The translations under genes and the position numbers were made by a program. From a virus: DNA of 64,000 nt. Position 1 is the stretch's first letter. Each line of letters begins with the position of its first letter. A model generated the notes under the pieces. It was not told the origin of the DNA. It searched no databases and saw nothing but the letters and a program-made list of their open reading frames with translations. The stretch lies in the IMG/VR virus record IMGVR_UViG_3300047462_000344, positions 1 to 64,000 of that record; one strand, given 5' to 3'. This document shows positions 1 through 64,000 of the stretch, piece after piece.

Positions 1-113
1 CCCATCTGCTGCCAGATGATGCCCGACGCGGCACGAAGGGCGCGTTCGCAAACGCAGGTGATGTCGTGCTGACGGGATTCCGTCAGCCAGTCGCGGCGTG
101 GCGCGTCACTCAT
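1..113 (-). CDS. N-terminal 37 codons of an unknown gene that runs off the left edge (flank or neighbouring element)
   Basis: ATG at 113-111 with GGGAG 7 nt upstream on the minus strand. The frame is open to nt 1 (MSDAPRRDWLTESRQHDITCVCERALRAASGIIWQQM...). Confidence 0.4.
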   Translation of the reverse strand, partial: MSDAPRRDWLTESRQHDITCVCERALRAASGIIWQQM

Positions 114-263
114 GGCGGGTCTCCCGCATAGAAAGCCTGTTGCCTGCTCAACCATAAGGTTCCGACCATTGCAAGACAAAAACGTAGCAGCTATGTACGT
201 TTTGCCCTGAAATGGGTGCGTTTCATGCCTATACATGCAATGAACTGGCAAGCGATTACAACA

Positions 264-329
264 GCTTCGCGGTAGAGCATCGCCTTCACACGGCGGGGGT
301 CACAGGTTCAATCCCTGTCGCACCCACCA
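264..329 (+). tRNA. 3' 66 nt of tRNA-Val (anticodon CAC), D-arm through encoded CCA; the 5' acceptor strand is absent at the normal position (att-core copy or split tRNA)
   Basis: D stem 264-267/275-278. Anticodon stem 280-284/292-296, loop TTCACAC (CAC at 287-289). Variable loop GGGTC. T stem 302-306/314-318, loop TTCAATC. Acceptor 3' strand CGCACCC 319-325, A326, CCA 327-329. Positions 255-261 (ATTACAA) cannot pair with the acceptor strand. Confidence 0.6.
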
Positions 330-347
330 GTGAAAGCACTGAAAACG

Positions 348-1523
348 CTAGGCTTTCCGTTTCGATTGCGTTGCCTGTATAGACAGGTTTTCGTTCACAG
401 TTGCTACGTTTTGCCTCCCCAGGCCCAGCGAACGGGCGGCATCGGCCAGGAATTCCGGGCTATGGCTGGCATAGACCGCCTCAGTCACTTTGGTGTTACG
501 GTGGCCGAGGAACCGAGAGATGGGCAGCATGTCGATACCGTCCATCGCCATCCAGGTCGCCGCAGTGTGGCGTAGCACGTGCGGCGTGACGCCGGCCAAG
601 CCGGCCCGGGCGACCGCGCCACGAAACCCAGTCTTTATGCTCTTCACCGCCTTGCCATGTTCCTGGATCACGGTGGGGGGCGATCCATCCTCAGGCTGTA
701 CGCGCCCCTCGTTCGCCTCAATGAGCACGGCGAGCAGGGTATCGTTGATCGGCACGATGGCCCGGCCCTTATTGCCTTTGCCCCGCCCCAGGTTGATCCG
801 GCGCCCCTCCAGGTCCACCGCCGACCAGGGCAGCTCCAGCAATGCGCCGGCCCTGGCGGCCGTGCAGAGCGCCAGCACGATGAACAGTTTGATGTGCGGC
901 GAGCGGGCCCCATCAAGTAGTTTGGCGAACTCCTCGCGGGTCAGCCATCGATCTTTGGGGGGCGGTGCCGACGGCGCCGGCACGTAAGGCACTTCGTCTA
1001 TCCATTTCTCCCGCTTCGCCCAGTTCAGGGCGGCGCGCAGGTTCACCACTTCGCGGAGAATCGTGCCATCGCTGACCGGCTTGCGCCTGCGATTTTTCGG
1101 GCCGCCCGTCTCAAAACCCTCAACCTGGCGTTGCCGCGCGTAGAGCTTGCCGCGCTGCCGCGTCAGGTTTGTCGCATCAAGGTCACCCAAATGCCGACGC
1201 ACCGGCTTCATGTGGCTTACCAACCTATCGTAGAGTTCGTCGGTCATTTCCTCCCGTTTTTCGGCCATATAGCCGTCCAGGATTTGACCGATTGTAGGGG
1301 TTGGTGGTGGTGGTGGCGAAGCGAGACCAGCCTGGAAATTGGCTAGGAAGCGGTTCGCGCCATCCCGTGTTGTTGCCCCCGTCGAAACCCATCGCCACCG
1401 GGCCGCCGCGCGGGGTGCAGCGGGATCGGCGCCGGCGGCGGCTGATTCCCACCAGCGGATATAGTAGGTGTCACCCCGCCGGCTGAACTTATAATTCGGG
1501 GCTTCGAGATTGGGGCGCGCCAT
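348..1523 (-). CDS. int: Tyrosine-family phage integrase
   Basis: 391 aa. C-terminal signature GVTPHVLRHTAATWMAMDGIDMLPISRFLGHRNTKVTEAVYASH (HxxR...H...Y). The stop lies 18 nt from the tRNA 3' end. Confidence 0.9.
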   Translation of the reverse strand: MARPNLEAPNYKFSRRGDTYYIRWWESAAAGADPAAPRAAARWRWVSTGATTRDGANRFLANFQAGLASPPPPPTPTIGQILDGYMAEKREEMTDELYDRLVSHMKPVRRHLGDLDATNLTRQRGKLYARQRQVEGFETGGPKNRRRKPVSDGTILREVVNLRAALNWAKREKWIDEVPYVPAPSAPPPKDRWLTREEFAKLLDGARSPHIKLFIVLALCTAARAGALLELPWSAVDLEGRRINLGRGKGNKGRAIVPINDTLLAVLIEANEGRVQPEDGSPPTVIQEHGKAVKSIKTGFRGAVARAGLAGVTPHVLRHTAATWMAMDGIDMLPISRFLGHRNTKVTEAVYASHSPEFLADAARSLGLGRQNVATVNENLSIQATQSKRKA

Positions 1524-1690
1524 TGCTGTTCCTCGTAAGCGAGACGATCCGCATACCTGATACGAATTGAATTGCCTATGCGTAAATGGCCCAGCGCCCC
1601 GGACCCGACCAGGTTATAGATATGCCGGGCCGAGACGCCCCATTCCCGGGCAAGGGACGCCACTGTGTAGCCAGCCCGCTCCTCAGCCAT
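1343..1690 (-). CDS. xis: Excisionase/MerR-type HTH DNA-binding protein
   Basis: ATG at 1690. MAEERAGYTVASLAREWGVSARHIYNLVGSGALGHLRIGNSIRIRYADRL is an excisionase-type HTH. There is no stop until 1343, so the 3' part overlaps the int start (1523) in another frame. Confidence 0.6.
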   Translation of the reverse strand: MAEERAGYTVASLAREWGVSARHIYNLVGSGALGHLRIGNSIRIRYADRLAYEEQQWRAPISKPRIISSAGGVTPTISAGGNQPPPAPIPLHPARRPGGDGFRRGQQHGMARTAS

Positions 1691-1719
1691 CACAACCCCT
1701 CCTACTCGTCGGTGATTGG

Positions 1720-1890
1720 TCAGGCATGCCCCACCGGGACATGCAATTCTCCCCGCGCCATGGGGCACATCTCGGGGCCAGGACAGTCGGCCGCGCCGAT
1801 ACCGAAGCACGCGCAGCCGGGCCGTTTGAGCGGGTTGGGCGGCGGTTCGGCGGCTGGGTGTCGCGCCATTTCATCGTCTGTCATTGCCAT
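1720..1890 (-). CDS. Small Cys-rich hypothetical protein (56 aa)
   Basis: ATG at 1890 (MAMTDDEMARHPAAEPPPNPLKRPGCACFGIGAADCPGPEMCP...). Fits the gap between neighbouring minus-strand genes. No recognised motif. Confidence 0.3.
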   Translation of the reverse strand: MAMTDDEMARHPAAEPPPNPLKRPGCACFGIGAADCPGPEMCPMARGELHVPVGHA

Positions 1891-1963
1891 ATCCACCACG
1901 CCAACAGGTTCGGCGGCGCAATTACACCACAGATGGGCGCGGCGCAATTGCTGATCCGCATCA

Positions 1964-2449
1964 TTACGTTGTTTCTTTTATGACTAAGGTGGCGCGCGCG
2001 TCGCTCAACTCACGCCGCAGCATCGCCAGTTCCCGCCGCATCGATTTGATCGCCGCGGCGAGCTGGGGGGCGAGGAACCAGAGATCGTCCGCCCCATCCG
2101 TCTCCTCTAACCGGTGCACCAATTCCACCGGTGTGGGTGGGGTGGCGGCGGCGGGGCGCTGGAGGTGGACCAGCAGCGAGGACACGATTGAGGCGAGGAC
2201 GGCACACTGGAAAGCGCCAGCCGACTTGTCCGTCATGACGGGGCCGGACAGGACCGCGGAAGCATACGCGGCCATCTCCTCCAACTCATTCATGCCGAGC
2301 GGCTCCGGCCACTGCGGCATGCCAAGGGTGAGCCGCCGCGCCATCCTGGCCAGGGCCGGGTCAGGGGTGGGTTGCGCGGGTCTGGCGGGTCTGGCGGGCT
2401 GGTGCGGCGCGGCGCGGGTCGCTGGGCCGGGATGTTGGTTAGCGGGCAT
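1964..2449 (-). CDS. Hypothetical early protein
   Basis: ATG at 2449 overlaps the upstream stop (2439) by 11 nt. The C-terminal half is non-repetitive (NELEEMAAYASAVLSGPVMTDKSAGAFQCAVLASIVSSLL...). The start is uncertain. Confidence 0.45.
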   Translation of the reverse strand: MPANQHPGPATRAAPHQPARPARPAQPTPDPALARMARRLTLGMPQWPEPLGMNELEEMAAYASAVLSGPVMTDKSAGAFQCAVLASIVSSLLVHLQRPAAATPPTPVELVHRLEETDGADDLWFLAPQLAAAIKSMRRELAMLRRELSDARATLVIKETT

Positions 2450-2825
2450 GGCGGGCCACCTCCGCGCCGGCGGGTCGGGATGCCGCATCCGCCGCTTCGA
2501 TGCGGCGCCTCAATGCTTCTGGCGTGTCGGTGAAAGTCTCGTAGCCTTTCGGAACTTGCAGACAATACATGGCGACTTGACCGCCGCTTGCCGACATACT
2601 CCCGCCGCTTCCCAACCCAACAGTCTTCTCAGACCTGTCAGACCCGCACCGCACATATACTGGTACGCCACTGTCCGGGTATTTAGCCAGGTTGGGATAA
2701 GCCAGGGCAAGGCTGACGAAACAGCCGAACATGATGACGACGAGCGCGATTGCGGCCGACGCGGGGTGGGTGACGTATCGATATAGCACGCAACCGGCAC
2801 GCGGCGCGTTTCCATGTGTGTTCAT
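2439..2825 (-). CDS. Small membrane protein (128 aa)
   Basis: ATG at 2825 forms an ATGA overlap with the helicase stop (2822-2824). One clear hydrophobic helix, ASAAIALVVIMFGCFVSLALAY. Confidence 0.65.
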   Translation of the reverse strand: MNTHGNAPRAGCVLYRYVTHPASAAIALVVIMFGCFVSLALAYPNLAKYPDSGVPVYVRCGSDRSEKTVGLGSGGSMSASGGQVAMYCLQVPKGYETFTDTPEALRRRIEAADAASRPAGAEVARHAR

Positions 2826-4195
2826 AAATGCTCCTCTGGGGGGGGTGCGTCCGAAATCCAACCCGGCTCTGCGGGCTGCTCCGTCCGGTTGTGTGCATCT
2901 GTGTGGTCGTTGGAGTAGAAACGGCCGGTAAGAGGATCGAGGATGAGCTCGACCATGTCGCCGCGGCGGCCGAAGCGGCGAAATCTGGTTTTGATGACGT
3001 GGACCTGCGTCACGGTGGCGGGGCGGTGCACCACGACGACGATGTCCGGCTTGTTCGCCCACATCGCCCCACCCGCTATGTCGTAGGCGGTGGGGACGGG
3101 CACCTCATCGCCGGGTTTGGCCGGCTTGAGCTTCGTGGGGTGGGCCACGATGTGGACATTGCAGCCGTGCCGGTTCGCGAACGCCTTGAGGCGGCGGATG
3201 GCCCGACCCAGGTAGATATCCTCGCGCAGACCGTCCCAGTGATGATCCACCTCGTTCCAGGGGTCGATGACGAAGTCTGTCGTGCCGCCGCGCAGCACGG
3301 CTGCCACGGCCCGATCGATGAGCCAATCCAGGGTCGGGTCTTCATCGTCGGCGACGAACAGGCTGAAATGCGCGCGGGCCCAATCCCCCGCCGCTTTGAT
3401 CTCATCGTCGGACATAGGTTCCACCCCAGGGACGAGGGGTGGGTAGAACGGCTTTCCCGCGCGCCACTGGGCCACGTCAGCGACCAAGCTCTCCCATGGC
3501 GTCATCTCAGGCGAGAAGACCGCCCAGCGCCGTCCGTAGCGGGTTGCGGTGTGTGCCATGAGTTGGGTGAGCAGGGTGGATTTGCCGTGCCCCGGAATAC
3601 CGGTCCAGACGAGGAGGCGCCCCTCCATCGGGATGTGCAGGATCTTGTCGAGCGCGTAGGTGCCCGTCGTCATTGTGCCGGGCGGCTTGGTGTAGCGCCA
3701 ATCGAGCAGCATCTGGCCTGACGGGATATGCACGCCGGAGAGCGGCCAGGGTTCGGCCGCATTGATGATGTCCCGCACCGATGAGATGCCGTAATCCTGG
3801 AGCGCGCAGTGGATATTGCTGGCATCGGCGGGCCAGCGGACCCGCCAGACGCGGTGGCGGCCGAGCCGGCGCGCCAGTTCTTCAACATGGGTTTTGTCCG
3901 GGGTGCAGAGGACGATCTTCTCCGCTTTGGCGAGGAAATCCGTGTAGCGCGGGTCGCCGAGCGCGCGGAACATGTCAGCGCCGGTTTCCATCCTGGACTG
4001 GGGAGGTGGGATGCAGGCAACGACCTGCTCGTAGCCGCATTCCCGCAGCGCGACACAACCGGCGTGATCATCGGCCCACCAGATCACGTCGGGGGTGACG
4101 ATTTCGGCCGCACCGTAGAGCGTGCCAGGCACCGGCTTGCCGCCGCGGTAGCTGTGGGTATCGGCGTAGCCGGCGTAGAGCGGATCGTCACTCAT
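2822..4195 (-). CDS. Toprim-domain / DnaB(RecA-fold)-type replicative helicase (T7 gp4 / Twinkle-like layout, no zinc finger seen)
   Basis: ATG at 4195 in an ATGA overlap with the upstream stop. Toprim-like DVIWWADDHAGCVALRECGYEQVV. Walker A GIPGHGKST. DFVIDPWNE and NVHIVAHPTK motifs. Confidence 0.85.
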   Translation of the reverse strand: MSDDPLYAGYADTHSYRGGKPVPGTLYGAAEIVTPDVIWWADDHAGCVALRECGYEQVVACIPPPQSRMETGADMFRALGDPRYTDFLAKAEKIVLCTPDKTHVEELARRLGRHRVWRVRWPADASNIHCALQDYGISSVRDIINAAEPWPLSGVHIPSGQMLLDWRYTKPPGTMTTGTYALDKILHIPMEGRLLVWTGIPGHGKSTLLTQLMAHTATRYGRRWAVFSPEMTPWESLVADVAQWRAGKPFYPPLVPGVEPMSDDEIKAAGDWARAHFSLFVADDEDPTLDWLIDRAVAAVLRGGTTDFVIDPWNEVDHHWDGLREDIYLGRAIRRLKAFANRHGCNVHIVAHPTKLKPAKPGDEVPVPTAYDIAGGAMWANKPDIVVVVHRPATVTQVHVIKTRFRRFGRRGDMVELILDPLTGRFYSNDHTDAHNRTEQPAEPGWISDAPPPEEHL

Positions 4196-4734
4196 CCGAA
4201 CCGGTACTCCAGTTCGGCGCCGATCATGGCGATTTCGCCGGCGTAGAAGCCCCGCTCGTGCCGCCACCGCGTCCACCACGCCACCTCTTCGTCCACGATG
4301 AGTTGCACGTCGTGGCGTGGCATGAAGGCGGCATGCTCCATTGCGAGCCGCATCAGGTCGTCAGGCGATGCGCCACGGGCGACGAAGGGGCCGATCCGCT
4401 TGCGGATGGTCATGTCGATGCGGTCCAGCGCCAGGGCCGCATGCTCCGCCGCCTCGCTCAGCGCCCGATCACGGGCTGCGTAAACCTCATCCCATTCGTC
4501 ACGGTTGAATCCGCTGAGGTTGCCTTGGGTGCGGAGGAAATGGTCGGCCACGGGATCGACGGCGCGGCCGATCCACAACGTCAGGGCGCGCCAGACCCAA
4601 TCCGCGCTGCGCCGCCCCGTCGCATATTGCTGCCCGAGATAGGCCGTCACGGCGTTCCAGTGGGGCACATTTTTTCGCGCGGACCAGTGCGGGTCCCACT
4701 GCCGCGCCATGTCGGGAGGCCAGATCGTTCTCAC
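4192..4734 (-). CDS. Hypothetical replication-module protein (helicase-loader position)
   Basis: 180-aa ORF. GTG at 4734 overlaps the upstream TGA (GTGA); an alternative ATG is at 4710. Ends in an ATGA overlap with the helicase gene. Confidence 0.6.
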   Translation of the reverse strand: MRTIWPPDMARQWDPHWSARKNVPHWNAVTAYLGQQYATGRRSADWVWRALTLWIGRAVDPVADHFLRTQGNLSGFNRDEWDEVYAARDRALSEAAEHAALALDRIDMTIRKRIGPFVARGASPDDLMRLAMEHAAFMPRHDVQLIVDEEVAWWTRWRHERGFYAGEIAMIGAELEYRFG

Positions 4735-5897
4735 CGGCCCACCACGGCCAGCATGTCGCCGGTGACCCGCTTCCCGTTCAGCATGAACACCTCCGCCTCC
4801 TGCTCAGGCTTGCGCGGCGGTGCGGCGGCGGTGTCGCGGACGTAGAAGCCCGACGCGACTTTCTCGAAATTGGTGGGCAGGATGATCCAGCCGAAATCGG
4901 CGCGGAACGGCGCCCCACCCTCGCGCGGGGTGACCTGGCCGAGCGGCCACGGGCTTTTGTTCAGGCACCGCAGCATGGCACGGAACCCCTCAATGCCGTC
5001 CGGGTCCGGCTTCCCCCCCGGCCCCGCCTTGGCCCGCTTCACACACTCGGCAAGCCTGGCCCGCAGCGCGCTGAGCCGCTTCGCCGACAGCGGCCAGGAA
5101 CAGGCGGGCAGCCCGTTGCGCGCCGCGATCAGGTTGTAGTTCCGCACCGCCTCAGCCTCAGGCCCCGCCGCCTCAGCCAAGCCACCATCGCCCGGGGCAC
5201 ACACCACCTCGGCAGAGCCGCCGGGCGGGTCGGCCGCGGCAGCGTCCGACGACTCTCGCTTTAGCGAGAGTACTCTTTTCTTCCCTTCTTCTCTTCTTCT
5301 CTTCTTGTTCTTGGTCCCATGTGTACAATTTTTCGGTCCCAAGTCTGTCCCACATTCGGTCCCGCTTCGGTCATACGCACACGAACTTTCTGTAGCATCT
5401 GATTGATTATATTCATCATTCTCACACTCAGCTTCGGTCCCGCTTAGGTCCTTTTTTCGGTCCTCCATTGTACGTTTTTCGGTCCCAAGTTGGCCAAAAC
5501 CGTTTTCGGTCCCGCTTCGGTCCCACACCTCATCCAGCTTACGCCCATCCTCTTGATATTGTTCGTAGTTTACGATTAGCAGTACGGTCCCTGCTCGGTG
5601 GGGGGCCCGATTTTCGCACACTTCGACCACGTTGTTGGCGATCAGGGTCCGCATTACCCTGCGGACCGTGTTGCGGTGCAAACCGAACCGTTCGGAGAGC
5701 GGCCGCTCGGCGATCAGCACCTCACCGACACCAAGCTGCACGGCGCCGAACCTGCTGCTCACCATTGCGGGGCGCCATTGCGCGACCGAGATCATCCAGA
5801 TGAACAGGGATGCCTCCGACCGGTTCGCGAACATGGGATGGTCCCATATCCGCCGGTATATCTTGACGTAGCCGTTATCCCGCGCCGCATCAGGCAT
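4731..5897 (-). CDS. Replication initiator (lambda O-like logic): N-terminal winged-HTH, iteron-encoded linker, C-terminal domain
   Basis: 388 aa. HTH-like RPLSERFGLHRNTVRRVMRTLIANNVVEV. Central repetitive DRSGTE / LSGTE / DRSGTEC segment. Lies directly upstream of the loader-like and helicase genes. Confidence 0.7.
   Translation of the reverse strand: MPDAARDNGYVKIYRRIWDHPMFANRSEASLFIWMISVAQWRPAMVSSRFGAVQLGVGEVLIAERPLSERFGLHRNTVRRVMRTLIANNVVEVCENRAPHRAGTVLLIVNYEQYQEDGRKLDEVWDRSGTENGFGQLGTEKRTMEDRKKDLSGTEAECENDEYNQSDATESSCAYDRSGTECGTDLGPKNCTHGTKNKKRRREEGKKRVLSLKRESSDAAAADPPGGSAEVVCAPGDGGLAEAAGPEAEAVRNYNLIAARNGLPACSWPLSAKRLSALRARLAECVKRAKAGPGGKPDPDGIEGFRAMLRCLNKSPWPLGQVTPREGGAPFRADFGWIILPTNFEKVASGFYVRDTAAAPPRKPEQEAEVFMLNGKRVTGDMLAVVGR
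5311..5524. repeat. Iteron array (putative phage origin) inside the initiator gene
   Basis: TTCGGTCCC at 5332, 5355, 5433, 5478, 5505 and 5516. Variants at 5311 (TTGGTCCC), 5366 (TTCGGTCA), 5444 (TTAGGTCC), 5456 (TTCGGTCCT) and 5583 (TACGGTCCC). An AT-rich stretch at 5391-5430 splits the array. Confidence 0.75.
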
Positions 5898-5930
5898 TCA
5901 GATGGTCCCCGCGAATATCGGTGTGTGTGG

Positions 5931-6371
5931 TCAGGGCGCCGCTGGCGGCAGTTCTGTGATCGTCACTACCGTCCGCGCTTCGTCGCGGCGGCATTTCCGC
6001 TGCGTCGCGACAAGCGTGCACAGGGCCGGCTTGTCATCGCGGAGAAAGCCCAACCCGCGCTTGTGCAGCACGCGGGGCAACCCGCCGCCGCGCTTCGGGG
6101 CGGACACTTGTGGCGCGACGAGCACGTCGAGAAGCGCCTTGCAGGCGCCATAGAGATTGTCCTGGTCGAGTTCGCCGGGCGAAAACCGCACCACGTCCAC
6201 CCTGGCCCGCTCGAACGGCCGGTCGGGGCGCAAACCCCGCAGCGCCGCCATGATATTGCCGACCAACTTTTTCTCCAGGTCAGCCTTGGCGTGCACACTG
6301 CGCCGCCGGCTGGTCACGTTCAACGAATGAATGGCGAAGGGGATGGTGATCACCACCACATCACCCGACAT
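5931..6371 (-). CDS. rusA: RusA-family Holliday-junction resolvase
   Basis: ATG at 6371. ...RARVDVVRFSPGELDQDNLYGACKALLDVLV...GFLRDDKPA... fits the RusA D-x-D-N-L...K...D-x-L...DD pattern. Confidence 0.7.
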   Translation of the reverse strand: MSGDVVVITIPFAIHSLNVTSRRRSVHAKADLEKKLVGNIMAALRGLRPDRPFERARVDVVRFSPGELDQDNLYGACKALLDVLVAPQVSAPKRGGGLPRVLHKRGLGFLRDDKPALCTLVATQRKCRRDEARTVVTITELPPAAP

Positions 6372-6630
6372 GCGCCGGTGCCTCAGCAGCAGCAGCGCGA
6401 CGCGGCCGGCCCCGCCGCTTCGTCGTCGCCTTGTCCCGCGGGATGGGATGTTCCTTGCCGTAGCGTTCCATCCAGGCATACACCTTGTCCACCGTGGCCA
6501 GGGTCGGGGCGCGACCCTGACGCAACCGGGTCACCAACGATCCATCATTCACCGCCTGCTTCCCCAATAGGGAAGGGCGCACATTGAACAGTGCGAGGAA
6601 GGCTTCGACGTCGCGCAGGAATTGGTCCAT
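6361..6630 (-). CDS. Small putative DNA-binding regulator, first gene of the leftward early operon
   Basis: ATG at 6630 (a TTG at 6666 is also possible). MDQFLRDVEAFLALFNVRPSLLGKQAVNDGSLVTRLRQGRAPTLATVDKVYAWM... with a basic tail. Confidence 0.5.
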   Translation of the reverse strand: MDQFLRDVEAFLALFNVRPSLLGKQAVNDGSLVTRLRQGRAPTLATVDKVYAWMERYGKEHPIPRDKATTKRRGRPRRAAAAEAPAHVG

Positions 6631-6716
6631 CACTATGGGATAGATGGGGTTCCGTGACGAATGCAAGACCTTTCAGAAAAATTTTTTCGGATCGTCGGAA
6701 CCAACCGAAAAACCGC

Positions 6717-6744
6717 TTGACAGCCGTTGCGACGGCGTTAGGTT
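6717..6744 (+). promoter_or_regulatory. Rightward early promoter with a palindromic operator; near-leaderless
   Basis: TTGACA (6717-6722), 16-nt spacer, TAGGTT (6739-6744), then 8 nt to ATG 6753. The spacer contains the palindrome GCCGT-TGCG-ACGGC (6723-6736). No SD before the ATG. Confidence 0.5.
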
Positions 6745-6752
6745 GTCGCCCC

Positions 6753-7628
6753 ATGTCCGAAACGACACAACTCGCCATTCCTGGCACGGCCGATTTTGAT
6801 GGGCAAGTCCCGCGCTGGCCAGGCCTTGGCATGTTCCCCGGTATCGACGCCGAGGATTACCATGCCAGCCCGGGCATATCGACAAGCAAATTGAAACTAT
6901 TCGCCGAGCCGGGTGGGCCTGCCAAGGTCCGTTACGGACGACGAAAGGACACCGAGGCGCTGAAATTCGGCTCCCTGTTTCATACAGCCGTATTGGAACC
7001 GCATCTACTCGAAGACCTGTACTGCCCCACCAATCTCGACAGGGCCGGGACGAAGGCTTGGGATGCGGCGCAACTCGCGGCGGGTGGCCGGGAATTGGTG
7101 AAAATCGAAATTTACGAACAGGCATTACGCATGCGTGATGCCGTGTCGCGCCACCCCGGCGCCCGCCAGCTCAATGAGCATCCCCGCCGCTTGGTCGAGA
7201 ACTCGTTTTGGTGGACCGATCCCGCGACCGGATTGCTGCGCCGCGGCCGGGCCGACGGCCTGATCCCGGACTGGCATATCATTTACGATTTCAAATCCTG
7301 CGTCGATGCCGACCTGGACAGTTTTAGCCAGTCGATCGGCAATTACCGCTACCACTGGCAGGATGTGGGCTACAAAGATGGGGTCGCGGCTGCCGCGGGG
7401 TGGCAGCCCGAGGTGTTCGTCTTCATCGCCGTGGAGAAGGACGAGCCGCACCTCATCGGATTCTACGAGATCCCCGCCAAAGACCAGGAAATCGGGCGCG
7501 ACGAGGTGCGGGTCGAGCTGCGCCGATGGTTGGAATGTGAGCGCACCGATACCTGGCCCGGCTATCCGGAAGAACTCACCCCCTGCCCGCTCCCGAAGCG
7601 GTATCTGCACAGCATAGGAGCTGCATGA
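6753..7628 (+). CDS. PD-(D/E)XK exonuclease, RecE/ExoVIII C-terminal-domain type
   Basis: ATG 6753. HASPGISTSKLKLF..., KFGSLFHTAVLEP..., ADGLIPDWHIIYDFKSC (D...D/E-x-K). Immediately precedes recT. Confidence 0.75.
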   Translation: MSETTQLAIPGTADFDGQVPRWPGLGMFPGIDAEDYHASPGISTSKLKLFAEPGGPAKVRYGRRKDTEALKFGSLFHTAVLEPHLLEDLYCPTNLDRAGTKAWDAAQLAAGGRELVKIEIYEQALRMRDAVSRHPGARQLNEHPRRLVENSFWWTDPATGLLRRGRADGLIPDWHIIYDFKSCVDADLDSFSQSIGNYRYHWQDVGYKDGVAAAAGWQPEVFVFIAVEKDEPHLIGFYEIPAKDQEIGRDEVRVELRRWLECERTDTWPGYPEELTPCPLPKRYLHSIGAA

Positions 7629-7629
7629 C

Positions 7630-8871
7630 ATGACACACCCATCCCCCGTCGATCAGTTGCGGGGCAGTAATGCAGCCCAGGCCGTCGCGGTGCGCAGCAC
7701 CGAATTGGTGGATTACATCAAGTCGGGCGCGACGCAGGATATGATCCGCCGGGTCGCCGGCGACACCCTCTCCCCCGAGCGGGTCACCTCCCTTGTCATC
7801 TCATCGATCAAAAAAACGCCGCTGCTGGCGCGCTGCACCCCGAAAAGCGTGCTGGGCTCGCTGCTCACCTCGGTTTCGTTGGGCGTGGAACCGAACACGG
7901 TGGCACAGCAGGCCTTCCTCATCCCCTACAAGACGCGCGCCAGGATCGACGGGAAGTGGCAGGATATCTATGAATGCCAGTTCCAGATCGGCAACCGCGG
8001 CTTCATCACCCTGGCCTATCGATCCAAGTTCGTGAAATCATTGAAGGCCGAGGCGGTCCGGCTTGCCGACATATTCGATTACGAGGAGGGGACGAGCGGC
8101 TTCCTCAAATACAAGAAGGATTTGAAGGAGAGCCGGGAGACCCCGATCTTTGCGGGCTTCTGCTTCACCCGCCTCGTCGATGACTTCGACGCCTTCACCG
8201 TGCTGCCGCTGCACGAAATCCACAAGATACGCAACAAATCGCAGACATTCCGGTTCCTCTACGATGCACTGGAGCAGGCCAAGGCATCGGGTAACCAGAA
8301 GGACATTGCGACGGCACAGCGCAAATTCGACGGCACACCTTGGGTGGAATGGGAGGGGGAGATGGTGGCGAAGACCCTGATCAAACGCCACCTCAAACAG
8401 CTCCCCGTGTTCGAGCAGTTGCGCCTCCTCACCACAGCAGCAGCCATCGACGACGGCGCCGATGCCGGCATCATCGACATGGCCAGCTTCGCGTCGGTCG
8501 ATGCCGTCCAGGATGTCGTCAGGGGGGGCGCCCCGCCGGAATACCGCGACCCCTACGCCGGCATGCCAGACGACGACTATGGCGAGGGAGAGGAGGAAAC
8601 TTCGGACGCGCCACCCCCGCCCAAAACCGCCAAACCGGCCGCCGTCACACATGAGCAGACCGTGCAGGTCGATCTTGGCCTGGACAAGACGGTGCCCGAG
8701 AAAGAGCCGGTGCAGGTCGAGGCGCAGCGCACCGCGCCACCGCCTCCCCGCACCTCCAAGGCACCGCCGGCACAGCAGCCGGTCCGCACCGCGCCACCAC
8801 CACGCCAGGCCGAACCTAACCCGCCGGCCGACGAAGCCGATTATGGCGGCGGTTTCGGATCAATGGAGTAG
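7630..8871 (+). CDS. recT: RecT-family single-strand annealing protein with a Pro-rich C-terminal tail
   Basis: 413 aa. VAQQAFLIPYKTR...YECQFQIGNRGFITLAYRS core. The last ~100 aa are PPPP/APPP-rich. Confidence 0.8.
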   Translation: MTHPSPVDQLRGSNAAQAVAVRSTELVDYIKSGATQDMIRRVAGDTLSPERVTSLVISSIKKTPLLARCTPKSVLGSLLTSVSLGVEPNTVAQQAFLIPYKTRARIDGKWQDIYECQFQIGNRGFITLAYRSKFVKSLKAEAVRLADIFDYEEGTSGFLKYKKDLKESRETPIFAGFCFTRLVDDFDAFTVLPLHEIHKIRNKSQTFRFLYDALEQAKASGNQKDIATAQRKFDGTPWVEWEGEMVAKTLIKRHLKQLPVFEQLRLLTTAAAIDDGADAGIIDMASFASVDAVQDVVRGGAPPEYRDPYAGMPDDDYGEGEEETSDAPPPPKTAKPAAVTHEQTVQVDLGLDKTVPEKEPVQVEAQRTAPPPPRTSKAPPAQQPVRTAPPPRQAEPNPPADEADYGGGFGSME

Positions 8872-8876
8872 ATGAG

Positions 8877-10679
8877 ATGCGCCTGACCCGGATTGAGGCA
8901 GAAAACTGGCTGGCCCACCGCTACTTCAACTCGCCCATCACCCCACTCACCATGATCGTTGGCCCGAACGGGAGCGGCAAATCATCGATCCGGGACGCGA
9001 TCGGATTCGGTATGCTGGGCGAACTGACCCGGGTGGAGGCGAAGGGTGACCGCGTCGCACTGATCACAGACGGCGCCGCCTCAGGCAAGGTCTCTCTGTC
9101 ATTCGGCGATGCCGTGATGAGCCGCGACGTGAAAACCGGCAAACTGGCCGGCCCGGCGGACTGGGGCTTGCCTGGGGGCGCCCACCCTGCCACCCTACCC
9201 CTCCTCCTCCAACCCGCGACATTCGCCGCCCTGGACAGCGAAGGGCGGCGCACCGCCTTGATGGGGGCTATGAATGTGTCCGTCTCCCTGGAGAGAATTG
9301 TCGATGAACTGAAACGCCGCGACTTCCCCGTCAAAATCATGCCGGGGGAGGATTTCCCCTTCACCAGAACAGTCGAGGAGTGGTGCGCCAAGGCGGCGAC
9401 CAAAGCGACTGAGGCGCGCGGGGCGTGGAAGCAGATCACCGGCGAGACCTACGGCGCGAAGAAGGCGGAGGGCTGGTCGCACCCCGACATGGTTGCCACC
9501 GGAACCGCGCCGGCGGGATCGATTGACGATGCCCGGGCCGAGATTGCGGCCTGCGAACGTGACATTGAGGCGCACCAGCGCGATTTGGGCCGCATCGAAG
9601 GCGCGGAGCGGTCGCAGGGCAGCGCCGCGACCCGTGCCGCCCTATCGCAGGAGGCGGGGCACCTCCAGGCCGCGGCAGAGACATTGGCGGCCGTGGACGC
9701 CGATATCGCCGACGCGAAAAACCGCCTCCTCCTCGCCCAGAACGAGCAGCAGGAATTGCTGGACGCGCTGGAGGCGTCGCGCGCACCCCGCCGGCCGCCC
9801 GAATTGATGTGCCCCCATTGTGGGGCGGCATCCGTCCTCGTCGCCGGCAAACCGGCCATGCCGGAGACGCAGGGTGTGCTACCCGAACCCCCAGACCCAA
9901 AAGTGTTGGAGGAGGCGGCAAGTGTCGTCGCGGCGCATGTCCTGCTGGTCAATAAGGCGGAGAGCCGCCGCGCAGCGCCGGCCGCCGCACTGCGCAGTGC
10001 CGAACAGGCCAGGGACGCCCTGGCCAAGCTGGACCGCACCGGACCAGCCGACGCAGCCGAGGCGGACGACCTGCCCGTGCGCCGCGACGTGGAGGCGCAA
10101 CTCGAATTGACCCGCACCCATCTCGCGGGCTGGCGCGACGAACTGGCCCGCCTGCTCCGCGGGAAGGAGCGGTCAGAAAAAGCGGAATCGGCGACGGCCG
10201 CGGCGGCGAAGCAGCATACCTCGGTGCAGAATTGGGTGAAGCTGGCCGACCTGCTCGCCCCATCCGGGATCCCGTCGGAGATGCTCAACGCCGCGATCGG
10301 CCCGTTCAACGCGTCCGCGGCCCGCATCGCGGCGGCCCTGCGTTTCGGCACGCCGGTCGTCGGGCCCGACATGGCGATCACGATGGACGGCCGCGCGTAT
10401 GGCTTGTGCAGCGAGTCCGAACAGTGGCGCGCCGATGCCGTGCTGGCCCTGGCCCTGGCCGAGCATTCCAGGATGCGCATCGTCGCGCTGGACCGGTTCG
10501 ATGTACTCGACCTGCCCAGCAAGGAAGCCGCGATCAGTGGGCTGTACGGCCTGGTGAAGCGGGGCGATGCGGCGGACACCATCATCGTGCTGGGCACCAT
10601 GAAAGCCGCCCCGCCGGCGCCGCGCGACGTCATGGTGGTCTGGACCGGGCCGACCCTGGCAGCTAAGGCGGCGGCATGA
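8877..10679 (+). CDS. SMC/Rad50/SbcC-like ATPase
   Basis: 600 aa. N-terminal Walker A GPNGSGKSS. Long Ala/Glu/Arg coiled-coil with a central CPHCG hook-like motif. C-terminal RIVALDRFDVLD Walker B. Confidence 0.75.
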   Translation: MRLTRIEAENWLAHRYFNSPITPLTMIVGPNGSGKSSIRDAIGFGMLGELTRVEAKGDRVALITDGAASGKVSLSFGDAVMSRDVKTGKLAGPADWGLPGGAHPATLPLLLQPATFAALDSEGRRTALMGAMNVSVSLERIVDELKRRDFPVKIMPGEDFPFTRTVEEWCAKAATKATEARGAWKQITGETYGAKKAEGWSHPDMVATGTAPAGSIDDARAEIAACERDIEAHQRDLGRIEGAERSQGSAATRAALSQEAGHLQAAAETLAAVDADIADAKNRLLLAQNEQQELLDALEASRAPRRPPELMCPHCGAASVLVAGKPAMPETQGVLPEPPDPKVLEEAASVVAAHVLLVNKAESRRAAPAAALRSAEQARDALAKLDRTGPADAAEADDLPVRRDVEAQLELTRTHLAGWRDELARLLRGKERSEKAESATAAAAKQHTSVQNWVKLADLLAPSGIPSEMLNAAIGPFNASAARIAAALRFGTPVVGPDMAITMDGRAYGLCSESEQWRADAVLALALAEHSRMRIVALDRFDVLDLPSKEAAISGLYGLVKRGDAADTIIVLGTMKAAPPAPRDVMVVWTGPTLAAKAAA

Positions 10680-10783
10680 GTTACGCCCCCGTCCCCATGC
10701 TGCGCGAGCAACTCGCCGCGGCGCGCATGGCCCTGCTCCGCGCCGCGCTGGAAGCGGCCGTAATGGCAGTGGCTGATACATGA
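10676..10783 (+). CDS. 35-codon micro-ORF coupled on both sides
   Basis: ATG 10676 overlaps the TGA of the ATPase gene (ATGA). Its TGA (10781-10783) overlaps ATG 10780 of the next gene (ATGA). Product MSYAPVPMLREQLAAARMALLRAALEAAVMAVADT. Below the ORF-track cutoff. Confidence 0.35.
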   Translation: MSYAPVPMLREQLAAARMALLRAALEAAVMAVADT

Positions 10784-11055
10784 TCCGCTGTTGTGCGAGC
10801 TGCGTTCACTGGAAGCGGGGTAGGTTGAAGCCGGTTGCGGGCAGTGGCGGCCATACATGGAACAGCCAGGACGAATTCGGCGACTGCAAGATCGACGGGC
10901 CGCGCCAGCCCGGGCAGCCCTCAATCGGTTTCTTTCCTCGCATCCACGAAAGCGATGATTGCTCCCGCTGGACCGATATTCCGCCTCAGAACTGGCGCGT
11001 CACCAATGCCGGAGCGACAACATCACCTCATCCCGCTCCGCCGGCGCCCGAATAA
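10780..11055 (+). CDS. Small Cys-rich hypothetical protein
   Basis: 91 aa, MIRCCASCVHWKRGRLKPV...DDCSRW.... Last gene of the rightward block. Its 3' end overlaps the convergent gene by 56 nt. Confidence 0.45.
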   Translation: MIRCCASCVHWKRGRLKPVAGSGGHTWNSQDEFGDCKIDGPRQPGQPSIGFFPRIHESDDCSRWTDIPPQNWRVTNAGATTSPHPAPPAPE

Positions 11056-11269
11056 TAAACGGCACATCCCTGGCATTAGCGGAGTCCTCTATGCCGCGTA
11101 GTTGGTTGGGCCGGCCGCACACATCTTCGATCGACCGGCGCGGCGTGGGCGGCACAAGAGCAGCCCCCGAAAACAGATTGCACACCCCAATAATAAGAAC
11201 CGCCGGCGTCAACCACGCTGCCCATGCGCGCTTCGACCAGTCATGCCGCAGGCTTTGGAACACGGTCAT
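11000..11269 (-). CDS. Small membrane-anchored protein, last gene of the late block
   Basis: ATG 11269 in an ATGA overlap with the upstream stop. MTVFQSLRHDWSKRAWAAWLTPAVLIIGVCNLFSG... has one N-terminal hydrophobic segment. Confidence 0.45.
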   Translation of the reverse strand: MTVFQSLRHDWSKRAWAAWLTPAVLIIGVCNLFSGAALVPPTPRRSIEDVCGRPNQLRGIEDSANARDVPFIIRAPAERDEVMLSLRHW

Positions 11270-11712
11270 TTCATGAAGACTCCTATACGAGACAATAATC
11301 CGCCCAACCAGTCGCCGATTGGTTTCGCCACCTGTTCGGCCGCCCACGCCGCCGCACCAAGCACAAGTCCCCCGCCCAACCTTATCGCCATAGCACGGCG
11401 GTGACCACGTCGTGTAGCCGCTGCACGCTGGTCAGCCCGCTGTTGATCGACCCAGTCCCGCCGGTCCTTCGTCTCCGCATCGAGGTCGAGCTCCGCCCCA
11501 CCCCGCGCCACAATATCCTTGAGCCTGGTCACATCGGCCCAATCGGGGTCGAGTTGGTTCGGCGGATCGCCGGTGACGAACCGCCAAGCCGCGCGCAGGA
11601 ATTGGAGCCTGCCGCGCAGGAACGCAACCTTCTCCTCCAGGTCTAGCGCGGCGTATTCCGCCTCGCTCGGCTCATGATCGTGGTGGGGCACATCGTCGGG
11701 CGGGGGCGGCAC
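11266..11712 (-). CDS. Hypothetical protein with a C-terminal hydrophobic segment
   Basis: Frame open from the fibre stop. The first plausible start is GTG 11712. Coiled-coil-like middle region and GGGLVLGAAAWAAEQV near the C-terminus. Confidence 0.4.
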   Translation of the reverse strand: MPPPPDDVPHHDHEPSEAEYAALDLEEKVAFLRGRLQFLRAAWRFVTGDPPNQLDPDWADVTRLKDIVARGGAELDLDAETKDRRDWVDQQRADQRAAATRRGHRRAMAIRLGGGLVLGAAAWAAEQVAKPIGDWLGGLLSRIGVFMK

Positions 11713-11720
11713 AACGCGCC

Positions 11721-12605
11721 TCAGTAGCCGATGACGAAGTAATGGCCGGTCGCGGAGCCGCGGGGCTGGAGGCTGGTTGCTCCGAACAACGTAATATTTT
11801 GTTCCAGTTGGCAGCAAACCGTGATTTCAGAACCACTCACAAAATAAATCCCGTACGGGTAGCCCTGAGTGCCCCCATCAGTGACAAGCCCGGTCAGCAT
11901 GCCGTTGGGGAATGACGCATCCATATTGATCGTGACGGTTTCCTGTGACGAGGAGAGCGTGACGGACCCGAAGCACAGGATCAGTCCGCCGGGCAGGATG
12001 ATATGCCCGGGGTTTGCTTGGTTCTGCGCTGGGGTAAGTTCAGGTCCCATGACGCCATCTATCGCGAGATATGTTTGCCGGCTCCCCTGGGGGGATGTCG
12101 GCAACGCACCGGACTGGCCAGTCGTGGACAGGAACACGTTATGCGCGCCCGTCGTGTTGTTGATGATGACCCACCGGCCATTGATGACAGGAAACATCAC
12201 CGTAATGTCGCCTGTGATCGCGCCCTGCAGGACAAGCACGCCAAAGCCATACTGCGCCGCGCTCAGCGTCGTGGTGCCGCTCGCATTGACATTGACATGT
12301 ACCCCAGCCGTCAGGGCGCCAATCACCCATTCCGTGTTCGCGATGAGCGTGGATCGATCGCCATAAGGTGCATCAGGCACCTCAGGCGAGCCGGTGAACA
12401 CCGGAGACGCGATCGGCGCCAAGCCGGCGATATCCATGGTCAGGGCCGCGATTTGCGCCTTGAGCCAGTTGGTGCGGTCGGCCAGCGCCTGCGCTTGTAG
12501 ATTCGCGATGCCGATGCCAGCGCCCGAATTACCCTGGACCGGGTCGGTCGCCTGAATCAGATAGACGCCAGCGTCGTAATTTTCTACCTCGGTAATGTAT
12601 GCCAT
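11721..12605 (-). CDS. Tail fibre protein
   Basis: 294 aa. GIANLQAQALADRTNWLKAQIAAL and SPVFTGSPEVPDAPYGDRSTLIANTEWV motifs are typical of phage fibres. GAGGA SD. Confidence 0.75.
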   Translation of the reverse strand: MAYITEVENYDAGVYLIQATDPVQGNSGAGIGIANLQAQALADRTNWLKAQIAALTMDIAGLAPIASPVFTGSPEVPDAPYGDRSTLIANTEWVIGALTAGVHVNVNASGTTTLSAAQYGFGVLVLQGAITGDITVMFPVINGRWVIINNTTGAHNVFLSTTGQSGALPTSPQGSRQTYLAIDGVMGPELTPAQNQANPGHIILPGGLILCFGSVTLSSSQETVTINMDASFPNGMLTGLVTDGGTQGYPYGIYFVSGSEITVCCQLEQNITLFGATSLQPRGSATGHYFVIGY

Positions 12606-12612
12606 GTCATCC

Positions 12613-13053
12613 TCAGAACGATATGGTCCATGTCCCGGCGAGGGAGATGGCGGAGGTTTTCGGGATGGGTTGCAGCGCGACCTTGCGTGCCACCAGGGTC
12701 GGGGTGGCGTTGAGCAGCCCGAACTCGGCGATCAGCATGCCGTTGGCCTGCGAGGTGCTGATCGAAAACGGGAATTGCACGGACAGCCCATCTGGATAGA
12801 CCGGCGTTCCGACGGTGACATAGAACGGGCTGGTCAGGACGGTGTCCGTGACCTGAGGTGGCGTGCCATTGGTGCCCAACCCGAACTGGTTTACCGCCGA
12901 GGATGTGCCGCCGAGCAGCGCCGAGCAGACATGCCGGCCGCTGGTCAGCCACAGATTATCCTCGGCAATCGTCCGGATCAGCCGGCCATGCCGACGCACC
13001 TCCAGCCGGAAAAATCCGCGCGGCCCAGGCCCAACGTGATCATGCAGCTTCAT
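12613..13053 (-). CDS. Tail/baseplate-associated hypothetical protein
   Basis: 146 aa. Preceded by a late box at fixed spacing. Lies between the baseplate and fibre genes. Confidence 0.6.
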   Translation of the reverse strand: MKLHDHVGPGPRGFFRLEVRRHGRLIRTIAEDNLWLTSGRHVCSALLGGTSSAVNQFGLGTNGTPPQVTDTVLTSPFYVTVGTPVYPDGLSVQFPFSISTSQANGMLIAEFGLLNATPTLVARKVALQPIPKTSAISLAGTWTISF

Positions 13054-13062
13054 GCCGCTACG

Positions 13063-13075
13063 ATGCCGTCACGAC
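13063..13075 (-). promoter_or_regulatory. Late box copy (GTCGTGACGSCAT)
   Basis: Minus strand GTCGTGACGGCAT + CGTAGCGGC + ATG(13053). Starts 2 nt after the upstream TAG. Confidence 0.55.
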
Positions 13076-13077
13076 CC

Positions 13078-14085
13078 CTAGTCGAGTTGCCCGTCCAACG
13101 CCCCCGTCAGCACCAAGCCGCCTGCATAGATAGGCGTTCCATCATAGTTGTATGTTCCACCGTAGGTATAGGTGCAGGTCAGAGCCAGGGTCGATTCGGC
13201 GTCGCTGGCCACGCTGGCCTGGTCCTCCAGCGCCGAGAACGGCGCGATGATCAGGTTGCGGAGAAAGCACCCCGCGGACCGCATCTTGTTAATAATGGAC
13301 GTGACGATTGCGGTCAGATTGGTGATATCCTGCGTCTGGAGCAGGTCGTAGCCCGTCGTAACATCGAATAGATTATACTCTACTGTGCCGGTCGCATTGT
13401 ATTCATGCGTACCGTCAAAATTGATCCCGCTATTATACAGCGGCGTGAACCCGTTATACTGCACAACGTCATTAACTTGTGCGGCCTGCCCCGTGTAAGC
13501 CTTGATCGCCTCCGCGATCGCGATGTTGTTCGATTTCGGCCGCAGCGTCTCAATGATGATGCGGGGGCCATATTGCGCATCCGCCTCCCCGCTCGCCCGC
13601 GGCACGTCATAGACATTCCCGATGAAATCCAGCCACGATCCGTCCGCAGTCGTCGTACTCATCTCCGCCGGCATGAGCGGGATTTGGTTCGCCGCGATTT
13701 GGAGTTGCTCCGCCCACGCCTCCAACCTGGCCCAGTTCACCGAGGTATAGGCATAGACATGGTCGCCATTGCTGGCCAGCATCTCGCCACTCGCTTCGAT
13801 CAGCACCAGGGCGGACAGGTTTTTCGATGCCTGATAGTTGCCGTATGGCACCGAATAGCCGGGCTGATCGACCAGGTAGGTGACCAGCCCCCACAGTGTA
13901 TAGGCGGAGAGATCGATCGTCAGTGGCGCGGCCGTGCCGCCGACCGGGGACGTGGTCAGCACCCCGTCGGTGACCTGCCACGTCATGTCGGACCCGTCGC
14001 AGCGCAGCCGGAACGCGAGGAAGGGCAGCGGATCGCGCGAGAAGACCCGGTAGATTTTGGCGAAGAGGCGAGCGGTCAGTTTCAT
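13078..14085 (-). CDS. Baseplate wedge/tail protein (unknown subtype)
   Basis: 335 aa. ATGA overlap with the upstream baseplate J gene. Confidence 0.65.
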   Translation of the reverse strand: MKLTARLFAKIYRVFSRDPLPFLAFRLRCDGSDMTWQVTDGVLTTSPVGGTAAPLTIDLSAYTLWGLVTYLVDQPGYSVPYGNYQASKNLSALVLIEASGEMLASNGDHVYAYTSVNWARLEAWAEQLQIAANQIPLMPAEMSTTTADGSWLDFIGNVYDVPRASGEADAQYGPRIIIETLRPKSNNIAIAEAIKAYTGQAAQVNDVVQYNGFTPLYNSGINFDGTHEYNATGTVEYNLFDVTTGYDLLQTQDITNLTAIVTSIINKMRSAGCFLRNLIIAPFSALEDQASVASDAESTLALTCTYTYGGTYNYDGTPIYAGGLVLTGALDGQLD

Positions 14086-15251
14086 GTTATGGCGAACGTC
14101 CCCGGCGTCAGTTTCACGCCTGTCGCCGGCACCACATTGCTGGACGGCACAAGGCTACCGATCGGCACATCGATCACACCAGGCACGGACATGGCCAGTG
14201 CGATCGCTTCCGCGACGACATAGCCCGGGCTACCCTGTTGCGCCCCACCAATGGCCGAATCGGTGATGTAGCTGGTCAGCAGGGCCTGGACCTGAGCCTC
14301 CGCCAACGCGATTTGCCCGGCATCGAAACTGGGATCGAGGGTCAGCACCATGGTGACATTCACGGCCTGTAGGGTCACCGCATAGACCGTCGCCGCTGTG
14401 CCAGCCGCCTTATAGCCATAAACCGGGGTGCCGTCAGTGTCGTAGTAGCCATTGATGATTTGCTGGCAATTCGCGATGAGTTGCGACGATGCGCCCGACG
14501 TGCCGTTATAGATGTAGATTTGGATGATGCCGACGGGCTGGCTATGATCGTTGTAGTATGGCTCATAAACCGCGACCAGCGGCACATTGTTCTGGTCGAG
14601 CGCCACCGATTCGATCACATTCCCGTTCGCATCCAGCACGGTCGCCGTCGATGCGCCGTAAGCGATGCCGGCGAGGGGCGACCGGGCCAGGGTGGAAATG
14701 AAGGACTGGAACCTGGAGAGCCGCTGCGCCTCGGTTTCAGCATTGGTGCCAGACGCGATCCCCGCCGCCGTGACCGCGCTGACATAGCCAAGCGGCAGCG
14801 GCGCCATGGTGAAGGCCGTCCCGGCCGGCTGATTCCCGGTCGATCCAACCACAGTGCAGATGACCGGGACGGACGCGGTAGTGCTGCCCGCGGGGATCGT
14901 GACCAACGCGGTCGAAACGTATTGCAGCCCCCCGATCGGCGCGGTGAAGGTGGCTCCCACCGCAATGGTGACGGCGGTTGACTGGACCGTGATACTGATC
15001 TGGATAAAGCCGCTTGCATAAGTGGCGGGGAGCAGGCTGAAATTGAATGACAGAAAAGTCGCGATCGGGATGGCGTCCTGCAACGCCTGGACCATAGCCA
15101 GATAAAGCGCGTCGATTTCTTGCGCCGGCGCTTCGATCATGGTGCGCGCCACCGAACCAACTGTGTAATCGGTGATCACCGTCGTCGTAGCGCGCATCCG
15201 ATTGATCATCGACGCCACGATCGTGAGAAATGATTTTATCTGGAAAGCCAC
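14082..15251 (-). CDS. Baseplate J-like protein
   Basis: 389 aa. N-terminal ITDYTVGSVARTMIEAPAQEIDALYLAMVQAL pattern of the gpJ/gp47 family. GTG start with AGGAG SD. Confidence 0.75.
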   Translation of the reverse strand: MAFQIKSFLTIVASMINRMRATTTVITDYTVGSVARTMIEAPAQEIDALYLAMVQALQDAIPIATFLSFNFSLLPATYASGFIQISITVQSTAVTIAVGATFTAPIGGLQYVSTALVTIPAGSTTASVPVICTVVGSTGNQPAGTAFTMAPLPLGYVSAVTAAGIASGTNAETEAQRLSRFQSFISTLARSPLAGIAYGASTATVLDANGNVIESVALDQNNVPLVAVYEPYYNDHSQPVGIIQIYIYNGTSGASSQLIANCQQIINGYYDTDGTPVYGYKAAGTAATVYAVTLQAVNVTMVLTLDPSFDAGQIALAEAQVQALLTSYITDSAIGGAQQGSPGYVVAEAIALAMSVPGVIDVPIGSLVPSSNVVPATGVKLTPGTFAIT

Positions 15252-15260
15252 GTCGCGCTC

Positions 15261-15899
15261 CTAGTAGGGCTGGGCATTGATGGCGCCGGTCGGCAGCGGC
15301 TTGCCGTCCACCGTGACGGCCGTGGCGGCGCACTGAATCTGGTCGCCGGTCACCGTCCCCGTCGCGCTTGCCACCGAGGCAATACGCGGGTCGCCGAGGA
15401 GTGCGGATTTGAAGAATGTAACAGCTTTTTGATTGGCGATCGGCCCGTTCGATTCGCCGCGCAAACTATCCAACCCGCAGCCATATTCGGGGTGATAGGA
15501 GAGTTGGGCCAGCGGGGTCTGCACCCGATTGACCAGCGCCTGTTTCAGGTTCGGCACGCCAGCCACGGTCAGATCATCGCCGCCCGGGCCAGCCGTGATT
15601 TGGCCGTTGGTCAGGGCGATGTCCGTGCCAAACAAGGTGTCGGCATCAGCAACGGCCGCCGCCGGAGCGGCCGAGCCTGGCACCTTGATCGTGCCGCCGG
15701 CGAGGAAAACGGTGGCCGATTCCTGGGCGGGGTCGGACGTGATATAGGGATAGGTCAGGCCGTTGATGCCAACGATATCGACCCAACGCGACGCATCGCC
15801 CAATTCCCGGTTCGCGATCGTTTCCAGATCGTCCGTGGTATAAGTTTCCACATACCGGAAGCTGGAGAGAACCGAGGTGAAATTGTTCGACCCGCTCAT
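15261..15899 (-). CDS. Baseplate protein: LysM-like N-terminus fused to a gp25/GpW-like domain
   Basis: 212 aa. DLETIANRELGDASRWVDIVGINGL is LysM-like. ...LSYHPEYGCGLDSLRGE is gp25/W-like. Confidence 0.65.
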   Translation of the reverse strand: MSGSNNFTSVLSSFRYVETYTTDDLETIANRELGDASRWVDIVGINGLTYPYITSDPAQESATVFLAGGTIKVPGSAAPAAAVADADTLFGTDIALTNGQITAGPGGDDLTVAGVPNLKQALVNRVQTPLAQLSYHPEYGCGLDSLRGESNGPIANQKAVTFFKSALLGDPRIASVASATGTVTGDQIQCAATAVTVDGKPLPTGAINAQPY

Positions 15900-17071
15900 G
15901 CCGCGGCATCCACCAGGTCGAGCGCGTCGCCGTTGATGGTTACCCCGGAACCGATGGCGCCGAGCAGCGGGCCGACCTGATCGGGGTTATTGGCAAAATC
16001 CAACGGGTCACCCGACAAGGTCTGCATTGCGGCAAGCGCGGCGGGCGACACGCTGACCTGCGATGTGTTGAACGGCACCACGTCATTCCACGGGTTTTCG
16101 CTATCGACCACATATTGCGATGGATCACCGCCGCCACTGAATTGGCTGCCGCCGCCCGCGCCGGCCAGGGCCGCGTATGTCGGGTATGTGACCTGGACGT
16201 TGAAGGCGTTGCTGATCGTGGCATAGGCATCGTTCCAGTCCGATGCCGCCTGCATCAGCGGGGCGCGGGTCAGAATTGCCATCGCATCATTCGCGGCCAG
16301 GGCGGCAAACCCATTTGCAGCCGCCTTGGCCACGGCGCTCCCCACGGACAGCACGGCGGATTCCGCCTGAGTGAAGTCACCTTTCAGGCTATTCGCCAGA
16401 CTGCCAACAGCACCAAGCACGCCCGCCCCGGTTTTGATCAGCGACCCGACTTGCCCAGCGATGCTGCCCACCGATTTTGCCACGGCCGCCGCCCCAGATG
16501 TGATCGAGGCTGTGGTGTTGGCGAGGGCGGACACACCAGACTGCCATTTCTGCGGATTACCCAGGGCGGATGTGACGGGGTCGCTGCCACTCGTCGGCGC
16601 GGCGGCTTGGTTCAGCACGATGAGCTGCGTCTGATATTTCATGAGCAGGGGCTGCTGCTTGTTCCGACGCAGCGTGAAGTTCATTGGCGCGACGACCAGG
16701 CTCAGCCCGTCCAGCGCGTCATGATAGGTCAGGGTAATCGTGGCGGGGTCGATGCCGTTATTCACCGCGGCCTGAACCCGATCGTTCCATCCCTGGTAAA
16801 TCGTGGCGCGCAGCGCGGCAAAAGCCGCCTCGCCTGACAGACCATGGCCACCCCGCCAACCCAGATGGCCGGCCAGGGTCAAAGTCGCCACACCCTCCCC
16901 GAAACAGTCAGCCCAGGCCCCGCCCAGCGTTTGCTGCACGGTAAGCCGGGTCGGTTCGGAGTAGGTCAGGTCCTCGGGGCGGATCGTAAGATCGAGCGAG
17001 ACGTCCGCGTCGCCGCCCCCAGACAGCACGAACCCGATCGCGCGGTGCTTTTGGGACGGAGGATGCGCCAT
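15896..17071 (-). CDS. Tail/baseplate hub-associated protein (function uncertain)
   Basis: 391 aa. Late box at fixed spacing before ATG 17071. ATGA overlap with the downstream gene. Confidence 0.6.
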   Translation of the reverse strand: MAHPPSQKHRAIGFVLSGGGDADVSLDLTIRPEDLTYSEPTRLTVQQTLGGAWADCFGEGVATLTLAGHLGWRGGHGLSGEAAFAALRATIYQGWNDRVQAAVNNGIDPATITLTYHDALDGLSLVVAPMNFTLRRNKQQPLLMKYQTQLIVLNQAAAPTSGSDPVTSALGNPQKWQSGVSALANTTASITSGAAAVAKSVGSIAGQVGSLIKTGAGVLGAVGSLANSLKGDFTQAESAVLSVGSAVAKAAANGFAALAANDAMAILTRAPLMQAASDWNDAYATISNAFNVQVTYPTYAALAGAGGGSQFSGGGDPSQYVVDSENPWNDVVPFNTSQVSVSPAALAAMQTLSGDPLDFANNPDQVGPLLGAIGSGVTINGDALDLVDAAA

Positions 17072-17080
17072 GCCACCAAC

Positions 17081-17093
17081 ATGGCGTCACGAC
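17081..17093 (-). promoter_or_regulatory. Late box copy
   Basis: Minus strand GTCGTGACGCCAT + GTTGGTGGC + ATG(17071). Confidence 0.55.
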
Positions 17094-17112
17094 CCAAGTT
17101 CAGGTTGCTGGG

Positions 17113-17502
17113 TCAGGTCAGAGGCGGGATCGTGATGGAACAGCTCTTGATCCGGTTCGCTGCGTTCTCAATGGCCGTGGCGAGGGCAGACACCTCAGAA
17201 ATCAGGGTGGTGACCTGAGCCAGATAGGTTTCGTAGGGCACCACGATGGGCCCGATGAGGTGATTGACCAGGTTGCTGATCCAGGTCAGCACGCTGGGCA
17301 GGTCCGTGGGCAGCGTGAGCAGATTAAGGATGGGAAGAAGTGCCGTGATTTGGGCTTCGATCGCGTTCTTTTCCGCCTGGATCGATGCCATCGCCTCGTC
17401 AACCACTTCCTGCAATTCGGAACAGACGTCGATCGCGTTGATGCGTGCGGTCAGGGCTGTGAAATAGTCGCCGTCGCTTTGAGATGTGCCTTGGGCCAGC
17501 AT
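17113..17502 (-). CDS. Hypothetical tail-module protein
   Basis: 129 aa, helical-looking. GAGGAG SD before ATG 17502. Confidence 0.55.
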   Translation of the reverse strand: MLAQGTSQSDGDYFTALTARINAIDVCSELQEVVDEAMASIQAEKNAIEAQITALLPILNLLTLPTDLPSVLTWISNLVNHLIGPIVVPYETYLAQVTTLISEVSALATAIENAANRIKSCSITIPPLT

Positions 17503-17514
17503 GTCGGGTCTCCT

Positions 17515-18186
17515 CTAGTAGATATTCGTAATAATACCATCCCGCACCGTCACTGTCTGCCCCGTCGGCGTGGTAAAAGAGCCAGACGCGCCAGTGCCGA
17601 CGGACAGATTACCGTCGATCGACACCGATCCGGTAAAATTGGCCGACGCGACATCCAGGTTCAGATCGGTAGCGCAGGAAATTGTGATGCTGACCGGCGC
17701 GCCCGTGTATGGCGGAACAACCCAGTTATCGTCGAAAACCAGGGGGGCGAGGTTTTCGTGCCCGCCAGCCCCGATGCGGATATAGGCCCCACTGGGGTGC
17801 CACATCTCCATCGACCCGTCCGGTGCGAAGGTGAAATAGGCACCCGATGCGGGGTGGCGATGGATGTCCCGATCGTCCTGGGTGAAATTGACCTGGCCAC
17901 CCTGGCAGTGCAGGAATCCCATCACCACGGGCCGTAGCGGCGTGCCATCCCGGTCGCCGACCATGGCCACCATGGCGATGATCTGCCTTCCATTCCCGTC
18001 CAGCCCGCCGGCGGAGAGTTCTGACGCGGGGGGTTTCACCGAAGGCGTGGACCACGACCCGCCATCCGTGCTGGCCGCCGTTGACATGATTTCGACGCCG
18101 AAAAACCGCTGATTATTGTCCAGCATGGCAATATCAGCCCGCCGCGAATGCGCATACACCTTGATGACGCGCGCTTTGCGAAACAT
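17515..18186 (-). CDS. Baseplate central spike (gpV/gp45-like)
   Basis: ATG 18186 overlaps the upstream TGA (TGATG). MFRKARVIKVYAHSRRADIAML... is OB-fold-like. The C-terminal beta-rich tip ends ...GSFTTPTGQTVTVRDGIITNIY. Confidence 0.6.
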   Translation of the reverse strand: MFRKARVIKVYAHSRRADIAMLDNNQRFFGVEIMSTAASTDGGSWSTPSVKPPASELSAGGLDGNGRQIIAMVAMVGDRDGTPLRPVVMGFLHCQGGQVNFTQDDRDIHRHPASGAYFTFAPDGSMEMWHPSGAYIRIGAGGHENLAPLVFDDNWVVPPYTGAPVSITISCATDLNLDVASANFTGSVSIDGNLSVGTGASGSFTTPTGQTVTVRDGIITNIY

Positions 18187-19676
18187 CACCCTACCGCCTC
18201 CCCACCAGATGCACTGCCCAGGGCCGGGCTGGACGGTGCCGACGTATCGTAAACGCCGGGCCGGCCCTCCGCCCACATCGGCGCGCCGCCATATCGCAGC
18301 CGCGCGATGAACCCGGTGCCCCGCTCGACTTCCACCGCCGTGGTCCACAACCCGAGCGGATTGATGACGTGCGACACGCCAACCATGTAATAGCGCGCCA
18401 CCAGCTTGCCGCGCGTGAGTTGCAGATACTGGCCAGGCCTGAGATATTCCGAGCCGCGCAGCACCATACCGCCCTCCTCGTAAACGCCATTGTCCCGGTT
18501 CATCGCTTTCAGATCGAGCGCGCGCTGGGTGTACCAATCCGTCCAGGCCGCGAGTGGCGCCGAGCGGGCCGCTCCCGGCACGTCGGGGGGGAAGGGTTGG
18601 CCACCCGGGATGAGCTGCGTCCCGACCTCCATCTTCTTCACGCCATAAATGACCGGATCGTTGTTCGGATAATCGAGATCGATCAATTGATGGTTGTAGA
18701 GCTGCGCGGCACTCAAAAAGGCCGACGTCTCGAAACTGCCATTGCCAGGCGGCACGGGGAAGAAATTGGCGACACGCTCATCGGAGCGGGCCACATTGAT
18801 GCTGACCAGCGCGGCGGCATCGACAGCGACGGTCCCTGGATCCGCCGCGCCCGCCATGATCAGCGCACCGGCCCCGACATCGTCATAAAACGGCGTGGGC
18901 CGGAACACGAGCTGCGGACCCGCATCCAAATCCTGGATGAATAATTCGTTCCACGGCATGTCGGCGAATTGCCGCATCTGTCCCCAGATCGACCCGTTAT
19001 AGCCACCGGCCAGGGTGGGAGACACCCAACCCGTCGTCGGCACCGATATGGCGGTGCTGAAATCATGGAAGATGCCGGCCTGAATAGGCGCGAGCTTGTC
19101 AACCTTTGGATTTACCACCTTCGTGATCATCTGTTCCATGAACTGACTCACGGGCTGAAATGTCGCTTCCAGGCCGGTGATGGCCTGGAAATTGAACAGG
19201 TCCAGGAACAGTTTGTCCTGGATGAAGGCGATTTCCCACATGATTTGGTAAATCTGGAGCAGTTTGCCGCTATCCTGGCCGGTGATGACGACGACGCGCT
19301 GGGGTTGCCCGTTCTGGCCCATCGTCTCGTTACGGCTCACTTTGCTCACCCATCCCCGCATCAGCACGGGCAGACTGCCCCCTGAATAGGCTTGCGGCGT
19401 GCGTGAACCGCGTATCTCGACCACGTCTTGGGCTTCGATCAGCGTGTAGAGCGAATCCTGGACATCCGGCTCGACCTGATCCCCGATCGACAGAGAGAAG
19501 GCGCCGGCGGGCGCCCGGATATTCTTCACGATGCGGATCGCGCCAGCGTCGCCAAGGTAGGGCGTCAGGTCCAGCGCCCGCGGCGCCACAGATGCGCGCG
19601 CCGAAATGCCACTGTTCCGCGTCACCACCTTATACAACGTGACGGTGACCTGCGGCGTGAAGAGTTCGACCGCCAT
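18186..19676 (-). CDS. Tail protein following the tape measure (distal tail/hub candidate)
   Basis: 496 aa. The call rests on position only. Confidence 0.6.
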   Translation of the reverse strand: MAVELFTPQVTVTLYKVVTRNSGISARASVAPRALDLTPYLGDAGAIRIVKNIRAPAGAFSLSIGDQVEPDVQDSLYTLIEAQDVVEIRGSRTPQAYSGGSLPVLMRGWVSKVSRNETMGQNGQPQRVVVITGQDSGKLLQIYQIMWEIAFIQDKLFLDLFNFQAITGLEATFQPVSQFMEQMITKVVNPKVDKLAPIQAGIFHDFSTAISVPTTGWVSPTLAGGYNGSIWGQMRQFADMPWNELFIQDLDAGPQLVFRPTPFYDDVGAGALIMAGAADPGTVAVDAAALVSINVARSDERVANFFPVPPGNGSFETSAFLSAAQLYNHQLIDLDYPNNDPVIYGVKKMEVGTQLIPGGQPFPPDVPGAARSAPLAAWTDWYTQRALDLKAMNRDNGVYEEGGMVLRGSEYLRPGQYLQLTRGKLVARYYMVGVSHVINPLGLWTTAVEVERGTGFIARLRYGGAPMWAEGRPGVYDTSAPSSPALGSASGGEAVG

Positions 19677-19678
19677 GC

Positions 19679-22171
19679 CTATTGCCAGTTCGAGGTATCG
19701 ACCGGCGCGCCGTTCGGCATCGGCCGCGGCACAGCGGTCATGGGGTGTTGCTCCTCAGCACGCACCGAACCGTCTGCGTTTTGGTGCTGCACGACGAGTG
19801 GCGCGGCCGTGACCGCGACGTGCACACGGGCGGCATTACCGGTCATGGCAGGATCACGTGGCGGAAGGGCCACCCCACCTCCAGTCGTCGCCTTATAACC
19901 AAGCCGGACACCCTTCGCCAACATATCGTCCGGCGGCACGGGATTGCTTTCGCCCCCAACTGTCTCGGCGCGCAGAAAAGCCGCGGCGAATTTTGGGTCG
20001 CGCAGATCGAAAGGTGTGTCCGGGTCGAGATGCAGCATGCGCGACATACGGGCGATGATGCCAGCCGTATCGTTTTCACTGGGCGGCGCCCGCCGCATCA
20101 TTTCCTTGCGGATCGTGTTATAGCCGCGATCCTGGTCGAGCAGCATCTGGTGCAGCCCGGCGCCCAACCCCTCCTCTGGCGTGTTATACGCCCCCCACCG
20201 CCCATGCGCGCCGGTTACATAGGGTTGGCCCGGCACATAGGCCAGATTGGTCGGATTGTTGTTTTTCCAGCCGGTAGCCGTAGCGTTTGGTTCTTGCGGG
20301 CCAGGCGCGGCAGGTCCAAAAACACGGTCATGCGCCCACTTGCCGAATTGGTTACCGCTGCGCATAATTCTTCCAAGGAAACTGTCTGGCTGACCATGCT
20401 CGTCAACGCTAGCATCGCTCATCGCTCTAGCTATATCACCGACGGGACCTGTCAATTCAGCAACATTGCCTCTAAGTAAAGAAATCTCGTTAACGAGCGG
20501 CTCGCCAACTTTCGTTAGAGCGTTGGCGAAATCGGCCTCGGCTTCGGACGCACGAGACCCAGTTGTTTCCGTCATTCCGGCCGCCGCAATACCACGGACC
20601 ATCAGTTTGCGCAGGTCAATACCCGTCGCGGTTGCTATGCCTGGAATCTGCTTGGCAATATCGGGGTGCTCCTTAACGAACTTGTCCCGATATTTCTCTA
20701 AGCCCGACTCACCACCGTCCTTGTTCAGAACCTGTAGGATTTCATTCATGGCTGTCGGGCTGATATTTTCCAGCTTCGTGCCGGCATCCTTCATGCCTTC
20801 GCGCAACGCGGCGCGCTGTTTCGGGTCCATGCTAAACAGAGCGTCGGCCTGATCCTCGGATAGGCCGGTAAGCGCCATCTCAGCCGCCCGTTTCCGCTCC
20901 CGTGTCAGCTTATCTGTACCGGAATAGTCTCTTGCGAGCTGACCCTGCATGACGCCGAGCACATCAGTATCACCGACCTGTTCGAGCAGGCCTCGCCCGG
21001 CAATCAGATGCGCCTCATAAGGGTCCCGGATCCCGGCATTCGCCAGCGCCCTGTAGATATACGCCCTGGTCTGCTCGCCCATGGCGCCGCCCTGCCGGAA
21101 CACACTGTTGGCCGAGGTGATAAGCGATTCACCGTTTTCAGCGCGCAGGCCAGGCACGCCGGACGTGTTCATTTGCTTGTAGAGGGCGGCAAAGTCCGCT
21201 GTCTGTCCATCATTCATCAGCAGTCGTGTCGCCGATTCAGACCATCGCAGCACAGCCTGCATGGTCTGCTCCATCGTCGCGCCGCTTTCGTGCGCGCCGC
21301 GCGCCGCGGACATACCCACGATGGTCGCGAATTTTTCCGGATCAATGCCCAGCGCGCTGGCGCGGGCCACAGCGTTGACCGTGGTGCCCATATCCATGCC
21401 ATAGCCGCGCGCCATGCCGACCGCGACCGCAACACCACGCTGCTGGTGCTCCAGCTTCGCGTCATTGGTCAGAGCTTGCCAGGACGCACTGAATGCATGT
21501 TGTTGCGCGATCGTGATGCGGTTCGCCGAGGCGTTTGCCGAAACGGTGTCGCGCAACTCCTCGTAGGTCAGCCCCAGATCGCGCATGTGGCGTAGCAGCC
21601 GGTCCGACGAATCAGCCTCCTCCCGCGCGCCAGAATAGGCGGTGGACGCCATGCGCTTCACACCTTCAACGCCGGCCATAGCGAGCATCCAGCCCGCAGC
21701 CCCCTTAGCGCCGCGCATCATCATGCCGGCCATGTCATCTTCATCTTTGGGTGGCTTGGGTGGCGCTGGCGGCGCTGGCGGCGCTGGCACTGGCGGCGGC
21801 TGGGGCGCGAACTGAGTCCCGCTTAAAACATACTGGCCGGCTCGGCCGATGACACGGTCGCGGTCCGCCTGGTCAGGGTAGATTTTGTCGGCGCCAAGGA
21901 ACTTGTCCAGGTCGGCGAGCGACGCATTATTACCGCCCAGAATGTTGCGGACGCCGGCGGCCGTCGGACCCTTGCCGAGCCTAGCCAAGTCCTGCAACTG
22001 CTTTTCTATTTGCTGGAGGTCAGGCGCGAGCTTGCCGAGCTCGGGATGCGACAGGTCCATATCCTTGAAGGCTTTGCCTTCCTGGCCGGCGCGCCTGATC
22101 GCGTCGGCGATGCGGTTGATCGCCGATATGGTGGCCGTGGCGTCCGCGTCGATGCCTACCCGAACCGTCAT
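19679..22171 (-). CDS. Tape measure protein
   Basis: 830 aa, helical and Ala/Gly/Met-rich. A (PAP)n linker is encoded by a 9-bp x3 repeat at 21762-21788. Lies directly downstream of the chaperone pair. AT-richer patch around 20380-20780. Confidence 0.8.
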   Translation of the reverse strand: MTVRVGIDADATATISAINRIADAIRRAGQEGKAFKDMDLSHPELGKLAPDLQQIEKQLQDLARLGKGPTAAGVRNILGGNNASLADLDKFLGADKIYPDQADRDRVIGRAGQYVLSGTQFAPQPPPVPAPPAPPAPPKPPKDEDDMAGMMMRGAKGAAGWMLAMAGVEGVKRMASTAYSGAREEADSSDRLLRHMRDLGLTYEELRDTVSANASANRITIAQQHAFSASWQALTNDAKLEHQQRGVAVAVGMARGYGMDMGTTVNAVARASALGIDPEKFATIVGMSAARGAHESGATMEQTMQAVLRWSESATRLLMNDGQTADFAALYKQMNTSGVPGLRAENGESLITSANSVFRQGGAMGEQTRAYIYRALANAGIRDPYEAHLIAGRGLLEQVGDTDVLGVMQGQLARDYSGTDKLTRERKRAAEMALTGLSEDQADALFSMDPKQRAALREGMKDAGTKLENISPTAMNEILQVLNKDGGESGLEKYRDKFVKEHPDIAKQIPGIATATGIDLRKLMVRGIAAAGMTETTGSRASEAEADFANALTKVGEPLVNEISLLRGNVAELTGPVGDIARAMSDASVDEHGQPDSFLGRIMRSGNQFGKWAHDRVFGPAAPGPQEPNATATGWKNNNPTNLAYVPGQPYVTGAHGRWGAYNTPEEGLGAGLHQMLLDQDRGYNTIRKEMMRRAPPSENDTAGIIARMSRMLHLDPDTPFDLRDPKFAAAFLRAETVGGESNPVPPDDMLAKGVRLGYKATTGGGVALPPRDPAMTGNAARVHVAVTAAPLVVQHQNADGSVRAEEQHPMTAVPRPMPNGAPVDTSNWQ

Positions 22172-22172
22172 G

Positions 22173-22541
22173 TCAGCCTCGCCCGTATGTGTCGTCGATC
22201 ACAGTGTCGTATCCAGCCGCATCTGCGGCCGCGACCCGGTCCATCTCTTCGCCGAGCAGCCGGTCCACCTCGTCCAGCGCCGCCTCCTCGGCATCCCAGT
22301 CGTCCGTTACCACAGCGTTTCGCAGCGCGGGATCATCGGCGTGGCGGTGCGCCCAATAATCCACAATGATATCGGCGACGGAGCAATCGAGAAACCGCGG
22401 GTCGTCGGGGGGCAGATTGTAGCGGCGCCGGAACGCGAATTCGATCGTGCCGCTAAGCCGCAGCCCCAGGTCGGACGCCTGCTTTTGCACTTCTTCCGCG
22501 AAATCGCGTCTCTTCTTCTTCAAACCTCCCGTAGAAGGCAA
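22173..22541 (-). CDS. Tail assembly chaperone, downstream (T-like) reading frame
   Basis: 122 codons open in the +1 frame relative to 22453..22794. The only start-like codon at its head is TTG. 89-nt overlap with the G-like ORF. Confidence 0.5.
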   Translation of the reverse strand: MPSTGGLKKKRRDFAEEVQKQASDLGLRLSGTIEFAFRRRYNLPPDDPRFLDCSVADIIVDYWAHRHADDPALRNAVVTDDWDAEEAALDEVDRLLGEEMDRVAAADAAGYDTVIDDTYGRG

Positions 22542-22794
22542 AGAGGCTTTTCTGGTCGTCCGGCATGACCAGGTCCATCGCCTTCAAATCCCAACCCGCC
22601 GGCGCTTCCACGATGCACCGCTCCGCCGTGGCCAAGGCATACGCGGCCAAGGCCAGTGCGCCGAGGTCCGTGCCGCCGCCAAGGGTGCGCCTGGCCTCCG
22701 CCTGAATCCAAATCTGATCGCGCGGCGTCGGCCGCCGGCACACAAACTTACCGAACGGATCGACCTCAATCTCGAATGTGTTTTCGACGATCAC
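22453..22794 (-). CDS. Tail assembly chaperone (G-like)
   Basis: 113 aa. GTG 22794 in a GTGA overlap with the tube gene stop. Lies between the tube and tape measure genes. Confidence 0.6.
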   Translation of the reverse strand: MIVENTFEIEVDPFGKFVCRRPTPRDQIWIQAEARRTLGGGTDLGALALAAYALATAERCIVEAPAGWDLKAMDLVMPDDQKSLFAFYGRFEEEETRFRGRSAKAGVRPGAAA

Positions 22795-23225
22795 AGGCCA
22801 GTACCACGCACCTTGAGCGATTTGAACTGGCCGTTTGTCACGATGATGCGGTTCGCGTTGATGTCGATATCACCGGAATCGAAACTGCACCCCTGGTTCG
22901 TCCGCACCGCTTTGCCGGTATCCTTGGAATAGACCACGATATCGAACACCACACCCGTGAGTGCATCGTCCGCGTTCTCGGGGATGATGCCCAGCGCCCG
23001 CATGCCGTTCTTCTTGATCGACATGGCGGAAACGGAGACGGAATACATTGCCTTAGTCGGAACGTTCTCGACCACTTCGATGTCGCCAATACCGGATGCG
23101 CCATCGAGGCCGTAACTGTCGGAGAAGCGAGCGGACTGAATCAGCCCGACCTGCTTGCCGCCAAACTCGATGACGACCCGATTGCCGGTATTGACGTTCT
23201 GGTTCGTGGTGCCCTGAATAGCCAT
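22791..23225 (-). CDS. Tail tube protein
   Basis: 144 aa, immediately after the sheath gene. GGGAGG SD. Confidence 0.7.
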   Translation of the reverse strand: MAIQGTTNQNVNTGNRVVIEFGGKQVGLIQSARFSDSYGLDGASGIGDIEVVENVPTKAMYSVSVSAMSIKKNGMRALGIIPENADDALTGVVFDIVVYSKDTGKAVRTNQGCSFDSGDIDINANRIIVTNGQFKSLKVRGTGL

Positions 23226-23240
23226 GGCCGAGCCTCCCTA

Positions 23241-24992
23241 TCAGCTCGATACCGTGCCGGAATACGGCACGATCGAGGCGGTTGCGGTGACGAAATTGTC
23301 CGGAACGACCGGGCTGGCCTGCCACGTCACGTTGATTGTGTCGCCCGCCGCCGTCGCCACAATGTTCTGGAACGGCGGGCTGTTCTCATCGCCGACCAGC
23401 ACACCCGGCCCGATCGGGGCCGGAACAGCCAAATCGGTGAGGACGGACTGGGTTATCGCCTCCGCCCTGCCCAGCGCCTGCGGACTGACCGGACCCCCGA
23501 TCAAAACCTGCAATGCGTCGCGCACCGATCGCATCATGTAATCGGTCGCGGCGCCGCAGCTGACCTCGACACGATTGTAATTATCGTTGTCGAGCCAGCA
23601 CGACACGGACCTGGCCACCTTGTAGCCCTCCTGCGTCACAATCAGCGGCATCACGCCGGCCTGAATGAGAATGTCCGTATCGGTCGGCACGCGCAGGATT
23701 TGCTCCAGCCCGCGCGCCGTGATCGTTTTGTTCGTCATGGCCGAGCCAGGCGTCATGGCGGCAAATCCGGCTCCGACCAGCACGGCACTCTGCCAGGATG
23801 GCAGCATGACCAAATCGCCGGCCGCGTTATAATCCTGATAGCCAGGATAGACGATTGAGGTGCGGTCGCTGTTGATGGAGAAGGCCAGAGCTTCCGCCTG
23901 AGCAATCGTAGCGCCGAGTGCTGGGCCGGTGAGGTGACGCCGTTCCTTGCCGCCCACGGTGGACATGTACTGGCAATGCGCGTCGCACGCCGCCGTGATG
24001 CCGATGGGCGAGCTGGGGTTCTCGCCGTAAAGCGAGACCAGCCATTGCAGGTCCACGCCCTGCAACACCTCCAGCGCGGTGACCCAATCGGCCAGCGTGG
24101 TGTCGTACGTGCCGGCCCCGCCCGTCATTGGGGTCAGCGGCAAGGTGGCCGGCCGGCGCTGGCAGGTCGCCGTAGCGCGGACCGCCGTGACGAAACCGCC
24201 AGCAGCCGAGGAATTGAACCAATCGACGCACGCCTGGAGGTTTGCAGTGACCGAGAACGGCGAGGAGAAGCAGTTCGCGGCAGCGAAATGGTCCAACCCC
24301 TCTAGCGCCGGCGTCCCCGAGGAGCCGGCCACGACGGCGGCGGTGAAATGCGTAACCGTATTGATCGCCGCAACCAACTGGTCCACCGTCGTATAGGTGG
24401 AAAGCAGGAACGTTGCCACCGTGGTAGAGTTGGCGGCCAGAACGCAGGTCGTTTCCGTGATGGTAATGGTGGCCGACGTTACCCCAGAGCCGGATGCTGA
24501 CACGGTAAAGGCGGTGCGGCCAACATTCGTGCCGCTGGCATAGTTCTCACCATCCGTAATGGTCAGGGTCAGATTGCCATCGCTGTTGGCATCCGGCTGG
24601 ACCGAGACCTGGAACAGGGTGGACGGCACACCGTACTGCGTCGTGGTCAGATTGATGCAGACCGCACCGGTATTGTCGGTAAGCGCCAGGGTGGATTGCG
24701 TCGCGTTCCCCACGATGATGCAGCCAACCTCGCCAGGCCCATCAATTTCGTTCGATGGGTTGAACGCTTTGGTCACCGCGGTCAGCACGTCGCCACTGAC
24801 CAGCACGGCTGCCGCTTCGTCCGGGCTGCCAAAGGTCAGGTAGGTATTGGGTTGGCCGCCCGCCGAGTTGCCGATGAAGCATACCGTATTACCAATATTC
24901 TGATTTATCGGCGCCTCGGCGCCGTCCAGCACATCAGAAACGGTTGTCGGGGTGGTGTAGAGCTGACCGTTGAAGAATAGGGTCGATGCCAT
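23241..24992 (-). CDS. Contractile tail sheath protein
   Basis: 583 aa. Size and sheath-tube-chaperone-tape-measure gene order. Confidence 0.75.
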   Translation of the reverse strand: MASTLFFNGQLYTTPTTVSDVLDGAEAPINQNIGNTVCFIGNSAGGQPNTYLTFGSPDEAAAVLVSGDVLTAVTKAFNPSNEIDGPGEVGCIIVGNATQSTLALTDNTGAVCINLTTTQYGVPSTLFQVSVQPDANSDGNLTLTITDGENYASGTNVGRTAFTVSASGSGVTSATITITETTCVLAANSTTVATFLLSTYTTVDQLVAAINTVTHFTAAVVAGSSGTPALEGLDHFAAANCFSSPFSVTANLQACVDWFNSSAAGGFVTAVRATATCQRRPATLPLTPMTGGAGTYDTTLADWVTALEVLQGVDLQWLVSLYGENPSSPIGITAACDAHCQYMSTVGGKERRHLTGPALGATIAQAEALAFSINSDRTSIVYPGYQDYNAAGDLVMLPSWQSAVLVGAGFAAMTPGSAMTNKTITARGLEQILRVPTDTDILIQAGVMPLIVTQEGYKVARSVSCWLDNDNYNRVEVSCGAATDYMMRSVRDALQVLIGGPVSPQALGRAEAITQSVLTDLAVPAPIGPGVLVGDENSPPFQNIVATAAGDTINVTWQASPVVPDNFVTATASIVPYSGTVSS

Positions 24993-24998
24993 GATACC

Positions 24999-25307
24999 TT
25001 AACCTTTCTTCTTGCGGACGATGGCGTAGCTTTGCTGAGGCGGGACGGGTTCCGTCAGGAAGGCATGCATCCGCGCGGTGAAATTCGCCTCCGTATCGTG
25101 ATGGGTGCGGCCGTGCGCCGTTTCCACGGCGTGGAATGCCCCATACAGCTCCGGTCGTGTCGCCTTTTTGGATTGCCCGCGGAGGAACTCCTCCAGGCTG
25201 ATCTTGTGCGCCGGTGCGGCAAGCGCCGAATCGGGCAGCGACAGATCGACTGTAGGCGCAGCAACAGCGGCCGGCGCGGCGGCCACAACCGTTTCAGTAT
25301 CATCCAT
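24999..25307 (-). CDS. Hypothetical virion-module protein
   Basis: ATG 25307 (the ORF track starts at TTG 25313). 8-nt overlap with the upstream stop. Confidence 0.5.
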   Translation of the reverse strand: MDDTETVVAAAPAAVAAPTVDLSLPDSALAAPAHKISLEEFLRGQSKKATRPELYGAFHAVETAHGRTHHDTEANFTARMHAFLTEPVPPQQSYAIVRKKKG

Positions 25308-26160
25308 AGACAAGGTCCGATCCTATCGTTGCGGTTTCGGTGGTGGAAGTGACGATCGGCAGGCCATAGATGACGGACGCCGGCGCCTGGCAGGTAAACT
25401 TGCCGCCCGTCATGAACAGTGGCGCATTCTTGGCCTCAAAATCCTCGGAATCCTGTTGCTGAAACCCTATATTCAGCATGCCAGCAGCATCGAAAACTTC
25501 GAGATTGACCTGGATGACGCGCCGCACCGCCATCCGCAGCGCGATACGTTCGTCGGGATTCAGCGAGACGCCGACGACGTTCATTGAAAAACTGGCGAGC
25601 CAGCCCTCGCTTTCGCCAGGCGTGCCAAACACGTCCAGGATATCGCCGGTCACAGTCTCGCCAATCGCCCGCGTCTCCGGCCCGGTCGTATCGAGATGCA
25701 CGGAAATCATGGGAAAGGAGATGCGGTCCGCCAGCGCGTAGGGCGACGTAACGACCGGGCAGGTCCCGCTCGACGGGGTGAACCGGCCCGACGCGATTTC
25801 CACCGCCATGCCAGCGGTGAGCCGCTGGACGAGCAGGAGTTGCGGGTCCGGCGCCGCGTCCTGATACGTCGCGGCGGGCACGATCGACACGCTCGGCGCG
25901 TCCGTCCAGGTCTCCCCGTCAGGGGTGAAATAGACATGGTAGAAATAGGAGGTGCCATTGACCAGCGCATCGACGTCGATCAGGCAATTATCGGTGCAAT
26001 CATCGGCGACGAGCACGGCGCCAGTATCGCCGGCTCCGGTGAAACTGTCCGAGGTGCGGCGCAGCACCCGCCACCACGCTGCGGCTGTGGCGGGCGGCGT
26101 GACGACGATGCGCACCGCGTTGCCCGCCGCCAGAGCGAAGAGTTGAAGCCCGATTGCCAT
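25300..26160 (-). CDS. Hypothetical neck/tail-completion-region protein
   Basis: 286 aa. Late box at fixed spacing before ATG 26160. Confidence 0.6.
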   Translation of the reverse strand: MAIGLQLFALAAGNAVRIVVTPPATAAAWWRVLRRTSDSFTGAGDTGAVLVADDCTDNCLIDVDALVNGTSYFYHVYFTPDGETWTDAPSVSIVPAATYQDAAPDPQLLLVQRLTAGMAVEIASGRFTPSSGTCPVVTSPYALADRISFPMISVHLDTTGPETRAIGETVTGDILDVFGTPGESEGWLASFSMNVVGVSLNPDERIALRMAVRRVIQVNLEVFDAAGMLNIGFQQQDSEDFEAKNAPLFMTGGKFTCQAPASVIYGLPIVTSTTETATIGSDLVYG

Positions 26161-26169
26161 GCCGACACG

Positions 26170-26182
26170 ATGCCGTCACGAC
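26170..26182 (-). promoter_or_regulatory. Late box copy
   Basis: Minus strand GTCGTGACGGCAT + CGTGTCGGC + ATG(26160). Starts 2 nt after the upstream TAA. Confidence 0.55.
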
Positions 26183-26184
26183 TG

Positions 26185-27048
26185 TTATGGCGCGTCGGCG
26201 CCTATCCCCAGGATGCGCGCCACATCCTCTTGCACTGCGGCGGAGAAGGCCTTCTCAGCGATCGGCCGGATCGTCTCGCCGGCGGACAGGGCCGGGTAAA
26301 GCCCGGGCCGGGCCGGCGCGATCCACCCCTTCGACCCCTCCATCATGGTGCGGAATGTCAAATACTGCGAATGCTGCGCCCCACCCTTTTGCTCGGGCCG
26401 GCGGAAATTCACCATGCCCACCAGCCGCTTCGCCACCTTGTCGTTCTCGCCGAAGCCGAGATGGGCCAGGGCGTGTTTGTCGAGCCGATCGCCCCACTGG
26501 TAGCGCCAGCCCGGCACGGTGACCCGCTCCCGCGTCTTAATGTCGAAGGCGCCTGTACCGGAGAGCCGCCGGTACGTGCCGATGACCTGGCTGCGCTGCC
26601 GCTCCTCCTCCTGCCACCACCGATGCACTTCGGCCGGCATGCGGTTGCCCGTCACAGCGTTTGGATTATTCCACCGGAACGGGATGATGAGGTAGCGCCG
26701 CCCGTCTTTGGTGAGCCGGACCTTAACAGAGGAATCCAGCATTTTCTTCATGTCGTAACCGGACGATCCGCGTTCGATCACGTCGGCATAGGGGAGCTCG
26801 CTATACGCCTCCGCGCTGAAATCCCCGGTCGATCGGAACAGGATCGACCGCCCATAGGCGCCGGACTGGGGATGCAGCACCTTGCCGCTCGGCAGCGGCG
26901 CCCCGTCGGCATAGGCCTTCCAGGTTTCTTGTATCGCCAGGCCCATCCGCTGCACCATGGCGGAGAGGGAGGGGAAGGCATCCTTGGTCAGCGCCCCGCC
27001 GGGGGGCAGGAACTCGCCGATATCAATACTGATCCGAAACTCAGGCAC
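26185..27048 (-). CDS. Hypothetical head-tail joining-region protein
   Basis: 287 aa. GTG start overlaps the upstream gene end. Confidence 0.6.
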   Translation of the reverse strand: MPEFRISIDIGEFLPPGGALTKDAFPSLSAMVQRMGLAIQETWKAYADGAPLPSGKVLHPQSGAYGRSILFRSTGDFSAEAYSELPYADVIERGSSGYDMKKMLDSSVKVRLTKDGRRYLIIPFRWNNPNAVTGNRMPAEVHRWWQEEERQRSQVIGTYRRLSGTGAFDIKTRERVTVPGWRYQWGDRLDKHALAHLGFGENDKVAKRLVGMVNFRRPEQKGGAQHSQYLTFRTMMEGSKGWIAPARPGLYPALSAGETIRPIAEKAFSAAVQEDVARILGIGADAP

Positions 27049-27697
27049 CGATTTTGCCGAGCAGATCGAATTTTCTTAAAACTATACGCCTCGGTAATGC
27101 CAAGCCACCGAAATGGGCCCGATCGCTGGGCAGGTCGGCGAAGACGAAATACTCGGGAATCCGCCGCCCGCTGATCGTGTAATCCGTGCCATCCGGCGGG
27201 GCGGTCTGCCCGCTCGCCCATGTCACGGTCGGATTCTCCCCAAACCCCACGGTCGGTATGTCGGCATCCGTCACGGCGAAGCTCTCCGGATCGACCCAGA
27301 AGGCCCGGTCCACCGTGGTAACGGGGAAGGTCAGGGTTTCCGACCCGGTATGGTTGAGGATCGAGTCAAACGGCTCCGTGGACTGAATGAAGACGACCCG
27401 GTCATATTCCTTCGCCGACCAGAACGGGGAATCACTCCCCGCGGTCACCACCACATCCCCAGTCTCGTACCGCCCCATCGACTCCCATTGCCGGCGCCCC
27501 TTCATCCCGGTCAGACCGACCGTGGCGGAGACGGGCGGGTCCCAGATATAGCCCTTGCCGGCGCAGACCGGGCAGTTCGCCGGCGCGGCCCCGCTGAATG
27601 TGCCACGCTCGTAGGGGCACTGGTAGGATTTGGCCCAGGTCACCGCCTGGCCCATCTCGTTGAGCAGCGCGTTGCAGCGGGCGACGGAGAGCTGCAT
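27041..27697 (-). CDS. Hypothetical head-tail joining-region protein with a CxxC...CxxC zinc-ribbon-like motif
   Basis: ATG 27697 in a TGATG overlap. ...YQCPYERGTFSGAAPANCPVCAGKGY.... Confidence 0.6.
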   Translation of the reverse strand: MQLSVARCNALLNEMGQAVTWAKSYQCPYERGTFSGAAPANCPVCAGKGYIWDPPVSATVGLTGMKGRRQWESMGRYETGDVVVTAGSDSPFWSAKEYDRVVFIQSTEPFDSILNHTGSETLTFPVTTVDRAFWVDPESFAVTDADIPTVGFGENPTVTWASGQTAPPDGTDYTISGRRIPEYFVFADLPSDRAHFGGLALPRRIVLRKFDLLGKIGA

Positions 27698-28485
27698 CAC
27701 ATCACCGCGAAACGGACGCCGAACATGGATTGCCTGATCCGCTCGGCGCGCTGATCGAGTGCGGTCCGGAATTTTTCCACGTCGAGGGAGAGTGATTGCG
27801 ACATGCCGTCGATCGACGTCGATCCGCTTTGCTCCAGCATCTGATCGTCCATGATCGAGAGGACGGCTTTTTTCAGGGTCAGATCGATCAGGTCGGGGTA
27901 ATCGGCCCGGGCATTGGCCAAGCCGCACACATACTGAATCTGGATCAGGAACGGCGCCACGGACCCGCCGCCGAACACGGAGAGCAGATAGGCATTCAGC
28001 GGCACGCCGGAGCTTGTCTGGATGGGCAGCAGATTGATCGACCCGTATTTCTGATCGAGCCTGATCCACCCATTCGGAATCGTGTAGGCGACGGTCGTCG
28101 GGTCCGGATAGTTGAACGTGATGGCCTGGACCTGGCTGACGGGGCGCTGGCGCAGCGGGATGAAGCCGTAGCTGTTCCCATTGAACAGCTTGGGGTCGTA
28201 GTCATAGCCCGGCTCGTAAATGATGGCGCAGCCCTGGGCCTGGTAGGCTGCAATCTGGTCGGGGGAGAGTGTGGTGGGGCAGACCTGCCGCGGCGTGAAA
28301 TAGGCCCGCATGAACCGCTGCAATTCTGATTCGGCCGCCTGGATTTTGGCCAGGATGAAGGCGTCGTCCGGGTCCCAATCCTGAAAATACCGAGCCTGGA
28401 TAGGGGCGAGGCGGTTGCGCCGGAAACCCGGCACGTCAGCCTCACTGAACAGACTGGTAGGCCAAGGTGTGATGCTGCCCGACAT
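27697..28485 (-). CDS. Hypothetical head-completion/connector-region protein
   Basis: 262 aa. Late box at fixed spacing before ATG 28485. Confidence 0.6.
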   Translation of the reverse strand: MSGSITPWPTSLFSEADVPGFRRNRLAPIQARYFQDWDPDDAFILAKIQAAESELQRFMRAYFTPRQVCPTTLSPDQIAAYQAQGCAIIYEPGYDYDPKLFNGNSYGFIPLRQRPVSQVQAITFNYPDPTTVAYTIPNGWIRLDQKYGSINLLPIQTSSGVPLNAYLLSVFGGGSVAPFLIQIQYVCGLANARADYPDLIDLTLKKAVLSIMDDQMLEQSGSTSIDGMSQSLSLDVEKFRTALDQRAERIRQSMFGVRFAVM

Positions 28486-28494
28486 ACCGTCACC

Positions 28495-28507
28495 ATGCCG
28501 TCACGAC
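28495..28507 (-). promoter_or_regulatory. Late box copy
   Basis: Minus strand GTCGTGACGGCAT + GGTGACGGT + ATG(28485). Together they read as a tandem GTGACGGYATG. Confidence 0.55.
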
Positions 28508-28518
28508 GCAGCGCCAGG

Positions 28519-28547
28519 CCCGAGATATAGGATTTGTATATCTCGGG
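28519..28547. other. Perfect 11-bp hairpin between a head gene and a late box
   Basis: CCCGAGATATA (28519-28529), 7-nt loop, TATATCTCGGG (28537-28547). No U-tract on the minus-strand transcript. Confidence 0.5.
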
Positions 28548-28560
28548 GCTGGTTTGCAGA

Positions 28561-28803
28561 TTACCGCAACGGGTTGCGGTTCTCCGGCAGCGTATTGATC
28601 AGCGTGCCGCCATAGGTCGCGGCATTGGCTGTGCCCAGCGCCGTGATGTTCGCGGTATCGACATGGGCGAGGAACGTGTTGTAGAGGGTTTGCAGTGCGG
28701 TGAGCTGGGCGCTGATTTCATACAGCCATACACCCAGGTAAGCATCGTGGGCAGCCGGTGCGAGTTGCTCCAGCTCTCTCTTGTAGTTCTTCACATAGAC
28801 CAT
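28561..28803 (-). CDS. Small head-module hypothetical protein
   Basis: 80 aa. GAGGAG SD. Confidence 0.5.
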   Translation of the reverse strand: MVYVKNYKRELEQLAPAAHDAYLGVWLYEISAQLTALQTLYNTFLAHVDTANITALGTANAATYGGTLINTLPENRNPLR

Positions 28804-28831
28804 GGGCCACTCCTCAGGTTAGCGCGGCTGC

Positions 28832-29026
28832 TCAGGCGGCCGGCTGTTCGGGTTCGTCTGGCTTGGCACCCTTGGCCTTCACCAGTTTGTAGCCGGGGAT
28901 CGACGCAAACCTGGCAGCCTCTTCGTCGGAAATCTCTTCCGAAATGGCTTGGCCACGATCGACGGTAAACGCGGTGCCGCTGATCCTGGTGGAGCAGTTC
29001 GGCAAGGTGCAGATGACGCGCGCCAT
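28832..29026 (-). CDS. Small head-module hypothetical protein
   Basis: 64 aa. AAGGA SD. Directly downstream of the capsid gene. Confidence 0.5.
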   Translation of the reverse strand: MARVICTLPNCSTRISGTAFTVDRGQAISEEISDEEAARFASIPGYKLVKAKGAKPDEPEQPAA

Positions 29027-29094
29027 GGCGCAATCCTTTCATGGGTTGAGAAGAGCTGGGGCGACGACGTGCCCCGGCTCTCCGTGCGGGTTGA

Positions 29095-30606
29095 TCAGCC
29101 CTGGACGCCGGTGCCGACGCTCGACGTGCCGGTCGCGCCGTTCCACTTCCATGCCGAACCGATCGGCACGATGTTCTTGATAACTACGTGGTGGCGCCGT
29201 TTCGAGATACGCAGGTAACCGAACATGGCCTGCGCCCACGGCACGATCATCTGGTTGCTCGGGTACAAGTCGAATTTGAACATACCCTTGAGTTTACGCC
29301 ACGTTATCGCCGTCATGCCGGGGGACAGGTTCAGCACGAACGCCTTGGAGGCGCCGGGCAGGTCGGCATTCAGGTCCACATACGTGGTGGTGGAACCACC
29401 GGTGTTGCGCGGGATGCGCAGCATTTCCCGGATGTCCGCCTCGTTGCCGGCGCCGCCCGTGCCGTTCACCCTGGAGCGGTAGATCACATACCCGGTCTCC
29501 GTCGCGCTGGCGGACTGGGTAATGGTCAGGGTGGCAGCCTGGCCAGACGAAATGGCGGTCTGGCTGGTCCAGGTCACCACGGACTGGCCTGCCATATTCA
29601 CGCCGGCCACGCCCCAGTAGTAGTTGCCGGTCGCGCCATTCGTGGTGGTGAAGCGGCTCGACGCGTTGGACGCAGTCGCGACGGTCACCGAGGCAGGAGC
29701 GATCGTCTGGACGAAGGACGGATATAGCAGCTGGAACGGCGCCTTGGACGTGTCGTCGCGGATGAACACGTCCTCCTGCGTCATTATATTGCCGCCCGAG
29801 GTGCGGATACCCACCACAGGCGCACCCACTTCAAGCCCACCCTTACCCACATCGGTCAGCGCGACGCGGAAGGCCGGGTTCAGGTTGTTGTCGAAATCGG
29901 ACTGAACCTGCGTGTTGAAGTAGATGTCCGTCGCCTGGCCGAAATTGCCGGCCTGGCGAATCTGCCGGGACGCCAGGGTGACGTACGTCTGGTCGTTGAG
30001 AGCATTGCCCTGCACGTCAATGATGTTGCCGGGATCGACCTGGCCAGCCGCAATGCCCGCATTGATCTGGGCATAGATTCCGTCGAATTCCGTCGGCACC
30101 ACACTCGAATCGCCTTCAAACAGTAGGTATTCGGCATCGGTGAGGAGTTGGAGCGCGCCGGCGATGTATTCCTCTTTCTGCGCCGCAACGATGGCGTTCT
30201 GGAGGGTGACGATGTAGGAGACCTGACGCTGCGTCATCAGGTATTTCACCTGGCCGACGCGCCTGTTGTACTGGCCGGTGACCGTGTTGATCACGCCGGT
30301 TTCCGAGTTGGTCGAGCCACCCGGGAAGCCGCCCACGCCGCTCATCTCGGTCCATTCGTCCACGGTCGCCGTGGCCTTCATTTCGGACAATTTATTGAAC
30401 AGTCGGAAGTGCTTGTTCTCCTGGATCGTGGCCTGGAGGGTCATATCCAGCGACTGCACACGCAGCGCGCCGCCACCGGAGAGGGAGGCAACGTCGGTGC
30501 CGTAACCAGCAGTCAAGGCCTTCTGCAGATCAGCGAGCGTGCTGTCCGACATCGGGTAGCCGGTTGTACCGCCGGCCGTGCCGCCGGGGGGAAGTTCAAA
30601 GTTCAT
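29095..30606 (-). CDS. Major capsid protein
   Basis: 503 aa. Follows the protease and scaffold genes. AAGGAAAGGA SD. N-terminal ...GGGALRVQSLD... segment as in HK97-type capsid proteins. Confidence 0.8.
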   Translation of the reverse strand: MNFELPPGGTAGGTTGYPMSDSTLADLQKALTAGYGTDVASLSGGGALRVQSLDMTLQATIQENKHFRLFNKLSEMKATATVDEWTEMSGVGGFPGGSTNSETGVINTVTGQYNRRVGQVKYLMTQRQVSYIVTLQNAIVAAQKEEYIAGALQLLTDAEYLLFEGDSSVVPTEFDGIYAQINAGIAAGQVDPGNIIDVQGNALNDQTYVTLASRQIRQAGNFGQATDIYFNTQVQSDFDNNLNPAFRVALTDVGKGGLEVGAPVVGIRTSGGNIMTQEDVFIRDDTSKAPFQLLYPSFVQTIAPASVTVATASNASSRFTTTNGATGNYYWGVAGVNMAGQSVVTWTSQTAISSGQAATLTITQSASATETGYVIYRSRVNGTGGAGNEADIREMLRIPRNTGGSTTTYVDLNADLPGASKAFVLNLSPGMTAITWRKLKGMFKFDLYPSNQMIVPWAQAMFGYLRISKRRHHVVIKNIVPIGSAWKWNGATGTSSVGTGVQG

Positions 30607-30657
30607 GTCGCAGTCCTTTCCTTATGATTACGGAACGTTAGTGAGTCGGTTCAGTGG

Positions 30658-31269
30658 TTACGCAGCCTCCATCACACCGCGAATCACCTCGGGGTTGATC
30701 GGTGTGCCGGCGATGCGGCTGCCCTCGATTTCGGCCGCCCATGTGCTGGGCAGTTTGCCGGCGCGGCTCAACTGCTCCGCCTTGGCAAAGAACCGATCGC
30801 CAGAGACGGTGTCGGCCTTCGCCATGGTGCCGGTCGGCCCACGGGCGGGCTGGTCATGCACGGTCACCTGAGAGCGGCGGCCGGTGCCGGTCGCGGCCAC
30901 CTTGCGCAGATCGGCGCCGAGGGCCTTGAGCATGGTGCCCTGCCGCTCGATCACCTTGTTCTGGTTCTGCACGATGGTGAGCAGCGAGCGGATCGCGTCG
31001 CTCATCTGATGCTGCCGGCCGTTCAGCGCCTTCATCATGGCGGTACCATCGATTGCTTCGACCACACTGCCATCGCCGAGCTTGACGGTAATGGCCTTGG
31101 CCATGTCGGCTTCGCCGCCGTCCTCGGGGTGTTCTTCCTCATCCTCCTCTTCGCCGCCACCGGCACCCATGTCGGCTTCGTCAGCCATGGCCTTGGCCAC
31201 GGTCGCCGTGGAATCGAGTTCGGTGAGCAGGGCCGCGAACGGGCTTTCGTCAGTGGACGGCTTGGTCAT
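30658..31269 (-). CDS. Scaffolding-like protein
   Basis: 203 aa. Acidic run (GGEEEDEEEHPEDGGE) and helical remainder. Lies between the protease and capsid genes. Confidence 0.6.
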   Translation of the reverse strand: MTKPSTDESPFAALLTELDSTATVAKAMADEADMGAGGGEEEDEEEHPEDGGEADMAKAITVKLGDGSVVEAIDGTAMMKALNGRQHQMSDAIRSLLTIVQNQNKVIERQGTMLKALGADLRKVAATGTGRRSQVTVHDQPARGPTGTMAKADTVSGDRFFAKAEQLSRAGKLPSTWAAEIEGSRIAGTPINPEVIRGVMEAA

Positions 31270-32170
31270 GAGATTTCCTTTTCGAGTTGAGTCCGGTTTT
31301 CAGGTCGGACATGAAACGGGCTACGTGTTGAGCTGCCTCGGCCCGGCCGATGCCGTATGCGGAGGCGGCGTGCGCGACCATTTCTGGGGCGGTCGGGTGC
31401 ACCTTTTTGGCCATGATATCGGCGGCCAATTTGTCGCGGAGGTCCCAGTAGGACTGCACCCCGCGATCGAGACTTTGCTTGCGCAGTGCGCCGCCGCCGG
31501 ACAGGCCAGCAGAATCGGTGCCGTAACCAGCGGTCAGGCCACCGCCCCCGGCGTCCAGCGCCTTGAGCATGACCATGTCCAGCCCGTCATCGGTCCAGCA
31601 CTTTTTGAAGATGCCGAACGGCACGATCGACACGCCGGCCAGGGTGGGGTTCACCGGCGTCCGGGAAAACCCGATATTGGACCAACGCACCTGGGTGAGT
31701 ACCGTGATAGGGCCGCGCGCCTTGTCCATCTCAATATCGGAACTGAGGATTTTGCCGGCGACGCTGGGGTACCACTTCATCGGCGGCGTGATTTGCGTCA
31801 GGCTTTCCCAGAAATCGTTGGCGCATTGCGCCATTTCACCTTCGCCGCGGAAGATGCTGCCCTTCACGAAGGTGCGCTTGTCGTCGAATTTCACTTCGAC
31901 CGGCGCGCCGATTTCGTGGCGGAGATAGTTGGGGTCACCGTTGGCCAGGCCGATGATGGAGCGGTGCTGAATGTCCAGGTTGCCGAACTTGAGAAAATAG
32001 GCGGCACTGTCCGCCAGGGCCTGCATCCTGACCCGTTCGCCCTGGACGTCGATGTTCTCGTTGCTCGCTTCCATGAAGACGAAGCGGTTCTCGCCCTCCG
32101 TCACCGGAGTAGCCTTGAGCATGTCGGGCACGCTCAGTATCGAGAACCCAGTGCCGAAATCCGCGTGCAT
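31250..32170 (-). CDS. Prohead (head-maturation) protease-like protein with a capsid-N-arm-like C-terminal segment
   Basis: ATG 32170 (the ORF track starts at GTG 32173). ...EASNENIDVQGERV...GNLDIQH... resembles HK97-family protease motifs. Head of the head-gene block. Confidence 0.6.
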   Translation of the reverse strand: MHADFGTGFSILSVPDMLKATPVTEGENRFVFMEASNENIDVQGERVRMQALADSAAYFLKFGNLDIQHRSIIGLANGDPNYLRHEIGAPVEVKFDDKRTFVKGSIFRGEGEMAQCANDFWESLTQITPPMKWYPSVAGKILSSDIEMDKARGPITVLTQVRWSNIGFSRTPVNPTLAGVSIVPFGIFKKCWTDDGLDMVMLKALDAGGGGLTAGYGTDSAGLSGGGALRKQSLDRGVQSYWDLRDKLAADIMAKKVHPTAPEMVAHAASAYGIGRAEAAQHVARFMSDLKTGLNSKRKSHDQAVH

Positions 32171-32176
32171 CACACC

Positions 32177-32230
32177 CCAGAAACAAGATGAGCCGCCGAC
32201 ACACCCCCGGGCGGGGTGCAGCAGCGGCTC
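32177..32230 (-). terminator. Terminator/attenuator-like hairpin plus U-rich tail inside a 20-codon leader ORF
   Basis: Minus strand GAGCCGC...CACCCC-GCCCG-GGGGTG...GCGGCTC (32230-32190), followed by ATCTTGTTTCT. The leader ORF 32232-32170 (MSRCCTPPGGVSAAHLVSGV) ends in a TGATG overlap with the protease ATG. Confidence 0.35.
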
Positions 32231-32285
32231 ATCAGAAAAGCCCTTCGAGGCGGCGCGACTGGCGCGGTCACCTCACCATGTCACC

Positions 32286-32298
32286 ATGGCGTCACGAC
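32286..32298 (-). promoter_or_regulatory. Late box copy (distal type)
   Basis: Minus strand GTCGTGACGCCAT followed by two more GTGAC units (GGTGACATGGTGAGGTGACC). About 115 nt upstream of the protease ATG. Confidence 0.45.
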
Positions 32299-32341
32299 CT
32301 GGGCGGCGGGGGATTATTGGGGTTGGGAAAGGGCCGGGGCG

Positions 32342-33439
32342 TCAGGCGCGGATGCAGCGATACGCCTTGATGAACGCCGCCGCGACGTAGGGGTTAATCG
32401 CGTTCCCGTAGGCGCGCAGCTTGCCCACGTCGCCGGGATCCCTTGGAGAAAGCGGGAATGCTCCGGGTTCAAAAGGCCTAAACCGTTCGTCTCGGCAGAA
32501 CACCCATTCAGGCTCGCGCCAGGGATTTGGTGGGCAACCATATTGTTGAGCTGCTCGCCCTTCGGCCCCCCGCCCCGCTCCGCAAAGGGGACGTGGTTCG
32601 GTGTCCGGTAATCGTGGCGCGTCGGCGTCGCCCACCCGGCCAGGAGCGCCCGGTCCATGAGGTTCCCCCGCGCCGTATCGAACGCTCTCGATATGTGGCC
32701 CGGACGGTGATCTCCCTCGTGAGGTGTTGGCCACCCCGCCACCAGCAGTTTCGCCTGCGAATGCAGATTGTCCGGTATCTTGCCCGCCGCGAGCCGCTTC
32801 GCCGAGAACCCGGTCGATTCCGCATTCTCCGCTTTCGGGGTGGACCAGCCGCAGAGTTGAGCCGCGCCCGGCAGTTTCAGGATGATCTTGCCCGCACTGG
32901 TCCCGTATCGACTGTCCGTCGCATCGTTCACCAACGGAGTCGGCCACCCAGTAAAGTCGTTGGCGTATGTTCGGCGCACCGATGCCCGCAGAAGGGAAAT
33001 CGACCGCCCCGATGGCGTAGCCATCCGCTTCCAGGTTAGTCGATACAAGATCGAACCACATCCTTCCGTCTGGGCTTTCAACCTGTTCCCCAAAGACGAT
33101 GCCAGGGCGACGCTGGCGGAGGAGCCAGTGCCAAGCCGGCCAGAGGTGCCGCTCGTCAGCAAACCCGCCGCCTTTGCCTGCCTGGCTGAAAGGCTGGCAT
33201 GGGCAGGATCCGGTCCAGACAGGCCGATCGTCGGGCCAGCCGGCCCAGCGGAGCGCGAGGCTCCAAAGCCCGATGCCGGCGAAGAAATGGCACTGGGTGT
33301 AGCCTCGCAGATCGTCGGCGCAGACGTCCCGGACGTCCCGTGCATCGACGTCTCCGGGAGCAACCAGTCCATTTGCGATGAGGGAGCGCAGCCATTCCGC
33401 CGTAAACGGATCGCTCTCATTATAGTAGGCGCCGCGCAC
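32342..33439 (-). CDS. DNA (cytosine-5) methyltransferase
   Basis: GTG 33439 with a GAGG SD. In this frame: motif I HFFAGIGLWS, IV GSCPCQPFSQAG, VI VFGEQV, VIII APNIRQRLYWVA, X LRAYGNAINPYVAAAFI. The middle ~140 aa are Gly/Arg-rich and motif-free (see finding). Confidence 0.75.
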   Translation of the reverse strand: MRGAYYNESDPFTAEWLRSLIANGLVAPGDVDARDVRDVCADDLRGYTQCHFFAGIGLWSLALRWAGWPDDRPVWTGSCPCQPFSQAGKGGGFADERHLWPAWHWLLRQRRPGIVFGEQVESPDGRMWFDLVSTNLEADGYAIGAVDFPSAGIGAPNIRQRLYWVADSVGERCDGQSIRDQCGQDHPETAGRGSTLRLVHPESGECGIDRVLGEAARGGQDTGQSAFAGETAGGGVANTSRGRSPSGPHIESVRYGAGEPHGPGAPGRVGDADAPRLPDTEPRPLCGAGRGAEGRAAQQYGCPPNPWREPEWVFCRDERFRPFEPGAFPLSPRDPGDVGKLRAYGNAINPYVAAAFIKAYRCIRA

Positions 33440-33511
33440 ATCAGAGCCTCATCGTAACAACGAGGATGGTTCTATTGCCGAACCGCGACAAGTGCAACAG
33501 CCAATCGAACC

Positions 33512-33940
33512 TCAGGCGTCGATGATCGGCCCCGGCGGTTTCGGCTTGGGCCGCGGCGTCGGCGCGGCGGCGTTGGGTGCGGCGCCGGTACTGTTGAAGC
33601 TGGTCCGCTCCGCCGTATCGAAGGCGGCATCCAGGCTGCCGTGCTTGGAAATATAGCCGTTGGAGTGCGTGACGTGCGCCGTGCCATCGTTCTGGAAATG
33701 CGCGACTTGGGCGTGCTTGCGCCTGCCCCGCATCGGGTCCGTGGCGAGCAGCGGCTTGCGGTACACGTGCACACCAGCCGTACTCGACTTGTCGTGCCGC
33801 TCCCAGCCCGGCGGAATCACGGTCTGGTGCGGCGTCCGGCTGTCCTGGTGCTGCGGCACGTGTACGACTGCCCCGCCATGCGTATGGCGATCATAATCAT
33901 GCACCAGCGATTTGGCGAAGAAGAGTATGGGGCGCGTCAT
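33512..33940 (-). CDS. His-rich hypothetical protein with the shared ILFxK(A/S) N-terminal module
   Basis: 142 aa. MTRPILFFAKSLVHDYDRHTHGGAVVHVPQH.... ATGA overlap with the upstream gene. Confidence 0.55.
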   Translation of the reverse strand: MTRPILFFAKSLVHDYDRHTHGGAVVHVPQHQDSRTPHQTVIPPGWERHDKSSTAGVHVYRKPLLATDPMRGRRKHAQVAHFQNDGTAHVTHSNGYISKHGSLDAAFDTAERTSFNSTGAAPNAAAPTPRPKPKPPGPIIDA

Positions 33941-34140
33941 GGCAGTTTCCTCGGAAAAAACAGCACGCGGAGCCTGTCCTGCAGGGCTTTGGCGAATTCA
34001 CGGGTGGGGGCGACGTCCGCCTTGCAGGAGGGGCAGACCAGGACCAAGCCTTCCGCCTTGAAGACGAGGCCGCGGGTGCGGATCATGGGTTCACCGGCCG
34101 CATTGAGGTGGCCCAGATCGGCGCCGCATCGGCATTTCAT
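33937..34140 (-). CDS. Small zinc-ribbon-like protein
   Basis: 67 aa. MKCRCGADLG...LVCPSCKAD.... ATGA overlaps on both sides. Confidence 0.55.
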   Translation of the reverse strand: MKCRCGADLGHLNAAGEPMIRTRGLVFKAEGLVLVCPSCKADVAPTREFAKALQDRLRVLFFPRKLP

Positions 34141-34406
34141 GCCAGCGCACGTTCGGCATTGGCCACGACAATGGCGAGCTGGCCACGTTCGGCGACCAAG
34201 GCCTGATACTGGTCCGCAGCACCGTCATCCAGCAGCGCCCGCCGGCCCAGTTTCTCCAGGTCGGCATTCACCGCCGCAATCCTGTCCCGGCCCGCTTCCA
34301 GGATGCGCTGCTCCGCCGCACGGGTCCGCGACGCGACGCCGGCGAGGTGGCCGAGCCGCTGGCGCGCCGCTTCGATGTGCCGCTCGGGCTGCCCCTTCTC
34401 GTTCAT
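34137..34406 (-). CDS. Small coiled-coil hypothetical protein
   Basis: 89 aa. Late box at fixed spacing before ATG 34406. Confidence 0.55.
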   Translation of the reverse strand: MNEKGQPERHIEAARQRLGHLAGVASRTRAAEQRILEAGRDRIAAVNADLEKLGRRALLDDGAADQYQALVAERGQLAIVVANAERALA

Positions 34407-34698
34407 GCCCGCATCCTGCCGTCACGACTGGGCGCAGCCGCACCAGCACCAGATCGCGGCCATCCCCGGCCGAGAACCGCATCACGGTTTGCAGATCATG
34501 TCGGGTCCGGTCGAGCGGCACAGGCACGGCATGGCGGGTCGGCGCGTAGCCGGCCGAGACCAGGGCGGCATAGGCCACCGCAGCACTACCCCAACTTCTG
34601 GCCAATGTCTGCTCAGGCGCGCCCAGCGGCGCCAGCGTCACCCATTCCCCCGCATCAGCATCGATCATGGCCAGAATGCGGGCGAGCAAATTATTCAT
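34225..34698 (-). CDS. Hypothetical protein; the 3' third overlaps the next gene
   Basis: ATG 34698 with a GGAGGG SD. MNNLLARILAMIDADAGEWVTLAPLG.... The frame has no stop until 34225, so it runs through the late box and overlaps 34137..34406 by 182 nt. Confidence 0.5.
   Translation of the reverse strand: MNNLLARILAMIDADAGEWVTLAPLGAPEQTLARSWGSAAVAYAALVSAGYAPTRHAVPVPLDRTRHDLQTVMRFSAGDGRDLVLVRLRPVVTAGCGHEREGAARAAHRSGAPAARPPRRRRVADPCGGAAHPGSGPGQDCGGECRPGETGPAGAAG
34416..34428 (-). promoter_or_regulatory. Late box copy
   Basis: Minus strand GTCGTGACGGCAG + GATGCGGGC + ATG(34406). Confidence 0.5.
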
Positions 34699-34933
34699 CA
34701 GTCCCTCCAGTCAGAGCGGCAATCGTGGCGGCGCGCGCCTGGGGCGGCATCGCGCAGAGCAGGATCAGCACGACTGCCGCAATCCGTGGTGGCGGCCGAT
34801 AGTCGGGCCGGTCAGGCGAGCACCACCGATTCACCGCCCCACGCGTGAATCCGCTCAACCGGGAAAATGCCGCTTGCGACACGCCGGCCTCGGCCAGCTT
34901 CTCACGAAATTCCAGTCCGCTCATCAGCAGCAT
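34691..34933 (-). CDS. XRE/Cro-type HTH regulator with a hydrophobic C-terminal segment
   Basis: 80 aa. GVSQAAFSRLSGFTRGAVNRW is the HTH, followed by RIAAVVLILLCAMPP. The start is ATG 34933 or 34924 (TGATG with the upstream stop). Confidence 0.65.
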   Translation of the reverse strand: MLLMSGLEFREKLAEAGVSQAAFSRLSGFTRGAVNRWCSPDRPDYRPPPRIAAVVLILLCAMPPQARAATIAALTGGTDE

Positions 34934-35274
34934 CGCGCATCATCCAGCACCGCATCAATGGCCAATCTTGCCTCATCTATGGATGCGAATGTCTTAATTT
35001 CTATATGAGTCGGTCGAGTCCCGGGAATGCTGTGAAGCCCGCCATCCCTGGCTTCCGGGGCGATTATCCAGGCGAAACCGAAAACCCGCGCGTGCCATCG
35101 CTGGTCAGCGACGCGCGGGCTGGGTAGTCGCTGGGCAACAGCAAGACAGCGCCCGTCGCTCATCAGAAGCGCGCTGTCCGGCGGTCGCTCGCGCCACTCC
35201 GTCGGCTTTTTTGGTAGGTTGCGGAACGATAACGCGTTCCACCGCCCATCCCGCACGTCTATAAAACTAGGCAT
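34924..35274 (-). CDS. Hypothetical protein upstream of, and coupled to, the HTH gene
   Basis: ATG 35274 (the ORF track starts at GTG 35325). No recognised motif. Faces an AT-rich divergent control region. Confidence 0.4.
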   Translation of the reverse strand: MPSFIDVRDGRWNALSFRNLPKKPTEWRERPPDSALLMSDGRCLAVAQRLPSPRVADQRWHARVFGFAWIIAPEARDGGLHSIPGTRPTHIEIKTFASIDEARLAIDAVLDDARCC

Positions 35275-35378
35275 TCGCACGTCAAGACTCCATATATCGT
35301 TACATTGCAGTGCAGCACACAGCACCTTACGTCAACCCATAAAATCGCATTTTTCCGATTTAATTACTCTTTCCCATA

Positions 35379-35407
35379 TTGCAGGATGTGCGCCCATGGC
35401 ATATATC
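35379..35407 (+). promoter_or_regulatory. Sigma-70-like promoter for the 35429-37173 cassette
   Basis: TTGCAG (35379-35384), 17-nt spacer, TATATC (35402-35407). Then a ~20-nt leader with an AGGAG SD before ATG 35429. The region is AT-rich. Confidence 0.35.
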
Positions 35408-35428
35408 CATTCCGTACAGGAGAAGACA

Positions 35429-35698
35429 ATGCCTACCCCAACCGCCGCCCCATTCCAATTCCTCTACGGAGAGCCGGTCGCGTGGGCTGTCACGTCAGGC
35501 CCTACGCGGCGCCAGATCGGCACGATCAATCGCTTTGGTGATCGATACCTGCCGGTAGCGGTGGTGAAATGGGGCAATGTGCGGCTTAGCATGGCCGACA
35601 GCATCAATGATGCGACGACTGCCATCGGCATCATTACGGAGATTGAGGAAAAGAGATGGGGCGAAGCAGACGACAAGCCTATTGCGCCCACCGACTGA
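35429..35698 (+). CDS. Hypothetical small protein
   Basis: ATG 35429, 6 nt after AGGAG. 89 aa. Confidence 0.55.
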   Translation: MPTPTAAPFQFLYGEPVAWAVTSGPTRRQIGTINRFGDRYLPVAVVKWGNVRLSMADSINDATTAIGIITEIEEKRWGEADDKPIAPTD

Positions 35699-35730
35699 TT
35701 GCGCTTTAGATACAACCAGAGGAGACAGAT

Positions 35731-36012
35731 ATGAGCAACGAACAGACCAGCGCCGACCCGATTGAGCAGGAGCGGCGCACCATTGCATGCGTGCTGGCAC
35801 AATACCTCGTGTATCGGATCAACGCCAGCGTGGTAGCCAGAATCGAACAACAACTGGAGCGGGAACTACTTTTCCCGGTCACCTTGTCACTTTACGACCA
35901 AGTTCACCCAGACCCATTCGCACTCATCAGGGTGCAGATGGTCGGCCCGCAGGGGCGCCGGTACACGTGGTATGGCAAGAACGACGTCCGACTCGTTCCT
36001 AGAATCGATTAA
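35731..36012 (+). CDS. Hypothetical small protein
   Basis: 93 aa. GGAG SD 7 nt upstream. Confidence 0.55.
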   Translation: MSNEQTSADPIEQERRTIACVLAQYLVYRINASVVARIEQQLERELLFPVTLSLYDQVHPDPFALIRVQMVGPQGRRYTWYGKNDVRLVPRID

Positions 36013-36036
36013 CCCTGACTGAGAAGGAATCCTGAC

Positions 36037-36468
36037 ATGTCCAACCAAACACTCAATCTTTTCCAGGTCCGCATTGAGCACGGCCGGAGCTTCGTTCAAC
36101 TCTTCACCATGCATCAGGGTACGGCGGCGGATGTCCGCGTCCAGTTCCTTCCCTTCGTCAAGCCGGGAACCAAGGTGTTCGTGGAACCACAATCCGCGCT
36201 GATGAAGCGCGAATTGGTCCTCAACCTCAGCGCCGACGCCACGCCGCCGCACCTACATCTCGGCATTCACCCCAACCACCCGGGTAAAGCGGCGATTCTT
36301 GACCAGGTAGGCGCCTTGCACGGCACGTTCGCCACCGGCACGTCGCGCGCCGAGATTGCGGAGCTACTCGCGCTGCGCGGCCACTCCTTGATGCCTGACG
36401 ATACGATTGTCGCGCCTATCGTTACGGAGGCGCCGCGTGTTGCGGCCGATCCGGTCGCGGTCCAATGA
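36037..36468 (+). CDS. Hypothetical protein
   Basis: 143 aa. GAGAAGGAA SD. Confidence 0.55.
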   Translation: MSNQTLNLFQVRIEHGRSFVQLFTMHQGTAADVRVQFLPFVKPGTKVFVEPQSALMKRELVLNLSADATPPHLHLGIHPNHPGKAAILDQVGALHGTFATGTSRAEIAELLALRGHSLMPDDTIVAPIVTEAPRVAADPVAVQ

Positions 36469-36704
36469 TCATGCCCAACGATTATCCGGGGCGCTGCGGC
36501 TGCGGCGCCACGGTCCCGGTGCGGCGCGGAAAAGTCACGTACGAACGGTTCGACCGCGGTCCGCGCCGCGCCATCATTACGTGCCGCGCCTGCATGACAC
36601 AGCCGGAGCGCGAATTCTCCATCGCACATGAGCGCAGGTACGCCGCCCTGTCCGACATGGCGGTAATCCGCGCCGAGGCAGTCCACGAAAATTTCGGTCG
36701 ATAA
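36465..36704 (+). CDS. Small zinc-ribbon-like protein
   Basis: 79 aa. ATGA overlap with the upstream stop. GRCGCGATVP...ITCRACMTQ. Confidence 0.55.
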   Translation: MIMPNDYPGRCGCGATVPVRRGKVTYERFDRGPRRAIITCRACMTQPEREFSIAHERRYAALSDMAVIRAEAVHENFGR

Positions 36705-36804
36705 TTTCCCCACTTATCCCGCTTGCGGAACTGTGTTTTTTCGTAATAGGTTGCGCGCCTCGACCCGGACTGCCGGGTCGCCAACCCCCTGAAAGGACAA
36801 AGTC

Positions 36805-37173
36805 ATGAACTTCTTCTCCGGCATATTCAGCTTCTTCTCCGGCTTTTTTGGCGGCGGCGCCACGGGCTCCACACCGGCCGCGTTTACCGCCCAGGCCGGG
36901 GCTGCCCTCGCCATGATCCAGGGCATCGCCCCACTGGTCGAGGCACAGGCGGACGTTTCCCCGGCTATCGTTGCCCAGATCAACACAGCACTGACCGAGG
37001 CGCAGACCATCATTGCCGGGCTGGGCCAGGACCCGGCGCCGACGGATATGTCGAGCGCGCTGAAAGCCCTGTCCACCGTCGTCGCCGCCTTCCCGGCCGG
37101 CCCCAACCACGACAAGGCAGCGGCGGCGCTGTCCACGCTCACCCTGGTGCTCACCGTCCTTCACACCGCGTAA
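36805..37173 (+). CDS. Small hydrophobic/secreted-looking protein
   Basis: 122 aa. MNFFSGIFSFFSGFFGGGATGS..., Ala-rich. AAAGGA SD. Confidence 0.55.
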   Translation: MNFFSGIFSFFSGFFGGGATGSTPAAFTAQAGAALAMIQGIAPLVEAQADVSPAIVAQINTALTEAQTIIAGLGQDPAPTDMSSALKALSTVVAAFPAGPNHDKAAAALSTLTLVLTVLHTA

Positions 37174-37178
37174 CACAT

Positions 37179-37207
37179 GGGCGCCGGGTCACCGGCGCCC
37201 TTTCCTT
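37179..37207. terminator. Bidirectional rho-independent-type terminator between convergent genes
   Basis: GGGCGCCGG (37179-37187), loop GTCA, CCGGCGCCC (37192-37200), then TTTCCTT. Lies between stop 37173 (+) and stop 37213 (-). Confidence 0.6.
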
Positions 37208-37212
37208 CATCA

Positions 37213-40200
37213 TCAAAACATAGACCGTTGCTGGTCAGGTTCGGCCGGCTCCGCATCATTCGCCGGCACCGGCATATCAGCGTGCACAGTCTCCGCCGCC
37301 TCCTCTTTCCCGGCCCTGACCCGGTTCAGATATCCGGCCAGCCCGCGATCATCCAACCCCTCCAGCGGGCTGGTCATGACATCGCGCAAATCATATTTCG
37401 TGGTCAGCCTGGCCCGGGCCCGCCTCTCGGCGGGATGGTCTGCCACCACGTCAAGCAATTCCACATCGTTATTCTGCCCGATGCGGTGAATGCGCCCATT
37501 TCGTTGCGCATGGAGCATGGCGGTTAGCGGCGTGTCGGCCTGGGCCAGCCACCGCCCCGTCTGGAGGTTTGCGCCGACGGCCGCTGCGTCCGAGCAGACC
37601 AGCACGTCGTGTTTCCCCGCTTTGTATTCGGCCTTGATCCGATCCTTGTCCTTCGCCGAATCAGACCCGGTCAGGGTAACGACGCGGTGCCCCTCTGCCT
37701 TGAGTTGCGCCGCAATGGCCGCGACATGGTCGCGGTGGTGGGCGAACACCACACCCTGCTTCCCACGCCGCTCATTAGCAATCTTGGCGATGGCGCCTAT
37801 CTTGGCCCCGCCATTGATGGTGTGATGCACCGCGCTGTTATGCACGATGCCGATCGAATTCTGGAGATTCTCCGCCACCGCCCTGGCCTGCCCAGGATCG
37901 ACACCGTCGAAACTATTTGGCGACAGCACCTTCATCGCGTCCACATCCACATCCCCGCGCAACCTGGCGAGCCGACCGGCGGCGGCGGCATCGTCCAGGG
38001 CCTTGAGGTGGGCGCGCTGGCCATCATCGAGCTGCACGCTGACCTGCTTTCGATCCACTTTCACGCCGGGGTCGATGCCGCCGGTGTAGAAATGCCGCGC
38101 CATCTCGCGCTGCAGCCCGTCGCGCGCCGATGCGGTATCGACGCCATACTTCCGCATGAACGCGTCCCGGTCGGCATACCGCGCCGGGTCCATCTTTTGC
38201 AGCACATCGAATGCCTCGGAGGCATCGTTTTTCACGGGATCCGCCGTGGCCGACACGTAGGTGCCCATTACGTCCGAAACGCCATCGACGACATTGGCGA
38301 GGTGCGAATTCTGCTTCCCGGCCCGGTTGAGCAGATTATGGCCCTCATCGACGTAAAGCGCGTCGTGGTGCATCCCCTCCGCCTGCATCAAATCGCGCAT
38401 ATACTTGGCCCGCTCCGCCCGCGGCATGGCGTCCAGTTTCGCGGCAACCTCCGCCGGCTCGACCCCGTCACGCGCCGCGGCGAGGTGGATCATGTCGTCG
38501 CGGAAGGCCTGGTGCGTCACCACATTGAAATTATACGCGGGGTTCTTGTAGGCGGCGATCCGCTCCTCCCGCGACGCGCCAGGCGCGCAGTGCCAGTTAT
38601 ACTTTCCAGGCTCCAGCATGGTCAGCGCCTCGCCGTGGAACTGGCCCTGGACGACGGAGGGGACGAGGAACAGGCCCCGGTTCGCCTTCCCCTTGGCGTG
38701 CAGATCGGTGAAGGAGGAGAGCATGATGGAGGTTTTGCCCGACCCGACGCCCATGCCGAGGACCTGCCGACGGTTATGCTCGATCAGTTTTACGGCGCGC
38801 TGGCGCTTCACGTAGGCGCCCGACATATCCGGCCGCCACATCGCCACGGGCTGGCCAGGCCGGAAATTCTTGCCCACGATCGGCATCATGCCGGCGATTT
38901 GCCGCTCCGCGGCGTGGCCGATCGTCCATCGCTGGCCCAGCGCCGGCACGCGCGGATCCGGCGCCTCATCGTCCCCATCGCCTTGGCCGGCCGTATCGAC
39001 GGGCCCGAACATGCCCATCTGGCTTTGCTGGTATCCGGCTTCGTGCGCCGCCTCCGCGTCGAGCCGGTCCTTCACCCCGCCGGCGGCGTACTTGCCGCCG
39101 ACCCGGTTGCGCAGCGCATCGACCCGGTCGCGGTGTTCCTTCAACCGCGCCTCCCGCGCGGCGGGGTCCAGTGCGTCGAGATGGGCCAGGTCATGCGCGA
39201 TCGGCGTCCGGCCGACCCGCAGCTTCTTGCCCTTCGCCAGCCCGTTATGGGTGTCCGCGAAGGCGCGCAGCACCTTGCTCTTCACCACATCCTGCATCGC
39301 GGCATAGGCGTTCGCCGGGCTGCCCATGATGGTCAGATATTTGTCCCAGGACATGCCGGCCTTGTTGACCCGTTCGGCCAGCTCGTTCCGTTTCTGCCGC
39401 CTTTCCCGCCATTCCGCGTGCTCCGGATTCGGCGCGGCGCCGAACAGCCCCTCCGTCTCCCGCGCCGGTTCCGGGTCAGGTGTCGCGTCCAGTTTTTCCA
39501 ACTCGGCGCGCAAGCCCTCCGCGTCCGGATCGGACCGGCCATACTCTGCCCCGAACACGCTGCGCAGCGCGCGCTGATCCTGGGGCGTCAGGTCGCCGAC
39601 CGGCTTCCATGCCGCGACCCCCTCGGGGTGCTGCGCCAGGGCGCGATGCAGTGCGTCGGCGGCCGTCGGGTCGATCGCGAATTGCTGGCGGTGGATAGGG
39701 GCGTGATCCACGCCGAGCCGGTCCGTGTATTCATCGGCAAGCCGCTCGAAGGCGGCGCGGTGCGCGTCGGCCCGATTGATCTTGCCGTCCGGCGCGTAGA
39801 GCGGCGCCACGTCATTCACCGCCGCCATGAAGGCGCCACGGTTGCCGGCGCGCTGCATCGTGGTCTCGGCGAGCAGGTCCGCCATGATTTCGTCGGGGGA
39901 ATCGCCGTCGGCCGCCCGGGCACCTACGAAATCATTCACGGCGGCCGCCATGTCGCGAGGCGCGGCGGGAAACGGGTTGGCCAGGCGCGGCGCGGTGCCA
40001 GGCACCACATTCATGGCCAGGTCGGGCCGGTCCGCCACGCCGGCCGGCAACCAGCCATCCTGGTCAGCCCTCCCCTCCATGATATCCAATGCGCCGCGTG
40101 TGCGCTCCAGGTCGGCTTTCGACACAGGTGCGGCCAGCTTGTCCATGCCGGCGCCCGACACGGTCAGGATGGTGGACGCGCCGGCCCGCTCGATCCGGTA

Positions 40201-41805
40201 ATCGCCCTGATCCAGCCCGATCGCACGCGCCTGTTGGATTGCCGCTTCGATCGACGTGCCGCCCAGCGAGACTTCGACCTGGTCGTTCTTGGGCCGGTCC
40301 AGCGCCACGACGATGGCGGCGTTCGCCTCCATCTCGCCCAGGGATGTGCCCAGCACGCGCTGCGCGTTCTCCACGAAGGTCCGGCGCTTCGCGTTCAGTT
40401 CTTGTGCCGCGGCAAGGTCGGCGCCGGTATGGGCGTCGCCGAGCTCGATTTCGTGGGCAAGCTCCTGCCAGTCCCGCGCCTCGCGCAGCGCGTCGTCGCT
40501 CGCCGCCATGTAGTGGCTGACATGAAAGCGGCCCATCGCCTGCCTGACTTTATCCATTTCGTCGGGGGTCAGGTCCGTGGTGAGACGCCGCGCCAGTATT
40601 TGAGCAGCACCGGCAACCCCGAGCACGTCCACAACGGACCGGTCGATAAGGGACGCGCCGCCAGCGGCCAGCGCGAGAGCGTTGATGGAATTGTATGCGC
40701 CGACGCCGATGTGTCGGCCGAGGCTTTCCCCGCCGCCCTCGGTTTTTCCGATTTCGGAGAGGAAGGCGCGGGTTTTGATGGTTCGCAGATCATGCTCCAA
40801 CCCTTTTACGATATCCGCATCGACAGGCGCGCCGGCCACCTCCAGCACGTAAGCCTTGGCCTCGACCGGCTCTTTAGCCGCATCGATGTCCCGCATCCGC
40901 TCACGCCCGGATTTCTCGGTCGCGCGCAGCGCCTTCTCCGCCTTGAGCAGTTCGACCGTATCCCGTGCTTCAACGGTGGCATTTGTATTCACGGCCGGCC
41001 ATGGATCCCGCACGGTGCGGAGTTCCTCGGCAATCGCATCCGCCATACCCTTCCGCGCCGCGGCGGCGGCGGCTTTCTCAGGCGGCGTTGCCTTCGTCGC
41101 GGCCGTCTCTGCAGCCAGCGCCTCCCCAGTCAGCCCCGCCGCCTCCGCCCGCTCGCCGTATTTCGTTGCGTAGCCAAACCCCTTCGTCGCCGGCGCGACG
41201 GGGTCCAAATCCTGGACGGTGAGCTGGTCCGGCGCCTCGCCAGACATGGGGACCTCGCCCAGCGCCTCCGCCGCCCGCGCATCAGCGTCGGAGAGCAGCT
41301 TCCGGCGGGCCAGGTCCACCGCCTCCTTGGCGCGCCGGAACAGTTTGGCAGCGTGCGCGCGGCGCGCCTTGTCCCGCGCCCCTTCGCTCAGATTCTGGTA
41401 TTTCTCTTCGGGGAACCGCATCTCATCCTGCGTCCACCCCAGCTTGTCGGCCACGGTTTGCAGGAATTTGGCGCGTTGCTGGCCCAGTTCGGCCTTCACC
41501 GCCTGCCTGGCCTTGGCCTTGGAATCGGCCAGGCCGAGCTTCTTATCCTGCTCTTTCTGCCGCTTCTGCGCCTCCTTCCGAGCGGCCGATTTCTCAGCCA
41601 CTTCCTTCGCGTAATCCCCTTCCGACCGGACGCCGGTCAGTTTCAGGTAATTCAACGCCCCGCCGGCGCCGCCAATGACGTGATAGGACCCGTCGGCAGC
41701 CGGCTTGATCAGAACGGGGTGACCGTCAGTGCCGGGGCCGTTCGGCCGCACCGTGATCCAGCGTTCGCCGGCGCCCAACGATTTCAGGAACAGAACAGCG
41801 ACCAT
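37213..41805 (-). CDS. Giant (1530 aa) SNF2-family helicase protein with a ~900-aa N-terminal extension (polyvalent-protein type)
   Basis: Helicase motifs in the C-terminal 600 aa: I GMGVGSGKTS, II LYVDEGHN, III SATADP, VI AQRNGRIHRIGQ. The N-terminus MVAVLFLKSLGAGERWITVRPNG... is followed by coiled-coil-like sequence. Confidence 0.85.
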   Translation of the reverse strand: MVAVLFLKSLGAGERWITVRPNGPGTDGHPVLIKPAADGSYHVIGGAGGALNYLKLTGVRSEGDYAKEVAEKSAARKEAQKRQKEQDKKLGLADSKAKARQAVKAELGQQRAKFLQTVADKLGWTQDEMRFPEEKYQNLSEGARDKARRAHAAKLFRRAKEAVDLARRKLLSDADARAAEALGEVPMSGEAPDQLTVQDLDPVAPATKGFGYATKYGERAEAAGLTGEALAAETAATKATPPEKAAAAAARKGMADAIAEELRTVRDPWPAVNTNATVEARDTVELLKAEKALRATEKSGRERMRDIDAAKEPVEAKAYVLEVAGAPVDADIVKGLEHDLRTIKTRAFLSEIGKTEGGGESLGRHIGVGAYNSINALALAAGGASLIDRSVVDVLGVAGAAQILARRLTTDLTPDEMDKVRQAMGRFHVSHYMAASDDALREARDWQELAHEIELGDAHTGADLAAAQELNAKRRTFVENAQRVLGTSLGEMEANAAIVVALDRPKNDQVEVSLGGTSIEAAIQQARAIGLDQGDYRIERAGASTILTVSGAGMDKLAAPVSKADLERTRGALDIMEGRADQDGWLPAGVADRPDLAMNVVPGTAPRLANPFPAAPRDMAAAVNDFVGARAADGDSPDEIMADLLAETTMQRAGNRGAFMAAVNDVAPLYAPDGKINRADAHRAAFERLADEYTDRLGVDHAPIHRQQFAIDPTAADALHRALAQHPEGVAAWKPVGDLTPQDQRALRSVFGAEYGRSDPDAEGLRAELEKLDATPDPEPARETEGLFGAAPNPEHAEWRERRQKRNELAERVNKAGMSWDKYLTIMGSPANAYAAMQDVVKSKVLRAFADTHNGLAKGKKLRVGRTPIAHDLAHLDALDPAAREARLKEHRDRVDALRNRVGGKYAAGGVKDRLDAEAAHEAGYQQSQMGMFGPVDTAGQGDGDDEAPDPRVPALGQRWTIGHAAERQIAGMMPIVGKNFRPGQPVAMWRPDMSGAYVKRQRAVKLIEHNRRQVLGMGVGSGKTSIMLSSFTDLHAKGKANRGLFLVPSVVQGQFHGEALTMLEPGKYNWHCAPGASREERIAAYKNPAYNFNVVTHQAFRDDMIHLAAARDGVEPAEVAAKLDAMPRAERAKYMRDLMQAEGMHHDALYVDEGHNLLNRAGKQNSHLANVVDGVSDVMGTYVSATADPVKNDASEAFDVLQKMDPARYADRDAFMRKYGVDTASARDGLQREMARHFYTGGIDPGVKVDRKQVSVQLDDGQRAHLKALDDAAAAGRLARLRGDVDVDAMKVLSPNSFDGVDPGQARAVAENLQNSIGIVHNSAVHHTINGGAKIGAIAKIANERRGKQGVVFAHHRDHVAAIAAQLKAEGHRVVTLTGSDSAKDKDRIKAEYKAGKHDVLVCSDAAAVGANLQTGRWLAQADTPLTAMLHAQRNGRIHRIGQNNDVELLDVVADHPAERRARARLTTKYDLRDVMTSPLEGLDDRGLAGYLNRVRAGKEEAAETVHADMPVPANDAEPAEPDQQRSMF

Positions 41806-41813
41806 GCCTCAGC

Positions 41814-41826
41814 ATGGCATCACGAC
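41814..41826 (-). promoter_or_regulatory. Late box copy
   Basis: Minus strand GTCGTGATGCCAT + GCTGAGGC (8 nt) + ATG(41805). Confidence 0.5.
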
Positions 41827-41853
41827 AGCCAGGAAGGCGGCGTCCCAGTGGTT

Positions 41854-42159
41854 TCAGGGTTGGGCATGGCGTTGCCTTTTAAATGTTTGCTCCAGCCTAG
41901 CGTTCTGATCCTGAACGGCCTTGGCCGCGGCCTCGGCTGTTGCGCCACGCGGGTGAGCGCCACGCGACAGCAACGCGGATACCTCCATATGCATGGAATG
42001 CTCGCCGCTGTTCCAAGTGTGCAGTAGTAATTCACCGAAAGCGGTGTAAGCCTTGACGTGGAAATCCTCACGATCTCCGAAGTGGAGAGGGCGCCGGTCC
42101 ACGACCTCGAAATAGCCGCCACGCGCTTTGTCTGTCCTGGTTTTGGGATCGGCGGTCAT
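41854..42159 (-). CDS. Hypothetical protein
   Basis: 101 aa. ATGA overlap with the upstream stop (42156). Confidence 0.5.
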   Translation of the reverse strand: MTADPKTRTDKARGGYFEVVDRRPLHFGDREDFHVKAYTAFGELLLHTWNSGEHSMHMEVSALLSRGAHPRGATAEAAAKAVQDQNARLEQTFKRQRHAQP

Positions 42160-42839
42160 TGCTTCGGCTTCCTTCCTGGGGTTGCGCCGGCATCCCTGCC
42201 GGCCTGGCGGTTCTGCTCCATCTGATAGGCGTGCTGGACCGCCGGCCTGGCGCCGAGCAGCTCCTTGGCCGTCTTATAGGCCATGGACTTTCCGCCCTTG
42301 CCGGCCTTGGCCAGCAGCTTGGGCGTGGTGTTCTCGCCCTCGCCGGGCAGCTTCCAGAACGGCTCTATCAGCTTGGCTCGCTCCCGCGTCTCAAGCATTA
42401 CTTCCTCGGCGATCTCGGCCTTCGTGCGTCCGGTGACACGGTTGCGCACCATGCGGCCGAACTCAGCAATCTCAGCCGCCACGGCCTGCCCGGTCGCGTC
42501 CGGTTCAATCCGGATGCCGCGGTCCAGCACCAGCAGCGTTGCGGGCCGGGCGCCCGCCGCCGCAATCGCCGCGGCAAGGTCAGTCCCCCCAAAAGCAAAA
42601 ATGCGCCAGGACGGCAGCACAATCAGCTCAGCCTCCCCGCGCGCCGTGGGGCGCAGCAGGTTGGCCCGCTCCTTCAATGCCGCCGGGTTGCCGTTGCGCC
42701 GTGCCTTGGGGCCGATCTGGTCCACGTAGCGCACCGGCTCACACGGATTCTCGGCCAACCACGCGGCCAAGGCGCGCTCCTGCCGCTCAAGCGGCCAGAC
42801 GGATGCGCAGATGGTGGAAAGGTAGAACTTCACGAGCAT
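42156..42839 (-). CDS. Serine-recombinase (resolvase/invertase)-fold protein, divergent catalytic motif
   Basis: ATG 42839 gives MLVKFYLSTICAS...ERQERAL (compare Y-x-R-V-S-T...Q, with the Arg replaced by Leu). ELIVLPSWRIFAFGGTDLAAAI...LLVLDRGIRIEPDATGQAVAAEIAEFGRMV resolvase-core pattern. C-terminal HTH-like tail. Confidence 0.5.
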   Translation of the reverse strand: MLVKFYLSTICASVWPLERQERALAAWLAENPCEPVRYVDQIGPKARRNGNPAALKERANLLRPTARGEAELIVLPSWRIFAFGGTDLAAAIAAAGARPATLLVLDRGIRIEPDATGQAVAAEIAEFGRMVRNRVTGRTKAEIAEEVMLETRERAKLIEPFWKLPGEGENTTPKLLAKAGKGGKSMAYKTAKELLGARPAVQHAYQMEQNRQAGRDAGATPGRKPKQ

Positions 42840-42845
42840 GGGAAT

Positions 42846-42874
42846 CGTATAGCGCAGATGCATTTCCGCGTCAA
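42846..42874 (-). promoter_or_regulatory. Sigma-70-like promoter giving a leaderless mRNA for the recombinase-like gene
   Basis: Minus strand TTGACG (42874-42869), 17-nt spacer, TATACG (42851-42846), 6 nt, ATG (42839). No SD. Confidence 0.45.
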
Positions 42875-42933
42875 TTAGGACTTGCAAGGCGTGTGCGTTT
42901 ATGCGATACGGGGTGACAGACACGGAGGCACCG

Positions 42934-43095
42934 ATGACACTGACCCGCGCAAGACTGATCGTTCGGAACCGCTTGGCTTACCTGCCGCGTGAAGTGCGCG
43001 AGGCTGCCGTGTGGTTGCTTGGCAGCTTATCGGCCACAGCCCAGGATGTGCATGACGCATCGCACGCAATGTTGATTGGCACCCGCGACCGCTGA
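42934..43095 (+). CDS. Hypothetical small protein
   Basis: ATG 42934, 5 nt after GGAGG (the ORF track starts at 42901). 53 aa. The stop is embedded in the junction repeat. Confidence 0.5.
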   Translation: MTLTRARLIVRNRLAYLPREVREAAVWLLGSLSATAQDVHDASHAMLIGTRDR

Positions 43096-43097
43096 GT

Positions 43098-43108
43098 CCC
43101 CCTAACCC
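43098..43108 (+). repeat. Gene-junction repeat copy 1
   Basis: cgcTGAGTCCCCCTAACCC; 14 nt to ATG 43123. Confidence 0.7.
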
Positions 43109-43122
43109 GAAGGCGGAACGAT

Positions 43123-43389
43123 ATGCCAAGCGGCCACACCGAGACAGAGACGATCAACGAGCGGCGCAGCCTTACAGATAACATGCGCGCCACCTTGCAG
43201 CGCGTGTATGACTGCCACGAGAAGGCCGGTAGCATCGGGATCAAAGGGTATTTTCGGCACACACAAGCGAACGGGGCGCAAAAGAACGCCCTACGTGCTC
43301 TGCTAGACCGTGGGCTTATTGACTGGAATGACGAGCACGGCTTCTATTTTTGTACCAGATATGGGCGCGAGGTACTCGAAGCCCCCTAA
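43123..43389 (+). CDS. Hypothetical small protein (winged-helix-like C-terminus)
   Basis: 88 aa. The stop TAA lies inside junction repeat copy 2. Confidence 0.55.
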   Translation: MPSGHTETETINERRSLTDNMRATLQRVYDCHEKAGSIGIKGYFRHTQANGAQKNALRALLDRGLIDWNDEHGFYFCTRYGREVLEAP

Positions 43390-43393
43390 CCCC
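43382..43393 (+). repeat. Gene-junction repeat copy 2
   Basis: CCCCCTAACCCC; 11 nt to ATG 43405. Confidence 0.7.
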
Positions 43394-43404
43394 ACGGAAC
43401 CAAA

Positions 43405-43662
43405 ATGACCAACGCATTCGAGGCATGGATCAGGACGCTGGACGAGGACGTGATCCAGGGCGAGTTCGGTTATGAACGCGGCGAATATGACGTGTTTCCT
43501 GAATTGTGGCGCCCGCTCTATGATGAAGGGTTGACACCCATGCAGGCGTGGCAGCGGGCGCTTGATGCCTCTGCTGAGGCTCGCGCCGAGCGTGACCGAC
43601 AAGCTGCCGAGAATTGGCTGCGGATTATGGCCGAAGATGCCGCCGCAGCGTCCGCAGCCTAG
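43405..43662 (+). CDS. Hypothetical small protein
   Basis: 85 aa. Confidence 0.55.
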   Translation: MTNAFEAWIRTLDEDVIQGEFGYERGEYDVFPELWRPLYDEGLTPMQAWQRALDASAEARAERDRQAAENWLRIMAEDAAAASAA

Positions 43663-43674
43663 CCCCCTAACCCC
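43663..43674 (+). repeat. Gene-junction repeat copy 3
   Basis: TAG then CCCCCTAACCCC; 23 nt to ATG 43698. Confidence 0.7.
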
Positions 43675-43697
43675 GGAACCTCTGAAGGAACACAAAA

Positions 43698-43988
43698 ATG
43701 GACGCCATGACAGACAAAGAAGCCCCGATGTGCATGCAGGCGACGGCCAGCAATTCAGGCTTCGCTCAGCCGCCCGATGCGACGATCCCCGGCCATGTGC
43801 TGCGGACTGCCATAGCCCAGGCAGAACACGCCGCCAGTGATCTCGACCTCCGCATCAAGGACGAAGCCGGTCAGCGGGACGATCTGGTGCGTCGGGCAGG
43901 CGTGATGCAGGACCACATCGACCGCATGAAGGCCGAACATAGCCTACTGACGCGGCACGTCCGGAACCTCCACGCCGCACTGACCTGA
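43698..43988 (+). CDS. Hypothetical small coiled-coil protein
   Basis: 96 aa. GAAGGAA SD. Confidence 0.55.
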   Translation: MDAMTDKEAPMCMQATASNSGFAQPPDATIPGHVLRTAIAQAEHAASDLDLRIKDEAGQRDDLVRRAGVMQDHIDRMKAEHSLLTRHVRNLHAALT

Positions 43989-44014
43989 AACCCCAACCAG
44001 ATCAGAGGCTTATC

Positions 44015-44368
44015 GTGGACTATTGGAAAGAATGCCTTGCGGAAGCCGCTGACGAGTTCGGCGTTGCCTTAACCGAAGAACAGCTTGTCGGGATCGCTCG
44101 AATCATTGAGGGCGCTCACGAGAATTACGGGCAAGCAACCGGGCGCGACGTGTGGGACGATAATTGGCGGGCTGCCGAGAACACGCGGTTGAAATCTGAG
44201 GGCGCCGAGGCGGTTCTGAAACACGTTGAGGCATGCGTTGCCACCATAGACGGCGGCCCGTCGCGTGTTTTCGATGCCATGTCGCACAACCAGAAGATTG
44301 CCATGCACGAGCTTTTTCAAACCCGGCGCTTCGTCCACAAGTCGGGCGCGGTTCGGGTGCTTCGCTGA
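44015..44368 (+). CDS. Hypothetical protein
   Basis: 117 aa. GTG start 7 nt after AGAGG. The stop is embedded in junction repeat copy 4. Confidence 0.55.
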   Translation: MDYWKECLAEAADEFGVALTEEQLVGIARIIEGAHENYGQATGRDVWDDNWRAAENTRLKSEGAEAVLKHVEACVATIDGGPSRVFDAMSHNQKIAMHELFQTRRFVHKSGAVRVLR

Positions 44369-44370
44369 GT

Positions 44371-44382
44371 CCCCCTAACCCC
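44371..44382 (+). repeat. Gene-junction repeat copy 4
   Basis: cgcTGAGTCCCCCTAACCCC (the 19-mer is identical to copy 1); 13 nt to ATG 44396. Confidence 0.7.
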
Positions 44383-44395
44383 AAACGGAGTCGCA

Positions 44396-44674
44396 ATGAC
44401 AACGGTAAACCTAAAACTTGAATGGCGTGAACGCCGTGGATACCGGAAAGGCGCCATCTGGCTGTATGCGGGTCCGCTCCTAGTTGCGCACATTATTGGG
44501 CGTTGCCAGAACGGGTGCTTCATAGGCTACCCCTTGGTGACATGCCTGGAGGAGAGTTGGCCCGCAGCGAAGATGAGGCTGAGGCGCGGCGTCTCATTGA
44601 GGCCCGCGTGGCAGAACTTTTGTCTGAGTCCCACTAACCCCAACCGGCCTGCTTCGGCGGGCGTCGCGGCGTAA
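44396..44674 (+). CDS. Hypothetical protein, possibly frame-disrupted near 44535
   Basis: 92-aa ORF. The C-terminal third looks non-coding. The -1 frame from ~44535 reads GDMPGGELARSEDEAEARRLIEARVAELLSESH and stops in junction repeat copy 5. Confidence 0.4.
   Translation: MTTVNLKLEWRERRGYRKGAIWLYAGPLLVAHIIGRCQNGCFIGYPLVTCLEESWPAAKMRLRRGVSLRPAWQNFCLSPTNPNRPASAGVAA
44629..44641 (+). repeat. Gene-junction repeat copy 5 (variant)
   Basis: TGAGTCCCACTAACCCC. Confidence 0.6.
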
Positions 44675-44712
44675 ATCGATCACTGCTCAGCAAAGGGACC
44701 GTGCCGGATTAG

Positions 44713-45288
44713 CTACCCGGTAGTAGAGGCGGAACTGGAGCAGGTCGCGGCGTCCTGCCAGGACAGCGCGGTGGTTTCATCGCCCTGGATGCGCCGATCC
44801 CAGCCACGCTGAAACAGGCTGGCGCTGGGCAGCGCGTCCACAAACTCTTTATGTGCGCAGGTCAGATTACAGATAAGTCCGCGCACGTCGTTCACGCCCT
44901 GCACCCGCCGTATCGTGTCGGGGTCCATCCGAAAATCCTCGGGCAGCGACAAAGCGCGCTTGAGCAAACGCGCCGCCCAGCCGGGACCCGACCCGAAACC
45001 AATCTCAAACAGAATGAGATCGACGCCCACGGGCATCTGGTCGCCATGCACAGGACCCCATATCCAGGCGTGGATGATGTCGGCCAACTCGCTCAATGGC
45101 GCGGCCTCAAAATCCGCCACGGTCGGCACGCCCATACCGTGCTGCTGGCGCCAGGCAGAGAAGCTGGAGAACAGCAGGCCCATGCGCGTGCCGCCGCCAG
45201 CATCCCCCATTGTGACGTGGTATGGCTGGCCGTCATTAGCAGGCTGCCAAGCCACGCCCAGGCAACGTTCGTAACCAGCTTCGCTCAT
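44713..45288 (-). CDS. Putative endolysin (GH108-like muramidase)
   Basis: 191 aa. ...GDAGGGTRMGL... and ...GPGWAARLLKRAL... resemble GH108-type lysins. AGGAG SD. Confidence 0.45.
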   Translation of the reverse strand: MSEAGYERCLGVAWQPANDGQPYHVTMGDAGGGTRMGLLFSSFSAWRQQHGMGVPTVADFEAAPLSELADIIHAWIWGPVHGDQMPVGVDLILFEIGFGSGPGWAARLLKRALSLPEDFRMDPDTIRRVQGVNDVRGLICNLTCAHKEFVDALPSASLFQRGWDRRIQGDETTALSWQDAATCSSSASTTG

Positions 45289-45314
45289 GTCGCGCTCCTA
45301 TTTCAAGAACATTG

Positions 45315-45596
45315 TTACACTGACCGTGCTTGCGGTCGTGATCGTGGTCGAATCAGCGTCATCATGGTGGTTAGGGTGTCGTCACGACCTGCGAAGCGAG
45401 CGTCCCCGTATTCCGGTGACAGTGCGCGTACGTGCGGCTGCTCCACATCTGGGGTAACCGCTATCTCGACCAGTTCGATATGGTCCAGTTCCCGACCCGC
45501 TATGGCCCGGTCTATGTCACTATCGGGCGCAGCACGCCCTGGCCAGATTCTTTCGATCCGATCGATAAAAACGGCCGGCCGGTCTCTACACTGCAT
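45315..45596 (-). CDS. Possible small gene upstream of the lysin (doubtful)
   Basis: ATG 45596, 93 aa, no motif. Contains a late-box copy near its 3' end. Confidence 0.25.
   Translation of the reverse strand: MQCRDRPAVFIDRIERIWPGRAAPDSDIDRAIAGRELDHIELVEIAVTPDVEQPHVRALSPEYGDARFAGRDDTLTTMMTLIRPRSRPQARSV
45376..45388 (-). promoter_or_regulatory. Late box copy (distal type, variant)
   Basis: Minus strand GTCGTGACGACAC + CCTAACCACC + ATGATG. 87 nt upstream of the lysin ATG 45288. Confidence 0.4.
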
Positions 45597-45634
45597 TCGT
45601 GATAGTATCTTGGGTTGGTATTCGGAGTAAGCGC

Positions 45635-46903
45635 ATGCCAAACACACCGCTGGTCCTATTCCTGCCGACTGGACGCAATCCGACTGGACGCAATCATCTA
45701 ATCCTGTTCGCCAAGGCGATCGTGCCGGGCGGCGCTGGGTCGGACCTATTCCCCGAGACGGTTGCGGTGAAGCCCTACGTGCGGGGCGGTAAGACGGTCC
45801 AGGGGCATACCCAGCACTACCAAAAAAAATCGGTTTCTGCCGATTTGCCTATTGCCAAACCAGTTCCAGTAGCCGATATTTCTTCTGTCGAGGCCCCCAT
45901 CACGGGCGCCCACCAGGAGAGTCCGAAAATGCCGCTATCATTGGCCGATTTGCGCGCCGCAAAACCCCTTATCACCAGAATTAGCGGGTTCGGCCATCCA
46001 ATCTCAGTGGCAATCGGGTTGGCTGACAACGGACGGACAACCTACGTCGTTAGCGGGTCCGGCAAAAACCCAACGCATTCGGACACCATATCTGAGTTGC
46101 CGGACCAATCCAAACTCGGAGTCTGGAAAAACCAAAGCGTTGTTGACGCTATGTCCGCTGGCTATACCCACTATGCTGGGGTGTTGCTGGGTGATTTTGT
46201 ACCGCTGACCACCGGCGAGGCCATAGACCTCAAATCGCAAATGGATGGCGCACAGACCATCGGAAAGCAGGTCGCGGAAGAATATCAAGCCAAAAAGTTG
46301 GCCGAGCAGGAAAAGGCGATCAAGGATAGCATTGTCGTGCAGCGCGTCGATAAAAAAGACGGTGGCCTTATTACTATTGGGGTAATCAAAGGCACAAACA
46401 GCACTAATGTGCCAGCGTTCCAGGTGCGCAAAAACGGCAAGCTTATCGGCGCAGGGACGCACATGTACGACATCGATACTTGCGCAAAACAAGCTTGGAC
46501 CAAAAATCTCGTTCCCGCACTCAAATCTGGTGGCTACACCTACGCTTTGATGCTCGACAAGGGTTGTGTTGGTATTACCACGGAAGAACATGACCGCCTT
46601 GCGCCCCGCATGAAAGAGGAACTCGAAAGGTTCCACAACGAACCAAAAAGACAGAAACTTAGCCTCTTTGAGAAAAGAAAGAGTCTCACGTCCGATCTAT
46701 CGGGATGGCGGGAATCTGCTTGGCGAGCGCACGATAAATACATCGCCGATGACATGTTGGGCAAACCGCCATACGATTACGCCAAAGAGATCGCCGAAGC
46801 GGAGTCTAAGCTTGCCGAATTCGACCGCGCTCATCCAAGTATCAAAGACGAAATGGCTGCCGAGAAATCGGAGGCGGCGCGGCGGCGCGCGTTATACGAT
46901 TAA
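45635..46903 (+). CDS. Hypothetical 422-aa protein with the shared ILFxKA N-terminal module; AT-richer than its surroundings
   Basis: ATG 45635, 9 nt after GGAG. ...HLILFAKAIVPGGAGSDLFPETVAVKPYVRGGKTVQGH.... 15-bp tandem duplication at 45665-45694 and an A8 run at 45822-45829. Confidence 0.65.
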   Translation: MPNTPLVLFLPTGRNPTGRNHLILFAKAIVPGGAGSDLFPETVAVKPYVRGGKTVQGHTQHYQKKSVSADLPIAKPVPVADISSVEAPITGAHQESPKMPLSLADLRAAKPLITRISGFGHPISVAIGLADNGRTTYVVSGSGKNPTHSDTISELPDQSKLGVWKNQSVVDAMSAGYTHYAGVLLGDFVPLTTGEAIDLKSQMDGAQTIGKQVAEEYQAKKLAEQEKAIKDSIVVQRVDKKDGGLITIGVIKGTNSTNVPAFQVRKNGKLIGAGTHMYDIDTCAKQAWTKNLVPALKSGGYTYALMLDKGCVGITTEEHDRLAPRMKEELERFHNEPKRQKLSLFEKRKSLTSDLSGWRESAWRAHDKYIADDMLGKPPYDYAKEIAEAESKLAEFDRAHPSIKDEMAAEKSEAARRRALYD

Positions 46904-46955
46904 CGCTTGTTACAATTTCCCTCAACCAGACGCCATCAGCATGGAGGTGCTTACA

Positions 46956-47660
46956 ATGTCCAATTTGACCACCACTATAGACTCGGCCGCGCGTGATGCG
47001 GCTTTCCTTGGCCACCGCCTGGACCGGATCGTCATATCGATGCCGCTCGACGGTGGACTACATGCCGCGCTCGCGCTTGGCTGGAGCGGTGATACGGGCT
47101 TCGAGGAGCGGCGTTACGGCCCGACGACCGTCAGTTCATGGTCCAAACCCGCGACGACAATCCGTGAGATTGGCCGCCCTGCGGAAGCGACCATTCTGGC
47201 ATGTGCGTGGCGGTTTGGTTCCCCGGATATCGCGCGGACGCAATTTAAGCCGCGGCCTGCGCACATGGACCCCCGCGCCCCATCGTCTGGGCTACCCGCC
47301 GCGTTCGGTGGTCAACCCAAGTACACTTTCGGAATCAATTCAGACGACCTCGTTCTCGACATCAACGACGGTCGCACCGACTGGATGATCGACGTGGCCG
47401 CGTCTCATGGCTATTTGTCGTATCATTTCCGGCCCGGCCGTGGCTGGTTATGTGGCGGGGAGTCCCGCACCGACAACGCCACGATCGATGAGGACGGGCA
47501 CCGCGCCAGGCCGATGCCAAACTGGGTCAAACCGCGCCCCATCGGTGTGGCTGATTGCGCGGATGCGCACACGCATGTGTGGGAATTTTCGAAAGGCAGC
47601 CGCCTGATCAGTTATGATCAGTGGGTAGCCAAATACCTGCGCCACCCCGTCGCTGCATAG
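46956..47660 (+). CDS. Hypothetical protein
   Basis: ATG 46956, 8 nt after GGAGG. 234 aa. Confidence 0.55.
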   Translation: MSNLTTTIDSAARDAAFLGHRLDRIVISMPLDGGLHAALALGWSGDTGFEERRYGPTTVSSWSKPATTIREIGRPAEATILACAWRFGSPDIARTQFKPRPAHMDPRAPSSGLPAAFGGQPKYTFGINSDDLVLDINDGRTDWMIDVAASHGYLSYHFRPGRGWLCGGESRTDNATIDEDGHRARPMPNWVKPRPIGVADCADAHTHVWEFSKGSRLISYDQWVAKYLRHPVAA

Positions 47661-47662
47661 CC

Positions 47663-48031
47663 ATGTCGGCCAGATACCCCAAGCATCGGCCGCAAACTGT
47701 TGCACGTATGGTCATTGACGGTGCCGACCTTGGCGCCGCCATGACCCCAAGCGACCTGTTTATTGAGCTGCGACTTATCGCGTCCCTCGAATCGACGGAG
47801 ATTATTGAGGCCATGCATGTCGGCGCCGATCGTGTCGAGAGTGACATGCGGGGCGCCCCACAATCCAGCCGACCGACCCTCTGGATGCTGACCCCAGCGG
47901 AACGAACGGCCGCGATTGATAATGCGCGTACCGTAACCGGGTCGCGCATCGACGCATGGCGCCGCCGCCACAGGCAGATGACGTGGCCGGAACTACGCAT
48001 CCTGCTGATCGGCCTGCGTGGCGTGATCTGA
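47663..48031 (+). CDS. Hypothetical protein
   Basis: ATG 47663, 2 nt after the upstream TAG. 122 aa. Confidence 0.5.
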   Translation: MSARYPKHRPQTVARMVIDGADLGAAMTPSDLFIELRLIASLESTEIIEAMHVGADRVESDMRGAPQSSRPTLWMLTPAERTAAIDNARTVTGSRIDAWRRRHRQMTWPELRILLIGLRGVI

Positions 48032-48127
48032 CGGCACCGTCGCACGCAACCACCATGCGACTATTGGGCTTGCGCGTCTTGCGCTAATGTCGTAATGATG
48101 CGTCACCGCGAATAGTAGGACACCGTA

Positions 48128-48295
48128 ATGACCATCGATCACATCACCCTGGAAGAAGTCCCGGAACCACGCCGGGCGGCAGTGCGGGTCACGGCCGTTG
48201 CGCGGGAACCCGCCATCATCCAGGTCATGGCCTGGCTGGCGCTGCCCATCGCGGTATTCGCGGCCACTATCATCGCGGCAGGGCTGTTCGGCTGA
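48128..48295 (+). CDS. 55-aa single-pass membrane protein
   Basis: ATG 48128 after AGGA. ...QVMAWLALPIAVFAATIIAAGLFG. Its TGA overlaps the next ATG (TGATG). Below the ORF-track cutoff. Confidence 0.4.
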   Translation: MTIDHITLEEVPEPRRAAVRVTAVAREPAIIQVMAWLALPIAVFAATIIAAGLFG

Positions 48296-48723
48296 TGCCC
48301 GCGCAGATCGGCATTCTGAACGTCGGCGCCGGCGATACCAAGCTGGTTTTCGACAAATCCAATCCCGCCGAATGCATCCGATCCGCCCGCATCGTGAAGG
48401 ACATGCTGCGTCGCGGCTATGCCCTGCTCATCGAGGTGGACGACGGGAAGGGCGGGAAAATCCACACCAGGGCGCGCGATTTCGACGAGGCCGTATGCGA
48501 ATACATCATCGCCGATTTCGACCCCGAAACCGCAGCGCAAGCTGACAAGGCTGAAAATGAGCGTCTCCAGCAAAAAGCGGCAGCAGAAAGCCCAGGCCAG
48601 GGAAATAGCGAAGAAAGCCCGCCAGAAGGGCCGGCCCCAAAACGAAAACGCTACATTCCAGAGAAGCGGGTCTCCGCACACAATGTCGGCGGGGTCGCGG
48701 TCGCGCGCAGCGCAGGCGGCTGA
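48295..48723 (+). CDS. Hypothetical protein
   Basis: 142 aa. Confidence 0.5.
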   Translation: MPAQIGILNVGAGDTKLVFDKSNPAECIRSARIVKDMLRRGYALLIEVDDGKGGKIHTRARDFDEAVCEYIIADFDPETAAQADKAENERLQQKAAAESPGQGNSEESPPEGPAPKRKRYIPEKRVSAHNVGGVAVARSAGG

Positions 48724-49435
48724 CTTCGACCCGATAGACCTGTTCGAGCGGTTCGATGGCTATGCGTCAGTACGCAATCTGTTGCGCGGCCTGGCTGATG
48801 AACGCGGCGAGTGGGCGGGATACCCGCTTCCCATGGACGGACACCGCCTCGTCGTAGAGCCGAGCTATCCCCGTGCCGCCGCGCTCATGTCGATCGGCGC
48901 TCCAACCCCGGCCGAGCAGGCTGAGGAGGGTAAGTATAAACTCCGCAACAAATTCTATTCCATGCACCGCCGCGCCGACATCCTGGTCTGGGAGGAGGAC
49001 GGCAAACTCGATTGGGGCATCAGCGGCAGTCCGGTGCAAACCGCCATGCTGCTCGACACGCTGGGTGCGTCAGACGCTTGGGGCATTGAGCAGGAATCCG
49101 CCGCAATTCACACGCTGGGCGGCATGGTGCGCCATCGCCAGTTCAAGCAATACATGCTCACCGGCATGTTCATGGAGCGCAGCCGGCGCAGCGGCATATC
49201 CTATCTGTTCCGCCGGCTCCGCCCCACCCTGGCCATATCGACGCGGGGCGAACGGACAAAGACCTTGTGCGCGCTCTGCTTGCATCCCATCGGCTACTAT
49301 GCAGGGTCATGGTCCGGCGCGATGTGCCCCACGGACGACGTCATCGCCCACCTCGCCCTGATGCGCGGCGACGAACACATGTTCTGGCGGCGGGCGAATC
49401 AGCACCCCGCTTGGCGGCCGGAAGCTGGGCTTTAG
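48683..49435 (+). CDS. Hypothetical protein
   Basis: First ATG of the plausible part is at 48683 (start uncertain). 250 aa. Its stop overlaps the convergent stop at 49432-49434. Confidence 0.5.
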   Translation: MSAGSRSRAAQAADFDPIDLFERFDGYASVRNLLRGLADERGEWAGYPLPMDGHRLVVEPSYPRAAALMSIGAPTPAEQAEEGKYKLRNKFYSMHRRADILVWEEDGKLDWGISGSPVQTAMLLDTLGASDAWGIEQESAAIHTLGGMVRHRQFKQYMLTGMFMERSRRSGISYLFRRLRPTLAISTRGERTKTLCALCLHPIGYYAGSWSGAMCPTDDVIAHLALMRGDEHMFWRRANQHPAWRPEAGL

Positions 49436-49779
49436 AAGCCAGCGTCCTCATCCACGATCCGCACCAGCTCGCCATCCGCGTTTTCCACGGCCTGGTCGGG
49501 GTGGGGGAAGGCCGCGTTCTGGTTGTACTCCTCCAGCGCGGCGCGCAGCGTGCCGTCCAGGCCGAGATGCGGGACCATGGCGGCGGTGACAGGATCATAA
49601 TAGGTGCCGAGCAGGGACAGGTTCGCGGCGGAATAGCCGGCCCGGCGCAGTAGCGCCTTCACCGGCCACCAGTAGATGCCGAACCGCTTGTAGTACTGCG
49701 GGTTGACCTGCAAATCCTGGACGATGTTGCGGAACACCGTGGCCGTGTCCAGCGGCGGCGGGGCGGCTTCGTCGCTCAT
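49432..49779 (-). CDS. Hypothetical protein coupled to the giant gene
   Basis: ATG 49779 in an ATGA overlap with the stop of the 2270-aa gene. 115 aa. Confidence 0.55.
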   Translation of the reverse strand: MSDEAAPPPLDTATVFRNIVQDLQVNPQYYKRFGIYWWPVKALLRRAGYSAANLSLLGTYYDPVTAAMVPHLGLDGTLRAALEEYNQNAAFPHPDQAVENADGELVRIVDEDAGF

Positions 49780-52700
49780 GCCGCCGCCTCTGCCGGCGCC
49801 GTATAGCCGTGTCCGCGCAACCACTCACCCACCGTTTTCCGACGGTCTATGTCGTCACCCACCAAATCTGGGTGCAGCGCGGCCTTGTATGTCCCATCTG
49901 GTGGGGCTGCCTCCTTCATCGGCATTCCCAGAACGCCAGCCCGCGCCGCCGCGGCGTGCAGTGCGGCGAGCACGGGTGGGGGCCAACGCTGATACGTCAT
50001 GGTCAGATTGGCGGTTGGCTGGGCCGCGCGCATTGCCGCGCCGAAATCTGGTGCGGCTGCAATGTTGTCCACCACGGCGGACTGCAATCTCTGCTCCGCT
50101 TCCTTCGCGCCGTCGGCGCCGAAGAAATGCCTGATTGGGTGCGCCCACTGATTCGCGGATTCTGAGTGACCTGAAAAACCCGGATATACACCATCCATGC
50201 CAGGCTTCCTGTAGCCCTTGCGACTCTGACTCAACGTGTTCGTCGAGACGAGCCGTCCCAACCCGTGACGCACATAAGCGTCCAACATCTTCTCGCGGTT
50301 CGCCGTCGTGGGCAGCATCAGATCATGGTCGCCCAACCTGTCGCGCACATCCCAGGAGTGATGGATTGATGCCGCACCGGATTCCTTATGAACCAGTGGC
50401 ACATGCGTCATGTAGCCGGCCGAGTGATCCAGAATCGCAGCCTTCATCCTGGCCTGAATATCCGGCTCGGCGGCTTCGACGACCGCCAGTGGCGCGTTGT
50501 GCAAATCCTGCCAAGTTTTCGCATTCGCAGCTTTCGCTGCAATCCCCTCCTCCGCCAGTTTCACCGCCGCGCCCCGCCGCGCAGCCTCCGCCTCTTTTCG
50601 CTCGGCGACGTATGCCGCCTCCGCCTCGTCGGAATGCTCGACAGGCTTCACGCCAGCCTTCATGTCGGCCAGGTCGAAATCCAGCGTGGTGTGGGGCGCC
50701 CCGAACATCCGCACCTTCAATGCCTGCTTCACCGGGTCGATACCGGTTACCACCCATTTCGTCGGGTCCGGCCCCCAATGCACGGGCCCGCCCGCCCCGC
50801 CGGCCAATTCGATACCCTGGCCCACTGCCCAGGGCTGCCCCGTGGTGGGGCAGAACAGCGCCGGCGTTTTCCCGTCGATCAGGTTCTTGCCCAGGAAATA
50901 CGGGTTGGCGCGCAATCCCACCTCGATGCGGCCGATATGCGCCTCCAGCCGGCGCTTCGTCTTGTCGGCCGCCGCTGAATAGCCACCCTCCCGCTTCGCG
51001 GCGTGCTCGGCGAGCTGCGCCAGGCTGCGCCGCATCTCCGCCATACGCTCGAATTCACGGACAGCCTTACCCCGCTCCTCCGCCGTCATCTTGAGCTCGG
51101 CGGCGGTCCGGTCCGCATCGAAGGCGGCGCGCGCCGCAACGGGATCCTTGGAGAGCATGATCATCTGCTCCTCCCGGCTCAACTTGGCGTCCGCGGCCTG
51201 ATTCTCGACCCGGTCGCCGCCGTTCCAGAGCAGGTCCGACCAGTCCTTTTTTCCCATGATGGTCTGGTAGCGAACGGCATCGAAAGAGCCGCGGGCCAGA
51301 TAGGTATGCACCCGGATCGAGGCTTTCTTGTTGCCCTGCCGCACCGCCCGGCCGTTGCGTTGCTGCAAGCCGCCCTGGTTCCAGGGCAGATCGAGATGGT
51401 GCAGGTCGGCGGTCCGTTTCTGGAGGTTCAGCCCTTCCTCCATCGCCGCCCCGCCGATAACGACATCAATGTCGCCCGCATTGAACCGCTCGCAAATCGC
51501 CTGCCGCGCGTCGCTGCTTTTGCAGGTATCGCCGTTGATGATGGCGATTCTGCCGCGCGGGATCCCGCGCGCCACGCACGCTGCCGCGATCTTTTCGTGC
51601 ACCGGCACGGTATCGCAGAAAACGACCTGCCCGCCCTCGGCCAAGCCAGCCTTCATCGCGTCGGCCGCCGCCTCGATCTTGGGCGACTTCGCCTTGGCGT
51701 GCCGGGGGTCGAGCAACCCCAGATCGATCGACGCCTTCCCCATGTCAGAAATGATGGAGAAGATATGATCCTCGCCGCCACCGTCTGAACCGGGCCGGCC
51801 GACCTGTTCAGCCCGCTTCCGCAACCCCTCGTAAACCGCTTCCTGCTCGGGCGACATGTCGATGACATGCTGCACATCGTTCCGATCGGGCAGTTTCAAC
51901 CCGACATCCTCGGCGGTTTTCCGATCGATGTAGCGGCGCATGATCTCGCGCAGCTCGCCCAGGTTCTTGAAGCCGGACGTGATGAGCTGCTCCTTGAACT
52001 CGCCGTTGGTGCCGTACACCTTGGCCAGTTCAAAGGTGCAGAACCGGTCCAGGAACGCCTCCGCATCCCGGATGCCGAGCTTCTCGAAGGCCTCCGGCGC
52101 GATGTGCGCCAGCATCGAATACACCTCCAGCGGGCTATTCTTGGTCGGTGTGGCCGTCAGCATGAACACGCCGCGGCCGTCATGCGCCTCCCGCAGCACC
52201 CGGGTTTTGTAGTAGGTATCGATGGCCCGGTTCGACTGGCCCGAACCGCCAAGAAACTTCGGCGACTCGCCAAACCGGTTCTTTGCAGAGAACAGATTTT
52301 TGTAGCAATTATGGACCAGGACGCCTTCGGCCAAGTAATTGTGGTGCGTCTCTACGCCGATATTATAGACGACGCCGCCGCGACACAGTCCGCCAAATGT
52401 TCCGTCACCCGTTGGTTCGAGAACCTCAACACGCGCCACCCCGACTGCCGCAAAAAATCCTCCTTCCGCTGGTCCTGGTCCCGCCGGATAGGTGATTGAT
52501 GCGACTTTCCGTCCACTTCGATTGCGATGCGCAAGGTCGGATGTGCCAGGTCGATCTTGTAGTGGTTCGGGCAGCCGGGCGCCTTCCTGGTCCGCACCAC
52601 AAATTCCGGTATCCAGAGAACCTCCGAATAGGTTCTTATAGACCACTTGTTCCGTCGTCAAATCACGCGCGTAAACGTAACCATCTGGCGTGAAGAAGGG

Positions 52701-55700
52701 GTGGTTGCCGGTGCAAACGATCGACGAACCATCCCCGAGCGTAACGCGCACCAGGTCGCGCGGGGCGCGGACCTGGAGGTCCAACACTCGGCTCATCACA
52801 ATCTTGCCCGTGGCGTGATCGAATGCGCGCACCAGGTCGCCGGGCCGATATGACTCGATCGGCTTTCCGTCCACCAAAGTCCCGGCGGGAAAGCAATGCC
52901 CCTCATCAACTATAAGCATGTCGATGCCGAGGTCTTCAAAGTAAACTGTGCCCTCTTTCTTGGTAAACTCGCGCGCCGCCTCCTTCTGGTCATGGCTTGA
53001 CTTGGCCTTGTTCAGCGCCTTGTCTTTCATGCCCCTCAGTTTCTCGGCGCGGCGGTTCCAGAATTCATCATCCTGCATCGCCTGCTTGCGTGCCGGGTCG
53101 ATGTCCAGGTCGTTCCAGCTTGGCTGGCTGATCAGAATGAAATCATAGTCATTCTGTTGCATGAGGTGATATTTACGCCGGCGCGTCGCCTCATCATCTG
53201 CCTTGGGGATGGGCCGGTTCCGGGCGTCCAGTTTCAGCGTGCCGTCGGCATTGGTCTGGTAGGATTCCCCGATGACGAGCACTTTCGAGCCTGGGAACCA
53301 GAACTCGCACTCGCTCATCCAGTTTGCGAGCACCGATTTCGGCACGACGAAGGTGGGTTTTGTGGCTTGGCCTGTCGCTTTGGCGAGACGGGCCAGCATT
53401 AACGACCTGCCGGTTTTGCCGAGCCCAACATCAGCCGCAATGATCCCTTTGCCCTGCTCCAGCGCCCAGCGAATGCCGGCGTAGTGGTAGCCATTGATGT
53501 CCAGGGTCGGGTTCAGGCCCGGTATCTGGATCGGCGCCTCGGAATAGACCCGGCCGCGGAAGCCGCGATAGGTGCGGTTGTACCGTTCTTCCACCTCATC
53601 ACGATATTCCGACCCGAGCAGCCACGCCCTGAATTTCTCGTTCAGGGCATCGACCGCGTCCTTGTCCTTTTTTCGCACGCCGGTCCGGTTGAGGTACCGT
53701 TCGATCAGGTCGATATCGTGATCGCGGAACCATGAATTGCCGGCGCCACGCGGCGGCTTGGTCTGGAATTCATAGACCCCGTCATCGACGGTCACCACGG
53801 CCGGCACCATCTTATGGGCCGAAAACACACCGCCCCGCGGCTTGTTGTAATCCGCCGCCTTCGCGGCCAGCCAGGCGGTGAGCAGTTCCGGCGTGATGAA
53901 GCCGGAACTCATCACGATTTCCACATCCTCCAGGGATTGCGGCGCGATCGCGGCTTCCAGCGCGGCAGCCTGTGCCGCGTATTTGGCCTGGTATGGCGCG
54001 GCCACGGATTCCGATTTCGACGCGGCCGTGGCGGCGTCATATTTCGCCCACATGTCGCCGGCGATGTAATTATCCAGCGTCGTCCAGGTCGTTCCGTCCG
54101 CTTCCACGGCATAATCGGGCGAAGCGATGAGATGGTCCAGCACGTCAGCCCGGGACTTGCCCGAGGCGCCGGCGAGCTGGTCCGCGTCGAAGGCGCCGAG
54201 TTCGTTGGCCAGCTTTTCCGCCACCGTATCCAGGCCGGCCTCGGCGCGTTGGGCGAGCCGCCCCGTGATCAGGTCGGAATACGTGCCATCGTCATTGACG
54301 GCGCCGAGCATCCGCGCCGTCCTGTGCCGCGCCTCGGTGACCCGGGCAGCGTGATCCTCCGCGGAGGCGCCGGACTGCATGGGCAGGGACGGCGCCTTGA
54401 GCCATGCCGCCAAATCCTTGTTGCGGGACGGCACGCCATGCAGCGTGATGTACTGGTCCAGCGCCTCCGCGACTTGGGCCCGGACCAGGCGCGGATCGTT
54501 GGCGCGGCCGTCGCGCAGTTCGTCGAGCATGTCGGCAATGGCCTGGGCATCGTGCACGGCCGCCGGCACGCCGACCTGGGCGAGATGCCAGCGCGGCGGC
54601 TCCCCGGTCAGGACGTAGCGCACCCCGTCCACCGTCTTCACGTCCCCTACCCGGGCGACGTGATAGGGCGGTTTCAGCGCGGCATTCAGCGCCCGCTTTT
54701 TCCCGTCCGCGTCCAGCACGCCCATGATATCGGCCATGGCGGGGCCGCGCAGCGCGAGAGCGTCATCGGCCGGCCGCCAGGCGGACAGCGCGGCCGGGAT
54801 ACCCTGCATCGACCCGGTCACCGTGATGTCGTCGCCCATGCCAGCCTTGGCGCGCCAGCCCGGCTCCAGGGTGCCCATCACGCCAGGCGTGCCCGGCCCA
54901 TCCGTCATGTAGGTCCCGGCCACCACGGCGCTATCCAGCACGCCCACGGCCTTGAGTTGCGCCTGGTTCAGCGTGCCCAGCGCCCCTGCCACCTCTTGCG
55001 GCCGCTTCCGCAGGATCAGGATATCCGACGTCACGCCGGTGTTTGACGCGGCAAAAGCGGTGTTGGGCAGCCGGTGGCAAGACACGAGTTGCGCCTTGCA
55101 CAGCATGTCCCGCCGGAACGCCGCGCCGTTTTTGGAATCCATCACGCCGGTGGGCACGATCAGGGCGAGCAGGCCTCCGTCTCGGAGCTTGTCGAGACCC
55201 GTATCGACGAAATACCGCTCCGCCGTGGTGATGTCCTTCTTGTCGTCGCGCAGGAATCCGCCGCGCACCCCGAACGGCACGTTGCCGATCACGGCATCGA
55301 ACAGCCTTCCATCCTGCGTCGCGAACCGCTCCAGGCTGGAATTCTGCACGGCATGGCCGGCCCCGGTGTGAAGGATGTTGGCGATGCGGGCCGACACCGC
55401 ATCCAGTTCCACGGCCTGGACATGGGCGCCGGCCGGCGCGGTATGCAGGAACACCCCCGTCCCCGCCGAAGGCTCCAGCACGTCGCCGCCGCGAAATCCG
55501 CACGCGGCCAGCATGTCCCACATCGAGGCAGCGACCGCAGGGTCCGTGTAGAATTCATTCAGCGACGCGCCGCACCCGCCATTGCCCGAATACCGCGCCA
55601 GCACGGCCCGGTCCGCGTCCGTCATCTCGGCGTCGGTTTTCGCCTCCAGCAGCGCCAGCGCCGCCTCGTTTGCCGCGATCCTGGCCCGTTTGATGGCGGC

Positions 55701-56588
55701 ATCGCCCAGGCCGGCCACGTCAGGCCCCCACGGCAGCGTGGCGGCGGAGGTGCGCGCGGCATGCTGGTCGGCAGCGGCGCCGAGGTCGCCCAGATCAGCT
55801 GCGGCTGGTGCCGGTGCAGGCGGCTTACCGCCGGCATTCACCCATGCCGCAGCGTTGGCCAGCGCCTTGCGCGGATTGGCCCACCAACTCACCGTGCCGC
55901 CATCATTCGTGGCGGCACGAAGCGCGCTCCCCATGGCGGCGCGCACCTTGGGCTTCGTGATGCCGAAAAGCCGCTGGACCACGGGCGAGAGGTAGGAGAA
56001 CTCGCTGGACTTGCCGACGCGCAGATCGAGGTGGCGCAGATCGGCGTCGGTTATTTCCTCTCCGCCAAGCAGTTTTGCCGCTATCTCCTTGTCCCGCGCC
56101 TCTCTTGCCACCTTGGCGGCAGCCTCTTCGCCGCGGCGCTGGAACAGGTCCCGGCCGGCCGCAACGGCTTGTGCCTGGGTGTCGAAAAGGTTCGTGGTGT
56201 CGAAAGGCCCCGAACCAATCCTGACGCGCCACTTCCCGCGACCAAGCGGGCCCCGCCCCTCCTCCAGCACCGCGTCATCGGGAAGCCCGGCAAGGAGCGG
56301 GGCGGAGGCTTGTTCATGTGGTGGAGAAATGTGGGGGGCTGGGGCTGGCGCGGGCACCACCTCGGCCGGCCGCACCGGGGCGTCATGCCGCGGCGCGAAC
56401 AGGTCCCCGCCGAACAGCACATGCTGCGCGGGCTGATCGTGCCGCTTTTTCCGGGTCGAGACGTGCGGCGCCACATACTGGCCGTGCGACGTCACATACC
56501 CTTTGACCTGGACGGGCTCGGCGAACAGGTCCGCCGCCGCCCCGCCGGGCAGCGCCGCCTTGACGAACAGGATGCGCGGGTCAGCCAC
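49776..56588 (-). CDS. Giant (2270 aa) N6-adenine-MTase + SNF2/DExH helicase protein, P1 DarB-like / polyvalent protein; contains an intein
   Basis: GTG 56588 overlaps the upstream TAG. MTase motif I VLEPSAGTGVF and motif IV IGNVPFG. Helicase motif I AADVGLGKTG, motif II LIVDEGH/CYKN (split by the intein), motif VI QQRNGRAVRQGN. Confidence 0.9.
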   Translation of the reverse strand: MADPRILFVKAALPGGAAADLFAEPVQVKGYVTSHGQYVAPHVSTRKKRHDQPAQHVLFGGDLFAPRHDAPVRPAEVVPAPAPAPHISPPHEQASAPLLAGLPDDAVLEEGRGPLGRGKWRVRIGSGPFDTTNLFDTQAQAVAAGRDLFQRRGEEAAAKVAREARDKEIAAKLLGGEEITDADLRHLDLRVGKSSEFSYLSPVVQRLFGITKPKVRAAMGSALRAATNDGGTVSWWANPRKALANAAAWVNAGGKPPAPAPAAADLGDLGAAADQHAARTSAATLPWGPDVAGLGDAAIKRARIAANEAALALLEAKTDAEMTDADRAVLARYSGNGGCGASLNEFYTDPAVAASMWDMLAACGFRGGDVLEPSAGTGVFLHTAPAGAHVQAVELDAVSARIANILHTGAGHAVQNSSLERFATQDGRLFDAVIGNVPFGVRGGFLRDDKKDITTAERYFVDTGLDKLRDGGLLALIVPTGVMDSKNGAAFRRDMLCKAQLVSCHRLPNTAFAASNTGVTSDILILRKRPQEVAGALGTLNQAQLKAVGVLDSAVVAGTYMTDGPGTPGVMGTLEPGWRAKAGMGDDITVTGSMQGIPAALSAWRPADDALALRGPAMADIMGVLDADGKKRALNAALKPPYHVARVGDVKTVDGVRYVLTGEPPRWHLAQVGVPAAVHDAQAIADMLDELRDGRANDPRLVRAQVAEALDQYITLHGVPSRNKDLAAWLKAPSLPMQSGASAEDHAARVTEARHRTARMLGAVNDDGTYSDLITGRLAQRAEAGLDTVAEKLANELGAFDADQLAGASGKSRADVLDHLIASPDYAVEADGTTWTTLDNYIAGDMWAKYDAATAASKSESVAAPYQAKYAAQAAALEAAIAPQSLEDVEIVMSSGFITPELLTAWLAAKAADYNKPRGGVFSAHKMVPAVVTVDDGVYEFQTKPPRGAGNSWFRDHDIDLIERYLNRTGVRKKDKDAVDALNEKFRAWLLGSEYRDEVEERYNRTYRGFRGRVYSEAPIQIPGLNPTLDINGYHYAGIRWALEQGKGIIAADVGLGKTGRSLMLARLAKATGQATKPTFVVPKSVLANWMSECEFWFPGSKVLVIGESYQTNADGTLKLDARNRPIPKADDEATRRRKYHLMQQNDYDFILISQPSWNDLDIDPARKQAMQDDEFWNRRAEKLRGMKDKALNKAKSSHDQKEAAREFTKKEGTVYFEDLGIDMLIVDEGHCFPAGTLVDGKPIESYRPGDLVRAFDHATGKIVMSRVLDLQVRAPRDLVRVTLGDGSSIVCTGNHPFFTPDGYVYARDLTTEQVVYKNLFGGSLDTGICGADQEGARLPEPLQDRPGTSDLAHRNRSGRKVASITYPAGPGPAEGGFFAAVGVARVEVLEPTGDGTFGGLCRGGVVYNIGVETHHNYLAEGVLVHNCYKNLFSAKNRFGESPKFLGGSGQSNRAIDTYYKTRVLREAHDGRGVFMLTATPTKNSPLEVYSMLAHIAPEAFEKLGIRDAEAFLDRFCTFELAKVYGTNGEFKEQLITSGFKNLGELREIMRRYIDRKTAEDVGLKLPDRNDVQHVIDMSPEQEAVYEGLRKRAEQVGRPGSDGGGEDHIFSIISDMGKASIDLGLLDPRHAKAKSPKIEAAADAMKAGLAEGGQVVFCDTVPVHEKIAAACVARGIPRGRIAIINGDTCKSSDARQAICERFNAGDIDVVIGGAAMEEGLNLQKRTADLHHLDLPWNQGGLQQRNGRAVRQGNKKASIRVHTYLARGSFDAVRYQTIMGKKDWSDLLWNGGDRVENQAADAKLSREEQMIMLSKDPVAARAAFDADRTAAELKMTAEERGKAVREFERMAEMRRSLAQLAEHAAKREGGYSAAADKTKRRLEAHIGRIEVGLRANPYFLGKNLIDGKTPALFCPTTGQPWAVGQGIELAGGAGGPVHWGPDPTKWVVTGIDPVKQALKVRMFGAPHTTLDFDLADMKAGVKPVEHSDEAEAAYVAERKEAEAARRGAAVKLAEEGIAAKAANAKTWQDLHNAPLAVVEAAEPDIQARMKAAILDHSAGYMTHVPLVHKESGAASIHHSWDVRDRLGDHDLMLPTTANREKMLDAYVRHGLGRLVSTNTLSQSRKGYRKPGMDGVYPGFSGHSESANQWAHPIRHFFGADGAKEAEQRLQSAVVDNIAAAPDFGAAMRAAQPTANLTMTYQRWPPPVLAALHAAAARAGVLGMPMKEAAPPDGTYKAALHPDLVGDDIDRRKTVGEWLRGHGYTAPAEAAA
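52308..52895 (-). mobile_element. Intein (196 codons) in helicase motif II
   Basis: Starts with Cys at CFPAGTLVDG (block A). TGNHPFF (block B). VVYNIGVETHHNYLAEGVLVHN (blocks F/G), followed by the +1 extein Cys. Excision restores DEGH-CYKN. Confidence 0.8.
52352..52600 (-). CDS. Vsr-like PD-(D/E)XK (DUF559-type) endonuclease ORF in the +1 frame inside the intein
   Basis: GTG 52600. ...HYKIDLAHPTLRIAIEVDGKSHQSPIRRDQDQRKEDFLRQSGWRVLRFSNQRVTEHLADCV. The frame is open and homologous-looking from 52657 (..TYSEVLWIPEF..). Confidence 0.6.
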   Translation of the reverse strand: MVRTRKAPGCPNHYKIDLAHPTLRIAIEVDGKSHQSPIRRDQDQRKEDFLRQSGWRVLRFSNQRVTEHLADCVAAASSIISA

Positions 56589-57619
56589 TATGCCGCGCCG
56601 ATTGCGGCCACCACGTCAGGCCAAGCCGTCACGTCGCTATCGTGCAGCTCGCCGTAGGCGGCGCCGGCCGCCGCAGCCTGCTCCAAGGCGAGTTGGAATG
56701 TCGCCGCCGTGCCAGGCACCGGGTCAGTGTGTGTCCCCGAGCAGAACTGCCCGCCCCAGGTATTGGTCTGCACGCCGAGGACGCAGCCTTCCGCAACAGC
56801 ATCCATGAAGAATGACGGTATGCCAACGGTGGACAGGCTGACGAACTGTGCCCTGACCCGGGCGCCAAACAATTCCGCCGCGCCACTATAATAGCCAAGC
56901 AACAGTCCCTCGCCCGCCTCCCCGCCGGCGTCGAGCACATCCCCGTTATTATCCACCCAGGGTAGCGTTGTCTTGGTCCCCAGCGGCGCAATCTCCAGTA
57001 TGCAATCCGGGGGCAACACGGCAGCAACCGCCTGCAGGAACCCGAACCATGCCGACTGCACCGCGTCAGGCAGATACCCAGCATCTGCCCAGGCTTGGGC
57101 ATTCTGGGTTTGCGGCTTGTTGTTCACCATCCAAGGAATCGTCATTTCACAGTCGATGCCGTGGAACAGGCTCGCCACGAAGCCAGTAATGGTCAGGGCT
57201 GGGTATTTGGCCTGGATGTGACCCACCATTTCGGCGACTGCAGCGACATACGCGGCCTGGAACCGAGAATCCCATGGCACAGGCACTGCGACGCGCGTCG
57301 CGGCTCCGCCGACCTTCACGTTCACATCAACATCCACGGCGGGCACGCCGGCTTGACTGACCAGCCAGGCAGGGCAGTTCAGCCCGGCGGTCAGCACCAG
57401 GGTCAGTCCGTGCCCGCCGGGGATCAGCGCCAACGTCTCATCCAGGCCAGAAAAGTCGTAAACACCCGGCGCCGGCGCCACATCCTTCCAGAGCGTGCCA
57501 TGCAGCATAACGCCGCTGATCCCGGCCGCCGAGAACAGTGCGGCAGCGTTGGCATTTTGCTTGGCGACGTGGTTGGGGTCGCCGGGCGTCATTTCCGGCT
57601 GCATCACGTAGAGTTTCAT
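56588..57619 (-). CDS. Putative TIM-barrel glycoside hydrolase
   Basis: 343 aa. ...LHGTLWKDVAPAPGVYDFSGLDETL... resembles the W-x-x-h-x-P-x-x-G-x-YDF-x-x-LD signature of GH42/GH35-like enzymes. AGGAG SD. Confidence 0.5.
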   Translation of the reverse strand: MKLYVMQPEMTPGDPNHVAKQNANAAALFSAAGISGVMLHGTLWKDVAPAPGVYDFSGLDETLALIPGGHGLTLVLTAGLNCPAWLVSQAGVPAVDVDVNVKVGGAATRVAVPVPWDSRFQAAYVAAVAEMVGHIQAKYPALTITGFVASLFHGIDCEMTIPWMVNNKPQTQNAQAWADAGYLPDAVQSAWFGFLQAVAAVLPPDCILEIAPLGTKTTLPWVDNNGDVLDAGGEAGEGLLLGYYSGAAELFGARVRAQFVSLSTVGIPSFFMDAVAEGCVLGVQTNTWGGQFCSGTHTDPVPGTAATFQLALEQAAAAGAAYGELHDSDVTAWPDVVAAIGAA

Positions 57620-57628
57620 TTCATACTC

Positions 57629-58696
57629 CTATTTAGATAGGATGGTTACGGAAACGGTGTTCGCCGACGCGATCGTGGTCGTATCGGTATCGGCAAAGCT
57701 GCCCGCCGTCACGTCGAAGGCGATGCCGGTGCCCATGACGATGCCGACATCATTCGAGTAAGTTACCGTGCCGCCGGCCGGGACGGGCACCGTCGCAACG
57801 ATGCCGGTTGAGCTCCCCACGGTGGGCGCGGCGGATAGATTGTAGAGGCGGAAATAGACCGTGGCGGAGCCGCCATTCGACACGACCCAGCCATAGACTT
57901 GGCCCGCGCTGGACTTGACCAGCGTCGCCATTGCGCTGGATGCCGTATTGGTTGTCCGGGATTGCGACGCGCCAGAGGATGATGCCGCAACAATCGACAC
58001 CGCCTGCGTCCCGCCATTGGCATGGGTGTACAAGATGCAGTTCGCGTCACAGGCCAGCGCGCCGGCCTGACCGGTGGTGAGGGTATTCAGGGTGGAATTA
58101 TATACCGCGCCGATCACGCCCATTTGTCCCGGCGCAGCCGCGGGCGCGATCGTGCCAAGATTCGACGCCGTCACGGTCGTCGTGCCGGAAATGCTCAGCG
58201 TGCCGCTCACCGGCTGCACCGCCTGATAGGCCCCGGTCACCGCTATCGTCCCGCCGGCAGACAGCGCCACGGTCGGCGTGCCAGTCAGGGAGGTCAGCAC
58301 CGTGCCGCCCACGCTGGATACAGCCACAGTGCCGCCCGAGGACAGTGCGACCGTTGGCGTACCACCGATGCTCAACGTGCCCCCGACCGGCAGGGGGTTT
58401 GCGGCGCTCACACCCAGCAACGTACCGCCAGCGTTACTGAAGCCGAGATAATCAGCCGCCGCCGGCACGGCGGACCCTGTGTTGCTCGCCGCGGCGTTGC
58501 TCCCACCGCCACCGCTACCACCACCACCGACCTGGACATTGACGTTCAGGTTGCCGGAACTATCCAGCTCCAAGGGCGAATAAGACCCGTCAGGATTGAT
58601 CGCCAGCGCAACCTTCCACCCATAGCCCTGCGGCTCAGGGTTCTGGGTGGCGGAGATTGCGGTCCCGAGCGGGACCAAGTATTTCTGCGCGGCCAT
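57629..58696 (-). CDS. Repeat-containing fibre/receptor-binding-like protein
   Basis: 355 aa. Gly run, then reiterated GGT(L/V)xxSxxGTPTVALSxGGTxAV units. GAGGA SD. Confidence 0.6.
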   Translation of the reverse strand: MAAQKYLVPLGTAISATQNPEPQGYGWKVALAINPDGSYSPLELDSSGNLNVNVQVGGGGSGGGGSNAAASNTGSAVPAAADYLGFSNAGGTLLGVSAANPLPVGGTLSIGGTPTVALSSGGTVAVSSVGGTVLTSLTGTPTVALSAGGTIAVTGAYQAVQPVSGTLSISGTTTVTASNLGTIAPAAAPGQMGVIGAVYNSTLNTLTTGQAGALACDANCILYTHANGGTQAVSIVAASSSGASQSRTTNTASSAMATLVKSSAGQVYGWVVSNGGSATVYFRLYNLSAAPTVGSSTGIVATVPVPAGGTVTYSNDVGIVMGTGIAFDVTAGSFADTDTTTIASANTVSVTILSK

Positions 58697-58736
58697 GTCA
58701 GAGCGTCCTCACGTTGCTAGAGCGTTATCATGCTGG

Positions 58737-61700
58737 TTACGGTGTCGTCCAGACCGGCGAGGCGAGCGTACCCGTATTGCGGTAAATCGCGCCGTTCGCC
58801 GTATTCACGTATTGCGACCCGACACCCGCCTGCCCGGCCCCGGTGCCGCCCGTGCCGTTCGTTGGCGCCCCGCTGCCATCAATCGTGCAGAGTCCGCGGG
58901 ACCGGATTCGGGTCTGATGATACGTGTCCTGCACGTCGCACTCGCAGGGCAGCGCAGCCCCACTGGTGCGGGTCACGATGGCGCTTTGTATCGCCACGCC
59001 ATCAATCACCAACAGCGTGTCCAGGCTGCCCTTCAGCACGCACCCAGGGTCCACATTCACGCCCAGCGAATACAGCGCCGAGGCGGGCAGCAGAGAAGCC
59101 GCCGGGCCGCCGGCGGAAGCGGGGTATTGCGAATAGTTGCTCGCCTGAATATCCAACGTGCAATCCGTCGCGTTCGATATGCTCACCAGGGCGGTCTGTT
59201 GGCTCGCCGAAACGCCGGTCAGCCCCTTGGCGCTGATCGTGCTGGCTGGCAACCCGCCCATATTATGCAGCGTGCCAACCAACCTGCACCCCGTCACGGG
59301 CGCGGTTGTGGAACTGCCATACCCTATCGAAATGGCGCCGGGCAGCGTACTGCCAGTGTATCCCGTATTGCAGGGCGGCAAAGGATTTACGATGTTGCCT
59401 TCCTCAAAAAACGCCCGGAAATTGAAGATGGCGCCGTGCCCCTGATCCAACACAAAAGCCTGGCCGCAGGTGTCTATCACGCAATTCGGGCACTCGATTG
59501 AGCCGAAATACCGCAGCCACGCAAACGTTGCCGTGTCCACGAAATTTAGTTTATTGATCCGTAAGTCCTGGCAGTACACCGCCCACAGCCCCACCCGGCC
59601 GCCCAGTCCACGGACGCTGTCGATCTCGCATTCAAGCCCACTGACCTGCACGTTATAAGTCGGCCCATAGGTGCCGGACCCATAATTGTTCTGCACCGCG
59701 CTATGGATCGTGATGCGCCCCGCAGTGGTGCCGCTCGGCACGCCTACCGATCCCGTTGCGTAAGCGTTGCCGCCAGGGAAATCAGTCTGCCAGGTCGGAA
59801 TCATGCTGGCGCCGCTGCCCGATGCGCCGCCCGTCCCTATGCCGCTCGCCTGCGTCGTCACCAGCAAAGCGTGCGGCACGGCCGGGTCGAACACCCCGAG
59901 TCCGGCCCACTGCGTTTCCTGCAAACCCGCCGCGCCATTATACATATTCGCCGCCGGCGGCAACGAATAGGCGCCCTGAAAGAGCAGGGTCGCCGCCGTA
60001 ATCCCACCCACCCCGTTCACCGCCGTCACGGTAACGAAAATCGCACTGAATGGTGAAGCGTCCGGGTTTGCCAGCAGATAAACCTGGCCCACCGAATACC
60101 CCGTCCCGGCGCTACCGATGGAGGAAATGGCGGTCGCCTGCCAGTTCTTCCCGATCACCAATCCGCTCGTCTTGTAGGTATAGGCGCCGTTAAATCCGCT
60201 CGGATACAGATTCAGGTCAGAAAGGTGCGATTGGGACGCACACACCACCAACGGTAGAAAGTTCGTGCTTGCATTGACCGTGCCGTCGAATATGCCGCTG
60301 ACCAGCGTGCCGCCCTGCGGATTTACATACGGGCTTGGCTTGATCGTGCCAGGCCCGCCCAGCCGAACGAACCGCGGCACGATCAGGGGTTGGCTGATCG
60401 CGTAATTGCCGGCCGGCAGATGAACGTCAAAGAACGTCCGGTTGATGATATTGGCCAAGCCCGTGCCCGCTGCCGCCAGATACATATTCTGCGCATACAG
60501 AAGCAACGCCTGTAGGGCGGCCCAGCAATCCACGTCGTAACTGGTGCCGCCAATTGATGTGGATTGGCCGGGCGCCACGAAATCCGCCGCGCTGAAAACC
60601 CCCATCGCCTTCCATCGGTCGCCTTGCAGCAAACCGCTCCGCGCGCTCGGTGGCGTCGGCACCGCGGCGTGCGGAAAAATCAAGGCACTGCCGGCAATGT
60701 CCCCGAACGCCTGCGACGCCACAAAGTTGGGATGAAAGCTCGGCAATGGCAAAGCCGTGGTGCCCGTCGAAAGACTCACCACATTGCCGTTGTTCCACAG
60801 CTTGTTCGCGGCCGACGTGCCAGGGTTGCTCGTTTGCGCCGCAATCGTGGCGGAATAAACCGCCCCCGTCCCGCCGGCCGCGCCAAGCCACAATTGCGTG
60901 CCCGCCGCCAGATAAAGCTGCGCCTCAGACGTAATCGTGCCGGCCGAGGAGAACGCAACCCCGGTCGAAACGGTCACCGAGGCATAGGCGGGGGCGGGCA
61001 GGGCGCCACTGGACAGCGCGACACTGACCGCCCCACCATTGCTCCAGAGCTGGCTGACCGCCCCACTTCCCGGATTGGAGGTGTTGCCCCCGATCGTGGA
61101 TGAGTAAACCACCGTGCCGCCGATCCAGAGCTGCGTCTGGGGCGACAGGGCCAAGCCACCCGCATTCGTGCCGAGCAGCACCAGATTGCCCACCGTGGCA
61201 TTCTGGAAAACGGGCCACGCCGCTGAATTGGAGAGATTAGTGAACTGGCAAAGCGAACCGCTCACCCCGTCCCCGCCCGCACTCAGATACAGATTGCCGC
61301 CCTGCGTCTGGATCACGCCTGGAACGATCGTGTCCGCCCCCTGGAAATGGATGCCGGGCGGGTTGCTCGCCGCCGCCGGGACCTGCTTCACGTAATTGGC
61401 GGCCGCCTGGATCGACTGCACCCGCGCCAGCACGGTGTTATCCGGGCCCTGCCACACGAAATCCCGCGTCGATGCCAACCCGGACGGGTTGGTCGAGGAG
61501 GCATGGCCGCGCGTGTAGATGCGGTTGCCCGCCGTGATGCCGCTCGCATCGGTGATGGCCGCGCCGCCCGCATCGACATTATCCACGATCAGGCCGACCG
61601 TGCCGTTCGACCCGACGATATTGATGGCCGTGCCGAAATTTTCGAGATGCACGCCGATCAGCGAGCACCCGCTCGAATTATAGGTGGCCTGGAAATTGGC

Positions 61701-63404
61701 GAATGTATCGGCGCCCCCCGACCCGCCCGAGGCGTCGCAGTTCACGATGTGGAACCGCGACACATCGGTGAAATCAAAGAACAGGGCGGCCGAGGATGTG
61801 CCCGTGTCGCGGGTGATGTCGCAGCTATCGACGAACCCGTCGATCAGGTTCGCGGCCTGGACGATGCCGACCGCCACATTGAGTTCGCCCAGCCCACACC
61901 AGAATCCGAGCAGGCTGGTTTTCTGGCTGGCATAGCCGGTCCAGCCCGTTTGCGCGGTCTGGTAGAAAACGCGATCGCAATTGATGACGACCGGATTGAC
62001 CAAGTAAAGCCCCTCGCAATACCCGGTCTGCACCACCAGCGCCGCGCCATACTGTGCCGCGACGCCATTCACCCGGATATCGAAACAGCCATTGATCTCC
62101 AGGAAGGCCGAACTGGTGGCGCCGGCCGCGCTCGGTGGCCCGAACCAGTTCACGTCGCGGAGCCGCGGCTTCCAGCAATTCACCAGCACGATGCCGCGCA
62201 GCCAGGTCTGCGGGAACGGCGCCGTCCCGTTGCCGCCGTTGGGATAGCCCTGGACAGCGACGCCTTCGACAGCCACGCTTTCGTAGCCGGACGATTGCAC
62301 AGGATAGGTGACCCGCACCGCAGCAGCGGTCTGGCCCGAGGTGTTCTCCGCCCAGAAAGTCACGTCCCGGACCAGGACCTGCTGCAACACGGAACTCGGC
62401 GCGATGTCGAAAGCAATGCCGGTATGGGTGACGTGAATCCTGGTCAGGGCCTTGCCGGCGCCAACGATGGCAACCTGTTTCGACGAAAAACCGATCGACG
62501 AATTCAGCTTGAAATCGCCTTGCGGCACGGAAATGATGCCGCCCCCACTGGGCAGCGCAGCGAAAGCCGCATTGAACGCAGCCGTGCTATCCGCCGTCCC
62601 GCTCGCATCAGCCCCGTAACTGACCACGCTGACCACGGCAGCCAGGGCGGAGATGGACGCGGCCAGGGCCGCGTCGCCGGCGATCCGTGCCGCCGTCTCC
62701 GCGGTCAGCCCGGCGGAGAGCGTGGTGATCGACGTGCCCTGCGAGGCGGCGGTACTGCCAAGCGACGACACTTCGCTGTTCAGCGTGGACACCGCCGCCG
62801 AGCGGGTTGCAGCCTCAGCGGTCAGGCCGGCCGACAGGGTCGAGACGGAGCCGGAGAGGTTGGTCGTCAGGGTGGTCAGCGTGCCTTCCACCCCCTCTGC
62901 CCGCGCCGTTTCTGCCATGATGCTGCCCGCCAACGAGGTGGTCAGGGTTTCGAGGGCTGCGATATCCTCCAGCACGGCCGGGTCGGACACCGACCCCAGC
63001 ACGGCAATGCCTTTGCCCAGGCTCAGATTGGGCGAGAGATTGACGCACAGAATCCAGACCACGATTTCATAGGTCCGGTTCGCCGTGGCAATGACGAACT
63101 CGATCGCGCAATCCTGTGGCGATGCGCCGCCGGAAAGCAGGACGGTGAGAAGCCCGGTCCCCGCCGGATCGAATTGCGTGTTGATGGCAAGGGGCGTGCT
63201 GCCCCCGCCGCCGACCGTTACCGTTGCTGAATAGGATGTGATCGGCTCGCCAGCATCAGCCGCGTAAACACTGGCATCCAGCGTGTAATCCCAGACCGAT
63301 CCGGGCGTTTTGGGCGGGAAGCGCAGTTCTTCGGACAGGTCCGTCGCCGGCTTCGGCAACACCAGCGTGCGCGCCACCGATGGGGTGAAAGGACAGGCGA
63401 CCAT
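58737..63404 (-). CDS. Giant (1555 aa) tailspike/depolymerase-like protein with pectate-lyase-type beta-helix regions
   Basis: ...SYGADASGTADSTAAFNAAFAALPSGGGIISVPQGDFKL... is a tailspike beta-helix entry motif. A second similar unit is ...GGTSYDVDCWAALQALL.... N-terminal TLxxxL heptad-like repeats. Late box before ATG 63404. Confidence 0.8.
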   Translation of the reverse strand: MVACPFTPSVARTLVLPKPATDLSEELRFPPKTPGSVWDYTLDASVYAADAGEPITSYSATVTVGGGGSTPLAINTQFDPAGTGLLTVLLSGGASPQDCAIEFVIATANRTYEIVVWILCVNLSPNLSLGKGIAVLGSVSDPAVLEDIAALETLTTSLAGSIMAETARAEGVEGTLTTLTTNLSGSVSTLSAGLTAEAATRSAAVSTLNSEVSSLGSTAASQGTSITTLSAGLTAETAARIAGDAALAASISALAAVVSVVSYGADASGTADSTAAFNAAFAALPSGGGIISVPQGDFKLNSSIGFSSKQVAIVGAGKALTRIHVTHTGIAFDIAPSSVLQQVLVRDVTFWAENTSGQTAAAVRVTYPVQSSGYESVAVEGVAVQGYPNGGNGTAPFPQTWLRGIVLVNCWKPRLRDVNWFGPPSAAGATSSAFLEINGCFDIRVNGVAAQYGAALVVQTGYCEGLYLVNPVVINCDRVFYQTAQTGWTGYASQKTSLLGFWCGLGELNVAVGIVQAANLIDGFVDSCDITRDTGTSSAALFFDFTDVSRFHIVNCDASGGSGGADTFANFQATYNSSGCSLIGVHLENFGTAINIVGSNGTVGLIVDNVDAGGAAITDASGITAGNRIYTRGHASSTNPSGLASTRDFVWQGPDNTVLARVQSIQAAANYVKQVPAAASNPPGIHFQGADTIVPGVIQTQGGNLYLSAGGDGVSGSLCQFTNLSNSAAWPVFQNATVGNLVLLGTNAGGLALSPQTQLWIGGTVVYSSTIGGNTSNPGSGAVSQLWSNGGAVSVALSSGALPAPAYASVTVSTGVAFSSAGTITSEAQLYLAAGTQLWLGAAGGTGAVYSATIAAQTSNPGTSAANKLWNNGNVVSLSTGTTALPLPSFHPNFVASQAFGDIAGSALIFPHAAVPTPPSARSGLLQGDRWKAMGVFSAADFVAPGQSTSIGGTSYDVDCWAALQALLLYAQNMYLAAAGTGLANIINRTFFDVHLPAGNYAISQPLIVPRFVRLGGPGTIKPSPYVNPQGGTLVSGIFDGTVNASTNFLPLVVCASQSHLSDLNLYPSGFNGAYTYKTSGLVIGKNWQATAISSIGSAGTGYSVGQVYLLANPDASPFSAIFVTVTAVNGVGGITAATLLFQGAYSLPPAANMYNGAAGLQETQWAGLGVFDPAVPHALLVTTQASGIGTGGASGSGASMIPTWQTDFPGGNAYATGSVGVPSGTTAGRITIHSAVQNNYGSGTYGPTYNVQVSGLECEIDSVRGLGGRVGLWAVYCQDLRINKLNFVDTATFAWLRYFGSIECPNCVIDTCGQAFVLDQGHGAIFNFRAFFEEGNIVNPLPPCNTGYTGSTLPGAISIGYGSSTTAPVTGCRLVGTLHNMGGLPASTISAKGLTGVSASQQTALVSISNATDCTLDIQASNYSQYPASAGGPAASLLPASALYSLGVNVDPGCVLKGSLDTLLVIDGVAIQSAIVTRTSGAALPCECDVQDTYHQTRIRSRGLCTIDGSGAPTNGTGGTGAGQAGVGSQYVNTANGAIYRNTGTLASPVWTTP

Positions 63405-63413
63405 GTCCCCACG

Positions 63414-63426
63414 ATGGCGTCACGAC
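63414..63426 (-). promoter_or_regulatory. Late box copy
   Basis: Minus strand GTCGTGACGCCAT + CGTGGGGAC + ATG(63404). Preceded by a small CCCCG-GGT-CGGGG hairpin. Confidence 0.55.
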
Positions 63427-63441
63427 CCCGACCCGGGGTTG

Positions 63442-64000
63442 TTAGTCGTCTTCTTCGTCCGGCCGCTTATCCAGTCCGGCCGCGATCCGCAACTCCTTAA
63501 CCCACCGCTCCGGGGTCCACGCCATGTTGTCCAAGTCGATCACGATTTCGCCCCAGCGCGGTCCGCCACCGCTGGCGTAACGATCGGCCCTCTCACCATA
63601 GACAGGTATTTCATGATCCGACAGTCTCACCTCATACCGGCGCCCATTGATTTCCTTGCATAGATATCTGGAGTCAGCCTTCCCGGAAGAGTTGCTAGTG
63701 TGTCGTAAAGTAAAGCCGTCTTTTTTCCCAATTCTAACAAGAGCTTCGAGCGTAGCCGACTTGGCCATTTCTTTGGTATTTTCCACGTAGCCTTTCTGTG
63801 CTGACTGCTCGATTTGTTCCCGGCGCCCCTTATTCCATATCTTGGCTATTGGCAGGTTCGCGATACGGCGGCACTGAGCAAATTCAGCCTCGCGCTCGGC
63901 TTGCATCTTGGCGTCTTTTATGGCCAACTGCTCCGCCAACGGCTTACGCGCGAACTCGGCAGCCGCAATGCCCGCCGGTGTTTTTGCGTAGGCTTCTTCA
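63442..64000 (-). CDS. Hypothetical protein, 5' end outside the window
   Basis: The frame is open from the TAA at 63442 to nt 64000 (...EEAYAKTPAGIAAAEFARKPLAEQLAIKDAKMQ...). Partly AT-richer (63650-63800). Confidence 0.5.
   Translation of the reverse strand, partial: EEAYAKTPAGIAAAEFARKPLAEQLAIKDAKMQAEREAEFAQCRRIANLPIAKIWNKGRREQIEQSAQKGYVENTKEMAKSATLEALVRIGKKDGFTLRHTSNSSGKADSRYLCKEINGRRYEVRLSDHEIPVYGERADRYASGGGPRWGEIVIDLDNMAWTPERWVKELRIAAGLDKRPDEEDD

Follow-up and report, generated by a model that had tools for sequence, protein, structure and literature searches.

A phage intein carrying, in its +1 reading frame, the remnant of a Vsr/DUF559-type homing endonuclease: a probable relic of a widespread lineage

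The window (the whole stretch of DNA analysed, 64,000 nt) contains phage structural genes and, on the minus strand, an open reading frame (49776–56588) which continues without a stop codon over 2270 aa. It matches the Pfam families N6_Mtase, SNF2-rel_dom and Helicase_C, and we take the gene to encode an N6-adenine methyltransferase combined with an SNF2-family helicase and to belong to a myovirus-like phage or prophage. All features described below for the window are on the same strand.

The gene is interrupted by an intein of 196 aa (52308–52895), corresponding to residues 1232–1427 of the host protein and extending from Cys1 to a terminal His-Asn, with Cys+1 at 52307–52305. According to the translation, the last four codons of the N-extein (52896–52907) are helicase motif II, DEGH; the insertion reads DEGH/C...VHN/CYKN (slashes mark its boundaries), and the reconstituted intein-less site of the window is ATCGACATGCTTATAGTTGATGAGGGGCAT joined directly to TGCTACAAAAATCTGTTCTCTGCAAAGAAC. 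Bordetella phage PHB04 carries an intein-less allele with the uninterrupted sequence VDEGH/AFKNLY, and a homologous intein occupies the identical insertion site in a Rhodovastum plasmid. The initial annotation had already postulated an intein at this position. This is borne out by the class-1 residues, all of which are present (C1, T62-G-N-H65, ...VLVHN196 and Cys+1), and by matches of the isolated intein to the Pfam Intein_splicing profile (39.1 bits, cut-off 35.8) and to the PT-HINT profile (31.9 bits, cut-off 27.7).

Within the intein, an N-terminal splicing domain (aa 1–90, 52626–52895; Cys1 in block A, TGNH in block B) is followed by a linker (aa 91–146, 52458–52625) and a C-terminal splicing domain (aa 147–196, 52308–52457; blocks F and G, VVYNIGVETHHNYLAEGVLVHN). 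In an AlphaFold2 model built on an alignment of three sequences only, the N-terminal domain is beta-rich with pLDDT values of 76–91 and the C-terminal domain reaches 70–84, while the linker stays at 27–31 and has no secondary structure. The middle of the intein gave no Pfam domain match in the host frame either, so that its description as a motif-free linker stands. The N-terminal domain shares 40–72% identity with its counterparts in related inteins, and the C-terminal domain is conserved in all related loci. On the basis of the intact motifs and the modelled fold of residues 1–90 and 147–196, the intein is assigned to class 1 and is predicted to splice.

Canonical bifunctional inteins such as PI-SceI carry nuclease-coding DNA within the HINT domain, between blocks B and F, and this DNA is read in frame, so that the nuclease forms a domain of the intein polypeptide itself. 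Here, in contrast, a separate ORF in the +1 frame takes this place, sharing its DNA with the linker and with the first ~34 codons of the C-terminal splicing domain. It comprises 101 codons (52657–52355) between a TGA (52658–52660) and a TAG (52354–52352), exactly as it had been read before. To judge from its sequence, what remains is a Vsr/DUF559-type homing nuclease reduced to its catalytic core, with neither a start codon nor the N-terminal half. The profile search proposed in the initial annotation gave a Pfam DUF559 match with E = 1.5e-11 and 44.6 bits (curated cut-off 20.6), in which ORF residues 31–93 (52379–52567) align with profile positions 42–102 of 109, and a match to the MTES_1575 profile with E = 2.3e-9. 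As the Pfam match begins only at profile position 42, the domain is incomplete and its N-terminal helix (positions 1–41) is missing.

All residues that are invariant in the family have been retained, namely D36 (52552–52550), E47 (52519–52517), D49 (52513–52511), H53 (52501–52499) and D62 (52474–52472); they are invariant or nearly so in alignments of 50 and 77 sequences. Related loci were found by tblastn with E-values down to 1.7e-27. The AlphaFold2 model of the ORF has a pLDDT of 87.5, with residues 1–15 as coil. The top PDB matches of this model in Foldseek were 3R3P, the catalytic domain of I-Bth0305I, and 3HRL, a DUF559 protein (probability 1.00, TM 0.50–0.59, but E-values of about 1e-2).

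It had been noted that the segment is AT-richer than its flanks, which was taken as a sign of insertion. The difference is real but modest (GC 0.578 in the ORF, 0.648 in the host gene) and provides weak evidence of foreign origin. Low GC also continues into the adjoining extein DNA.

A collection of 81 related loci, 80 of them from a scan of viral sequences and one being the Rhodovastum plasmid copy of the element, was used for the comparison with homologous inteins that the initial annotation had called for. The nuclease lies in the +1 frame in 63 of the 63 loci that carry one, the N- and C-terminal splicing parts share one frame, and at none of the related loci was the nuclease found in the host frame. 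A second scan yielded 14 loci with the same arrangement, 13 of them on new contigs, and five other contigs also have it (L084, L087, L089, L090 and the fragment L086). Protein identities among the related loci with a +1 nuclease are 30–60%. Since the +1 offset is common to every examined nuclease-bearing locus at this level of divergence, it is ancestral.

Full-length members encode +1 proteins of 186–325 aa, usually starting with ATG, in which a zinc ribbon is followed by the conserved motifs NRKYAS..NNPM and RGGNG, both presumably DNA-binding, and then by the nuclease core. All 50 aligned members match Pfam DUF559. Searched against the PDB, the family profile finds 3HRL with E = 5.9e-12 and 3R3P with E = 0.031. 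The start codon is located just after the N-terminal splicing domain, often 0–6 codons from the upstream +1 stop. Shine–Dalgarno-like motifs precede 24 of 50 start codons (48%, background 29%) under a loose motif definition and 26% (background 16%) under a strict one, a weak enrichment. The hosts belong to diverse environmental phages, and the insertions are at helicase motif II and at terminase-like Walker B sites. Among database proteins, 692 match the family at E ≤ 1e-10; the best 120 of these are all of stand-alone size (166–329 aa), with no long in-frame fusion among them. One free-standing homologue was also encountered (L088).

For intact members we propose the following scheme. Read in frame 0, the host mRNA would give an N-terminal splicing domain of ~85 aa, a linker of ~190–320 aa for which freedom from stop codons is the sole detectable constraint, and a C-terminal splicing domain of ~45 aa. 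The two splicing halves would form the HINT fold and splice. Ribosomes would also initiate at the internal +1 ATG just past the N-terminal splicing domain and produce a free-standing protein of 186–325 aa with a zinc ribbon and a Vsr/DUF559-like nuclease, the stop codon of which lies inside the coding sequence of splicing blocks F and G. This nuclease presumably cuts intein-less alleles, and repair would then copy in the whole unit.

The window copy deviates from this organization by a deletion. Aligned at the DNA and protein levels with the Rhodovastum intein and with 49 nucleases of the family, its +1 ORF matches the C-terminal core only; the ATG, the zinc ribbon, NRKYAS..NNPM and RGGNG are all absent. 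The approximate junction of the in-frame deletion is at 52620–52634. Relative to full-length relatives, ~330–390 nt are missing, and with them ~110–130 N-terminal codons of the nuclease, the start included. The intein is correspondingly short, 196 aa as compared with 272–409 aa in intact members. The initial annotation had correctly recognized that the GTGs at 52600 and 52597 (GTG GTG, 52595–52600) are the only canonical starts of the ORF, and had considered a +1 shift or an internal start for its expression. A need for either is not supported: the full-length relatives have their own ATG, and the window copy has lost its 5' part.

We therefore consider it probable that the window contains an intein at DEGH/C of a phage methylase/SNF2 gene which derives from a widespread lineage with the homing endonuclease as a separate +1 gene, and that in this copy the nuclease has been beheaded. 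Deletion of the nuclease, leading to mini-inteins, is a known step of the homing cycle. The copy is most likely a decaying relic on its way to a mini-intein, predicted still to splice. Relics at other stages exist in two other loci (L094, 170 aa; P0002, 191 aa), and three mini-inteins of 136–146 aa were found (L011, L016 and L021). The window copy, P0002 and L094 are expected to go back to separate deletion events. The window would thus document an intermediate stage of the homing cycle in which the nuclease is beheaded and the intein intact. With the start, the zinc ribbon and the N-terminal motifs deleted, the nuclease is most likely not made or not targeted any more. Its core is not visibly decayed (mean identity to the family 0.44, family average 0.41). 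As the invariant residues are retained and identity is above the family average, either the deletion happened recently or some selection still acts on the core. Searches of genome contigs, metagenome contigs and proteins found no close relative of the window copy: a scan of genome contigs with the intein alignment gave 287 pattern matches, none of which was confirmed, a scan of metagenome contigs with the window intein detected one distant locus, and a protein search with the host-frame intein and its flanks returned three matches.

The retained residues, and a core as family-like as that of intact members, could alternatively mean that the truncated ORF is still expressed and acts as a nuclease consisting of the catalytic domain only. 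Its 101 codons are open, and a GGAGG is present at 52625–52621. Translation would begin at the GTGs or at a non-canonical start, such as the ATA (52612–52610) located 8 nt downstream of the GGAGG, or ribosomes would shift by +1 out of the intein frame between 52657 and about 52625. We regard continued activity as unlikely. The missing N-terminal half is nearly invariant in the family, and homing nucleases of the I-Bth0305I type need their N-terminal region for target recognition (PMC3239194). The GTGs, the one at 52600 giving a product of 82 aa, lie inside the first predicted beta strand, which initiation there would cut off, and at 20 nt from the GGAGG they have no well-spaced Shine–Dalgarno motif. 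No slippery sequence was identified, and at this locus chance alone would be expected to leave the +1 frame open. A similar 5' truncation with further decay has occurred in another lineage (L094). Within the window, no second intein or nuclease copy was found that could complement the truncated one.

Selection on the two frames becomes apparent in the family. In the window itself, 1.47 stop codons are expected in the host frame (P of none 0.16) and 0.4–1.6 in the +1 frame, and neither frame is significantly open by itself. The significance of the dual-frame arrangement comes from the family and not from the openness of the window. The constraint on the host frame that had been proposed from the window alone is therefore not supported by this copy but is overwhelming at the family level. 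The host frame contains no stop codon in the 62 loci of the first scan that were analysed in detail, at a GC content ranging from 0.34 to 0.63. When the nuclease codons of 54 non-redundant loci were shuffled synonymously, ~421 host-frame stops were expected and none is observed; for the third frame the same procedure gave 638 expected and 709 observed.

The amino acid sequence is conserved in the nuclease frame, as the substitutions indicate. Nucleotide entropy at nuclease codon positions 1, 2 and 3 is 1.12, 0.99 and 1.43, position 3 being the most variable, and over the final ~8 codons of the nuclease this pattern gives way to that of the host frame. In the linker region of the relatives, most substitutions alter the amino acid in the host frame and leave that in the nuclease frame unchanged; between close relatives, changes of this kind outnumber the reverse by 24 to 8. 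Both frames are thus under selection across the family. Like the homology, the common frame arrangement and the truncation of the window copy, this is demonstrated by comparison of sequences. The tendency of splicing domain and nuclease to be inherited together reaches significance, although it is weak (Mantel rho 0.22, 0 of 2000 permutations).

The absence of host-frame stops also bears on how the family nuclease is produced. Programmed +1 frameshifting could yield it as a fusion of N-extein, N-intein and nuclease; alternatively, the locus could represent a split intein in which the open host frame is incidental. The weak Shine–Dalgarno enrichment fits such a scheme, as does the overlap of the nuclease 3' end with the C-terminal splicing part, which resembles the overlaps of 6–69 bp in fractured genes (Dassa et al., 2009). 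Nevertheless, we find this very improbable. The +1 stop usually lies 0–6 codons ahead of the ATG and leaves almost no space for a shift site. None instead of 421 host-frame stops points to selected read-through, which would be pointless in a split intein, and the stop codon and the non-coding spacer of 27–51 nt that follow the N-terminal half in fractured genes are absent here. A split intein was rejected, the host frame being continuous in the window and in 62 of the 62 first-scan loci analysed in detail.

An in-frame nuclease would be the textbook arrangement, and the initial annotation, which could not exclude indels, had considered a recently frame-shifted former in-frame domain or a sequencing error. 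Under this explanation the offset would be due to a sequencing or assembly indel, or to two compensating frameshifts that this genome acquired very recently. It is refuted by the comparative data and retains a negligible probability: the same +1 offset and the open host frame recur in dozens of independently assembled contigs and in a finished plasmid record, at 30–60% protein identity, and the nuclease is in frame at no related locus.

The window has a GC content of 63% and many long spurious ORFs in all frames. To explain the +1 ORF by a frame that stayed open by chance in such DNA, combined with a spurious profile match, would agree with the frequency of these ORFs and with the non-significant openness, but is refuted, and can practically be dismissed, in view of the DUF559 match above the curated cut-off, the tblastn homologues, the Vsr-like fold predicted with confidence and the conservation of all catalytic residues.

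In actinobacteriophages, inteins whose homing endonuclease is read in a different frame or from the opposite strand have recently been described as non-canonical (Gosselin, Arsenault & Gogarten, bioRxiv 10.1101/2025.01.02.630785). As in the present family, these inteins are contiguous, the middle of the host frame is unstructured and free of stops, and the nuclease is a separate ORF at the usual endonuclease position. The window shows this out-of-frame architecture, with a nuclease ORF between the splicing blocks in another frame and an open intein frame; a complete nuclease ORF with its own start is found in most relatives (ATG), but not in the window. In the actinophages, an endonuclease VII-like ORF is on the same strand (‘frame 3’), while Vsr-like and LAGLIDADG ORFs are antisense, and the inteins reside in genes for terminase, DNA polymerase, minor capsid and thymidylate synthase (bioRxiv 10.1101/2025.01.02.630785). 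The ORF of the present family, in contrast, is Vsr/DUF559-like with a zinc ribbon and is read in the +1 frame of the sense strand, and the insertions are at helicase motif II and terminase-like Walker B sites. To account for such inteins, the same authors proposed that a free-standing nuclease gene had invaded them and that they decay to mini-inteins (bioRxiv 10.1101/2025.01.02.630785), and our data support the view that inteins gain nucleases in this way.

The second group to be compared are the fractured genes, in which a free-standing Vsr-like or GIY-YIG endonuclease gene is located between the halves of a split intein (Dassa et al., 2009, PMC2677866); they are mostly phage-borne and reside in genes of DNA metabolism. 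As here, all parts are on one strand and the nuclease follows the N-terminal and precedes the C-terminal intein half; the Vsr-like nuclease likewise has an extra N-terminal region and a 3' end overlapping the C-terminal intein part. Fractured genes, however, are three separate genes, with a stop and a 27–51-nt spacer after the N-terminal half, a new Met for the C-terminal half (PMC2677866) and splicing in trans, whereas the present family has an unbroken host frame giving one precursor, which is expected to splice in cis. It fits neither step IIa nor step IIIa (in-frame insertion) of the Dassa model and looks like an intermediate form not described there.

Two further systems share single traits. 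I-Bth0305I, a group I intron-encoded enzyme described in 2011 (PMC3239194; PDB 3R3P), has the Vsr-like catalytic fold which the model of the window ORF matched best among PDB structures, combines an N-terminal DNA-binding region with a C-terminal nuclease and is tied to a self-splicing element. Its N-terminal region, however, has NUMOD/HTH motifs instead of a zinc ribbon, and this EDxHD-type enzyme is only marginally similar to the family in sequence, DUF559 protein 3HRL being much closer. In the ShiLan insertion (2025, PMC11855218), an HNH homing nuclease ORF occupies the third frame of the same strand and the host frame is open. It resembles the present family in carrying a frame-shifted homing nuclease ORF inside an insertion open in the host frame, but the nuclease is of the HNH type and there is no splicing domain, so that the insertion is presumably retained in the host protein.

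The claim of novelty has to be narrowed accordingly, as Vsr-like nucleases with split inteins have been known since 2009 and out-of-frame intein nucleases since 2025. For the specific combination, a same-strand +1 Vsr/DUF559 nuclease in a contiguous intein, we found no report in the literature; a 2026 bioRxiv preprint on a cyanobacterial dnaX intein with an ‘out-of-frame’ endonuclease lies outside this comparison. We lean slightly towards regarding the window as a decayed member of a large class for which no description was found in the literature. In these contiguous phage inteins, a separately translated nuclease with a zinc ribbon and a Vsr/DUF559 domain would be overprinted in the +1 frame on 0.6–1 kb, the host frame being kept only as a stop-free disordered linker and the last ~30–45 nuclease codons serving a dual function with the C-terminal splicing strands.

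If so, the class would be a contiguous ‘missing link’ joining invasion by free-standing nucleases, the fractured genes with split inteins and the classical bifunctional inteins, and few phage genes overlapping on one strand would do so over such a length and in so many replicates. The data show a stable way of gaining a nuclease without in-frame fusion, the sole requirement being a stop-free host frame enforced by selection. The family offers dozens of replicates for the study of two frames sharing 0.6–1 kb of DNA, and a test set for the length of unstructured polypeptide that is tolerated by the intein loop.

Gene callers split these host helicase genes or call the nuclease alone, and the inteins and their host genes are consequently mis-annotated in phage and metagenome data.

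The host gene of the window (49776–56588, minus strand) encodes a 2270-aa protein combining N6-adenine methylase and SNF2-type helicase domains, and is neighboured by myovirus-like structural genes, among them those for the major head and the tail sheath. Directly after helicase motif II it carries a 196-aa intein (52895–52308, minus strand), with the junctions ...LIVDEGH↓CFPAGTLVDG... and ...EGVLVHN↓CYKNLF... (arrow, junction). Cys1, block B TGNH, the terminal His-Asn and Cys+1 are present, and Pfam detects intein/HINT signatures at both ends and no match in the middle. The intein-less allele of Bordetella phage PHB04 is uninterrupted (...VDEGHAFKNLY...). In an AlphaFold2 model based on a shallow alignment, residues 1–90 and 147–196 of the host-frame intein are folded (pLDDT 70–91) and residues 91–146 are unstructured (pLDDT 27–31); the initial annotation had described a motif-free linker here. 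The extein DNA on either side (52200–52400 and 52850–53250) has a GC content of 0.52–0.57 versus about 0.65 elsewhere in the gene; a tract co-converted from a donor of lower GC could explain this, as could coding that is simply rich in Lys and Glu.

On the same strand, the +1 frame is open for 101 codons (52657–52355) between a TGA (52660–52658) and a TAG (52354–52352). Its translation matches Pfam DUF559 (E=1.5e-11, exceeding the curated cut-off) and also MTES_1575. AlphaFold2, run with 76 homologues, models it confidently (pLDDT 87.5), and the closest PDB matches are 3R3P (homing endonuclease I-Bth0305I, catalytic domain) and 3HRL (a DUF559 protein). The Vsr/DUF559 nuclease that the initial annotation had read in this frame, up to the TAG, is thus borne out, as are the AT-richer composition (GC 0.578 versus 0.648 for the host gene) and the GTG-GTG at 52600/52597 as the only canonical starts. 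We count the ORF as real because of this homology, not because of the openness of the frames: in the window alone, an open host frame is unremarkable (1.47 stops expected, P(0)=0.16), and so is the open +1 frame. No homologue of the intein or the nuclease was detected in the second very large helicase ORF (37213–41805, minus strand, 1530 aa; PHROG 62 DNA helicase, E=6e-161) or in the remaining window.

The +1 layout recurs in related loci. The closest host-gene relative of the window, a homologous SNF2 gene on plasmid RHOApe of Rhodovastum atsumiense, is interrupted at the same site by an intein of 283 aa, also with a +1 ORF, which has an ATG and a zinc-finger-like N-terminus. IMG/VR also lists this 112-kb ‘plasmid’ among its viral genomes. 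Scanning viral contigs with the intein yielded 80 loci, one of which is the plasmid element, and 81 with the plasmid record. A nuclease homologue is present in 63 of the 81, in every case at +1 between splicing halves that share one frame. In the 62 loci analysed in detail, with a GC content of 0.34–0.63, the host frame contains no stop across the intein and the +1 ORF ends 5–50 nt ahead of the last intein codon; its length is 186–325 codons in the 58 with full-size inteins. Fourteen more loci with this layout, 13 of them on new contigs, came from a second scan, and the layout was also found in one contig of an Elusimicrobia MAG, in three Logan contigs and in a fragment close to the host gene of the window. 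Judged from these sequences, the +1 arrangement is a conserved architecture. Within the lineage (loci L002–L105) several different Walker B/motif II sites are occupied, the majority being DE↓CH(H) in SF2 helicases; SNF2 proteins are entered at DE(A/G)H↓C/S, terminase-like proteins at GDE↓C(Q/A). Such a spread fits extein switching via shared nucleotide-binding motifs.

The family alignment reveals four conserved elements: a zinc ribbon (CxxC...CSxxC, with zf-FCS/L24e-like matches), an N-terminal motif (TNRKYASxRMxxNNPM), an RGGNG motif and the DUF559-like core (YKxD...AIEVDGxSH...QDxKK...GWxVLRFSN). The ATG usually lies within a few codons after the upstream +1 stop, and Shine-Dalgarno-like motifs upstream of it are only modestly enriched. 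The family profile retrieves 692 proteins from public sets (E≤1e-10). Of these, the 120 top-ranked all have stand-alone size (166–329 aa) and are named DUF559 or Vsr endonucleases, and no long in-frame fusion is among them. One homologue is genuinely free-standing: on contig L088 (1801–2568), a 255-aa protein sharing 49% identity with the window core is flanked by a metallophosphatase gene and thyX and lacks surrounding intein halves. Free-standing relatives of the nested nuclease therefore exist.

The window ORF aligns to the family core only, lacking the start codon, the zinc ribbon and both N-terminal motifs, and its intein is short (196 aa versus 272–409 aa in intact members). The nuclease gene has been deleted in frame at its 5' end, and we consider it likely that the element is immobile and heading towards a mini-intein. 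All catalytic residues (D36, E47, D49, H53 and D62) are retained and the core is not more divergent than those of intact members; that it is still produced, through a weak start or a frameshift, is the main alternative but seems improbable to us. Sequencing error or the recent frameshift of an in-frame domain, which the initial annotation had considered, is rejected, as the +1 layout is common to all nuclease-bearing related loci examined. Other 5'-truncated relics represent differing stages, and the deletions always spared the 3' part overlapping the C-terminal splicing domain. The 170-aa intein of locus L094 (1501–2010) has a damaged core, the host-frame linker of the 191-aa intein in database protein P0002 aligns with that of the window, and the mini-inteins of loci L011, L016 and L021 (136–146 aa) retain the last ~30 nuclease codons alone. 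The Rhodovastum ORF (L001 5609–6130, identical to L002 2781–3302) is full-length with an ATG; its AMDVIA in place of AIEVDG suggests an inactive nuclease. The window locus is most likely a decaying relic, ordinary within the homing cycle.

Selection on the two frames was assessed by shuffling synonymous codons of the nuclease ORFs in 54 non-redundant loci. In the host frame 421 stops were expected and none was observed; the third frame showed no avoidance (709 observed, 638 expected). All along the catalytic part, nucleotide variability is highest at nuclease codon position 3, corresponding to position 1 of the host codon. The last ~8 nuclease codons, overlapping splicing block F, follow the host-frame pattern instead. 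Among the close relatives L025, L030 and L031, nuclease-silent, host-altering changes outnumber the reverse about 3:1 (e.g. 24 versus 8). Both frames are therefore under selection, the nuclease as a protein and the overlying host frame merely for absence of stops, in agreement with the disordered residues 91–146. The proposed constraint on the host frame thus holds for the family, not for the window taken alone. Within the window, about 34 codons (52355–52457) are dual-function, encoding the conserved nuclease end (GWRVLRFSN...) in the +1 frame and, in frame 0, the strands with which the C-terminal splicing domain begins (VARVEVLEP...VVYNIGVE; pLDDT 70–84, AlphaFold2).

Intact elements are most likely composite mobile units. 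The host precursor would be translated across the junk linker and spliced in cis, and the homing nuclease would be a separate +1 product of internal initiation, cutting empty helicase motif II sites (DE↓CH.., DE(A/G)H↓C/S) or, alternatively, terminase-like GDE↓C. The window element has lost the 5' part of its nuclease gene by in-frame deletion.

The first Vsr-like homing nucleases to be described were encoded by free-standing genes located between the two halves of split inteins, with 3' ends overlapping the C-terminal half by 6–69 bp (Dassa et al., 2009, PMC2677866); Taylor et al. (2011, PMC3239194) characterized these nucleases as the EDxHD family. In contiguous inteins, antisense LAGLIDADG or Vsr-like nucleases and same-strand ‘frame 3’ endonuclease VII-like nucleases were reported by Gosselin, Arsenault and Gogarten (bioRxiv 10.1101/2025.01.02.630785), and an out-of-frame HNH nuclease within a non-intein insertion by Arsenault et al. 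(PMC11855218). With these precedents the principle is not new, and the initial annotation claimed too much novelty; its observation is confirmed and its interpretation supported in part. Whereas the Vsr-like nucleases reported by Gosselin et al. in contiguous inteins are antisense, those described here are on the same strand at +1. We found no literature report of such a Vsr/DUF559 nuclease within a contiguous intein, nor of the present helicase/terminase intein lineage, and the variant and its breadth appear new. As an example of extended dual coding on one strand the family is striking and well replicated, and it plausibly links fractured genes to classical inteins.

Automatic gene calls break up the host helicase genes on contigs L084 (2118–3962), L087 (978–3581), L089 (1167–3908) and L090 (591–3896), reporting the +1 nuclease and then only the C-terminal helicase half, even though the host frame is open for 615–1102 aa. 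Such inteins are probably under-annotated.
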